Positions 1 through 64,000 of a stretch of DNA of 64,000 nucleotides are shown piece by piece. The translations under genes and the position numbers were made by a program. The DNA is from the human T2T-CHM13v2.0 reference genome, Homo sapiens. Under the pieces are notes generated by a model. That model worked only from the letters and a program-made list of their open reading frames with translations. It was not told the origin of the DNA and did not search any database. The stretch is from NCBI RefSeq assembly GCF_009914755.1, contig NC_060947.1; one strand, given 5' to 3'. The stretch's first letter is position 1, and the number at the start of each line of letters is the position of its first letter.

Positions 1-1439
1 TTTCTCCAGTTCCTGAGCTTTTGTATGCTGCCTTTCTCTTGTGTCCTCAGAAAGGCAATGGAGCTCATGTCTATTAGCCATGTACTGAGAAGGTGGTGGG
101 CAGTTATGCAATAGAATGACATCTCTTCCCTTTATCTCATTCTGCCATTTATTTCCTTACTTCCCATATCTCCATGGACATACATTTCTCCTCTTTTTCT
201 GAGTTGGCAAGGGATGACATGAGTAGTCAGGATGCACGGGGAATGTGGCCCTAGGAGACTGTGTCAGAGGGCTGAAGGGCAGACTGGGCACTAATGAGTC
301 AGCCAGGAGCACTGATTTCTAGATCCTGTTCCACAACCTCAGGGATGAGAATGTGCTTTTTCCTGGGGCCCTTGTATTCAAATGATGGTGGAGTATCTGA
401 ACTTGGAATAACAAATCCCAGTTCTCTGTTTCTGCTCAGACCCATCTAAAGGCAGTCACTTCCTGCCACTTGCCTTAAATAATTGATCTCTCAAATAGAA
501 CCCATGTTCCCTGCTCTCAAACCCTGCTGATAATGATGCCAGTGTAGATGAGGACCTGCACGATAAGCTTTGAAGGTAACAGGTATTATAACAGGGGTAA
601 GCAGCTTTAGGAAAGTGGAGTGCTCTTTTGCTGACTTGTTCTGGGGGACTTTGCTGATTCTCATGAGTATAACTGCTGGGTCCATTGACCTAGTACATCC
701 TTGAATTTTTTAGTTAACCTCCCTTCTTTATAAAAGCTACATGAATAAATTTATTTGAATGGTGGTATGATAGCAGCTATCCAGGATGCTAGCAAACATG
801 GATTCACACAAAGAGAATGGAGTCCTCTGCAGGAATTTGAATTTCCCATTTTAGTTTCAAGGGCACAATCTCAGATCATTCTAGGAGGAGGGGTGGTGAG
901 GCAGTCATAGTCTCCAAGCCTTTGGGAATATGAGATCCTTTCCTCCCAGGTCACTTCCTCCTTTTGGCTTAGCACTTTCATTCTTTTTAGTCGCCATTAT
1001 GTGCAGTCACCTCTTTCCTCTTTCATTTCTACTTTATTGGCTTGAGGATGCACCTAGTAGCATAAATACTGTCCACAAAAATTCCACCCCTAGCCATCAC
1101 CTCCCCTCCATTTTCAGGAATCTCAAGTTGAGGGTTTGTAGTATATTTTGGTTTTGTTACTCATGAGCAGTATAGCTAGCTGAATTGGGACATCAGTGTA
1201 TTGTTTCAGGCTGACTAGAGAGGAGCACCTCTAGAACCAAATGAATGTCATGCCAGAAGGCTACCATTCTGACCATCATTAGTGGGCCTAAAAACCAGCT
1301 AGAAATGATGGAAAACTCATTAATGAAGAATGCTTAAAAGCTGGGCAAGTAGACAAAGCTTATTTTCTTTTCTAAATAACTAGGTGAAGGAAGAATGAAG
1401 AAAGTTCCAAATGTTTAGGAAACACCAAATGTGGCCAAT

Positions 1440-1542
1440 CATTGTGTCAGACATGCTCACATGTGTGCATTTAATCCTCACAGTAGCCCTAAGAAGTAGG
1501 AATTATAATCCTCATTTTATAAATTTGGAAACAGGCTTAGAA
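1440..1542 (-). mobile_element. MIR SINE fragment
   Basis: atttaatcctcac...cattttat...gaaacaggcttag MIR core. Confidence 0.6.
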
Positions 1543-1631
1543 CGGTCTCTTGGTGGAAAAAATATCTGAAGACATCCATTTCAAAAAAGCAAACATTGGC
1601 CATTTCTGAGTGATTTGGTAACAAAGTTTTG

Positions 1632-1637
1632 TTTATT
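1632..1637 (-). terminator. Candidate ZNF75D poly(A) signal AATAAA (another candidate at 2745-2750)
   Basis: tttatt on + strand downstream of the ZNF75D stop. Which site is used cannot be seen from sequence. Confidence 0.4.
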
Positions 1638-2956
1638 GTCTAAATTTAAGATAAAATGTGTCATTTTCATTACGAAGTACAATTTTATGGAATACTAAAT
1701 AAACATATATAAATAAGCCTTGGCCAACATTATAAACCAGGATCTGACATAGATATAAATCCATGCCTTCCAACTTCCCTTGACGTCACATTATCTTCTC
1801 TTAAGAGATAGTCACTTTGGCTAATAGGGAAAAGAAAACCAGTAACATCAGAAAACAATTTCCATCTGGCCTGGCTCTGACTGGCATCATCACTCTGAGC
1901 CATATGCCTTACTTTGCTCTGACACTTCAGGATGTTCCCTCCTGGTATCAGCTGTGCACCAAAGCTAAAAGTTCACAAGGCTCTCCTTGCCATTCTCAAT
2001 AAATCAGTTTTGCAAAATCTCCAGGCCTTCTTGCAGAGTATTCAGGCATATAGGGTTGTAGTTGATCAGCCATAAAGATGGGGCTCCCTTTAGGTCCTGC
2101 AGCAGTATGGTACCAGTTTGAAAGCCTCCATCCAGTCCACATAATGAAAGTCAGAAAAAGACCATTTACCACTTATCTGTGCTTTCTACAAAAAAAAACC
2201 AGATACCTGGATGAGGGCCAAGACTGCCTCCCTCATCATTTCACTATATGTCTATGTTGACAAAGTCAGCAAGAGGAGAGATATCAAGTGCTTGCAAGGT
2301 CCCTAGGCCTGTCCTTACATTCAGACCTTCCCTTGCTACTTGTAATTCCTTGACAGAAGACATTGTGGTAGTGGGTACTCAGGAGAGAAGCAACAAGAAT
2401 GGGACAATTCTCCCAGGGCAAACACTGAATCCTCTCTTTCTGTTACAGAGTAAAGTTCCCTGAGTCCTGGTCTTGATTGTTCATGTAGATAGAATGATAA
2501 CTATTGAAACTGTCCCTAATTTAGTAATTCTCTCTGAGCTCCCTTAAGAGGGCCCAAGTACTCTTATTTTCCATTTCTCTTGACAAAGAGTAAAAAATGA
2601 GACTAAGAGCCTTGACTATCATATGTCTGTTGAGCACTTGATACCTGAAAAATTTAGATGACTGGGGGTGGGGAAGCTTTGAATAACCAGATATATACAT
2701 ATAGATAGATAGCTAAAGGAATCTCATCACTACACTTTCATTTTTTTATTTATAAAGTACTCCTTATGTATCAACTCTTGTGCTAGGCACAGAAGATGCA
2801 ATGCTGAATAAAACAGACAGCTTAGATTCCTTTTTGTGAAGTGTAACATGTACCCTTCCCAAATGTTTTATTAATCACAGATTCCTATCATTGGGTGCCT
2901 CATAATTTTGTATTCTTTCACCACTTCTAAAGTCAAGCTCTACATGGTAACTTTCC

Positions 2957-3666
2957 TCAGTTTGGAGACACTAGACATGCTTCCCTTCTTCTGTGGAGTT
3001 TCTGGTGTCTAAGAAGGCTCGATCGCCTACTAAAGTTTCTCTTGCATAAGCTACACGTATAAGGCTGCTCACCTGTGTGAGTTCTCTGGTGTTTAATAAG
3101 GTGGGAGTTCTGAATGAATCTTTTTCCACATTCATCACATTTAAAGGGCTTCTCTCCTGTGTGAATTCTTTGGTGTGTGTGTAGATTTGTGTTATGACTA
3201 AAGCTTTTCCCACACCATGAGCATCTATATGGTTTTATTCCTTGATGGGTCATGAAGTGCTTATTAAGATCTGAACTCCATCTAAACCTCCTGTCACATT
3301 GTTGACATTTATAGGGTTTCTCTCCAGTGTGAATTCTGTGGTGTTTAATAAGATCAGAGCTAACTCTGAAGCTTTTCCCACATTCCTGACACTTAAAAGG
3401 TTTCTCCCCTGTGGGGCCTTTCCCATGAAGATCCATAAGTTTTGGAAGCTCTTGTTTACAAGTTGCAGGTTTCTTTCTTTTCTTCCTTGGAAAAGCTCGA
3501 TGCCATTTCTGTACACTGTGTGTATCACCAGGATTTTCCCTGCCCATTGTTTTCTGGGCAATTTTCATTCTGGTCTTTTTTGATACTTCGCATCCTGATG
3601 TTTGTATTTCTGATGTAGAAACAGATATAGGATGATCATTTCCAGTGTCATTTTTTAGCTTTAACC
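2957..3666 (-). CDS. ZNF75D: ZNF75D last coding exon: linker plus five C2H2 zinc fingers, stop TGA
   Basis: Acceptor ttctaacag|GG at 3667/3666. Five CxxC...HxxxH fingers with TGEKP-type linkers ending ...EACLVSPN*. Phase matches the KRAB exon. Confidence 0.97.
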
Positions 3667-5154
3667 CTGTTAGAATAAACAGAATAATCAGCCATCTGTG
3701 TCCCAGTGAAAGAAAGCTACATAAATGGAGAGAAAAGTCAATGATGATTGCTTTAAAAGAAATACAGGAACAAGTGATTTCTGGTCCAGTCTGGACAAAA
3801 TGGCATAGACCCATTTCTCCTTGATCCTCCCTGATAGGCACAAAAACAAACCCATTAAGTGATATGAGATAACAAAAAGAAAATTCTAAAAATGGTAAGA
3901 AAAAGACAAACTGGTTTAGGACCCCAGAAAAAAAAAATAACATAGCAGGGTGGCTTATATCCCCACACCCAACAGAAGAAGGCAACTATCAACAGAAGGC
4001 TGCCTGGGTAGGCTTATTGTTTCCTGAATGTAAAAAGAAGTGCAAATAAAGACTTGTTGATTGAACTCTGGATAAAATAGAATATGTGACTAGCGCCAAT
4101 GTGCAGTTGGTCTTGGGCAAACATACATGATTCTATAACTTTAGCACTGGAGCTGCTGGAAAGGTAAAAGCTAAATGGAGTTTCTGCTCTTTTTTACATT
4201 TTCCATGAACTAATGACAACTTCAGAAGACTAGTAGGATTGTGTACTTTGTAACTCAGAAGGCTGCATTTTTGAGCATTAACTTGCAGCATATTTCACTA
4301 TATTTGTTATTTTCTATTTATTACAACTGGACAGCTCCAAACTCTTATACTATTTAGTATCTTGTAGCTAGGTAATAGTTCACTTTTTGCTTAATTTCTG
4401 CAAGCCAATAAAAGGAAATGTATTTAAGTATCGAGATGTTCAAAGGAAAGAGTAAAAAGTATTCATGGGGAAAAAGCTCTGTTTAACACAAGTCTTATTG
4501 TATTGCATTATTAGCTGATTTCACTCACTTTATATTTGCAAAATAATTGACATTTCTAATATTTATTGAAATTGCTTAATTTGCACACCCTGTACTCTAC
4601 ACACAAAAATGTATCAAATATAAGAATGAAGTTAAAATTGTGACTCTGATTCACTGTAGCAGCACTTTAAATTGCCCAGCTTTTTGAAGATATAAGCTAC
4701 GATATTTGTACTTCCCTATGTCTGTGCCATAAATGCTTGAAAACGTTAAGGTTTTCTGTTTTGTTTTGTTTTTTATATATATCAAAATAATCAGTGTAAA
4801 CCTTGGTTGGTCCCTGAGTTCACTGATATTTGAGGTAATGGGGACCTGCAGACATTCTGACTAGATTTACTACCATGTGCCTTTGCCTACTTCTCTTTGA
4901 TATAGCAAAATATTTAATTGAGAAATCACTTTATGTTACCATGGTGGATTTTCACCGTGCTATAGCCGTTTTCCTTTGGATTCCCATCAGTGGTGCTGCT
5001 CAGTGGCTTGCATATAGACTTGCTATGAAGAAATGCAGAGGCAGCCCATGCTGCCCTATTTCAAAGTTGAACTCTTTAAGCCCTTGGGAGTGGGCTTCAC
5101 CCGCTATTGCAGAGGCATTTTGCATTTGTTTGTGGCAAGAAATTCACCTTCTCA

Positions 5155-5540
<386 letters not shown>

Positions 5541-6822
5541 CTACACATTAATATGTATCACCTTAGAGCAAGAGCTATGTTCTAGGAACCACATCACAAT
5601 TTTCAGTCATGGAACAATATATCCCATGGCAGAAGACCTTTACGTGTGATCTGCTCTATTTTCATGTGATAATTTAAACTTTGATTGCCTAGTAGTCCTT
5701 TAAGTTAACATTTCTGCTTACTGCTACTGGATTTTTGTTGCAAAAATATATCAATGACCCACATGAAACATACTAAGTGAATCATGATAAACAAAAGGGA
5801 AAAAATGATTAAGAGAAAATTAAGTGACTGTGTTACACCGCTTATCCCAAACCAGAGAATAAGCCATTTCAAGCAACATCTTTGAAGAGTCGTGTGGTGT
5901 GAATTGGTTTGTATATGTTAGTATGTATTTATTCAAACATTCATATACACTCAAGATACAGTTGGCCTAATTATAAATGGGGGCATTGGTAAAACTTATG
6001 AAGTGTCCTCATACTGAATTGTAATTTTCTCTTACCTGTGAAGTAAAATTTAGATCAATCCCATGTCTTTGTTAAATATATTTTTTTACCATTCCTAAAT
6101 TTAGGGTTTATTTCCAACTAGATCAAAATAAATGTAAGTTGTGGAACTCATTTTGAATATGATGGATATGCTCTACATTTAAATTTCAAGAGGCAATAAT
6201 ACTATTGGAATTATGTGAATTCTAACTCATTTTAACAAGGCAACCTGACCTGCATAGGATCACTTGAATGTTATCTTTCTTAGGATTACGCTAATATTCT
6301 TCTCACAAAAGATCTATAAAATATTGTAGTTGGAAAAAAATTGTATAAAAATGTTTGGAAATTAGAAACTTTTCCTTAACTTTTATTGATATTGACTTGA
6401 ATTATTATTTTCTAAACTAAGAGCCATATGCCTACCTGTAAATCTTTCCACATATCATTTAAACTTTTGTTTGCATTGTTATTGTTGTTGATTTACAGAT
6501 TAGTTATTAATTTTTCTGTGGAATAATGCCATTGATGTGCATGCTTTTATGTTTTTTAGAGAAGGGTGTGTTTGGATGAAAGATAAAAAAAGTAAAATCT
6601 TTCACAGTCAAAATAATTCCATTTAGAATGCAGAAGTGAGACAGGTATTTACAAAAAGCTCTCCAGGGGATCCTGATAATCCCTTTATTTCCCATACATC
6701 ATCAAGTTGAGAATCAATCAGCTGTTGGAACAGTGGGACTCTCTCACAGGGGTGCATTTTCCATAAACAGAGGACATAATATATTACTTAACTTCTACAC
6801 AATGGGAAGGAAGAATCTTTAC

Positions 6823-6949
6823 CTAGAGAGATGACAGTCTCATAGATATCCTGCATTACATCATTGTAGAGAGTCTTCTCAAGAGGATTCAATAATTGCC
6901 ACTCTTCCTCAGAAAAATACACAGCCACATCTTCAAATGTCAACAAACT
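6823..6949 (-). CDS. ZNF75D: ZNF75D KRAB-A exon ([42 protein letters not shown])
   Basis: 127-nt exon with ctttag| acceptor and |gtaaag donor. Canonical KRAB-A motif. Confidence 0.95.
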
Positions 6950-7285
6950 CTAAAGAAGAGAATGGGCTATAGTTTAGTACTTGCCACTTCAGAAGCTGTC
7001 CTACCACCCATTTCTGAATTACATGGTAGGCCAGGTGCTGAAGATGTGAACAGTACAAGATTTAGGGGAAAAAAGTGAGAAGGCAGAAAGGAAGGAGCAA
7101 AGAGGATCAGTAAATCACCTGGGAGGTGCCCAGTTCCCACTGTGCCAAGCCTAGTTGCCTAGAGAATAACTGGGGCTAAAATGCCTCAAAGCACCTGCTG
7201 GACACTATGAGTCCTAGGCAATAGGGACAAGCAGAGGCAAGGCCACAGTCAAGTCACCTGAAAAAAGCCAGAAATAACAGCTCAC

Positions 7286-7377
7286 CAGGGACTCAGGCAG
7301 GATGAGTTTAGATGCCATCTTCCAGTGTTTGATTCTTTTCTGCTCAGAAAGGGCTAACATCTGTTGATCATGCACAG
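7286..7377 (-). CDS. ZNF75D: ZNF75D internal coding exon ([31 protein letters not shown])
   Basis: 92 nt, cccacag| acceptor, |gtgag donor. Keeps frame between neighbouring exons. Confidence 0.92.
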
Positions 7378-8094
7378 CTGTGGGTAGAAAATAGCCAGGG
7401 AAAATTTCTGTTTCCTATTTACAAACATCCCAAGCTGATTTCTAAAATAAAGAACATCAGGATGCCTTCAGTAAAGATGGGTCACATTGACAAGTGTGTG
7501 TGTGGTGCCAAGAAGTGGCCATCTCATTGTAAATAAGAACCAAATATCTACCACTCATACAACCAGTTCCCCAGTTCATGAACTCTTTAGATTTCATAAA
7601 AGAAATTAATCAAAGGAAATCTATTCATTTTTCCTCTCATACCATAAGCTGGGCAAGAATTGAAGGTTTGGAAATGAAAGGCTCAGGTCCTCCAGTGTAC
7701 AGTAGGTAATGTGGGAGACTTTTGTCTTTTATTACTTTTTCCTAGTGCACAATTTTTATCACATTCTGCCACTGATAGCCCATGTCTGTCCCCAATTTTT
7801 CCTACAACTTATGAGAGGGAGGTGGCCCCACCTGTCCCTGTTCCATCTTCTTCTCTCCTCTCAAGTTTCAAAGGAGTAGAGTCTATAGTGTGAATAGCAG
7901 GGTTCTGTGGTTTGGATATTTCTGTCCCCCAGGCTGACCCCCACCTTCAACCACCATCAACCCACTGTACTCCCACCTGGGAGACATCATAGCTGCTAGC
8001 ATGGCTGGCCACCTGGAAAATTCCCAGGACATTCTAGGTGAACTAATTACTACCACAGCTCCCAGGAGAAGACAATTATGATGAAGCTCCTCAC

Positions 8095-8287
8095 CTCTTT
8101 CATATACAGGCTGGGTTTCTTTGTGAGTGTTCCAGCCCAGCTGTTCTTGTAGTACCCGGTATGTATTCCAATATTCTTTCTGGAACACACCCATTGGTTG
8201 GGGCTCTGCTGGCTTCCACTTGAAGCCTGGGGCCACTGCTGTTCCTCCCAAGAGCACTGCCTCCTTTCCCAGCTCATGGGCTGTGAC
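8095..8287 (-). CDS. ZNF75D: ZNF75D internal coding exon ([15 protein letters not shown]...TQPVYER)
   Basis: 193 nt, tttctag| acceptor, |gtgag donor. Overlaps ORF 7883..8257. Confidence 0.93.
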
Positions 8288-9543
8288 CTAGAAATAATCC
8301 CCATCCTCATTAGCACAGAACTTACTTTTGGTTTTGGGGTGGTAGTGGAGGGAGGAACAAGAGCAGAGCCCAGATTTGGGGAATGCATGACATTAGAGAA
8401 GTAATAAAAAGAATGAAGAGGTATTGTGCCACTATGTTCTCATAAAGAACTATACTCAAAATCTGGGATAATTAGGATAAAATAGAAAAAGCTGTGACTA
8501 CTGCAGATCCCCGCCCCCCAACCCAGTGGCCCCCACCCAGATGCACAGAGCCCTGGCTCAAGCCACTAGCAGAGTTGGGTAGGCAGCCTGTTCCCCTGCT
8601 GGGGAACTTTCACTGGTTTACTTTCTTGACTTGGATCCTTGTTTTAGTGAATTTTTATCTTTCGGTTTTCTGTAAAAGAAAAGGAATTGAGTGAAATAAA
8701 CTTTCCTGTTAGCCAGTTTCCAATCCTCCAGGAAAGAATTTCACAGGGAATGGAGATGGATGGAAGAATAAATGGGGAGAAGAGTTGGGCTCTAATCTCT
8801 CTTCACATGATTTGGTAGTAATAAGACAACAAAAATATGGCCTGCCCTGGATTTTTCAAGGTAGGCTCCTGAAAAAAGAAAGTGTGCTGCCATCTTCCAA
8901 GGACAAACCTTGGTTTCCCACTCACCAGAAGGGCCAATGACAAGCCACTAAGTGAGGGCAATGGAGGCTCTTTCCTCCCAGCCCAGAGATGTGTGTTTCT
9001 GCTATAGAAGATACTACCCCTTAGCATCCTGATTCCCTCCACTTCTCTGTTGGCAATTGTCGTCTTTCCATATCCTTGTTTCCTTTTTTTCTTTCCATTT
9101 TGTTCTCTTTCTTTGCAGTCTCCCCAGAGCCGCTCGATTCATACTTCTGTTTGCTAACCTCTCTCTCCTTTGGTCTCTGTAAGTGCTGCCCATCTTGTGG
9201 ATCTTCTCCCCTTTCCCAACTCTTTCTTGCCCTTTATTTCTCTTTTTCTAAGAACTCAACTCTTGTCCTTGCCCATGCCAGACTAGGCCCACCACCATCA
9301 ATTCACCCTGGCCCTAGAGAAGACAAAATGCATTTATTTTCTCTAAGACAAGGAAAGGCTCTGCCAGAAATCTTGAAACCTGTGGACTATTGATGCATGT
9401 ATGTCATTTCAGATCCTTGCTAGCTGTCCTAAAGGAGCAACAGAAGAGCGACTTAATCTGTCTAATTCTCTGATAACTCCTCCATTCTGATATATCCACT
9501 TTTATCCTACTTCATTGTACATGTAGGGAATCTTTCTTCTTAC

Positions 9544-9954
9544 CTCATTCTTTGTTCCATCAGGCTCCCTCTGCAAGAATTCCACCAGGACCAGAGCCTG
9601 TTTGACATTCTGTGGATGATGCTTCTGCACCCAGTTCTGGGTCTCCTTGGGCAGAATGCTCAGGAACTGCTCTAACACCAGCATTTCCAAGATCTGCTCT
9701 TTTGAGTGGATCTCTGGCCTCAGCCACTGATGGCACAATTTCTGAAGTTGGCTGATAGTCTCAAGCGGTCCGGTTGCTTCATGATAACGGAAGCTCCAGA
9801 AGTGCCTGCAAGCGCTCTCAGGACCAAGATTCTCTATTTTTGTGCTGTATTTCTTACTCTGACTGGAGTTCTCTTTCACAGACCCACTAGTCTCCCACAT
9901 AGCCCCCATCTGGGGGCTTGAGCATGAATCCGCGTTCAGCTCTCTCATCGCCAT
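9544..9954 (-). CDS. ZNF75D: ZNF75D first coding exon, SCAN domain ([10 protein letters not shown]...EPDGTKNE)
   Basis: ATG at 9954, SCAN motif [26 protein letters not shown], donor |gtaag at 9543. Exon probably begins at acceptor ctccctcag|10072. 411+193+92+127+710=1533 nt. Confidence 0.96.
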
Positions 9955-11581
9955 TTGCTCTAGGAACAGTTTTACTCTTGTATGTGACACTGACACCCAC
10001 CTGGTACCACCTTTGACAAATCAGGGTGCATCAGGTTGGTACCAAATCAATGAATTGTTCTTCCCAAGAGCACTGAGGGAGAGCAGAAGAAAAGTACATG
10101 TCAAGAAGAAAATCACATGACACATATTTACTTGCTATTTATTGTTAGAGGAAAATGAAGAGAAAAGTTCCTGTCTGGCTTCTTCTTTAAAATCAACTGC
10201 CAAGAATTAGAACATTCATGATTAGATTACTCAGGAGGTAAGTTTCTCTCCTTTTCTTTGTTTTTCAACTTTGAAACAAAGCACAGCTAAGAGAAGACAA
10301 ATGTCAATCAATGTATTTCCTGTTTTTTTTTTTAACAGTTGAGGAAAGATTGGTGGGTGAGAAAACTGGCACCAATTGGCCAAAAGGAGCTTTGAGATTA
10401 TCCAATACTTAATCTGTGGGTTTCCTGTCCTATATTGGCAAATAGGGCCTATTTGAGTTTCTCGAAACTTTAACAGATCATCCCAATCATTTTTCTTTAG
10501 TCAGAGGAAAAACAGTTTCTATATCCCTTCATCTCATTTAGATTGAAGCCTTTTACTAAATGGAACTCTTAATATTCCCTTTTATACTGTATCAATGCTG
10601 GTAGGAGAACTGAGACAGCAAGATCAGAGTAGAAGTAAAGTAATTAGAGAAAAAGTAAGCAAATGCCCTCCCGCTAAGCAAGCAGATCATCAACATTTGA
10701 TGTGGCAGGGTGTAGTACTTCTTCGAAAGACTTATAAAGGGCACTGCACAGGTTTGTACTTGCGTATTAAATTTTTTGTTTACTTTAACTGGAAAAATTT
10801 ACAGATGGTCTTCCTTTACATATATACAAATGTCAGGTGGTTAAAAACAAAAAAGAAAGAGAGATGGTGATGATTAAGGTTCTTTATAGATGGGAAGGGT
10901 CTTAGTAATGGTAACCTTTCTCCTGACTTAACATGTCCTCAAAACTGATTTTCCCTGAGGTGATCCAGCAGAAACAGTAACAAAATTCTTTCAAGGATGC
11001 CACAGGTATTCAAAAAAATGGTTGGCTCCTTGCTGACCATTCAGGCTCAGGAGGTACAGGAACACTTCTTACATTTTTTTGTCAGCAGAAGCCATTGTCT
11101 TTAATGTTGAAATGACCCTTTCTTTGGTGTTATGTTCATAAGCCATCAAAAATCAGGAAGTTTCGCTGAGTGTGGTGGTAGACATTACTGCCCCAAATCC
11201 CCATCCCTGATTCACTACAACTTATAGATCAACCACAGGGATGCCCACAAGAACTCTGAACGTGGGCAACCTTTGAGTGTGCTTCACTAGTATCCCTGGG
11301 TTATATTTGTACATCCGGTAGAAAGAAGTTGCTTCCATAGGTAAGAAGTGGCTGTAGGAGCCTGCGGCCAGGCGGCCTCGCTGTGGACAACTCCCACCAG
11401 CTCTCCAGGCGACCTGCCGCCTGTCAGTGGCGCCACTGCCCACTGAAAAATACTGTATCACATCCCCCACCCTCATTCCCTGCTACGCAGCAGCCCCAAA
11501 GGCTGCAACTGGCAGGAGCGGCCGGTATTTCTCAGGGGATCGCTAAAACGAATCTAAAGAGAAAATCAGCTTCTCGGTTAC

Positions 11582-11853
11582 CTTCAGTCAGCTCTGGCTT
11601 CCCCGGAGGCCACTTTCCTCTTCCTCGGCTCGACTACGCCTCTGCCTCTGTGGCCACGCCTCCCTGCTGCTCTGGGTAGCAAAGCTCTCCGCTGCTGCAC
11701 CACTAGGGGAAGCGACGTCAGGAAAGCGCGGGATGCCTGGCGAGTGAAGCTCCAAGATGTGGGGAGTCTTGGAATATCAGTTCCCTCATTCGATCCCTCC
11801 ACCTCCCGAAGACCTGACCCCGACTCTCTCTTCCAGGGTCGAGTTCTGTGGAC
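11582..11853 (-). other. ZNF75D: Probable ZNF75D 5'UTR exon in a CpG-rich, promoter-like segment
   Basis: Acceptor ttccggttcag| at 11854/11853, donor aag|gtaac at 11582/11581. Local CpG enrichment about 11.35-11.95 kb with GACGTCA and CCGGAA motifs. Confidence 0.65.
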
Positions 11854-12873
11854 CTGAACCGGAATCAACCAGAAAATGAAAGATGCATTTCCGGTGGCTT
11901 TGTGACAGCTACGCCCAGCTATCCCCCTCCCTCTACCTGCGAAGTCTCAGCCTAGCCAAGTTAGGAACTGTCCCGGGGGTCCTTTCCATCCCAGAAGAAC
12001 CAGCCTCCTGCTCCAGTTAGGTCCTGGATGCAAGAAAGAGTTAATGCTACCGAGTCTCTAGCCCTGCTGGAAGCCTAGAGGAGCCCCTCAAATGGCTCTT
12101 CCCTGGGAGCCATGTAGCTTACAGACTCCTGGTGCCAAGGTCTCCTATCCCTGATTTGCCACGTATTGTGCATCCAGATTGTTCCTGCTGGCTTCCTGGC
12201 GGCTGGCAGCCCATTCTACCAGGAGCCTCACCCAGTAAGAGATGCCACCTCAAAGGTCTAGGGGCCACGGAAGAGTGGCTCACAAAGTCAGAACCAGTTC
12301 AGCACTCTTGTGGGCAGAGCTGTGTTCTGGGCCTTCCTGAGTCCCAGCCAGAGAGAGCTCCAGCTGTAGTCACTAGACTTATCAAAAGCCTCCTTGAGTA
12401 AAAGGCAATTTGATCCTGGTCAAGCCTCTCGCTAGATCAGAAACAACAGTCCCTTACATTTTCAAAACCATATTCTAGTTATCAGACATGTGCTCCCCAA
12501 CCATTATCTTGTTTTATTCTTGTTAGGTAGATTTTAACCTTTTGAGATAGGTCCCATTTATACTTCTCTTTGACATATAAATAATTTGAAATGGTATGAC
12601 ATGACATGACTTCACCTACTACTTCATGTTCAGGGTCACATAGATTACCAGTGGCAGATTTTAGCCAGGAATTTAGGTATCCTGTTGTCATATCCTGTCC
12701 TTTTTCTACTACATTATGCTTTCCCTGGAGGACAGAAATCTTGCTTCCATCTTTATCTCCTGCAGTGCTTAGCATAGTTCTCTGGGCAAGGTATTTCATA
12801 TTTACAGAATCATCTTTCTAAGAAGCTGAATATCTTGGGTTGTCAGTATTCTCCAAGTTTTCAGTATTTACCA

Positions 12874-14390
12874 AGTGTTGAGCCATTTGGACAAAAATTG
12901 CCAATGTGAATCTAAACAGGAGAAACTGGGTGTAGCTTAGTTTTACAATGGGGATGAAACTGACATATTTTGGAAGCCAGTGTGAAAAACCACTCAGACA
13001 AGCCAAAGAGATGTCTGCATGTCCAGGAGGAAAGTAAAAAGCACCTGTTTGACTCTATATATAAATGCAGATGACACTAAGTTAAAGTCAATCATCATTC
13101 AAAATCGAAACTCCCCAAAGGTGTGTAAAAGGACACAGTGCATTATCTATGATATATAAACTTAGTAAAAATGTTTGGTTCATCAGAGCATCGTCTTCAG
13201 AATGGTTCTTTCAAAACTATATTCTTCAAGTCAGGCATTTTCAACATAACATTTTATAACTCAATGAAGAGGAAGTCAGGGCACTGTGACTTCTGTATAA
13301 TCCCCAGGCTTACATTTCAATGAATCACTAACCAGTGAGGATGGTCAGATAAAAGTCATTTTCTTTCCCCTAAACACTTCAACCTTGATTCACCCAATAA
13401 ATCAAGGTGTGATCTTGAGCTGCAAACAACTTTATAGGTGGAAGCAACTTAAAGAGAATATTGTAATTTTGAATAAGGTCATGATGAGCAAGATAAAGAA
13501 GGAAAAAGAGTTTCCAAAGTCAAACCCACAAACCAAGAATGCGTAATTTTTAAGTGAGCAAAGTTGAGATGGAGTAAAACAAACAACTATAGCAAATACC
13601 TAAGACGTCTTTACAGAAAGGAATCTGAAAATGATGAAGGCTTAACCAGTAAACATTTCTCATGGTCTGGAAACTGGAAGTCTGACATCAGGGTGCCAGC
13701 ATTGTTGTTGGGTTTATGGTAAGGGTCTTCTTCCTAGTCATGTCTTCACAAGGCCTTTTCATTGTGTGTATATGCAAAGAGACAGACTGAGATCTGATGT
13801 CTTTTTTTCTTTTTTTCCATAAGGGCATTAATCCCATCATGGGGGCTCCATACTAATGACCCCATCTAAACCTGATTACCTGCCAAAGGCCCCACCTCCA
13901 AATACCATCACATTGGGGATTACAGATTCCACCTAGGAGTTTTGGGTGTACACATTCAGCCAATAGCAGCTTAGAGGAGGAAAAATGTAGATCAATTTTC
14001 GAGAAATATGGAAAACTGGAAACCAACTTAGAAAAAGATAGGATATAAATGAGAATGAAGAAAAGGGTTACCTTCCCCCTCTCAAATTTGTGATTACAAA
14101 GGAAGTTGTTCAAAAAAAGAGGAGAGACTGATGAAGAACAACAACAGATGGCTAAATTTAAATGATGTGCTGTGAGACAGAGGTTGGACAACCTCACTGA
14201 TTTTTTTTTATTTTACAACTGAATTTTAAAGGTTTCATTTCATGCCGAAGGAGATGCAACAAGTATTAATCAAACAAGTAGAATCTACTCTGAACAGTTT
14301 CAGAGTAGATTCAATTCTAAAATTGGTAGCTTTCAAAATCAAGGCCTCATAATAGTGAGTTGTTAAACATGACTTTGATTTCTGGTTCTA
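12874..14390 (+). pseudogene. Decayed TIGD7-like (Tigger/pogo DDE transposase-derived gene) copy, 5'-truncated and split by an MLT1 LTR
   Basis: Hand translation gives VEPFGQKL, FYNGDETDIFWK, NADDTKLKSIII, YKLSKNVWFIR..SEWFFQNY, ESLTSEDGQIKVIFFPLNTSTLIHPINQGVILSCKQLYRWKQL, ITKEVVQK and RFHFMPKEMQQ. These are collinear with the recalled TIGD7 sequence. Many stops and frameshifts. Confidence 0.88.
13640..13968 (-). mobile_element. MaLR LTR (MLT1A-like) inserted in the TIGD7 relic
   Basis: ctggaagtctgacatcagggtgccagca...aaggcccacctccaaataccatcacattgggg...cacattcagccaatagca. Confidence 0.8.
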
Positions 14391-14400
14391 GTAATTAGAA

Positions 14401-15975
14401 TTTTTTAAACAGCTAAATTATGATATAATTCACAAATCACATAATTCATTCATTTAAAGTATTCTAAATATCAGTGTTTTTTAAATATACTCAAAGAGTT
14501 GTGTAACCAATGTGGCAATCAATTATAGAATATTTACCTCACCCCGCAAAAAAATATTGAACCATGCAGCTTTAACTTCTCATTTCCTGTCATCCCCCAC
14601 CTCCCAATCAGCACCAACCCTAGGCAACCACTGATCTACTTTTTCTTCTCTATACATTTCCCTGTCCTGGATATTTCATATAAATGGAATCATATGATAT
14701 GTGATCTTTTGTGTCTCCCTTTTTTCCTTAAGCATAATGGTTTCAAGCTTCATCCATATTGTAACATGTGTCATTACTTCATTCTTTTTTACTGCTGAAT
14801 AATATACCATTGTGTGGATATATGACATTTTGTTTATCCATTCATCAGTTAATTGGTATTTGAATTTTTTCAATTTTTGACCATTATGTATAATGCTGCT
14901 ATGAACATTTGTGGACAAATTTTGTGTGGACATATATTTTTATTTATTTTACATACATTTGTAGTGGTGTAATTGCTAGATCATATGTTAACTTTATGTT
15001 TAAACATTTGAGGAGCTGCCAGACTATTTTCCAAAGGGACTACACCATTTTACATTCCCCCCAGTACTGTGTGAGGGTTCTAATTTCTCTACATTCTTGC
15101 TAACACTTGTTATTACATGCCTTTTTAAATTATATCCATCTTAGTGAGTGTATCCTGACATCTCATTGTGCTTTGATTTGCATTTCCCTTATAATTAATG
15201 ATATTGAGCATATTTTCATGTGCTTATTAGGCATTTGTATATTTTCTTTGGAGAAACTTTTTTCAGATCCTTTGCTCATTTTTAACTGTTATTTGTCTTT
15301 TATTATTGAGTTGTAATCATTGTTTATATATTCTAGACACAAGCCAGACATATAATTTGCACATTTTTCTTCCATTCTGTGGATTAACTTTCAACATTCT
15401 TGATGGTGTCCTCTGCTGCACAAAAGATTTTAATTTTGTAATGGCCAGTTTATCTATTTTTTCTTTAGTTTCTTATGTCACATCTGAAAAACCAGCCACC
15501 TAATCCAAGGGCACAAACATTTACACCTGTGTTTTCTTTTAGACGTTTTATAATGTTAGCCCCTAATTTATTTAGATCTTTCATCCATTTTGAGTTAATT
15601 TTTGTGTATGATCTAAGATAGAGGTACAACTTCTTTTTTTTGCATATGGATATTCAGTTGACCTAGCATAATTTGTTGAAAGACTATTCTTTCCCTATTA
15701 AATTGTTTTGGCACCCTTGGTGAAAATCAGTTAACTCAAGGTGTATGGCTTTGTTTCTGAACTTTCAATTCTATTCTATTGATCTAAATGTCTAGTCTTA
15801 TGCAAATACCACACTGTCTAGATTACTGTTGCTTTGTAGTAAGTTTTGAAATTACAAAATATGAATCTTATATCTTTGTTCTCCTTTTTCAAAATTGTTT
15901 TAGACTCTGGGTCCCTTGAATTTCCATATGAATTTTAGGATAAACAGGTCAGTTTCTGCAAATAAGTCATCTAGG
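14401..15975 (-). mobile_element. Old L1 (L1MB-like) 3' portion
   Basis: ORF 14676..14933 resembles the L1 ORF2 C-terminus (WINKMSYIHTMVYYSAVKKNE). T-rich 3' end at 14401. Confidence 0.88.
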
Positions 15976-16279
15976 AATACCATATTAATGTGGTATTCGG
16001 TGTTCAATCTTCTTTTTGCAGCAGAATGTCACAGCTGAACAAAAAATGATCAAAAGTTGGCCCTTTCTTATACAAAGAAGCAGAAGAAGGAAATGAACTG
16101 AATGTTATAAAGCTTCCCCTTGTCCTTGCCCCTGCACTTTTTTCCAGGCATAAAGTGATGGGACAAAGTAGGTAGCATTCACACTTGGAAATTGACAGCT
16201 CAGGGCCAAATGGACCCTATGCAAAAGGGGAAAGTCAGAAGTGGACCTTCATTGTGTCAACTTAAAAATCACACAATTT

Positions 16280-18505
<2,226 letters not shown>

Positions 18506-18553
18506 TGATAGTGTGGTGCAAAGTTTTGCATAGGTCAGGGATGGGCTAGCCAG

Positions 18554-19516
18554 TGAAGGGGTGGGTTGCCCCTCCACACCTGTGGGTGTTTCTTGTTAGG
18601 TGGAACAAGAGACTTGGAAAAGAAGAGACACAGAGACAAAGTATAGAGAAAGAAAAAAGGGGCCCAGGGGACCAGCGTTCAGCACACGGAGGATCCCGCC
18701 GGCCTCTGAGTTCCCTTAGTATTTATTCATCATTATTGGGTGTTTCTCGGGGAGGAGGATGTGGCAGGGTCATAGGATAATAGTGGAGAGAAGGTCAGCA
18801 GGTAAACACGTGAACAAAGGTCTCTGCATCATAAACAAGGTAAAGAATTAAGTGCTGTGCTTTAGATATGTATACACATAAACATCTCAATGCCTTAAAG
18901 AGCAGTATTGCTGCCCGCATGTCCCACCTCCAGCCCCAAGGCGGTTTTCCCCTATCTCAGTAGATGGAATATACAATCGGGTTTTACACCGAGACATTCC
19001 ATTGCCCAGGGACAGGCAGGAGACAGATGCCTTCCTCTTGTCTCAACTGCAAAGAGGCGTTCCCTCCTCTTTTACTAATCCTCCTCAGCACAGACCCTTC
19101 ACGGGTGTCGGGCTGGGGGACGGTCAGGTCTTTCCCTTCCCACGAGGCCATATTTCAGACTATCACATGGGGAGAAACCTTGGACAATACCTGGCTTTCC
19201 TAGGCAGAGGTCCCTGCGGCCTACCACAGTGTTTTGTGTCCCTGGGTACTTGAGATTAGGGAGTGGTGATGACTCTTAAGGAGCATGCTGCCTTCAAGCA
19301 TTTGTTTAACAAAGCACATCTTGCACAGCCCTTAATCCATTTAACCCTGAGTTGACACAGCACATGTTTCAGGGAGCACAGGTTTGGGGGTAAGGTTACA
19401 GATTAACAGCATCACAAGGCAGAAGAATTTTTCTTAATACAGAACAAAATGGAGTCTCCTATGTCTACTTCTTTCTACACAGACACAGTAACAATCTGAT
19501 CTCTCTTTTCCCCACA
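18554..19516 (-). mobile_element. Solo HERV-K(HML-2) LTR5 (LTR5A/B-like), 963 bp, intact termini
   Basis: Reverse strand starts TGTGGGGAAAAGAGAG and ends ...GGGGCAACCCACCCCTTCA. Confidence 0.95.
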
Positions 19517-20699
19517 AGGGATGGGCTAGCCAGCTGTGAAGCTGGAGCAGATTAATGGTTGGTCCCCAGATGCCCACCAGCAACAGTTAGGTGTGTAGAC
19601 TCAGGGATATACAAGTATAGAAGTTTCCCAGGAATATACTTAAGTATAGCCTCTTTCTAAGCCCCTATAGCCTGCATTGCTGTAAACAGGCACTATGCCT
19701 GGTCTAATTCAACTCTTTTAAAGTTAATCCAGAGGACAAGCAGTTGGGCTCCTTAAACAGAACAAACAGGAGGCCCCAGTCACCTAACATAATGCTCAAA
19801 GAGAGCAGCCAGAAATTGTAGCTTCTCAGCATTTCATCAATAATCACTGATTTGTAAGACTGGAGATAGAAGAAAAACAAACAGCAACACCAGTGGAGCT
19901 GGGCATTGCAAGTCCCATCTGAACTGTAACAAAAAGGATTCATTACTAGACTCCCAACATAAGCTTGAGAAGGCCATCTCTGGCTGCCAGTGACTATGTC
20001 AGTGCTGAAATGGAGTCACCACCCAGAACAGCATTTCCAAGAATCCCTGGGGATAGGGGCACCCACTATGGGGACAGTGTGCTGAGCGTGGGCCTGGATG
20101 GGCATAGGTGGGTGGAAGCAAGCTAACCAGCAACTCATCCTATTCCATAGAGAATATAATGATAGGAACATGAATAAAGTTCCAGCTGCTATGGGAGACC
20201 TGGAGAGGAGGAGGTTTGTATTCCACGTGCTGAGGAACCTCTCAACAAGAGGTGAGACACTGCAACTTGGGCCCCTGTAGCCTGAATGGTAAGAATAGAG
20301 TTTCTGACAAATGCAGCCAAAGATCTCCATGAAATCCCAGGGAGAGACCTGTGCCCAACACCCAGCATGGCACATCTGCAAGCAGGACACACTACAAAAA
20401 TCCTGCTTTCTTTTCCCCAGGGGGAAGATTTTGATGTCTACAATGCAAATGTTCCTTCGACGGCTAACCATGCATCTCACAACTCTCTGGGACAGAGTTC
20501 CTACAACCAGTTTCCAATTAAAATTGATAATTGATAAAACATTTAAAACATGCTACCTATAGAGAGGAAATGTAGCTCCAGTTCAATGAAGATTTTCACA
20601 AATGGTGAGTATTGACTTATTTAAGGAATAGACAGTGCCAAAAAGATTCTGACACTGACTTACATATTTAGACTCTGGCCCTGCGGAGCTACGTCTCAC

Positions 20700-21185
20700 C
20701 TTTGCATCTACAAGGTTGCTTATGGCAATTGCCATGACTCTCTGCCTTGGAGGCCTTTTGTCTCACCCTTAGAGCATGCTGGACTTGACCCAAGGCCAAC
20801 TGGAGGTGACAGAGATTTATATCACCCCTGAGGGAAGTCCTTTAAGAAGTATGGTTGGTTATTTGGTGGCTAAATACCCTCAAGACTTTTCATCCTACCC
20901 TTGGGATGAATGTCAGGTGTGTGTTCGACACAGTCTCCCATAGGATCCCCCTGGGAATTAGCTCAAATTGCCCGACACAGTCTCCCATAGGATCCCCCTG
21001 GGAATTAGCTCAAATTGCCCACACTGGTAACCTGCTAGATTATTCTTGCCACTTAATTGGCTGCATTCCTTCTAAATCTCACAACACCCCTACCAGTGCT
21101 ACCTGGGACTCCCTCCTACATAGGCACTTTCTACTCATAAGTGTGCCTCAGGGTCTATTTTTAGGGAACCCACATTTGAACACCT
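20700..21185 (+). mobile_element. ERV-L LTR16-like element
   Basis: 3' end gtgcctcagggtctatttttagggaaccca resembles the LTR16 terminus. Confidence 0.5.
20926..21020. repeat. Perfect 47-bp tandem duplication
   Basis: cgacacagtctcccataggatccccctgggaattagctcaaattgcc x2. Confidence 0.95.
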
Positions 21186-21743
21186 TGTATGCTAATTTAC
21201 ACTCACACTTGAATGTCTGGCTAGAAGTAGAATTGTAGGCTCAAAGTTATTTTGCACCAACAGCCAAAAGACGATTCTTTCTTTCCTAGGAATTTCTGGT
21301 TACCTCATTAGCTCCCTCTCTCTTTTTCTCAATTGAAGAAGTATATCTCTTGCGAGAATTCCCTCCCCACTCTGCAAGCCACTCTCATTTTAAATTTATT
21401 TGATTATAACAGCTACCCACTCCCTCCCCCAAACTTCAAGGGAGACAAATCAAGACCTCTAAGTGGGCTTTTAAAGTCACCTCCCTCTAGAAATTTAGGG
21501 CTGCAGGGCTTCTCCACGTGCCCACTCAGCCGTCCTTCCACCTTCTCTAAACAGGGCCTCTCTTGAATCCAACACCCCCAGACTCTGCAATGTTAGTAAA
21601 CACTCTCTAAAAGGGGAGTAGCTAGAGTTCATCTGTTGTGGTCTCGGGTAGCAGAGACAGGTGAGAAGTTAAGAAACCATGTGAACAAAAGGCACATCCA
21701 ACCAAAAGCAGTGAGAAAACAGCTTCTATTTGTAACAGTTGCA

Positions 21744-22043
21744 TTATGGGAAGGATTTATTGATCCACACCATTTTCCTGGATTTTCTACGCTCCCTGTG
21801 GTATAGAGATGGGTCAATGGCATAGTGTTTTAACAAAGGCCAATTCCACCCTGGTATGGTTTGCGTCTGTGTCCACAGCAACTCTGTCAGATTCGCATCA
21901 TTTCTGTGATTCCCAAGCTGTCTGCTGAGCAGAATGCTCAGCATGGATTTAGAGGCCAGACTGGGTCTTAAGTATTTGTTTGCCTTCCTCCTGGTGCTCT
22001 GTGCAGATGCGCTGGGACTGACTTCAGAGTGTCCCTGAGCCAT
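21744..22043 (-). CDS. ETD-family paralogue, 99 aa ([25 protein letters not shown]...[17 protein letters not shown]...), coding status unverified
   Basis: ATG in gcagtcATGg aligns with the ETDC start. Shares SPS and RQLGxxRxDxxLxxxLW. Open for 300 nt. Homologous AATAAA at 21756-21761. Confidence 0.55.
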
Positions 22044-22099
22044 GACTGCTTGACTCCACAGATCCACAGATGGCTTCAGGAAGACAGGACAACAGAGAT

Positions 22100-22101
<2 letters not shown>

Positions 22102-22145
<44 letters not shown>
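22102..22145. repeat. (CA)n microsatellite
   Basis: Visible dinucleotide run upstream of the minus-strand ETD paralogue. Confidence 0.95.
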
Positions 22146-22147
<2 letters not shown>

Positions 22148-22159
22148 GATTATAAAAAG

Positions 22160-22670
22160 CTTTGTGACAATTTGTGATTTTAAATGTCAGCTATATCATT
22201 TCTTTGAGTCCCACATATGCATAAATGTATTTCTAGAATATCTTTGTTGGCCCATGAACATGTCTATCAATTCCTGTTTCATTTGCTAATACTACAGACT
22301 AAGTTTTGAGTCCAGAATGACAAGCTCCCCCTCTTACATAATCCTTCGCATTTTTTCCAGTATAATTGCATCTGTTCTTCCAGTTACACATACACTCAAA
22401 ATTGTGCTATAAATTATGATTGGGATTGCACTGGATTTACTGATTTATTTAGAGGAGAATTGATGCCATTGCAAAAATTGATCTTCTTTTTCAAAAAATG
22501 TAGTATTTTAAAATGTTATGTGAATATTCAAACTGGAAGCTCATAAAAAGTTGCATGTGTGTTTTCCTTATGTTTGTCCTCATCTTTCTAGGTGTTTCAT
22601 AACATTTGCAACCAATGTAAATAGGACATTTTATTTCTATGATATTCCCTATTTAAGGAAGACTATGCAG
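22160..22670 (-). mobile_element. Old L1M ORF2 fragment carried in the ETD duplication unit
   Basis: Reverse complement matches the L1-like sequence at about 45.5-46.0 kb and 25.10-25.15 kb (gttggcatttcaaatcag motif). Confidence 0.6.
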
Positions 22671-22689
22671 ATTTTTAATTTATGTATTC

Positions 22690-22831
22690 ATTTATTTTTA
22701 TTTTAGAGATGGGGTCTCCGTATGTTACCCAGACTGGTCTTGAACTCCTGGGCTCAAGCGATCCACCCACCTCAGCCTTCCAGAGGCTATAATCCAGCTG
22801 GGATTATAGGTGTGAGCCACTGTGCCTGGCC
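22690..22831 (-). mobile_element. Alu monomer (FLAM/AluJ left arm)
   Basis: agagatggggtctc...tcttgaactcctgggctcaagcgatcc...gtgagccactgtgcctggcc. Confidence 0.85.
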
Positions 22832-22994
22832 TAGTATGAAAAGCTTTTATGCATTTAACATCTATCAATCAACCTCTCCTGGCCTATTTCCTAGGTGATT
22901 GCCATGGTTTTCTAGGATGTCAGTTCCTTAAGAGAAAGAGTTTTCCACTTTCTTTGTTAATAAAATACTCAATACCAATAAGTTCTCTTCCCAC

Positions 22995-24110
22995 TGCAAA
23001 TTGTTTAGAACACTGAACACGGCCTCAGGGTCTTTACATGGTTCTGTGGGGGCTAGGAAAAAACCTGAAGGACTGAGCCTTCCTTCCCTGCCACTCAAGA
23101 AAGGGAGTGTGTGACCTGGGTCGCTTTACAGGAACCTCAATTTCCTCAGTTCTTACATAAGATTGAGTGGGCAGCCAGTGTGCAGGCAAGCCACATCTCC
23201 TCATAACAGTCATTTTAGTTCCTCATGAGAACCCCACTATAAAAATCACAAAGCCCTGTCCTCACCGTTATCCCTCTGACAGCCTGGAAAATCCATGTCC
23301 TGCATATAGACACTACCCACCTGCGTCACACTTTAATGGTAACAATGTAGTTATTCTAGATCAGATACTTGAAAGGGAATATGGCTTGAGACATATGCAT
23401 ATGTCTCAACAAACTAGTCTAGTTTTAGCATAAGATTTTCCAAGGCATTAAAAGCCCACCTGCATCCCAGGTCCACAGAATAAAAGTGTGGAGTTCCACT
23501 GCTCTGAGCTTTGGGAGGGGGTCACACAGTTGTGCGAGACACAGCAGTGTTTAACTGCAGTGTTAAATTTCTGCAACTAAACACTCCATTTACATGAACT
23601 GTGTATTATAGAGGGAGTAATTGCAGAGTCATGACCAAAACTGGATGCAGAGATTGACAAGCAAATGGGAAATTCAACCTAACACTAATTCCCTGATTGG
23701 AACATGGCAGACAAAGTCGCTGATCACTACCCAGGGAACCTGGCAAGATGCAGTGGGTGCTGTAATCTACACAAAGGATAAATTTTAATGAAGGGATTTT
23801 GCACAAGCCAGGGACAAGCTCTGAGGCCAGGATAGCTGAATGTCCCATCCAGGAAGGAGACATGTAGATGGCACCCAGCCACAAGATATACCTACTTCCT
23901 CTCCCAGCAACTTCCACTTACCCTATTCTGCTCTGAACCAGAAGGAAGCCAGGTGATGGTTGCCAGTATTTGAATCTTGCAGACTGTTGGCATTACGTTC
24001 TGAGAGCAGTCGTGAGTAATCATAGTAACCGTGACTTCACTTGGTTCTGAACCAATCAGGCCCTGGGACTCAGGGAAAAAGAGAGAGTGTGCTAAGGAAA
24101 GAAGTCATGT
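22995..24110 (-). repeat. Inverted segmental duplicate of about 43170-44180
   Basis: ORF 23167..23433(+) and ORF 43711..44001(-) translate to clearly homologous strings, and nucleotide collinearity continues on both sides. Confidence 0.9.
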
Positions 24111-25099
24111 TTCCTCTCACTGTTTACTCTCTGGTCCAGGTCTTTCTTCAAAAGAAACCTGAGTGGTCTGACAGGTAAAATATTCTGATATACCAAGATC
24201 ATAGAGCATCCTTTTGTGCCATAACCTAACTAATCTACCTGATAAACCTCAACCCTGTTTGGTAATGGGGGGGAAGGTATGGGAGAGTCATTTGTTCAAA
24301 CTGATACAGAGAAACTATAGAGCAGTGGGTAAAAACACAGGCTTCAGATACAGGCTTTTTTCAGTTCCAATCTCACCTTTCTATCACTTGGGCAAGTCCT
24401 TTAATCTCTCTTGAGGTCAAAATAGAGAACACAGTTGGCATCCACCCCTAGCCTTGGCATTATGCCAGATTCAAGTATAATACCACTCAGCACTTTTTGG
24501 GGTGAGACTGGGTCAGTTATCAGAGGCGAGTACAATCTTTAAATAACTGAGATTATGTTCCCAGGATGGAAACTCAGAAGGATGGGCCTTAGAAACAGAA
24601 ACTAGGTAGCACCTGAGAATGTCCAGTTTATTTCTTACACAAGGGTTTGGAGTAAGATCCATACCTGCGTCACCAGTGATTTTCAAAGAAGGCAAATCCT
24701 ATTTGAAGCTAAAGTAACATAAAGAGATTTGGAATGAGGAAACAAATTATAGCAGCCTGTAGGTTGTAGAATGAAGAAATACAGATGTAAAATAATGAAT
24801 TTTGTTATGGATAGATTTACCAAAGAGACCTACTCTCTCAACTTGCTGCACAAAATGCAGTAGAAGAAAGCCCCTATCCCAAGTACAGGGAAAACTCAGA
24901 GGTGAAAAGAAGGCAGCTCTGCAAAACAGCAACATAGAATTGAGTTAAAATTAATGCGAATGTAAGAATTACGTCGACACTTGAGCTATAAGCTAGCACT
25001 TTGAGTACAATCTAACAGGTCTGTGTGTGTCAGGTGATGATCAGATTGATACAACAGTGTGTCCTTAATGTCCCGGGTCCCATCAGGCTCCTACACAGC

Positions 25100-26832
<1,733 letters not shown>

Positions 26833-27214
26833 ACCAGCTGGTAGAGAATCAGTCTTTTTGGTTGAATACCAGGGGATATGCAGCTGATCTGGCTGATAGG
26901 GGATGTAGCTGGGTGAGCTTTTCCCACTTGGTAGGGAGCATATCTGATGAGAGCAGGGAAAATCGTGGCTAGGCCTTTGATGCCCTGTGAGGCTCAATTA
27001 TGCCAAGGCAGCACATGGAATTTCAGGCCTTGTAACACATGGCAGTAGACAAAATCGCTGAGAAGAGTGAATGAACTGAGAAGTGAGCCAGCAAAGCATG
27101 GTGAAGAAGGCTGAGACTCTGAGGGTGCAATCAGCAGCTGACAGCTGTAAGGCAGTCAGGAAGGAGAGCTGGGTGTAGACTCTAACCCACAGTGGGAAAT
27201 GGCCTGATCTTTTA

Positions 27215-27660
27215 AATTAATTCATTTTTCATTGATAAATAAAAATTGTGTCATGTCCAACATCATGCTTTGAAATGTGTATACATTGTGAAATGGCTAA
27301 ATTAAGCTAATTATATGCTTATCATTACATTATATGCTTATCATTTTTTTGTGTATGGTGAGAACACTTAAAATCTACTCTTTTATCAGTTTTCAAGAAT
27401 ACAATACAGTTAGTTACTAGCTGTAGTTAACATGTTTAACAACAGATCTGTTGAACTTGTTTCTCCTTTCTAACTGAAATTTTGTATTCTTTGACCAACA
27501 TCTCCCCTCACTGTTCCAGGCCCTGGCAGCCACCATTATCTTCTCTGCTTCTATGGGTTCAACTTTTTAGACTCCACATAGAAGGGAGATCATGAAGTAT
27601 TTGCCTTTTCTGTGCCTGGCTCATTTCACTTAGCAAAATGTCCCCTAGGTCCATTCAGGA
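27215..27660 (-). mobile_element. L1MA 3' fragment
   Basis: tggtgagaacacttaaaatctactc...ttttagactccacata 3'UTR signature. Confidence 0.8.
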
Positions 27661-27671
27661 CATGGCTTGAT

Positions 27672-30600
27672 TTTTTATTGATAATTTTGTACCTGTTTAT
27701 GGGATACATGTGTTATTTTGTTACAAGCATGGACTATGTAATGATCAAGTAAGGGTATTTGGGGTGTCCATCTCTTCAAGTATTTATCATTTCTATCTGT
27801 TGGGAACATACCAAGTTCTCTCTCCCAGCTATTTTGGAATCCATAGTACATTTGATGTTAACTATAGTCGCCTTACTTTGCTATCAAACATTAGAACTTA
27901 TCCCTTCCATCTACCTGTATGTTTGTACCCATTAACCAACTTCTCTTTATACTTCCTACCAACACACCCTTCCCAGACTCTGGTATCTATTATTCCATTC
28001 TCTCCCTCTATGAGATCAACGTTTTTAGCTATCATACATGAGTGAGAACATGAAATAATTGCCTTTCTGTACCTGGCTCATTTCACTTAACATAATCACC
28101 TCCAATTCCATCCATGTTGCTGCAACATGGATTGCGGAATTTTTTATGGCCAAATAGTATTCCATGGGTGTATATACACTACATTTTCTTTTTCCACTCA
28201 TCCACTGATGGACACCTAGATTGATTCCATATCTTTGCTATTGTAAATAGTGCTGTGATAAACATGCGAGTGCAGGTATCCCTTTGACATACAGATTTCT
28301 TTTCCTTTGGATAGACACTCAGTAGTGGGATTGCCAGATCATATAGTAGATATATTTTTAGTTTTTTTGAGAAATCTTTATACTGTTTTTCATAGTGTTT
28401 GTACTAATTTCCATTCCCAAAAAAGTGTATGAGTTCTCTTTTCTCCACATCCTTGCCAGCATCTGTGACTTTTTTTTTTTTTTGTCTTTTAATAGTAGCC
28501 ATTCAAACTGGGGTAAGATGGTATCTCATCGTGGTTTTGATTTGCATTTCCCTGATATTTAGTGATGTTGAGTACTTTTTTCGTATACCTGTTGGCCATT
28601 TGTATGTCTTCTTTTGAGAATTGTCCATTTATGGCATTTGCCCACTTTTTAATGGGATTATTTGTTTTATTATTCTTGACTTGAGTTTCTGGTATATTCT
28701 GAATATTAATCCCTTATCAGATGAATAGTTTGCACACATTTTTACCCATTCAGCAGGTTATCTCTCCACTCAATGGATTGTTTCCTTTGCTATGCAGATT
28801 TTTAGTTTGATATAGTCCTTTTTGTCTCTTTTTGCTTTAGTTGTCTGTGCTTTTGAAGCCTTAGCCATAAAATCTTCACTTATGCCAATGTCCTGAAGAT
28901 TTTTCCCTATGTTTTCTTCTACTAGTTTAATAGTTTTGGGTCTTAAGTCTTTAATCCATCTTGAGTTGATTTTTGTATATGGTTAGAGGTAGGGGTCTAA
29001 TTTCCTTACTGCACATATGGATATCCAACTTTCCCAGCACCATTTATTAAAGAGGGTGTCATTTCCTCAGCGCATGTTGTTGGTGCCTTTGTTGAAAATC
29101 AGTGGGCTGTAAATATATGAATTTATCTCAGAGTTCTCTATACATTGGTCTAAGTGGCTATTTTTATACTAATTCTATATTGTATTTGTTACCATAGACT
29201 TGTAATGTATTTTGAAGTCCAGTAGTGTGATGCTTCCAGCTTTATTCTTTGTGTTTAGGTTTGCTTTGGCTATTCTGGCTTTTTTTGTTGTTGTTGTTCC
29301 ATATGAATTTTAGGATAATTTTTTCTATTTCTGTGAAAAAAATGGCATTAGCGTTTTGAATCAGTAGATTGCTTTGGGCAATATGGTTATTTTAACAATA
29401 CAAATTCTTCTGATCCATGAGCATGGAATGTCTTTCCATTTGTTTGTGTCCTCTTCAATTTCCTTCATCAGTGTTTTGTAGTGCTTTGTAGTTTTCCTTG
29501 CAGAAATCTTTCATCTCCCTGGTTAAATTTATTCCTAGGTATTTTATATTTTTGTAGCTAATGGAAGTGGTATTGTCTTCTTGCTTTCTTTTTCAGCTAT
29601 TTCATTATTGGAGTACAGAAACAGTACTGATTTTCATATGTTGATTTTGTATCCTGCAACTTTATCACATTTGTTTATCAGCTCTAAGAGTTTATTGGTG
29701 GAGTCTTTTAATTTTTCTAAATATAAGATCATGTCACCTGCAAAGAGGAACAGTTTGGCTTCCTCTTTTCAAATTTGGGTGTGTTTTATTTCTTTCTCTT
29801 GCATGATTGCTCTGGCTTGGACTTCCAGTGCTGTGTTGAATACGAGTCATGAAAATGGGCATCCTTAACTTGTTCCAGTTCTTAGAGGAAAGGCTTCCAA
29901 CTTTTCCCCATGAAGTATGATCTTACCTGTGGTTTTGTCATATATAGCGTTTATTGTTTTGAGATATGCTCCCTCCATGCACAGTTTGTTGTGAGTTTTT
30001 ATCGTAAAGGGATGTTGAGTCTTATCAAATGTTTTTTTCTGCATCTATCAAGATGATAATATAGTTATTGTTCTCCATTCTGTTCATATGATGTATCACA
30101 TTTATTGATTTGTATATGTTAAACCATCCTTACATTTCCTGTTATAACTCCCACTTGATCATGGTGTATTATCTTTTTTGATGTGCTGTTGAATTCAGTT
30201 TGCTAGTATTTTGTTGAGGATATTTGTGTCTATGCTCATCAGGGATATTAGCTTATAGTTTTCTTTTTTACTATGCCCTTGTCTGGTTTGGGTATCAGGG
30301 TAATTCTGGCCTTGTAGAATGAGTTAGGGAGAATTCCCTTCTCTTAATAGTTTGAGAAGGATTGGTATTGCTTCTTTACGTATTTGGTAGAATTCAGCAA
30401 TGAACCTATCCAACCCCAGACTTTTCTTTGTTGGGAGATTTTTTACTAGTGATTTAATGTTACTACTTGTTATTGGTCTGTTCAGGCTTTCTCTCTTCCT
30501 GATTCAAGCTGGGCAGGTTGTATGTTTCCAGGAATTTACCAATTCCCTCTAGGTTTTCCCGTTTATGAGCATATAGGTGTTCATAATACTATGATGATCT

Positions 30601-33600
30601 TTTGTATTTCTGTGGTATCAATTGTAATGCCTCCTTTTTCATTTCTGATTTTATTTATTTGGGTCTTCTCTCTTCTTGATTATTCTAGCTAGTGGTTTAT
30701 CAATTTTGTTTATCAACCAACTTTTCATTTAATTGGTCTTTTCTATTGTTTCTAGTCTCCACTTAATTCTGCTCTGATAGTTTAAGTTTCTTTACTTCTA
30801 ATTTTGGGTCTGTTCTTAATTTGATAGTTCCTTGAGGTGCATTGTTTGATAATTTGAAATCTATTTTTTCAATGTAGCCTTTATTGTTATAAATTTCTCT
30901 CTTACCACTGCTTTTGTTGTATTCCACAGGTGTTGTTATGCTTTATTTTATTTTCATTTGTTTCAAAAAATGTTTTGATTTCCATCTTAATTTCTTCATT
31001 GAGCCAGTGGTTGTTCAGGAGCATGTTCTTTAATTTCCATGAATTTGTATTGTTTCCAAAGTTCCTCTTAATATTGATTTCTAGTTTTATTCCATTGTGG
31101 TCTGAGAAGTTACTTGGTATGATTCCAATTTTTATAATTTGTTGAGCCTTTTTTTGGTCGTGGCCTAACATATACTCTATCCTGGAGAATGTTCCATGTG
31201 CTGATGAAAAGAATGTGCATTCTGCAGTAGTTGGATGAAATGTTCTATAAACGTCTGTTAGGTCCATTTGGCTTAAAGTTGAGTTTAAATCCAATGTCAC
31301 TTCTTCTTTGTCTAGATGACCTGTCTAACGCTGAGAGTGGGTGTTGAAGTCCTCCATAATTACTGTATTAGAGTCTAAATCTTTAGATCTAGTAATATTT
31401 GCTTTATGAATCTGGGTGCTCCAGTGTTGGTTGCATATATATTTAGAATTGGTATTTCTTCTTGCTGGTTTGATCCCTTTATCATTATATAATGACTTTC
31501 TTTGTCTTTACTATTTTTGGCTTAAAGTATCTTTCATCTGACATAAGCATAGCTACTCCTGCTGGCTTTTGGTTTCCATTAGTGTGGAATATACTTTTCC
31601 ACCCCTTTACTTTCAGTCATACATGTCTATATGTAAAGTGCATTTATCATAGGCAGCACATAGTTAGATCATGTTTTTTTTACCCTTTTACCCAGTCCAT
31701 ATTTTTAAGTGGAGAAATTAATCCTTTTATATTCAAGGTTACCATTAATATGTGAGGTTTTGTTCTGTCATGTTATTCATTGTTTTCTGGTTATTTTGTA
31801 TAATCTTTGTTCCTTTTTTTCCCTTATCGTTTGTCACTGTGGTTTGGAAATTACCTGTAGTGGTATCAGTTGAGCACTTTTTCTTTCTCATCTGTATGTT
31901 TGCATTACCATTCAGCTTAATACTTAACATTTTGTTTTCATGGTGGTAAATGTTGTCCTTTTGCTTCTAGGTTTATGACTCCCTTGAGCATTTCTTGTAG
32001 GGGCAGTCTAGTGATGATGAATTCCCCCAGCTTTTGCTCATCTGGGAAAGACTTTATTTCTCCTCCATTTATGAAATATAATTTTGCCAAAAATGGTATC
32101 CTTGGCTAGCAGATTTTTTTTCCTTTTAGCACGTTGAATATATGATTTCATTCTCTCTGGCCTATAATATATCTGTGGGGAAATCTGCTGTTAGTCTCAT
32201 AAGGGTTCCTTTATAGGTAACTAGATGCTTTTTTAGAATTATTTGTCATTGACTTTAGACATTGTAAATATAATGTACCATGGGGAAGATCTTTTTGCAT
32301 TGTATGTTTGAGGATCCCTGGGCTTCCTGTATGTGAATGTCCAAACCTCTTGGTAGACCTGGAAATTTTTCATCTATTATTTCATTAAATAGGTTTTCAA
32401 AATCTTTTGTTCTCTCTTTGCCTTTTGGGACACCAATAATTTGTATATTTGGTTACTTTATGGTGTCCCATATATCACAAAGGCTTTGTTCATTCTTTTT
32501 TATTTTTGTCCAGGTTATTTCTAAAAACCTTTCTTCAAGATCTTAGATTCTTTCTTCTGCTTGATCTAGTCTATTGTTGGAGTTTTTCAAGTGCATTTTG
32601 CAGTTCAATGTAGTCTTCAGTTCCAGAATTTTTTTTAATGATAGATATTTCTTTCTCATTCATGTCCTAAATTGTTTTCCTGATTTCTTTTTATCATTTT
32701 TTAGAATTTTCTTCTATCTCACTGAACTTCTTTAGAATTGATAATTTGAATTATTTTTCCAGGATTTAATGAATTTCTTTTTGATTGAAATCTGGTTTTG
32801 GATAATTATTTTGTTCCTTTTGGAGGTGTCATGTTTCCTTGCTTTTTCGTGTTTCCTGCGTCCTTACATTGATACTTGCCTATCTGGTGTATCAGTCACT
32901 TCTTTCAATTTTTTGAATTTGCTTTGTTAGAGGAGGGCTTTTTCCTGAAGATCTATCTATAGTATTGGTTGAGTAGGGCACTTTGGCTGTTATTCTGGGT
33001 GCATGAAGTAGTGTAGTCTCTGTATGATTTCTTTGGCTATAAACAGTGTCAGTGGTATCTAAGGTTTCCTTGCTGGCTTATGGTGAAGTTATTGGTGGAG
33101 GCTGTGAAACAGTTTTGCGGGGGACTGGTACACCAAGTATGCCAGTCTTTGGACCCCACTGGTGGCAGCAGTGGGCTAAGCATGCCTGTCCTTGGGTCCC
33201 AGGGTGGCGTACACTGGCACCATTGTTAGCAGGTCCAGGCATGCCAATGCTTGGGCCTCCAGGTAGCTTACTTGGATGCCAGTAGAGGCATATATGGATC
33301 AGGCAAGTGAGTGGGTTCTCAGGATCCTGGGCAGTCAGTGTGGTGAGGGTGATGGCAGTGGTGGTGGTGGGATGATGCTCTGCTTCCCAAGTGGTTCATG
33401 CTGGTACGGGCAGTGGTGGCTGTAGTGGCCTGGAAACTGGCCCACAGGTAGGTGTCACCTGTGGTAGAGGCAGCTGGGTGGGTAAGAACAACCTCAGGCC
33501 CCTGGGAGGAGTATTCAGGTGCCAATGTTAGTGGACTGGGCTTGGTAATCCCCTGGCTCCTGGACTATGTGCTCTGTCTGAAGGTAGGATGAGGAGGGAC

Positions 33601-33871
33601 AAAGCTTGGCCAGGATGGCTTGTCCTTGGGCCTCTTGATGATATGTACAGGTGCTGCCTATGAGAGGCAGGGGAAGAGCAATCATCAGACCACTGGCAGG
33701 ATGCTTGGGTGGGCAGTAACAGCATAGCTGCTACTGGGTGCAGTGTCACCTTCAGTGACAGCAGCCTAAGTCGGTAGGTGGGGAGTGCACACACCACTCA
33801 CACCTCAGCACTCACCTTAGCCCTGGGTGTGGTAGCCTATGCTCACTTGTGTCTAAGAGCCAAGGTGAGCA
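27672..33871 (-). mobile_element. Near full-length decayed L1 (L1MA-like, about 6.2 kb)
   Basis: ORF 30902..31300 is L1 ORF2 endonuclease-like ([35 protein letters not shown]). GC-rich 5' region at 33.1-33.87 kb. Candidate TSD atggcttgat at 27662 and 33872. Confidence 0.9.
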
Positions 33872-33880
33872 ATGGCTTGA

Positions 33881-33911
<31 letters not shown>

Positions 33912-35823
33912 TTTGCGTATTGACAATGCAAGGGAATTTAGATCGTCCTGGCACTGGTTCTATCACTACTCTAGCTCTTGCACCTTTGTGATCTCTGCTT
34001 GCCATTTGCCTCTTTGCTCTCAGATGCATATCCTGCCATAGTGGTTGGAGATTAACTAATGCCTCTGGGATTTTACACAGGTGAAGGTGTTCAGAAGAGG
34101 TTCTGCAGAACTTGCCTGGTCACACAAAATGCACTACTGACCACATTTACCAACTTTCCTCTTCCAGCTCCAACTTTCTTTCTTTTCCTTTCTCTACTAA
34201 GCCTGACACAACTAGGTTAAAGAGTGTTTCTACATAATGTCTAAAAATGTTGATTCTGAGAAACAGTAGGACAATTTGGCAAAGTAAGAACAAGTTTGGT
34301 GTATTTCATTTCGGAACTTAGATGACCAAAATCCATTAAAAAATTAAAACTTTAATAATTATTAAAACGGTTTGCAGCTTTGTGACTGTTTATTAATTGG
34401 TTTAATATATATTCATTAACAAAATTAATATTCATTAACAATTATAAACAAAAATTAATAAACATATAAAACTTTCATGCTGTACATGCTAAAACATATT
34501 CCAGACAAAAGATGCCTTAAAATGTTCCTACCATTGGTTTAGAAATGGTATACCAAAAAACTAGCCTAAGGAAAAAAGAAAGGCAACTAAAACTGATGTG
34601 GCGTGGTATTTAGTACAGGAGGTCAAAGATATTTAAATCTTTGACGTAAGATAGACAAAATACTAGAAAAAGTAAATATTTCATAATATATGAAGGAAAA
34701 CAGGGAGATGTTTTCTCTCACTAAGTTACATCTGTAATGTGGGTTGATATATGGTCATGAAAAATGGCAGTAGTCACAGACTGGTCATTCTGTCCAACAG
34801 ACTCCTTTTCTCTGAGACCTTCCAACTGTACACACATTCTTCTATTTTCTGTGTGACTGAGTCCCATGGCCATTGCTACTTGGTTTGATACTTGTCACCT
34901 CACCCTAGATGAGCCAATCAGGTATTTTTCCTGATAATTTGGAGTTTGGAACTAGACCCCAAAACTCAGTGTTTTTCCTCTAAGTTTCATTACTGCCATT
35001 TCTGTATAGAGAACATTATTTAGAATACCTACTATTGAGTTCTCTTGAGCTACCCTTGTTTCTGTCCTTGCGAAGCATGCTTGCTGCTTTGGTTTCTTGG
35101 ATTCTGTAAAGTACTTATGTTCTTCTAATTAATTATTTTGTTGTAGAAGTTCCCACTTTGTATTACATGCAACAAATATAAGCATTATCAAAGAAGTGTG
35201 TGGTTCTGCAATGTGCTTTATCAAGTGTACCACAGCAGAGCTCTGAAGTATGTCATCTGGTGCATTGAGGACAAAATATTGGCAGCAGGGGCATAGAGGC
35301 TTCCAGGCCAGGGTAGAAACTCTCTCCTTTGTAATAAAGGTAAGAAATGTAGTGGGTAATCTAACATCTTCCTATGAGGAGTGGTCTTTTTTGGCCATTA
35401 CATGAGGCCACAAATACATTTTGAATGATTGTGGAGGTGATTAGGGAAATTTACTGAAATGTCTAAGGATAAGGCAAAGTTGGGGGGCCAATATGGTTCT
35501 GCAAAAGATCAGTTCAGAAGTCATGAGGACCTGAAATGGAAGTAATGGGCACACAGTTAATTCTTGGTCAAACCTGAAGTAGAACTTTTGTCTCTTAGTC
35601 AGTGGTGTTTTTCATTATACCATAGTGTTTAGTTTTGAAGGATGAGAGTCAAAATAGATAAGCCAGTGTGAGAATCTTTTTGGCATTCTCTAAATATTTT
35701 AATATTCTACCTACTGTTTCTTAGTTTTAAAAATTATCTTTGCAATTTCCAAACAGACATTTGTCAGATTTTTGACATATATAACAAAAATGATATAATT
35801 TCAGAACCTTAAAAGAGGATCTT

Positions 35824-36118
35824 GGCTGGGTGAGGTGGCTCATGCCTGTAATCCCAGCACTTTGGGAGGCCAAGGCAGGCAGGCCACGAGGTCAGGAGTT
35901 TGAGACCAGCCTGGCTAACATGGTGAAACCCTGTCTCTACTAAAAGTACAAAAATTAGCTGGGCATGGTGGCATGCACCTGTAATCCCAGCTACTTGAAA
36001 AGCTGAGGCAGGAGAGCCACTTGAACCTGGGAGGCAGAAGTTGCAGTGAGCCAAGATCGTGCCACTTCACTCCAGCCTGGGCAACAGAGTAAGACTCCAT
36101 CTCAAAAAAAAAAAAAAA
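35824..36118 (+). mobile_element. AluS element
   Basis: Full dimer with poly(A) tail. Confidence 0.95.
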
Positions 36119-36757
36119 GATCTTAGAATCTAGAAAATAAAATATATGTTCCCAATCCATACTAATTGGCCTTTAGAGCAGAATATCCTTAATTCTTAAG
36201 GCATACCATTAATTTAATAATATACATTTAAAGTATATATATCTTATCATTATCTTCTTGATCTCAGAAATGTTAAAATGTAAAAAAGTAAGCATCTTGA
36301 AATACAAGAAAAACTGCTTATAGCCCTTATCTGGTTGTCTGGTTACTGTTTTATTGTATATACATGATACTGACAATTGCTTTGAAATATTTTTGATGGT
36401 TTTGGCAAATAAATGTTTATCCATATTAGGTAACTTTTTAAAATGATGAATGATGGTTTCCAACTGTGTTTTAGCATCCTCAAAATCTTCACTTTTTTTC
36501 CCTGTGAGCTCTTAACATGGAGAAAAATATGGGTCATTTTCCTAAAATTATGCTATTCTTACTTTATGGGAATAATCTCCATTTGTTACGATGTACAATT
36601 CTTCCAATGCATTATGGGATTTGTTTGGTTATTTTTCTTCAGGATTTTTGCATCTCCATAAATGGAAATGATCTCTCTTTATGCTCGTCTTGTCAGTTTT
36701 TGAAGTTGCTACAGAGGAAAGAAATGAGACTTAAGGGGAAGCAAGGTTGGGGGGGGT

Positions 36758-37155
36758 TATCTTAGTCCATTTTGTGCTGCTATAACAGATTATCACAGAC
36801 TCGGTAATTATAAAGAACAGAAATGTATTTTCTCACAGTTCTGGAGGCTGGAAAGTCCAAGATCAAGGCACTGACACCTGGTCTGGTGAGGGCCTTCTTG
36901 CTGCATCCTCACATGGTATAAGGTAGAAGGGCTAGAGAGGATGAACACTGTGTCCTCATATGGCAGAAAAGTGAAAGTGGGTGAATCCACTCCTGCAAGC
37001 CCTTTTAATAACAGCATTAATCCATCCATGCATCCATGAAGATGGAACTCTCTTGACCTAATCACCTCCCAAAGGCCACACCACCCAGCACTGCTGTACT
37101 GGGGATTAAGTTTCCAACCCATGAATTTTGGAGGGGACACATTCAAATTATAGCA
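36758..37155 (-). mobile_element. MaLR LTR (MSTD/MLT1A-like)
   Basis: cttagtccattttgtgctgctataacag...ctcacagttctggaggctggaaagtccaagatcaagg...gacacattcaaattatagca. Confidence 0.85.
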
Positions 37156-37569
37156 AGGTTTATTTATATAATTTTATATTTTTAAATAGATTCCAGAATT
37201 GTTTCTTTTGATTAATTAGAAAGAGGAAACATTGTTGATGTAGGAAGAGAAGCAATTAGTGTTGGATGTTTATGCAGGAGTGAAGTCCCCATAAAGGCAA
37301 AATCTTCATGAAGGCCATGTGCACAGTGGAGGGATTTGGGAAAGGGCTTAGACATCTCTCCATTGTTACAGAAGAGTAGGCAGAGAAAGCTGGAAGATGT
37401 CAGGATGTTGATAAAGGAGCTCATGTCTAATGGCTTTTGTGTCAGATTTGGGGAATGAGATGTGACTGCAGAAGCAGAGGTTGACGCGATGGGAACCAGC
37501 AACCAGTGAATGTGAGAAGTATGTAAAAGCTGGAAAAGGCAAGGGAATATATTCTTCCCTAGAGCTACC

Positions 37570-38038
37570 TGTGGGGGTTCAATCAGGCTGGTGGGAAAAA
37601 TTTTAGTTATAATAGCCACAAATGCTCTTGGAAGGCCTGAGAGTTTGCATAACTTCGGTAATAGATCTGGCTGAAGGCAGCCAGAGTCTCTATGCAGGAG
37701 CCAGAGAGCTCAGGGTGCAAATACAAAGGAATGTAGAGTAGTTTATCTAACTAACTTGTTTACTCATGTGGTCCTAAGACTAACCTTTGATTTACTGCAG
37801 GTGCTTAATTGCTTTCTACTCGGGAAGTCCACAATGTCAATTACCCTCTAGTGGTGTTGACTCAAGCCTTTGTCAATTAATCTTTGCTGAATAAATGCGA
37901 GTCTCACCAGCTGGTCAGGACCTCGGCTGCTACTAAGTGGCCTGGACACTCAGCTGGACCGGCAAAGCAGAATACCTGTGTGTCAGTGTACTTTATTCAT
38001 CCATTGTTGAGTCAGGGTCTGCAGGACGGACCCCCGCA
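37570..38038 (+). mobile_element. Solo ERV1 LTR (LTR6-like) nested in an older MLT1 LTR (about 37270-38170)
   Basis: TG...CA termini (tgtgggggttcaatcaggctgg...ggacggacccccgca). Flanks gctacc/gctgcc. MLT1 end gttagagcagcaacagaaaactaataca at about 38170. Confidence 0.75.
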
Positions 38039-38335
38039 GCTGCCAAAAGGAACATAATTCTGTCAACCCATTTTAGAATTCTGACACTCACAATGTTAAT
38101 ATATTTGTGTCATTTTAAGCTACTTAAGTTCATGGTTATCTGTTAGAGCAGCAACAGAAAACTAATACAAAGGCCTTAATCAAGGCCTTTCAACCTTGAC
38201 ATCAAAGTTGAGGAAATATGCCATGAAGTGCCATTTATTTTTTCCAAGTTTAAGAAAAGGTCAAATTGAGCTGTTAAATGGAGATACAAGGGAGATAATT
38301 ACCACTTTCTCTCTTTCTCTCCAAATGTATTTATA

Positions 38336-38410
38336 GAGAGATAGATAGGTAGATAGACAGATAGATAGACAGATAGGATAGATATAGATATTGACATATA
38401 GATACAGATA
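38336..38410. repeat. (GATA)n-type microsatellite
   Basis: agatagataggtagatagacagatagatag... Confidence 0.9.
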
Positions 38411-39797
38411 ATGGGTTTCAATACTTAAAGGACCTGTTTTAATTTATATTTGCCTGCATAATTTCAACTGGTGGAGATGAGGTAGTGTGCGCAGGGTCTA
38501 TGGGGTCCTTTTAAAACTCAAGCTGATTGTGCCAAACACTTAATTTTAACTTTTTACTCATTTGAGTCTGAGTATCCATGCCCACTATGAGATAGGGCAA
38601 TGGGGACTACGGCCATAGAAAATTAGGCAATGTAACAGTTCTGTTGTTTAAGGTAAGGCATACTTGTGTATCTTCTATTTTATGTTTGATAACTGCCCTA
38701 AGAGTATAGGGGGTACTTTGTTTAAATGTAGTGGGATCCCCAGATATAGCTGTACTTTGGACCCCAGTACTGATTAAGGACATGAAGGTTTACCAACTGG
38801 TGTATTTTAGCAGGTGTTAAAATTAATTCTGAATCCAGAGGCATAAAAACAAATCAGCACCCTTTTGTTTTTCTGTTGTATATAGTATTTTAGTAAATGC
38901 TTGCCTTCCAATTGGGTCAATTTTGTTTCTTCACCCTTGTATTCAGGTTTTTTAAGGAAATGCTAAATACACTTTGGGAGGTCTTCCCTACCCTGCTCAT
39001 ATTTATTGGTTTCTTCTTCCAGATAGTCTCAAGTTATTATTATCAGAGTTAGCAGCCTTCCTTATGGCAATGATTGCTTTACTGGGTTTAAGGATCCTGG
39101 GCTTAAGTCGGGTTTGAATGGACCCCTTGATTGTGCAACAGGGCACATGAAAATATCATTAGCATTTTCCAATAACATAATCAGGGGTTCTGTTGTTACA
39201 AAGTCATAGGCTGCAGTGACAACAAAAGCATTTTGTAGGGTCCTAGTGAGGCTTTTGCTTTTAGGAGCAAGAAGTCAGCCTGCCACATGGTAACTGCTCT
39301 TCCTCCATATAAGTGACCACCTCATGGGCACATAGATTGCACAGGGCATTATTCTTTCCATTGAGTTCTACAGAATGGGGCCAATGCCTGGTTGAGACTT
39401 ACAGACAGTAGTCACAGGGTAAGATTCATTCCCCTGAGCCCAGTGACAGTCATGGCTTATTCTGGAATTCAATGTAATCTGAGACACACAGATACATTTG
39501 GAACCAGACACATTACCCAGGGTCATTTTAAGGATGACCCCAATCCCATAATTCTATCCCCAAAGTTAACTGTTGAAATTTCCATATTAGGTTAGTTAAA
39601 CTGAAGCTTGGTAGGATTCAATAAATGCAGAGCAAAGAAACATAGCTCAAAGAGCAAGCTTTCTAGCAGAAGGCAGCTCAAAGTGCATCCTTTCAGTCAG
39701 CAGCTGAGCCAGTGAGGAAGCCAAACCAAGAGATCAAAGATACTCTGTGATAGTGGACATTGTTTAGAAAGCATGCTCACTGTACCAATACTTGTTG

Positions 39798-39800
<3 letters not shown>

Positions 39801-39841
<41 letters not shown>
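39801..39841. repeat. (CA)n microsatellite
   Basis: Visible run. Confidence 0.95.
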
Positions 39842-41084
39842 CCAAAGAAGGTTTTTAAGAGGTTTATTACTCACATACCGAGGCTTTCTGGGGAGAGGAG
39901 GGCAGGCAACCCGAGGCACTGATTAAAATCCGTCACAGTAAAAGATGAAAAATGGAGGTAAGATACTTGATGACACATTTTCTTGACAAACTTTGAAGTA
40001 GGAATGATTATGACCCCAGTTTACAGATGAGAAAATGAAGCTTAGAGAAGTGAACCCAATTGATCTAAAAATAATTTATAAGTGTCAGCAATGGAACTTG
40101 GATACACATTTACCTTATGTTAGTGACTATGTTCTTAATCCAGGCCAGGTAAAGTGGAAAACATTTGAACTAGTAAAAAGTTGATTTCCAAAGTAATGGA
40201 GAGACATTGTCTTATTATGTGTGGATACCTGTTAAATTAATAATAAATGCTGCAACAATTATGTGCAGTATACAATTATACTTTAAAACAGAGGATGCTG
40301 CTGTTAGTATACTAACTCTTGTTTGAATTGGACATTACATCAGTGCTTCTTAGTGCACTAATAAAAATATAGTTTCTTGCCTCAGGACACATACACCTCT
40401 GTGACACCAGTAACACTGTAGTCAGAGGCTGAAGGTCAGTGTGTCGGTAGGCTATTGGATCTCACAGTGTTGCAAGTGACTTAAGGTCATGACTCACCTG
40501 AGCACCATTAGTATCACCGGCAGCAGGGCTTCAGGCCCAGATGCCCACGCTCTAACATTAGGAGAACCAGAATTGAGGTCATGCATGGCTGCAAGCGTAG
40601 TTGTCTTAGGTCTCTGAGAATACAGTACATGCTGTGTTAGCCCAGCTGAGGTTCTCAACAGCAGATGCTAGCAGAAATCTCAGGGACAAAAATGGAATGT
40701 CCTTTCCTGAGTGAAAACAAGCAATTCCATAGCCAAGGACCTGACCATCGGCCATGGTGTAGAGACCAGCTTAAGACTCAGGAGCCCTGCCCCTTCTGCT
40801 ACTGTGAGGACCATGAGCTTTGCCTTACTCTAAGATGTCTTCTTTGGAAATGGGAAGAAGGCAGGGGAAACAACCCTACTGATGAGACACACTTTCAAGG
40901 AAATGTATATCCAATGGTGACTGCTTAAATCAGAGGTTGGCTGAGGTGACCACATGATAAATGCTAAGGGAGGAGGATTAAATGAGATGATATTACTAAA
41001 GCACTCAGTACAGTGGCTGGCATGCAGAGAGTGCTCAGAGCCAGTGCATGCCAGCCACTGTTCTGAGTGCTTTAGTAATATCAT

Positions 41085-42791
41085 TGAGAGGTGACAGCAC
41101 GCTGGCAGTCCTCACAGCCCTCGCTTGCTCTCGGCGCCTCCTCTGCCTGGGCTCCCACTTTGGTGGCACTTGAGGAGCCCTTCAGCCCACCGCTGCACTG
41201 TGGGAGCCCCTTTCTGGGCTGGCCAAGGCCAGAGCCGGCTCCCTCAGCTTGCAGGGAGGCGTGGAGGGAGAGGTGTGAGCAGGAACCAGGGCTGCGAGCG
41301 GGCTTGCAGGCCAGCTGAGCTCCGGGTGGGCGTGGGCTTGGCGGGCCCCGCACTCGGAGCAGCCGGCCGGCCCTGCCGGCCCCGGGCAATGAGGGACGTA
41401 GCACCCGGGCCAGCGGCTGTGGAGGGTGTACTGGGTCCCCCAGCAGCGCCAGCCCACCGGCGATGCACTCGATTTCTCACCCGGCCTTAGCTGCCTTCCC
41501 ACAGGGCAGGGCTCGAGACCTGCAGCCCGCCATGCCTGAGCCTCCCACCCCCTCCATGGGCTCCTGTGCGGCCTGAGCCTCCCCGAGAGGCGCCACCCCC
41601 TGCTCCACGGCGCCCAGTCCCATCGACCACCCAAGGGCTGAGGAGTGCAAGCGCATCGCGTGGGACTGGCAGGCAGCTCCACCTGCAGCCCCGGTGCAGG
41701 ATCCACTGGGTGAAACCAGCTGGGCTCCTGAGTCTGGTGGGGACGTGGAGAACCTTTATGTCTAGCTCAGGGATTGTAAATACACCAATCAGCACCCTGT
41801 GTCTAGCTCAGGGTTTGTGAATGCACCAATCGACACTCTGTATCTAGCTACTCTGGTGGGGCCTTGGAGAACCTTTATGTCTAGCTCAGGGATTGTAAAT
41901 ACACCAATCGGCATTCTGTATCTAGCTCAAGGTTTGTAAACACACCAATCAGCACCCTGTGTCTAGCTCAGGGTTTGTGAGTGCACGAATCGACACTCTG
42001 TAACTAGCTGCTCTGGTGGGGCCTTGGAGAACCTTTATGTCTAGCTCAGGGATTGTAAATACACCAATGGGTACTCTGTATCTAGCTCAAGGTTTGTAAA
42101 CACACCAATCAGCACCCTGTGTCTAGCTCAGGGTTTGTGAGTGCACCAATCGACACTCTGTATCTAGCTACTCTGGTGGGGCCTTGGAGAACCTTTGTGT
42201 TGACACTCAGTATCTAGTTAATCTAGTGGAGATGTGGAGAACCTTTGTGTCTAGCTCAGGGATTGTAAACGCACCAATCAGCGCCCTGTCAAAACAGACC
42301 ACTCGGCTCTACCAATCAGCAGGATGTGGGTGGGGCCAGATAAGAGAATAAATGCAGGCTGCCTGAGCCAGCAGGGGCAACCCACTTGGGTCCCCTTCCA
42401 CACTGCGGAAGCTTTGTTCTTCCGCTCTTTGCAATAAATCTTGCTACTGCTCACTCTTTGGGTCCACACTGCTTTTATGAGCTGTAACACTCACCGCGAA
42501 GATCTGCAGCTTCACTCCTGAAGCCAGCAAGACCATGAGCCCACCGGGAGGAACGAACAACTCCAGATGCGCTGCCTTAAGAGCTGTAACACTCACCGCG
42601 AAGGTCTGCAGCTTCACTCCTGAGCCCGCGAGACCACGAACCCACCAGAAGGAAGAGACTCCGAACACATCCGAACATCAGAAGGAACAAACTCCAGACG
42701 CGCCACCTTAAGAGCTGTAACACTCACCGCGAGAGTCCGCGGCTTCATTCTTGAAGTCAGTGAGACCAAGAACCCACCAATTCCGAACACA
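41085..42791 (+). mobile_element. Solo ERV9 LTR12C, about 1.7 kb, 4-bp TSD tcat
   Basis: Start tgagaggtgacagc, CpG-rich U3, tandem CCAAT/tatcta enhancer repeats (41750-42320), U5 gagctgtaacactcaccgcg repeats, end ccaattccgaacaca. tcat at 41081-84 and 42792-95. Confidence 0.95.
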
Positions 42792-44199
42792 TCATCTCAT
42801 ATAATCCTCAGAAATTCCCAAGAATGATGGTGCTATTGTTATCTTTACCATACAAAAGGGGAACCTGAAGATCACAGAGGTTTAGGGACTTGCCCAAAAT
42901 CCCACAGAGCTTGGATTAAAAATCAGACCACCTGTCTCTTGAGCCTGTGTTCTCAGCCATGTCTGTATGTAATGATGTTTTACTAATTTGGACAAATGAC
43001 AGTCCCCACCCTACCATTATACAGCAGGGGTGGAGTTCATGAGTTCAATTAGTTTGTTGATGGCAAGTAAAGATGCTACATTATCTGGTTGTATCTAGAT
43101 GTTTTATCTCCCAGACCACTGAGCAGCCACAGTTCCCAAAGGAGTAGCAATTGGTCTGGGAGAGAGGGTTAAGAAGAGAGAGGAAAAATTAATTTCTCTT
43201 TCTCCTACATTGTTTCTCTGAGTCCCAGGACATGATTGGTTAAGTGCCAACAGGAGTCATGATGACTCACAATGCAGCTGAGAACCCTGTTACCATTTGC
43301 AATGACAAGAACTAAACACTAGCCACTACCACCAGGGTTACTCCTGGTTCAGGGCTGAATACAGTGAGTAAGTGGGAGGTGCTGGCAGAGGGGGTAGATA
43401 TTACTTTGTAATATCTGTTCCCTAGACACTCAGTTATCTTGGCCTCAGAGCTATTCCCTGGCTCATGCAAAATCTGTTAACAGGCCAAGAACACTGTTAA
43501 AATATTTTGGTAACTTCTGTGGGAGGAGTTACCAAAATCTGTTAACAGTATTCATTGCATTTCCACAGGTCCACTGGGCAATGATCAGCAATTCTGACTT
43601 CAAGATCCAATCACCCAGTGAAAGCTACAAGAGAACTCAGTACAAGGTAGTATTCCCTTTTCTCTCTCAGTCTCTACACCCAGCTTTGGTCATGACTGTA
43701 ATTATCACTTTTATAATACACAATTCATGTAAATGGGGTGTTTAATTGCAGAAATTTGACTGAGAGTACCCATATGTTTCAAGCCATATTCCCTTCCAAG
43801 TCTCTGATCTAGAATAACTATATTGTTACCATTAAAGTGTGACCCATATGGGTATTGTCCAGAGGCAGGACATGAATTTTCCAGGCTGACAGAGGGATAA
43901 TGGTGGGGACAGAGCTTTGTGTTTTTTATAGTGCTGTTTCCCTGAGGAACTAAAATGACTATTATGAGTAGATGTGGCTTTTGTCCACACTGGCTCCCCA
44001 CTCAGTCTCACATAAGAAGGGAGGAAATTGAGGTACAAGTGCCTGAAAGTGGGACGTTTGTGACCCAAGTCACAAACTCTGTTGTTTGAGTGGCAGGAAA
44101 GGCTTAGTCCTCCAGGTTTTCTTCTACCCCAGGTAGAACCATGTAAAGACCCTGAGGCCATGTTTAGTGTTCCAAACAAATTAGTTCTGAACCCAAACT

Positions 44200-44410
44200 A
44201 ATTGGGTTCACATCCTGGTACTGCCACATACTAGCTATGTGACCTTGTGCCAATTCCATGATTTTCCTGTGCCTGTCTCCTGCCCTAGATAAATGGGAAT
44301 GACAGTTGCACCCACCTCAAGGTGTTATGAGGCTAGATGAGTTTCTGCATGTCAAGCCCTCAGAGAAGTGCCTGGCAAGCAGACAGTGCTCAGCTGAGGA
44401 GGGTGAGTAA
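44200..44410 (+). mobile_element. MIR SINE
   Basis: gggttcacatcctgg...tagctatgtgaccttg...taaatggg...cacctcaagg. Confidence 0.7.
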
Positions 44411-45090
44411 TGTTCGTATTGCTGGTGTTGTTATTCTTCTCATTACTGTATTACTGGTAAAACAGAGGATGCCAAGGAAGCCTAAGGGACTAGACAATAG
44501 ATGTCTTCACCTCTTCACTTTCCCAATGCAAGGAGAACCTCTTAAAGTCACAGACAGGGTTGACAATTTTCCCTGGCTACGTCTGTTCTCTTTCCTTGAA
44601 CTCCATTGACAGGTTCATTGTCTATGTTTTTGTGGGTTTTTGGTTTTGGATGACTTCCCTCTGACCACGCTCCTTGTGTAACAATTCCTTTGGAAGAAAT
44701 AGGTGAGACAATGACTGTAGGTCAACTTGCCTTAGTGTTGCCTGTCCATGTCTCAAATCTGTACCTCTGAAGAATCTTGTTTCATTTAAATACCACTGAC
44801 AGAATTGGCTTGCACACATATTCTCATGCTTTTTTGTGGAAATACACTCAAAAATGACACTTATACAACTGATAGTCCCAACTCCTTTCTTACAGTCCTC
44901 CAACTTACATTTCTATACCAGAACTTCCATCATCACTATGCTGTAAATTCTTCTAGACCTTGTTTTCTGCATTTACTTTTATATATGGCTCCATGAAGAA
45001 ACAAAAATAGGATGATAAAATGCATAATGTTTTGCAAGTTTCTTTCTTCAATTACCACTTTTTAGAGATATTTTTCATGCCTTTTTAAAA

Positions 45091-45357
45091 ATTATTTATT
45101 TATTTATTTATTGAGACGGAGTCTTACTCTGTAGCCCAAGCTGGAGTGCAGTGGTATGATCTTGGCTCACTGCAACCGCTGCCTCTTAGGCTCAAGTGAT
45201 GCATCAGCCTCCCGAGTACCTGGGACTACAGGCACATGTCACCATGCCCAGCTAATTTTTTGTATTTTAGTAGAGATGGGGTTTCACCATTTTTTCCAGG
45301 GTGTTCTCAAACGCCTGAGCCCAGGCTATCTGCCTGTCTCGGCCTCCCAAAGTGCTG
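45091..45357 (-). mobile_element. Alu (antisense, 5'-truncated)
   Basis: (ttta)n tail, then gagacggagtcttactctgtagcccaagctggagtgcagtgg. Confidence 0.92.
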
Positions 45358-46233
45358 TCATGCCTTTAAATAGAGAACCCCATCATCTTTTTCAATGGCT
45401 GCTTTTTATTTCACATTATTGATATAACAATCTATTAACAATAGGAATTCAGAAAAATTGCCTCTGTCAACCAAGGAAATCACCCAGTTTGACAAAAATG
45501 TAAGGTAGACACAAGCTAAACACATAAAAGAAGATATTGTATGCTCCTCTAAGAATAAATTATGAAATAATAGGAATAATATATCCAGTTCACACTGGCC
45601 ATCAGATATACCTGAATATGATTTTTTTAAATACTGAGAATTATTCATGAAACATTTTTATATGTTTCCTGTTTGACACTATTATACCATTATTTCTAGA
45701 TTGAAAAATTAATTACTATATCATTTCTGCCACCATTTTAATCTGTGAACTCAGTGCAAGCACAGTCATGAACCTCCATATGAATTTGACATGAAACAAA
45801 ATGAGCTGATTATTCAATTAAAAGGACAAGAACACATATGGGAATAACCTTGATAGGGAGCTTGGCCTACAAGACATGAAAACCTACATAATAGATTTAG
45901 AAATTAAAACAGGGATGAAAATTGCCTCAATAAAACAGAGCAGATTCTAGATACAGACCCGTGTGTATGACAGAATGAAAGAAATAGTATCGTTGGCATT
46001 TTAAATCAGATCATGGCCCAGAGCAATCTCTTATGACTGCTGCTGGTAGCAGAGTGTGTTAGTATGTGTCTGTGTGGGTATGGGTGTGGGTGTGTGGGGG
46101 TGATGTGATAGGGATGTGATAGTGGACAGTGAGGAAAAGACCCCTGGGTCCACTTGGTTATCTTGATTTCATCATTTTTACCAGGCTTTCTTGGTTGTGC
46201 TGTCTTTCTGAGGCAACGTGGAGTCTACCAGTC

Positions 46234-46461
46234 ACGGACAAAGGACTCTCTGAAGTCAGTCCCAGCACACCTGCACCAAATATCAGGAGGAAGGCAGATG
46301 AATACTTAAAGTCCAACATGTCCCCCAACAATGTGCTGAGTTTTTTACTCGGTAGACAACTGGGGAGGCACAGAAATGATGTGGATCTGACAAAGTGGTT
46401 GTGGATGCTGACACGAGCAATGCCAGGGTGGAGCTGGCCTTTGCCAAAAAAAATCACGTGA
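46234..46461 (+). pseudogene. ETD-family paralogue with ACG at the start position (75 codons open); pseudogene or non-AUG/internal-ATG gene
   Basis: (T)[74 protein letters not shown]. Conserved acceptor ttttaccag|46185, AATAAA at 46520-46525, in-frame ATG at 46318. Confidence 0.75.
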
Positions 46462-48111
46462 CTTACAAGCACATGCCTACACAGAATCTTGGAAAATAAT
46501 TTTTTTTAAAAAGTATTAGAATAAAATTCTTCCCTAGCTTCAGCTATTGAAATAGAAGCTGTGTTTTCATTTATTTTGGTTTGATATGTTTTTATGCTGA
46601 TATGGCTTTCTTGAGTTACACTGGACAGGGGATTCTATTCATTCTAAACATTCTGTGCAGGAGCACTCAGACACAGGGGAGATACAGGTCATGCTGCAGA
46701 TCAGATTTCTTCCACCATAAATCTTTCTTTTTTTTTCAAAGCAAGGGAGTACTTAGGTTAGTACCAGGCCATGCAAGGATGCAAGACTCCTCTCCCTAAC
46801 GATTTTGAAGAGATATCCATCCAGTTCTCCTCTAAAACCTAATTGCTTACCCAGATGAAAAGATATTTGAGAATAATGAACCCATGAGTTGGGTGGGAGG
46901 TTTAGGATACCTTTTTATTCTGATGCTCATGAGAGCACCATTTAGAAACTACAGCATTGTGGATTTTTGGTTCTATTTAATATTAAAAAATTAGAGCACA
47001 AGGCATTTTAATATAGGGAACAGCATACTTTCAGATCCTTCTAAAAGCAGTTGTTCTTCTCATTGTCCCCAAAGAAGTAGAATCCCCAGGTGCACTTATT
47101 TGTGCCATCTGAAATAAATCTGTTTAGGCCACAGCCAATTGAAGAGAATTCATTTGACTGAAGTGGAACTAAACCAGAGGATAACAAGACTGTGACATGG
47201 CTTCCAGGAAAAAAAAGCTAAAGGACTGGGAAATACAGGTATTCGCTCTGAGACAAGTGAAATGAGAATTATGTAGGCAATTGGTCACTGAGAAGTGAGA
47301 GCTCAAGCTGAAGAGGGGACAGGGATTGCAAAGAGGTCAGAGCCATGGTGGATATGGGCAAGCTTAAGTTAGGAGTAAGATGAAATTAACATAAGGTCAA
47401 CCATTAAAGCCATTGCAAATTCCAAGCATTTCTCTTGTCCTTTCCTGTGAGCTGCAAAATAAGCCTGCAAGCAGTCCTTCTGTGCCCTCTTCCTCTCCTC
47501 CCAAATTCTCTGGGTCCTCACAACCTGTCCAGCACTCCCCAAGGCCTCTTCCTGTCTCTCCACCTCCACCTACATCTAAGGCGCTGTTACTGTCTCTCCC
47601 CTTAGCCAGGTTTCTTCCAGATTTGTGTTAGGTAGAAAATTTAACCCTTCCATGTCCTTTTCACCCTCCTCTCTGTCCCTGTCGCCTTCTCTGTCCCTGC
47701 TCTGATTCAATATTGCCAAAAAATAGCCACCAGCCTCTCTTCAGAGGATGCAGCTGGCTGTAGGATGAAATGGGGAGGGGTTAGAGACTACAAGGTAGAA
47801 GGGCCTCCTGGGTGCACTGTTGGTGGGAACACTGCCTGGACACTCCTGCATCGGTGACTATTTTCCTGCAGTCCAGCATCAAACAGTGGCTGCGAGGAGG
47901 AGAAAAGGTGGGGAATGGAGACTGAAAGAGCAGCAGGTAGGCCAAGAAGGAGTAAAACCCACAGGAGCAGAGGCCGATAACAGCCAACCTCCTATACCCC
48001 ATGGCCACACAACTGAAGAGACAGAAATTAGGATGCATAGTTACACATGGATAAATCTCACCATCATATTGAGTGAGAAAACAAGTAGCATAGAAGGGTC
48101 CAGTAGTGCTT

Positions 48112-48466
48112 ATGCTATGCTCTGAAGGCTTGTTCCCCACCCCTCCACTTCATATGTTGAAATCCTAAGGTGATAGTATTAGGAGGTGGGGCCTTTGGGA
48201 GGTGATTGGGTCATGAGGGTGGAGCCCTCATGAATAGGATTAGTGCCTTTATAAAATAGGCCCAAAGGAGCTCATTCATCCCTTCTGCCATGTGAGGAAG
48301 CACTGTTATATAAACCCGGATGTGAGCCCTCTCCAGGAACTGAATCTGCTGGCATCTTGATCTTGGACTTCCCAGCCTCCAGAACTGGGAGCAATAGACT
48401 TTCTTTTTATTATGTTACCCAGTTTATGGTGTTTTGTTATAGCAGCCCAATTGGACTAAGTAAGAC
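48112..48466 (+). mobile_element. MaLR MLT1A-like LTR
   Basis: tgctatgctctgaa...ggaggtggggcctttgggaggtgattgggtcatgaggg...ttttgttatagcagccc. Confidence 0.88.
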
Positions 48467-51400
48467 AAGTTTGTTACATACAAAGATAGTAAAGATTCAA
48501 ACTAGTGTAGCAGGATGTTCAACTGGTACTCTATCTAGTCTCAGACTTGGCTGACTTCCTAGAAAAACTGATATCAACTACTCATCATCTCACAGGCAGT
48601 TACCTGTCCATCCACAGAGAATTGGTAAATAAGGTAATCACAAACAGTGGAATGAACTCTCACTATTCACCCATGTGAGGGTATGTACACACATGGGAGA
48701 ATCTGGGTAGGCTGGAGACCAGAGAAGCCCCACTTCATGGAGGTTGTATAGTATGCTAAGTTTACAGAAGGAAAGTACCCTTCACCTCAAACTTACTGGG
48801 GAAATTAAGTAGTCTCTAAGTGTTCACTGAGAGGGCTTGATTTGTTGCTCCAGAAATCAGAATCACAAGTAAAAAATCCAAAAGGGGAGTGACTGGCAGA
48901 GAGAGAGAGAGAGAGGCAGAGAGAGAGAGAGAAAGAAAATTTGGCTGGGATTCTCCTAAGAAGAATATTCTTAAGTGATCTTAGAGGAGGTTATGTGTAA
49001 CCCTAACAGAGAAATTCTTGGTGCAGGTGAACCTCAGGACCGGAGGCTGATTGGAGTGTTTTATTCTGTGTCATGGAAATACTCTCTCCTTCCACACCTC
49101 AATTTCTGCCTGCTGCCTCTTATTGGCCAAATACATATGCCTGCTGCCTCTCATTGGCCCCACTAGTCAGAGGGCAAGGAAGGCCAGGTGATATAGCCTT
49201 TATGTGTCAAGTACCTGAGGAACAGAGCAGTATAGAGAAGGAAGTAGGATATATCTGATTAAACAAACTGAGAATAACAAAAAATAATCCACCACTTTTC
49301 CCACAACCAGCACCCACTGTTGCTTTGAGCAGATGAAGGAACCCTTTGCCTAGCACAGGGTACCACACAAAGTCCCATTAGCCCTTATATTATCATAGGG
49401 TGAGGTCACTTTTTATCATAATCCCACTTGAAATCTAAATTGTAAATTGTAACCTTAAGGCTGATGAGACATTTTCCTACACAATATCATGGGATGGACA
49501 AAGAATAGATCATCCCACCTACCTTCCCGCAAAACAAATTCTGCCAAAATCTCAAAATATTGGTGGATCTTTACCTGGTGGGGCAACCAAAGTTTTAATT
49601 CCCCCCAAAAAAAATCAGTCTAAAAGATCTCAGTCTTTAGAGGTGATATAATTATGGAATTGCAGCACTTTTACAACGAACATCAGAACTGGACACAGGA
49701 GTACTAGGAGGTACCCCAGTGAATCCCCTCAGTTCCAGAAATAATCATCTTTTCATCGCTATGAAGCAGCAAACTAAAATTCCCCCTTAATAATCCAGTT
49801 TACTTACTTATTCAACACCCCTTCTCAGCTATCAGTTCTGCAACCTGAACAGCTTAGAATGGACAGGAAACAATTGGTCATTGTCAGTTTCTAATTTAAT
49901 GGAACCATGGATATGTTCCATGGGAGAGGCATATTGTCTTGAAGACTTTAACCTGAAAACCACCCAATTGCTATTTTGGCGGAAAGGAAAAGAGAAAATC
50001 TGTAAATGATTTTTTGGTATAATAGTGGGAGGGGTCACTTTCTACCCCAAGCAATCTATGATGCCATTCCCCCAGGCCAGGTTGGGGTAGAGAGTGACCC
50101 TTCCCTGGGCCTGCTCCAGAGGACCAGTCATGTCCACACTCATCAGCCTTAGGATGCCTCCAGGCCTCTGGTTTCCTTTGGTTTGTCTAGGGGCTTACAG
50201 TCCTAGTCTGATAAGTTCACTTCCTGTGGAGCTTGACCAACATCCGTTGTCCTGTGCCTGAAGAACCAATGCCAAATATGCAGGGAGATCCTTGATCATT
50301 CCCAAAGGCTCTCAAAGAAAGCAGCACAATGCCCACCACTGCTCGGCCTTCTAGGGGTAGGAAAAGGAACAGGAACAAGAAGTAGGAATGAAACCAGGAA
50401 GGGGTGGACCCCCTCTCCCTCCATCTTTTCTATGGGCTGCCCTACTCTCTCTCACTCCACTTCAAGCTAGTGCCAGCTTGAAGGAAAAAAGATGAAGGGG
50501 CTCCCTGCTGTGTATGGAGGGGCCTGTGCTCTAGGCGATGATCATAACACACAGCTGCATGATTCCAGTGCAGGGTCTCTGATCATCGCCCAGTGTGTCA
50601 TGTATATTTATTATACATGTGCATGCTAATACTATTTCTTCTTAGTGCCAGGGAATCCAGTGCCTGAAATACTTTCTTTTTAACCTCACATTTACCCCCA
50701 GGACCACAGTTATGAGGGAGCACATGGCCCAGAGAAGATTGGAGGTCCAGAATCTTTACCTCTTTACCTTCCCTGTATGCTGCTACTCCTGGGCCTCTTA
50801 GCAGTGGCAGCACCTTCCAAATCCTCTTCACCCCTAACCTCTGTTTTGACCCCAAGCAACTCTACAAACCCTCTAGTCCCAACTGCTGCAAGGACCTACT
50901 TCTTTTTACTTCCCAGTCTGAGAAAAGAATGTGTGTGAGTAAAGGACCTCATGGGGATTAAAGAACAGGAGGGCAGAATGGCTGGGGCAGTGATGAGAGG
51001 TTGAAGTTTGAGAGGAGGTAGACTGGGAGAAGTAGGCAGGGCCAACTTCTCCTAGGACCTTGTTATATCTGAGAAGGTTTGGGATCTTCTTCTAAGTTCG
51101 ATGGAGAGTACTGACTATCCCCTTTCCCTATTCCAGTGCATCACGGGGAGCAGCTCCTGAATGCCCCTTCTCTGGGAGGCACTGCTCTCCTGGCTTGCTC
51201 TAGCTCGACCACCAGGACTTACCTAATGCCTCCCTGAAGTTGCCTTCTCACTGCCCTTCTGCCCCTCTAGCCAATTTAGTCTCCAGGACACTGTCCCTAC
51301 CTCACAGCTATGGTGACTTAGGATCAACATTCAAGGTAAATCCAAGGAAATGATGAAGCCTTTTACTCTCCTTGGCAGGATGAGTGAGTTGTGTTCTGAG

Positions 51401-51823
51401 TGTTGGGAGAAGAAAACAGATCAAAAGCTGAGCTTGTGCTTTACCTGCCCTGGCATGGTATATAAAGACTTCACCTCCAAGTCCTGAGCACCCACATACA
51501 TATACTCATATATAATTGTGCTATATGCATGTCTGTGTGTATGGATAAACCAGTACTTCACAGGTATACACAGCTCAATGATCTACCGCAAGTAAAACCT
51601 GGAACTGCCATCCAAATAAATAAATACAACTTGCCAGCAACTTTGAAATCTCACACCTGGCCCCTCTTAATCACAATATTCTCCCTCCCTCTTAAAGGTT
51701 ACCACTATCCTGAATTTTATGGTAATCACCAACTTATCCTTTTTTTGTTTTCGCTTCCCACCTAAACTCGCATCATTAAATACTATCCTTATGTTTTCTT
51801 CATTAAGAAAAAGTAACCTTTTT

Positions 51824-52188
51824 GTTACTGTGGTTGCTGTCTGAATATTCCTGTCCCCACATAATTCATATGTTGGAACCTAATAATGTGATAGTATTAA
51901 GAAGTGGAGCCTTTGAGAAGAGATTAATTCATGAGGGCTGTACCCTCAGGAATGGGATTAGTGTCCTTTTAAGAGGCCTGAGTGAGTCCCCTACCCATTT
52001 GTGCCATGTGAAGATGCAGCAAGAAGGCACCATCTATGAAGCAAGGAGTGAAGCCTCTCTAGAGACCAAATCTGCTGGTGCCTTGATTTTGGACTCCCAA
52101 CCTCCAGAGCTGTGAGCAATAAATTTCTGCTATTTATAAATTATCCAGTCAAAGGTATTTTGTTATAGCAGCCCAAATAGACAAAGAC
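51824..52188 (+). mobile_element. MaLR MLT1A-like LTR
   Basis: atctgctggtgccttgattttggactcccaacctccagagctgtgagcaataaatttctg...gtattttgttatagcagccc. Confidence 0.88.
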
Positions 52189-54623
52189 TGTGGTACATAA
52201 TATGCACGAACATGTTCAAAGGAAAATGGAATGAAATATCTAACCATATCTGAGGAGTCTGGCTCCTGGCCAAAAACGTATGAGTGACTTTTTAGGCAGC
52301 CCTCATGATCTGGGTGAAAGGCTGCCCTCCTTACATCAGAGGTGGTCCACAGCCAATGCACTGCACTGTCCAAAGGGAGCTGCAGTCAAGGGCTCAGTCC
52401 CCTACCCAGGCAGCCATCCTCTTACCTATATCTGCATTCCTAGCCCTAGCCCTACTCCTAGCCCACTTATCCCGGGCCTTTAGCCCTGGTGCCTCTGCCT
52501 GAACTTCCTTATGGAGAGAGGAAAAGAAATCTTCAAGACACCTTTCTCCATGCTGGCTCAGTACTCAGAACTTTTTCACTCCAGACCTTCCCCTCTCCTT
52601 ATTCCCAGGTTTGTAAACCACAGGAGCCTTTGTTCGGGGATCCCTTGACAGTGAGACTATTCTTCAAGTGTGATTTCTGTGCTTTACATTCAATCATTGG
52701 TCAATGTCATTAAGTTGTTAGGGACCTCCACTAATCAGATACCTGCAAAGAAGTCCTTGAAGTTCTTTCCCAAGGACACACAGCTAGTAAGTTGCAGAGG
52801 CACGATTGGAACTAGGTGTGTGTTATCTGTAGCCTGAGGGCCCTTAACCCCACAGCACCTAGAATGACATGGAACTTATCTGCGTGTGGGGGCAGGTAAA
52901 CAGATATTCATTAAAGGTATGTTGAAAATGAAGATAAGGAAAATTAACTTTTTTCTTGCTATCTAAACAAAATGCTTTTCATATTTTGCTTTATTTTCTT
53001 CTTGTCCTTACTTTGTATACACACACATATATACAATGTATATAATTTTTTCTCTCTCAACTTACAGTCATTACACTGTTATTACTTTGTTTTTGTAACC
53101 TGTGTTTTTAATTTTATTTGAAAATAAGTGCATTCTTTCTGATTACAAAGCTGGTTTCTTACTGCAGAGGCCTTTTAGTTTCATAATTTCATAATGGCAT
53201 AAAGCAGAGAATAAAGAGTGAACTATACTGCCATAATGTCAATTATCCAGAGAGAACCAAATTTTTACTTTTATTCATTTTTTACTTTTTAAAATATTTG
53301 TAAACATTTTTATATATTTCCTTCTACTCAGTTCTCTACATACCTACCCATTTTTCCTGTTATAAAACTGGAATCACGTGAAAACTTTCAATTGTACCTT
53401 CTTTTTGCTCAGGACAGAGTCTTGAAGACACCCACATGTAGGTGGCAGGAATGGAGGAGTGCATTAGGTAAATGGTGTCAGAGGAGGTAAATATTGGAAT
53501 CCTAAATGCAAAGAGAATTCTCCAAGCAGTCGTCAAATGCTTCTGAGAGGTGAGATGTGAAGGAAAACTGCTAAGAAGAAGTGGCATTCACTACCGAGAT
53601 GTTCCCTTATGTCATTGGAAAGCAGGCCAGTAGGATGAGGGCGTCAGCTCTAGACTCAGGGCAAAGGAGGCAGGGAAGGGTCAAGAAGGAGAGGGAGCAA
53701 GGACAGGGTGCATCTCATGTCAATTTGGTGTGTGAGGTAAGCAGAGAGGAAAGATGATGCAATTTGAGGATTTTGGGGGTTGAGAAGCCCTGAGAGGTGA
53801 AGGATCTACTGTCATGTGAGAGAGGGATGAGATGCAAGGAGGAGGAAGGTCACTGATGCAGCAGGAGACAGAGCTCGCAGGATGGGGAGGGATCAGAGAC
53901 ACAATGAGCAGAGGAGGAAGCAACAGTTATTCCAGTTGGGGGTTGGGTGCATCTGTGGAAAGGTGCACTCAACAGACCTGTTCCTCTCTCAGAGAACATT
54001 CCTTCCCCTTCCTGTTCTGCACTGTCTTCTGTCTCCTGGCTTCTGCACAAGACAGGTAGACTCAGAAATGTCTCCGCAATCTGGGGTAGAGAGGACTCTA
54101 GACAGCTGGGGCAGCCTGAGGGCACTGTATACCTGAGGGGGTGTCAGAGGATGGAAGCAGATGGTACCCATCAGTACCAAAGATTCCAAGAAAGCATGCG
54201 ATTACAAGTACATATTTCTTTTCTTTAACTCAGGTTTTCTTAATTTTGTTTTAGCATGGAGAACTTTCATCCATATAATAGCTGATAAGGTATTGTAAAA
54301 CTGCTGTTTCATGAAGTTCAGCTAGAGAAATTTCCTAATGTACATGTAAGCATTTTGGCAATACTTGGAAACTCTGCAGATGTTGACACTTTCTAGTAGA
54401 TCTGTAATTTGAAGTAACAACTGAGCTGATCAGAAATGTGACTCTCTTTATAACTCATCTCAACATGCTCATAAACTCTTATTTCTACTGATAGAAGAAA
54501 CTACCAAACCTTGCCACTTTAAGGTGACTCAATTCCTTCTGGTTTAAAATATAATCACTTTTAGGCAATTAATTGCTTATTTTGTTCTTGATTTCAGTTG
54601 TGTAGATTTAAAGTCCAATATCC

Positions 54624-55184
54624 TTATGAAGGCTGCCCTGTCCCTCTCATGTGCCCTTCCCTACTCTCCCTCCTAATCCTTCCCCCTTTTCCTCTTTCTT
54701 CATCCCCTCCTCATGCCCCCTTCTCTTCACCTCCCTCCTGCTATTCTTCCTCCTTTACTTCTTCTCCTTGCTTTTCTCCTTCTTGTCCTCCTCTCCCTTC
54801 TCTCCCTCTCTCCCTACCCAATCCTCACTTCCTTCTCCTTCAACTCCTCTTCTGACTCTCACTCTTCTTCCCCTCGTCTTCCTCCCCAAGAAATTATCTG
54901 GCTACAGATGACTGCAGCAAGGAGGATGGGCCTGTCCCTTTTGCTCCCTCATCTCCCTTGGTCTTTGAGTGTTTGCCATTTTCCCCTCTATCTTCAACAG
55001 ATAAGACTGACTCTTCCTGGCCTTTGGCACACAGATGGTGGTATTGATGGTTTCCATCATGGCCTCTAGTCAGGACAGCTACATACTCTGAACCATTCTC
55101 TTTCAAGTCCTGGTCCTTGTCTTGCTGACCAGTCTTCTCAGTGCCTCTGTGGATTCTCTTTCTGGGCCTGCAGCTGGAACTCAT
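54624..55184 (-). pseudogene. Possible decayed single-exon Glu/Gly-rich protein gene
   Basis: 96-aa hydrophilic ORF (MSSSCRPRKRIHRG...) runs through a stop into GAA/GAG/GGA-rich triplets (GQEGEKQGEEVKEEE*QEGGEEKG...GTGQPS*). Confidence 0.35.
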
Positions 55185-56499
55185 TCATGCTACAAATGAC
55201 CCATAGGGAATCTGACAGCACTGTGGCAGGACCTCTCTTTCCTAAATACCAGGCTGTCATTTCTGAACTCCTGTTGCTGCCTCTTGTTGGTGTGGGGCAC
55301 TGAGGGCAGGTCTCACTCCCAGAGCTACCAGTAGGATGTGGGGCAGCATGCCATTATGCTCCGGAATTCCCAACCTTTCATGGTTCCTGTCTCAATACTC
55401 CCCACTTCTTTCCCAAGCCTCCCTCCAGGGTCACTGCATACATTTACACATATTGTGCACTCTGCAATTAAAGTAGATTCATTCACATGCAATATATCCT
55501 GGAGTTGTGCAGTGTACAGCCTGCCTGACAGTACATATTTACCCTGTGCCCAGCCCCCTCCCTCGCTCCACCTTGCCCAGCTCTAGAAGAGCCCTACTCC
55601 CTCCTATGGGTCAGATATCAGCATCTATATCTCTCCGAAAGATTTGAGGTTCAGCAAATGTATACTTAAACACAAGTCTAGCTCTAAGAAATTGTGCTCT
55701 GAACTTCTCTCCATACACAGCAGTCACTGAAAGAGCTGTGCACAACTTTGGGCACCACAGTACTTAAACAGTGATAGGAAGAATGTGGAGATGGTCCCAA
55801 TGAAGAGAGACAAATTCAGAATTAGTGCAAATGCTTTTACAGTTGTGATTCACTTTATGCACTTCATACATGAAAACAAACTAAAGCGTTATTCTTTCTT
55901 TTCATGTGTGCTCCAATGTAGAAATTATGTCATACTTAGGTCTTGTTTTATGTTTTCTAGACTTTCCCAAGCTTTTTTCTATGAGGATTTTCCTACATAT
56001 GGAAAAGTTGGAAAAACTGTTCAGTAAACACCTGTACACCCTCCACCACAATCCAATGATTAGCTTTTGGTCATATTTTATGGGTATCATTTTTAATCTC
56101 TACATAATAGTTCATCAAATCAATGCATCTTAATTTTTTAGACAATCTCCCCATTTTGGATATATTCCTCGATTCCAAATCCCCAAAATTATAAGTAGTA
56201 ATGCTTAATGATAATCTCTGAGCACAAGACCCTCCTTTCTGAATTTTTAAAGCCTGTGACAGCTGATAAGCTAAAATGTTGATGCCAGTGCCCCTGAAAT
56301 TTTAATCTTTGAGGAAGGGTCTAAAGGGACTAATAGAGAATAGAAATTATAAGTGAATTCAGAAGAACAAGTACCTTGATATTGCTAGGAATCCAAATCT
56401 TAGAGCAGGCACAGTGTCCGGGGACTCTGTGAGTGTGTGTTTATGGGGGAGGGGTGTCACTGGATTCTACTTGTTCTGCCCAGGAGTACAGGCGTAAGC

Positions 56500-57990
56500 C
56501 ACTGTGCCCAGCCCATGAAACGTTAAAGTGGATTGATCTGCTCACCCATGTTGGAGGGTCCAAAAAACATACGTCTCGTGACTGAGAAACAGATTTGTGA
56601 GAGGAGCCCCTGCAACCCCAAAAAGTTTTGTAATTGCTCTTCTTTATAGGTCAGAAATTCTAGAGGAAACTACTGCCACTGAACCGGTATAATTAAATGT
56701 AATGAGGATAGCTGGATTGTGGGGTGGCAGGGGCCAAGTGGGGGCACTTAATTGACAAAGACAAAGTGTGCATAGTTACTGTAATGGGCAGCAGATTCAA
56801 TGCAGCAATAAGAATAGTCTGACTCACAGGGACATATGGCATTGATTAGTTGGTCATGGTGTCCCTTGAAGAGAAACAGATGGCAGTCTACTAAATTCTT
56901 CCTTGATATATATAAGTGGATGAGTTCTAGATTGAGTGCACAGAAGTCTAACCTGAATCACCAAAATAGTCCTAGCCCTTCGATCAATTCCCAGATTTGA
57001 GTCAATTTACAGACCCAGAACCCTATGAATAAAGAAGGACTCCACTCCACTCCACTGCCAAAAATATATACTGCTAATTTTCTGCAGCTTTCCCCAAAGA
57101 GATCTATGGCTTTAGGGGTGAATGTGCAGTAGGGAAAATGAAACAATCAAACTTTTCAGCGATTACTGTATATTGCTTCTGAACTAGCACTGATTCCAAA
57201 AGCCTCAAAATGTCACTGCAGTTCACCAGTCAGAGTTAACAGTTTATGGTGGTCAGGGGATTGATGGAGTTTTAGTTCAGCTTTGTCTCACAATGGGTCC
57301 TCCGGGTCTCTAAACTTATCCTATGGTTATTTCCCCAGTTCCAGAATGTATAATTGGAAGAAAAATACTCAGCAACTGACAGAATCCTCATACTATTTCC
57401 CTGATCTGTGGAGTGAGGACTAATGTGGTAGGAAAACGCAAGTGGAAGCCACTAGAACTGTCTTTACCTAGGAAAATAGCAAACCAAGAGCAATACCATA
57501 CTCCTAGAGAGATTGCAAGAGATTAGTAATACCATCAGTGACTTCAAATATGCAGACATCCCCATTTAACTCACCTGTTTGGCCTATGCAGAAGGCAGAT
57601 GGATCTTGGAAGATGGTAGTGGGTCATTGTAAACTAAGCCAGGTGATGACTCCAATTGCAGCTGCTGTTCCAGATGTGGTTTCATTTCTTGAGCAAATTA
57701 ACATATCCCCTGGAACCTAGTATGTACCTCTTGACCTTGAAAATGCTTTTTTTCTCAATAACTGTTAGTAAAGACCACCAGAAGCAATTTACTTTCAGCT
57801 GGTAAGACCAGGAATACACCTTCGCCATCCTACCTCAGGCGTATTGTATATCAATTTTCAAGCCCTACATCATAGTTTAGTTCACAGGGATCTTATCACC
57901 TTTCTCTTTCACAAGACAACACACTAGTCTGTTACACTGATGACATGCTAATTAGACCTAGTGAACAAGAAGTAGCAACTACTCTACACT
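56500..57990 (+). mobile_element. ERV-L (HERV-L-like) internal gag/pro/pol remnant
   Basis: ORF 57538..57720 TSPFNSPVWPMQKADGSWKMVV..LSQVMTPIAAAVPDVVSFLEQIN matches the ERV-L RT N-terminus, followed by DLENAFF and YTFAILPQ-like motifs. Confidence 0.88.
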
Positions 57991-58559
57991 TCAGGGCTCC
58001 TCTAAGTATCCATTGGCTCCAGTTTGAAATCTCAGTATCCATTGGCTCAATGACTTTCATGCTGTTTTGTAAGGAAAAGGCTCTTCTGAAAACACTTCTG
58101 TGCTAGGTCCATGGTGTATGATCTAGGAACCAACCTGCTATCACTTATCATCATGACAGGGCTCGATAGAAAAGAAAAATTATGACAGGAATCTGCGTGT
58201 AAATCTTCAATAGAAAACCAGAGTCTGTCCATTTGGACCCAACAAGAGAAAGGGATGGTTTAAACTCAAGGTTTTTATGATGCCATGACCCAGAGTGAAT
58301 GTGTGTATGTGCTTGTGTGGAGGGTGTGGGGAGAAAGCCCATTTCAGTACACACATGTCCCCCATAGGTCTTCGGTTCCTCCCCCACATTCTCCAGCTGC
58401 TCCTGTTCCTCTCAATTAGACAAGCTTACTTGGGTGGCCCTGGGGCAATGACCCCAAAGCCTCAGTGCCAAACTGTTTAAGTTCACAATTAACTGAGACC
58501 CATCTCTGCAGAGGAGACCAGACTGCTGCCCCTAACCTAACAGCAGCTCACAGTTTCAA

Positions 58560-58775
58560 GCACTAGCTGTGTGCCAGCAGTGCGATTATTACGGACATAC
58601 TGCTCTCCCTTTAATCCTCCAAACAACCCCAGAAGGGTCTATTACCCTTTCTGCATTTGACCAGTGCAGAAAGTGAAGCCCAGCCAAGCAAAAGTCACTT
58701 GCCCAAAGTCGCACAGCTAGTAGGGAGCAGAGCCAGGAGTTGAAAGCCCCCTTTGATCTACCTCCAGAGCGGACA
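58560..58775 (-). mobile_element. MIR SINE
   Basis: tttaatcctccaaacaacccc...aagtcacttgcccaaagtcgcacagctagtagggagcagagccagga. Confidence 0.75.
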
Positions 58776-59067
58776 CTATGACAGCGACACTGCCTCCCCG
58801 TGGAAACCAAAAGCAATAGCACACTCTTCACTGCACTGGGGGGAAATCTGGAGGATGAAGGTTCCAGAGAAGACAACAACAACAACAACAACAAAAAATC
58901 ACTGGCCCGTGTAAGGTCTACTCAGGGCAATCAAGAAAATCTGAATGGGGAATTAAGACAGCGAGATGTCTCAGTCCTCTGGACCCACCAGACCCAGAAC
59001 CCTATGAATAAAGGGGAGGCTGGGCCTCCTTGAGGAAGATGGCAGATAAAACCTCTCTCTCACTCAC

Positions 59068-59494
59068 CTATTCCCTCAGTTTCACAAGCTCTCTCTTTTA
59101 AAAGTCATACATATACTTTAAAAGAGTTACAGCTTCTTCACAGCTCGCCCGTTGCAGCTTCTGCACCCTGCTGTGGATGTCCTGGGACAGGATAGTCAGG
59201 AACTCCTCCAACACCAGCAACTCCAGAATCTGCTCCATGGAGCGCATCTCAGGCCAAAGTCACCCATGGCGAAACTCCCATGGCGAAACACCCATGGCGA
59301 AACTGCTGGTGTCCCGGGCACCAGCAGCCTCTTGGAAGCAGAACCCTCAGAAGCACAGGTGGGAGGCCGCCAAGCTAGACCTTGGGTCGGGCGGGAGCAG
59401 CAGGAGTTCTGGCTCCGGGCGTAGGAACTTCCATAGTTTCCCTCTCACAGGAGGGGAACCTTTTCCGCTCGCGGGAGCCCAGGCCAGACGCCAC
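59068..59494 (-). pseudogene. Decayed, unprocessed ZNF263-like exon 1 (SCAN domain) with retained splice donor
   Basis: Reads (V)ASGLGSRER..., [71 protein letters not shown]|gtgagt. Recalled ZNF263: MASGPGSQER...[74 protein letters not shown]. Confidence 0.85.
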
Positions 59495-60554
59495 CGTCAG
59501 GCTTCCAGACCACCTTGGCCCCGAAACCAGTTGTGCCCGCCGGCCAAGGCGCCCGGGGCCAGGAGAGAGAGATGATGGCTTCAGCAGGAGTCCGGCGTGC
59601 TCCGGTTTCAAGTTCCAGCCGGTGAGCCCAACTTTGGACCCGGCAGAGCTGTCTCCAGTAGCTTCGCCTCACTGGGCTTGGGACGCTGCAGCTCCTGTCC
59701 CCGTTTCGCTTCTACCAGGACCTCCGGGAGGCACAAAAGCAGGCAGCTTTCTCCTGTCTGTGTTGGACCCACGCAGGACTAGGCCCCCGGTCCACACGCA
59801 GAAAGTCCTAGCACGGAAGTTTGGCGTCCACAGACCAATTTGTCAGCTTAGGACCAACGTTAGGGCTGCGTTTCCCGAACGACACCATTGTATCAAGCGG
59901 CCATTGGATCAGGTCTAGCCACAATTCGCAGCTGACCAATCAGAAAAGAAAATTTGGCTCCAGGACGGGACCAGCGAGGGACCAATTGAAAGACAAGAGG
60001 CGGGGCCCGCAGGCAAACCTTAACCCCAGAGACCTCCGTGGCTGTTGAAGGCAGAGGGTAATGGGCGGGTTCGCTAGATCGAAGCTTAGGTCTTGAAGAT
60101 GGGGATACTAAAAAGCAAATCCAAAGCCACTGTGAACTGCAGGCGGACGACCGGAGTCAAAATCTCCAGGATGGTTTATTAAAATGCGAATCCCCGGGTT
60201 CCTGTGAGATTCAATGCGTCAGGGTAGCGGGTGGAGCCCCGAAATACGACTTTTTAACAAGCTCTCCCTACAAATTCTCCCCACACAGCCAGGTTTAAGA
60301 ATCACTGACCGGGTCGTAACAGATTTAAAGGTGGTCCCCACCCGCTCCAGTTACTCCAAGGCTCAAGGAGAAGCGCTCATTTGGATCACGACCCGGGGTT
60401 CGCCCCACCCAACACCCTGCGACTAAGAAGCGCTTAAACAGGAAACGGGAGCCCTTCCAAAACAGCTTGAGGCTGGTTGGAAGCCAGGAAGAGTCCCAGC
60501 CCCTCCCACGTCAGCATCCCTGTGGGCGCACAGCCCGGCGGGCGGCGTGTGGCC

Positions 60555-60572
60555 TGCCGGGAGATGTAGTCC
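60555..60572 (-). promoter_or_regulatory. ZNF143/THAP11-type ACTACAnnTCCC motif
   Basis: Reverse strand reads GGACTACATCTCCCGGCA, a motif known to be enriched at bidirectional promoters. Confidence 0.75.
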
Positions 60573-60574
60573 GT

Positions 60575-60642
60575 AGCGCAGTCCCGCGCCTGCGCCCTGG
60601 GCAGTTGCCGGTGAGCTTGGGAGAACCGTGGGCGCTGAGGCG
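60575..60642 (+). other. ZNF449: Probable ZNF449 non-coding exon 1 (5' end approximate)
   Basis: Consensus donor gcg|gtgagt at 60642/60643 inside the CpG island. Confidence 0.6.
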
Positions 60643-61819
60643 GTGAGTCCCCGAGCGGCCAGAGGGCGTGGCCGTTCCCTGGGGCGCGGGCGCGGGTAGC
60701 GGGGCTCCTTTCCGTGGCCGGGGCCATGCTAACTGGGTGATTCCAGCTGTGCCCCGGGCGGCGGGCGCCGGAAGGAGTGGTGGGCGGTGGGCCCCTATCC
60801 GGCCAGGGTCCCCGCCACCACTCCCTGCGACCCGACCGGGCCTTCCCGGGAGTCCTTCTGGGCTGGGAGCTCCCCTCCAGGCGTCGGGGCCTCGTCGCCC
60901 AAGAGCGAACAGGGGCCGCGCCCGAGACACTAGCATCCGAATTTGAATCAGCTTTTACACTTTTTAGGGACGTGTCACTCTTGCCGTTCCTCAAGTGCTC
61001 TCTTTACACACATCGCTTTTCTTATAGGCCCCATGAGGGTGGATTCCCTACGAGAAGGTTTGGAGAGAAATCACTGGTCCCACAGTGAAATGAACGTTTC
61101 TCTGGGAAGGGTCCATCGAAGGAAACCCGAAGGGTCAATTCCCTGGTAGACGTGGTGGAAGGTTTTGGGTCAGTCAGGGAAGGGCTGACCAGCTGTGAGG
61201 CTGGCGCAGATTAACGGGTGGGTCCAGAGCCAAAAACAGCACAGTTCCTGGATGCCCTCCAGCAACGGTTAGGTGCCTAGACTCTGGGAAATAGAGGCCC
61301 CCTAGGAATGACTCCTGACAAGCAATAAACTTTAATTGAGTGCTTCCTCTGTGCCGGGCATGCTGCTATTCGCTTCGCATGCAATTGGATCCATGCAGAA
61401 CATTTTATAAAGTAGATGCTATGATTATCTTCTGTTACAAAAGAGGCACTGGGTGTCAGGGTCACACAGCTAGCAGGTTATTATACCTAAACCGATCTGC
61501 TAAAGTCGGGCTACCATCATGGTAAAGGGGGATACAAGGACAGAGTGCTGATTTAGGTTGACTGGGGAGGAAGAGAGTCATGAGTACTTTTTTTCCCTTG
61601 AATCCCCTCCAGAGAAGAGGACAACTACAGCAGCTGTCTCAGCACATGCAGAGAGAGAGGACCCAAGGCACATGGGCAGATACAGGTCTTGAGACCTGTA
61701 GAAACATGTATGTGACTGTCTCTGTGACCTCAAAGACTATACCAAGAACATTTTGATGTTTTTAGACCTTTTGATTGCTGGAGAATATAGATTTTGACGT
61801 AATCACCATTTCCCTCTGG

Positions 61820-62010
61820 CATTTACCATGTGACCTTAGACATGTTGTTCAATCCCCCTAAGCCTCAAACCTCAATTCCCTCATCTGTATCCAGGGGATA
61901 ATACTAGTACCCAGCTCCTAACCTTGGGTGAGGGTTAACTGACAAGTATATGTAGAATGCTTAGAACAGTACCTGGCACATAGCATGAACTCAATAAATA
62001 TCCGTTGTTG
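61820..62010 (+). mobile_element. MIR/L2-tail SINE fragment
   Basis: tgtgaccttaga...ccctcatctgta...tgcttagaacagtacctggcacatag...ctcaataaata. Confidence 0.75.
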
Positions 62011-62922
62011 TGAATGCATAGCAAATTCCTAATGGCCTCCCTATTGCAGTGTATTTTTCACATAGGAGATCCTCTTGGAATGCTATGGTGGAGGGGAGTG
62101 GGGAAGGAATGGCATGGGGTTACTGGGGGAATTACGCAGACTCGGTGAGGACAAGAATGAGAGATGGACAATTTGCTGCCTTTGCAAACCATGGCTCTAC
62201 CTAAGTTCACTTTGGTCGAAGGCCATTAGGAGATACTTAAAGCTAGATGGACTTTCAGAGTTTTTTGGAAGTATTGTTAGTATTCCTTCGCCATTTCTTT
62301 TGAGATCTACATATATTCAGAAACACATGACAATTGGAATTAAACTGGGAATGGGTTAAATGCAAAGATCTATAAGGGTTCATTTATTAATAAATTCACG
62401 GTCCTTAGCCTGGGACCATGGAATTCTAGAGCAGAACTGTCCAATAGACCTTTTTGCAGTGAAGTCTATTAAGCATTTGAAATTTAGCTAATATTACTGA
62501 GAAACTAAATTTTTGACTAAACTTAAAGTGTCACATGGGGCTGTTGGCTACCATATTGGACAGCAAGCGCAATTCTAGAGGCTTTGAGATTTTATAAACT
62601 TTGAAACTAGATGCAGAAAAGGATGTGTATGTGTATTTTTCTAGGAAGTGAGTCTGAAGCTTTCATCAGATTCTCAAAACCAAGAGAAAAATAAAGAACT
62701 ACTTTAGGTCTTTGGTAAAAAAGAAGTTAACAGGTTCTTTGGTAAAAAAGAAGTTGACCGAGGTAAGTAAGCCCTCTTGTGACCACTCCTGTTTCTCCTT
62801 TCTCATTTTTTTCTGTCCTTAGCTGTAGGTGGCTCCCTCCCACCCCAACGATTTCAGAGAGAAACAAGTCGGAATCTGAGAAGTGAGGCTCCAGATAAAC
62901 TGTAAACTGCTGGAAGGGGGCG

Positions 62923-63276
62923 ATGGCTGTGGCCCTGGGTTGTGCAATCCAGGCATCCTTGAATCAAGGCTCTGTGTTTCAAGAATATGATACTGACTGT
63001 GAAGTTTTCCGTCAGCGCTTCAGGCAGTTCCAGTACAGAGAAGCAGCTGGGCCTCATGAAGCATTTAACAAACTCTGGGAGCTTTGCTGTCAATGGCTGA
63101 AGCCAAAGATGCGCTCTAAGGAACAAATCCTGGAGCTGCTAGTGTTGGAGCAATTCCTAACTATCCTGCCCACAGAGATAGAGACCTGGGTGAGGGAGCA
63201 CTGCCCAGAGAATAGAGAAAGAGTTGTGTCACTGATAGAAGACTTACAGAGAGAACTTGAGATACCAGAGCAGCAG
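62923..63276 (+). CDS. ZNF449: ZNF449 (ZSCAN19) first coding exon, SCAN domain; the rest of the gene lies beyond the window
   Basis: Acceptor ctgtccttag|62823. ATG in ggggcgATGg. [55 protein letters not shown]. Donor cag|gtaag at 63276 (118 codons). Confidence 0.93.
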
Positions 63277-63559
63277 GTAAGAAAAGAATGTGGGATCTTT
63301 GTGATTGGTCCAAAGGAAGTAGCTGAGGCAGCTGGGACTAGACCACACATTTGTCTCTATGTCATTCCCCAGCCTCAAGATTTCTCCAGAGTCCTCTTCC
63401 TTTTTCTCTTCTGCTGAACTCAGCAAATGAGTCAGTGCTTTTAACTCTATCAGACTCAATTCCCCTTCTATAACAAATAGTTTATAATGTCCACTTTACT
63501 ATGCACAAATGAAATTGATAGACAACATAATCTACCCACATACATCAACCCAAAGCATC

Positions 63560-63750
63560 AGTAAATTGCTCCATGGCCTGAAGGCCAATTCTAGCCATAC
63601 CCTGTTTATCTGTATACTCTGTATGTAATGGTTTTTTTATCTTGTTGAAAGGTCATTGAAAAAAAGAGGAAGGAGAAGAACTGACAGTGAATGTGCCCCA
63701 CAGTGCCTAAAATATTTACTATTTGGCTCTTTATAAAGTTTGCCAACCCT
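63560..63750. mobile_element. MER58-like hAT MITE
   Basis: ggccaattctagccat...cctaaaatatttactatttggctctttataaagtttgccaaccctg. Confidence 0.6.
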
Positions 63751-64000
63751 GAATCAAGTCTAGAAGGAATATAAAGGAAAAGAAACATAGTTTGTTATAA
63801 ATTGATAGGGATTTGTACATATATGTGCTTGGGCCTGACCGAATGTCATGAAGTTGTCAGATGTTTGCATCTATGCTTAGAATCATTGTGAATGGGACAG
63901 CCAGAAATTCAGACTGATAAAGCTCAAGTACTACGAACAGTGTTGCTCCTCGTCATGTGATTTTCCAAAATGGCATACGACTCTAGGTAAATCTGAACAA

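What the first reader, a model, noticed from the sequence alone, without database searches (positions are those of the whole stretch)
46185..46525. ETD paralogue with an ATG->ACG start change but an otherwise intact gene skeleton
Seen: ccagtcACGg matches the Kozak context of the minus-strand copy. Acceptor, 75-codon frame and AATAAA are all preserved, and an in-frame ATG at 46318 would give a 47-aa product containing the conserved RQLG...WLW core. Known: ACG is among the more efficient near-cognate start codons. Inference: either a recent lineage-specific or polymorphic start loss, or non-AUG translation.
Basis: partly seen in the sequence, partly recalled or inferred. Interest (0 to 1): 0.7.

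Follow-up and report, generated by a model that had tools for sequence, protein, structure and literature searches.

The report
Ninth human ETD-like gene, start lost
This is an overlooked ninth member of the small X-linked ETD testis gene family, apparently the human counterpart of a gene that is intact in mouse, dog and bear; in this human genome it has lost its ATG start and its tail reading frame and is annotated only as a non-coding RNA.

Summary
Codon 46234-46236 is ACG in the context cagtcACGg, where all 8 other family copies in this genome have cagtc/catc-ATGg. The frame stays open for 75 codons, the acceptor at 46185 is used by a RefSeq lncRNA model, and AATAAA sits at 46520-46525.

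The gene skeleton is not otherwise intact. An A8 run (46446-46453) carries 2 extra bases compared with all 8 paralogues. This shifts the frame at codon 73 and cuts off the conserved tail, which is still readable in the other frame.

The locus is not a close paralogue of ETDA/B/C, and it is not one of the eight ETD-like genes described in print. It is an unpaired ninth copy. Its nearest relatives are proteins of other mammals (68-85% identity), including mouse 1600025M17Rik and a gelada model that starts with M. Human paralogues are only 54-63% identical. It is also the slowest-evolving human member of the family.

My best reading (about 0.6) is a recent loss of the gene on the ape or human line, after the split from Old World monkeys. 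It is still transcribed, as the last exon of LOC105373342. Translation from ACG or from the inner ATG is not excluded (about 0.17), but the tail frameshift and the 10 upstream ATGs in the model's leader argue against it. Ape genomes and human variant data could not be searched here.

The parts
42987..44182 (+). Promoter, exons 1-2 and the first part of the intron. This stretch is colinear with the region upstream of the four Q3ZM62-type ETD-like genes.
   Evidence: Identity is 63-69% over 42987-43760 and 79-81% over 43767-44182. K2P is 0.16-0.18 to the four paralogous loci, against 0.08-0.10 among the three distinct ones.
43253..43367 (+). Exon 1 of LOC105373342 (predicted RefSeq model)
   Evidence: Hub table. 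One search shows a GT donor directly behind it. There is no CpG island (GC 0.47).
43569..43646 (+). Exon 2 of LOC105373342
   Evidence: Hub table. One search shows AG before it and GT behind it.
43768..43888 (+). Intronic block that is better conserved among the five ETD-like loci than the coding exon
   Evidence: One search gives 90.9% identity over 121 bases to the ETDD-pair locus.
44289..44402 (+). Exon 3 of LOC105373342. It lies in a stretch that matches dispersed repeats and carries the ATG of a 66-codon upstream frame.
   Evidence: Hub table. One search covers the splice sites and the uORF that starts at transcript position 231. One search shows hits on many chromosomes for 44195-44400.
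46185..46321 (+). Annotated last exon of LOC105373342. Its acceptor is homologous to the acceptor of the ETD genes.
   Evidence: Hub table.
46234..46236 (+). ACG at the ancestral start codon. C46235 and G46236 form a CpG. G lies at -3 and G at +4.
   Evidence: 8 of 8 other copies have ATG.
46234..46461 (+). Open frame of 75 codons plus TGA. Codons 1-72 are the conserved ETD-like core.
46298..46309 (+). Out-of-frame ATG with a 3-codon frame that ends at TAA, 8 bases before the inner ATG. The same TAA ends the 66-codon upstream frame.
46318..46320 (+). In-frame inner ATG (codon 29, context aacATGt), which would give 47 aa
   Evidence: Gelada also has M at this position.
46446..46453 (+). A8 run with 2 bases more than in all 8 paralogues. 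It causes a frameshift at codon 73.
   Evidence: alignment. Several carnivore type-1 proteins read PKNH at this point.
46452..46499 (+). Remains of the ancestral tail in the other frame (15 codons plus TAA). It resembles the tail of the rodent and carnivore orthologues.
46520..46525 (+). AATAAA, homologous to the poly(A) signal of the other copies
45953..47500 (+). Stretch colinear with the coding exon and the downstream flank of ETDA/B/C/D
   Evidence: 70-78% identity, and the homology runs at least 1 kb past the poly(A) signal.

Best explanation
Window 46185-46525 is the coding exon of a ninth, unpaired ETD-like gene on human Xq. It is the human representative of an ETD-like lineage ('type 1') whose intact members include mouse 1600025M17Rik, rat rCG44244 and predicted proteins of Peromyscus, Marmota, dingo, wolverine and polar bear.

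Shown: on the line to this human genome it took two lesions.
- The start codon changed from ATG to ACG, a T>C change that created a CpG.
- An A run gained 2 bases, which shifts the frame at codon 73 and removes the conserved tail.

Inferred: the start loss came after the split from Old World monkeys. The locus is now a young unitary pseudogene whose exon survives as the 3' exon of the spliced lncRNA LOC105373342, and it makes little or no protein. Also inferred: the loss may have been tolerated because primates expanded the sister lineage (Q3ZM62 / ENSG00000293661 type) to four copies. One of those has peptide support according to PMC12679747.
For: 1. Family size. A whole-genome protein search finds 9 copies among 19 scored candidates, all on one stretch of chrX. 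These are four ETD genes, four ETD-like genes that each lie head to head with an ETD gene, and this one. No ETD-like partner turned up within 5 kb upstream of its promoter.

2. Orthology.
- All 15 of 15 database hits are at E<=0.01. The ETD-like proteins of other mammals are 68-85% identical, against 54-63% for the human paralogues.
- All 4 of 4 named rodent rows in the identity table are closer to it than to the Q3ZM62 type: 54-72% against 43-56%.
- It pairs with the gelada protein at 98-100% support.
- With the tail included, 18 'type 1' rows form one side of a branch. Support is SH-aLRT 99 in the quick tree and 80/73 in the careful tree. The primate pair sits next to the rodents.
- Polar bear has one protein of each type.

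3. Lesions.
- ACG stands where 8 of 8 paralogues have ATG. Gelada and the full-length orthologue rows begin with M at that position; four fragmentary or read-through rows do not.
- The A run carries +2 bases against 8 of 8 paralogues, and the old tail is readable in the other frame.

4. Recency.
- There is no stop or shift in codons 1-72.
- The end branch to human has length 0 over the 53 codons comparable with gelada. The 4 differences lie on the gelada side for 3 sites and are ambiguous for 1.
- It is the slowest of the three human lineages. Three-point NG86 dN is 0.014 (bootstrap -0.02 to 0.057), against 0.24 and 0.27. ML path lengths are about 0.17 against about 0.5 and 0.9 changes per site.

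5. Against translation.
- The leader of the spliced RefSeq model has 10 ATGs before the ACG.
- One 66-codon frame crosses the ACG.
- An in-frame stop lies 54 bases upstream, so no upstream ATG can feed the frame.

6. RefSeq calls the locus a lncRNA (hub table).
Against: - The conserved core is fully open and shows no amino-acid change on the human end branch. That is also what continued selection on a translated product would give.
- The ACG sits in a strong context (G at -3, G at +4) that it inherited from the ATG.
- The tail lost to the frameshift varies among mammals at its very end, so its loss need not inactivate the protein.
- The three-point dN is probably an underestimate. The ML tree puts about 12 replacements in 72 codons on the stem shared with gelada.
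- The separation of type 1 from the Q3ZM62 type before the primates is favoured but not proven. The AU test does not reject a primate-only clade (p 0.13 and 0.135), and the groups were named after seeing the sequences.
- No ape genome, no second human haplotype, no expression data and no ribosome-profiling data could be consulted.
- The transcript model is a prediction and stops at 46321.
Confidence: 0.6

Rival explanations
1. The gene is still protein-coding. Ribosomes initiate at the ACG (75 aa) or scan on to the ATG at 46318 (47 aa), and the product keeps the function of the conserved helical core.
For: - Strong context gtcACGg.
- Core of 72 codons without a stop or a shift.
- End-branch length 0 to human, against 3-4 replacements on the gelada side.
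- Slowest-evolving human family member.
- The 47-aa product would keep the two better-predicted helices, 31-42 and 47-62.
Against: - There is a second lesion, the +2 frameshift that removes a tail kept in rodents and carnivores.
- The leader has 10 upstream ATGs, one upstream frame crosses the ACG, and a mini-frame ends 8 bases before the inner ATG.
- The ACG is not conserved. Gelada and the full-length mammalian orthologues have M at that position.
- One peptide specific to this frame has 0 occurrences in Table S1 of PMC12679747. This is weak evidence, because that table may not have been searched against this frame.
Confidence: 0.17
2. The ACG, the A8 run, or both are polymorphic or private to this haplotype, and alleles with ATG and an intact tail segregate in humans.
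For: Both lesions lie at highly mutable sites: a CpG (C>T would give ATG) and an 8-base homopolymer. Only one haplotype was available. This is inference from mutation biases, not from data.
Against: - RefSeq models the locus as non-coding, whereas NCBI predicted proteins for the same gene in Marmota, Peromyscus and Callospermophilus.
- Among the 64 profile hits there is no human or ape protein of this type.
- Two independent private lesions in one small gene would be unusual.
Confidence: 0.1
3. It is an old, long-dead duplicate of ETDA/B/C or of a Q3ZM62-type gene that happens to have kept an open frame.
For: It has no ATG, it is annotated as a lncRNA, and the family has other decayed members. 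ETDD has a stop at codon 4.
Against: - It is 71-78% identical in DNA to every paralogue, so it is not a recent copy.
- Even so, it is the least changed protein sequence of the family.
- It has its own orthologues with M starts in several orders.
Confidence: 0.03

Closest known systems
Mouse 1600025M17Rik (UniRef A0ABA7IW08_MOUSE, 94 aa) and its rodent and carnivore counterparts ('type 1' ETD-like proteins)
   Same: - Same conserved core.
- Same tail, once the human sequence is read in the other frame behind the A run.
- Same side of the tree.
- Not paired with an ETD gene. PMC11601488 says that the mouse gene is not antisense to Etd.
   Different: The human copy has ACG in place of ATG and a +2 frameshift at codon 73. 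Identity to mouse is only 54% (38 of 71), while it is 69-77% to Peromyscus, Marmota and dingo. Synteny was not testable.
Q3ZM62 / ENSG00000293661 family (SMIM10L2B-AS1, ENSG00000293662, ENSG00000293663): the four 'antisense ETD-like' genes of PMC12679747
   Same: - Homologous coding exon (54-63% protein identity, 75-78% DNA identity).
- Homologous promoter and upstream exons.
- Same Kozak context.
   Different: - Those four are 99 codons long and start with ATG.
- They end in a tail that reads through the poly(A) signal.
- Each lies head to head with an ETD gene.
- They evolve 3 or more times faster.
- The copy studied here is unpaired, and its downstream flank matches the ETD genes instead.
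ETDA, ETDB, ETDC (59 aa) and the pseudogene ETDD
   Same: - Same acceptor position, core motif and poly(A) signal.
- The exon and at least 1 kb of downstream flank are colinear at 70-78%.
   Different: - Only 46-53% protein identity.
- ETD genes stop at a TAA where this copy reads on.
- They lack the PGW.WPLP segment as coding sequence.
Human unitary pseudogenes still transcribed as lncRNAs (general class; MYH16 is the example discussed in PMC12679747)
   Same: Orthologues are intact in other mammals, the lesions are few and young, and the locus is still transcribed (inference plus the hub table).
   Different: No signature of neutral decay is visible yet in the core. Population and ape data are missing.

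Membership tests
ETD / ETD-like gene family of Xq | Significant similarity over the conserved core (invariant P10, L38, R41, G44 and D49; near-invariant QL and LW) | tested here: met
   (E 4e-25 to 1.5e-10 to the eight other copies). (invariant columns over 19 sequences).
ETD / ETD-like gene family of Xq | Lies in the same chrX cluster, with the whole coding sequence in one terminal exon between a conserved acceptor and AATAAA | tested here: met
   (all nine copies lie within 133.44-133.73 Mb). (aligned acceptor and poly(A) signal).
ETD / ETD-like gene family of Xq | ATG-started, uninterrupted reading frame | tested here: not met
   ACG at the start. +2 bases in the A run at codon 73.
'Type 1' ETD-like lineage (mouse 1600025M17Rik type) | Closest relatives and tree position are with the rodent and carnivore 92-94-residue proteins | tested here: met
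   (identities). (18 rows on one side of a branch; SH-aLRT 99 quick, 80/73 careful). Caveat: the AU test does not reject a primate-only clade (p 0.13 and 0.135).
'Type 1' ETD-like lineage (mouse 1600025M17Rik type) | Tail of the H(I/V)TY..MP..N.GK kind | tested here: met
   It is present, but only in the shifted frame at 46452-46499.
'Type 1' ETD-like lineage (mouse 1600025M17Rik type) | Conserved synteny with the mouse gene | not testable with these tools
   No mouse genome or gene map is held. The literature searches gave nothing on its position.
Q3ZM62 / ENSG00000293661 'antisense ETD-like' genes | Head-to-head pairing with an ETD gene across a shared promoter region | tested here: not met
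   No ETD-like match on the minus strand within 5 kb upstream of 43253.
Q3ZM62 / ENSG00000293661 'antisense ETD-like' genes | 99-codon frame ending in the ...VWINKSFP tail | tested here: not met
Genes translated from a non-AUG start | Near-cognate codon in a strong Kozak context | tested here: met
   gtcACGg.
Genes translated from a non-AUG start | The near-cognate start is conserved among species | tested here: not met
   Gelada and the full-length mammalian orthologues begin with M at that position. Four fragmentary or read-through rows do not.
Genes translated from a non-AUG start | Direct evidence of initiation or of the protein | not testable with these tools
   No ribosome-profiling data are held. 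One frame-specific peptide is absent from Table S1 of PMC12679747, which is only weak evidence.
Unitary pseudogene | Intact orthologues elsewhere and disabling lesions here | tested here: met
   (intact proteins in rodents and carnivores). (two lesions).
Unitary pseudogene | Neutral pattern of change since inactivation | tested here: inconclusive
   No replacement on the human end branch in 53 codons. This fits a very recent loss or continued selection. There is no orthologous DNA to count silent changes.

The most novel reading that the evidence does not exclude
The human orthologue of mouse 1600025M17Rik is still a working micro-protein gene that switched from AUG to ACG initiation (or to the inner AUG) on the ape or human line and tolerates a shortened tail. 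That would be a natural, evolutionarily recent AUG-to-near-cognate start switch in the most conserved member of a testis gene family, hidden in a locus annotated as a lncRNA.
Probability: 0.15. Interest if true: 0.65.

Novelty: new member of a known kind. Interest (0 to 1): 0.4.

Why it matters
The ETD-like family was only recently promoted to coding status, and it is described in print as eight genes. This locus adds a ninth. It is the least changed copy in the human genome, and it appears to be the true counterpart of the mouse gene that the literature assigns to the Q3ZM62 group.

If this holds, three things follow:
- Human–mouse orthology for this family needs correcting.
- Mouse knock-outs of 1600025M17Rik would model a gene that humans have probably just lost, not ENSG00000293661.
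- The locus is a clean test case for telling a young unitary pseudogene from a near-cognate start, because both lesions sit at highly mutable sites that population data can resolve quickly.

Tried and rejected
- Pfam gave 0 families for 3 of 3 family proteins at E<=10.
- Rfam gave 0 matches at gathering score over 42900-46800.
- An in-frame upstream ATG as a rescue is rejected. The spliced model has an in-frame stop 54 bases before the ACG.
- A partner ETD gene upstream of the promoter was looked for and not found.
- A recent chimera of an ETD and a Q3ZM62-type copy could explain the 'intermediate' sequence. I rejected it for recent times because orthologues with the same make-up exist in several orders, and because both halves of the core are intermediate.
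- Structure: AlphaFold2 with a 19-row alignment gave mean pLDDT 58.6 and pTM 0.27, with three helices. That is too weak for a fold search, so none was run.
- Gelada's odd C-terminus is not a lesion I can read. Its last 11 residues map to a downstream stretch at 47337-47369, so that model is spliced.
- The search with the Q3ZM62-type protein returned 8 proteins among 10 candidates. The one named hit is macaque and the rest are primate-like. That search cannot show that the type is absent elsewhere, and the profile search did find bear and sheep members.
- Literature: searches for LOC105373342, 1600025M17Rik, Q3ZM62 and the three ENSG ids and for Etd with Zfp449 found no description of this locus. 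In PMC12679747 and PMC11601488 I read only the passages around the search terms, plus Table S1 by search. The large docx supplement could not be read.
Full report
THE SEQUENCE

On the plus strand, exon 4 of the RefSeq lncRNA model LOC105373342 starts at 46185, behind ...catcatttttaccag. Forty-nine bases further on lies ccagtcACGg, with the ACG at 46234-46236. From there the frame is open for 75 codons, to TGA at 46459-46461. AATAAA is at 46520-46525. The in-frame ATG at 46318 would give 47 residues.

THE FAMILY IN THIS GENOME

Within the window the exon matches two other places:
- the ETDC exon, 25178-25688 on the plus strand, at 71% over 529 bases;
- a minus-strand copy, 22059-21828, at 75% over 232 bases.

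Against the whole assembly, the 75-residue translation finds 9 places among 19 scored candidates. All lie between 133.44 and 133.73 Mb of chrX. They are:
- ETDB, ETDA, ETDC and ETDD (46-48% identity; the match reads across their stop codons);
- four 99-codon ETD-like frames (54-63% identity);
- the query itself.

By position, the four ETD-like frames are the genes that PMC12679747 calls SMIM10L2B-AS1, ENSG00000293661, ENSG00000293662 and ENSG00000293663 (window 21747-22043, minus strand, is ENSG00000293662). [quoted passage not shown] The locus studied here is none of the eight. It is a ninth copy, and it is unpaired: no ETD-like match lies on the minus strand within 5 kb upstream of its promoter. 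I found no description of it in print (searches; only passages of the two papers were read). Pfam has no family for any of the three window proteins.

TWO LESIONS, NOT ONE

In the alignment of all nine copies from 130 bases upstream to 420 bases downstream of the start, 8 of 8 other copies read ATG where this one reads ACG. The flanking context is shared with the four ETD-like genes.

The same alignment shows that the A run at 46446-46453 is 2 bases longer than the matching stretch in all 8 other copies. The frame from the ACG therefore leaves the family's frame at codon 73 and meets TGA three codons later. The other frame, 46452-46499, still reads a 15-residue tail. That tail closely resembles the rodent and carnivore proteins, several of which read PKNH exactly at the A run. 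'Otherwise intact' is therefore too generous.

ITS OWN ORTHOLOGUES

A search of the large protein collection returned 15 of 15 candidates at E<=0.01.
- The best are ETD-like proteins of other mammals at 68-85% identity: gelada, dingo, Ursus, Marmota, goat, sheep and Peromyscus.
- Mouse 'RIKEN cDNA 1600025M17 gene' is at 54%.
- All of the first group are closer to this locus than any human paralogue is.
- The gelada model begins with M followed by the same seven residues as the human frame. The ATG was therefore still present in the common ancestor of apes and Old World monkeys, unless gelada regained it.

A profile search gave 64 proteins at E<=0.001 among 713 candidates. The ETD-like proteins among them fall into two kinds by their tails:
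- a 92-94-residue kind, found in rodents, dingo, wolverine and one polar bear protein;
- a 99-residue kind whose frame reads through the poly(A) signal, found in the other polar bear protein, sheep, the vaquita model's core, and the primate Q3ZM62 type.

Polar bear has one of each kind.

Trees:
- On the 72 core columns alone, the 99-residue kind forms a clade with 91/94 support. The human locus and gelada (100/99) lie outside it.
- With the tails added, and the human tail read in the other frame behind an X, the 18 rows of the first kind form one side of a branch. Support is SH-aLRT 99 in the quick tree and 80/73 in the careful tree. The primate pair sits next to the rodents.
- The AU test does not reject a tree that holds all six primate ETD-like rows together (p 0.13; p 0.135).
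- I named the groups after seeing the sequences.

An origin before the primates is therefore favoured, not proven. The preprint states that the mouse orthologue of the Q3ZM62 ORF 'is not antisense to mouse' Etd. That fits the unpaired locus described here better than the paired genes do. All 4 of 4 named rodent rows are closer to it than to the Q3ZM62 type.

GENE STRUCTURE AND HISTORY

The upstream part of the locus, 42987-44182, covers the promoter, exons 1-2 and the first part of the intron. It is colinear with the region upstream of all four Q3ZM62-type genes. Over a 415-base intron stretch, K2P to them is 0.16-0.18, against 0.08-0.10 among the three distinct ones.

The exon and at least 1 kb downstream (45953-47500) are colinear with the ETD genes at 70-78%. 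The locus thus shares its 5' side with one sister lineage and its 3' side with the other, as an undivided ancestral gene would. This last point is inference.

RATE OF CHANGE

Over the whole aligned region, K2P distances are:
- about 0.36 to the ETD genes;
- 0.47-0.54 to the Q3ZM62 type;
- 0.61-0.70 between those two groups.

Three-point Nei-Gojobori estimates over the 58 codons shared by all nine copies give the following (500 bootstraps).

| Lineage | dN | Bootstrap range |
|---|---|---|
| This locus | 0.014 | -0.02 to 0.057 |
| Q3ZM62 type | 0.24 | 0.16 to 0.33 |
| ETD | 0.27 | 0.19 to 0.37 |

For this locus dS is 0.24, with a very wide range (-0.04 to 0.63), so omega is not bounded. The estimate for this locus is probably too low. 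The ML tree puts about 0.17 changes per site on the stem shared with gelada, against roughly 0.5 and 0.9 for the other two human lineages.

Both measures agree that this is the slowest human member of the family. It is even closer to pig-family ETD proteins (66-69%) than human ETDC is (61-63%). The end branch to human has length 0 over the 53 codons comparable with gelada. Of the 4 differences, 3 are gelada-derived and 1 is ambiguous by the other rows.

From recalled primate substitution rates I expect about 2.5-3 replacements under neutrality on that branch. That makes zero mildly unlikely (roughly 0.05-0.09). It is a weak hint that constraint lasted for most of the time since the split.

CAN IT STILL BE TRANSLATED?

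Points in favour:
- the context gtcACGg is strong;
- the core is intact.

Points against:
- The spliced RefSeq model has GT-AG at all three introns and a 356-base leader with 10 ATGs.
- One of these ATGs, in exon 3, opens a 66-codon frame that crosses the ACG and ends at TAA 46307-46309.
- An in-frame stop 54 bases before the ACG rules out an upstream ATG feeding the frame.
- The inner ATG is preceded by an eleventh ATG (46298), whose 3-codon frame ends 8 bases before it.

The model is a prediction and stops at 46321, so other leaders and the 3' end remain open. One peptide specific to this frame does not occur in Table S1 of PMC12679747, which is weak evidence.

The predicted structure is poor: pLDDT 58.6, with helices at 15-25, 31-42 and 47-62. 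It says only that a 47-residue product would keep the two better-predicted helices.

VERDICT

The locus is a new, ninth member of the ETD-like family. It is probably the human orthologue of mouse 1600025M17Rik, and it was disabled recently, after the split from Old World monkeys. It survives as a lncRNA exon. Translation from ACG or from the inner ATG, and polymorphism at the two highly mutable sites, remain open. Both can be settled quickly with ape genomes, human variant data and testis ribosome profiling, none of which were available here.

Noticed in passing
window 21747-22043 (-), with flank to 22146: A 99-codon ETD-like frame that starts with ATG. It is the partner of ETDC and, by position, ENSG00000293662 of PMC12679747. 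It is not in the RefSeq table supplied. A (GT)n run at about 22104-22146 sits where the other copies have their splice acceptor.
   Followed up: partly
window 43768-43888: A block inside intron 2 of LOC105373342 that is about 85-91% identical to the matching stretch upstream of all four Q3ZM62-type genes. It is better kept than the coding exon, so it may be a regulatory element or an unannotated exon.
   Followed up: partly
window 25463-25510 and 46405-46461: The ETD genes stop at a TAA where this locus and the Q3ZM62-type genes read on. The start of the ETD 3'UTR is homologous to the coding PGW.WPL segment of the ETD-like genes.
   Followed up: partly
L023 (G000:C23:133723192-133723374): ETDD has TAA at codon 4, which matches the 'premature stop' stated in PMC12679747.
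   Followed up: yes
window 46395-46396 and 47337-47369: The gelada protein model leaves the exon after codon 54. Its last 11 residues map to a stretch 0.9 kb downstream (9 of 11 identical in human). This suggests an alternative donor inside the coding exon and a further downstream exon.
   Followed up: partly
window 44195-44400: The stretch holding exon 3 of the lncRNA model matches many places on other chromosomes, so it is probably derived from a repeat. This exon supplies the 66-codon upstream frame.
   Followed up: no
L024 (G000:C23:133577651-133577840) against window 43213-43401: The stretch homologous to this locus's first exon and promoter lies, inverted, across the annotated start of ETDA. 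This fits a shared bidirectional promoter in the ETD / ETD-like pairs (hub table).
   Followed up: no
proteins P0003 and P0027 (Ursus maritimus): Polar bear carries one ETD-like protein of each tail type. This is the clearest sign that the two ETD-like lineages are older than the primates.
   Followed up: partly
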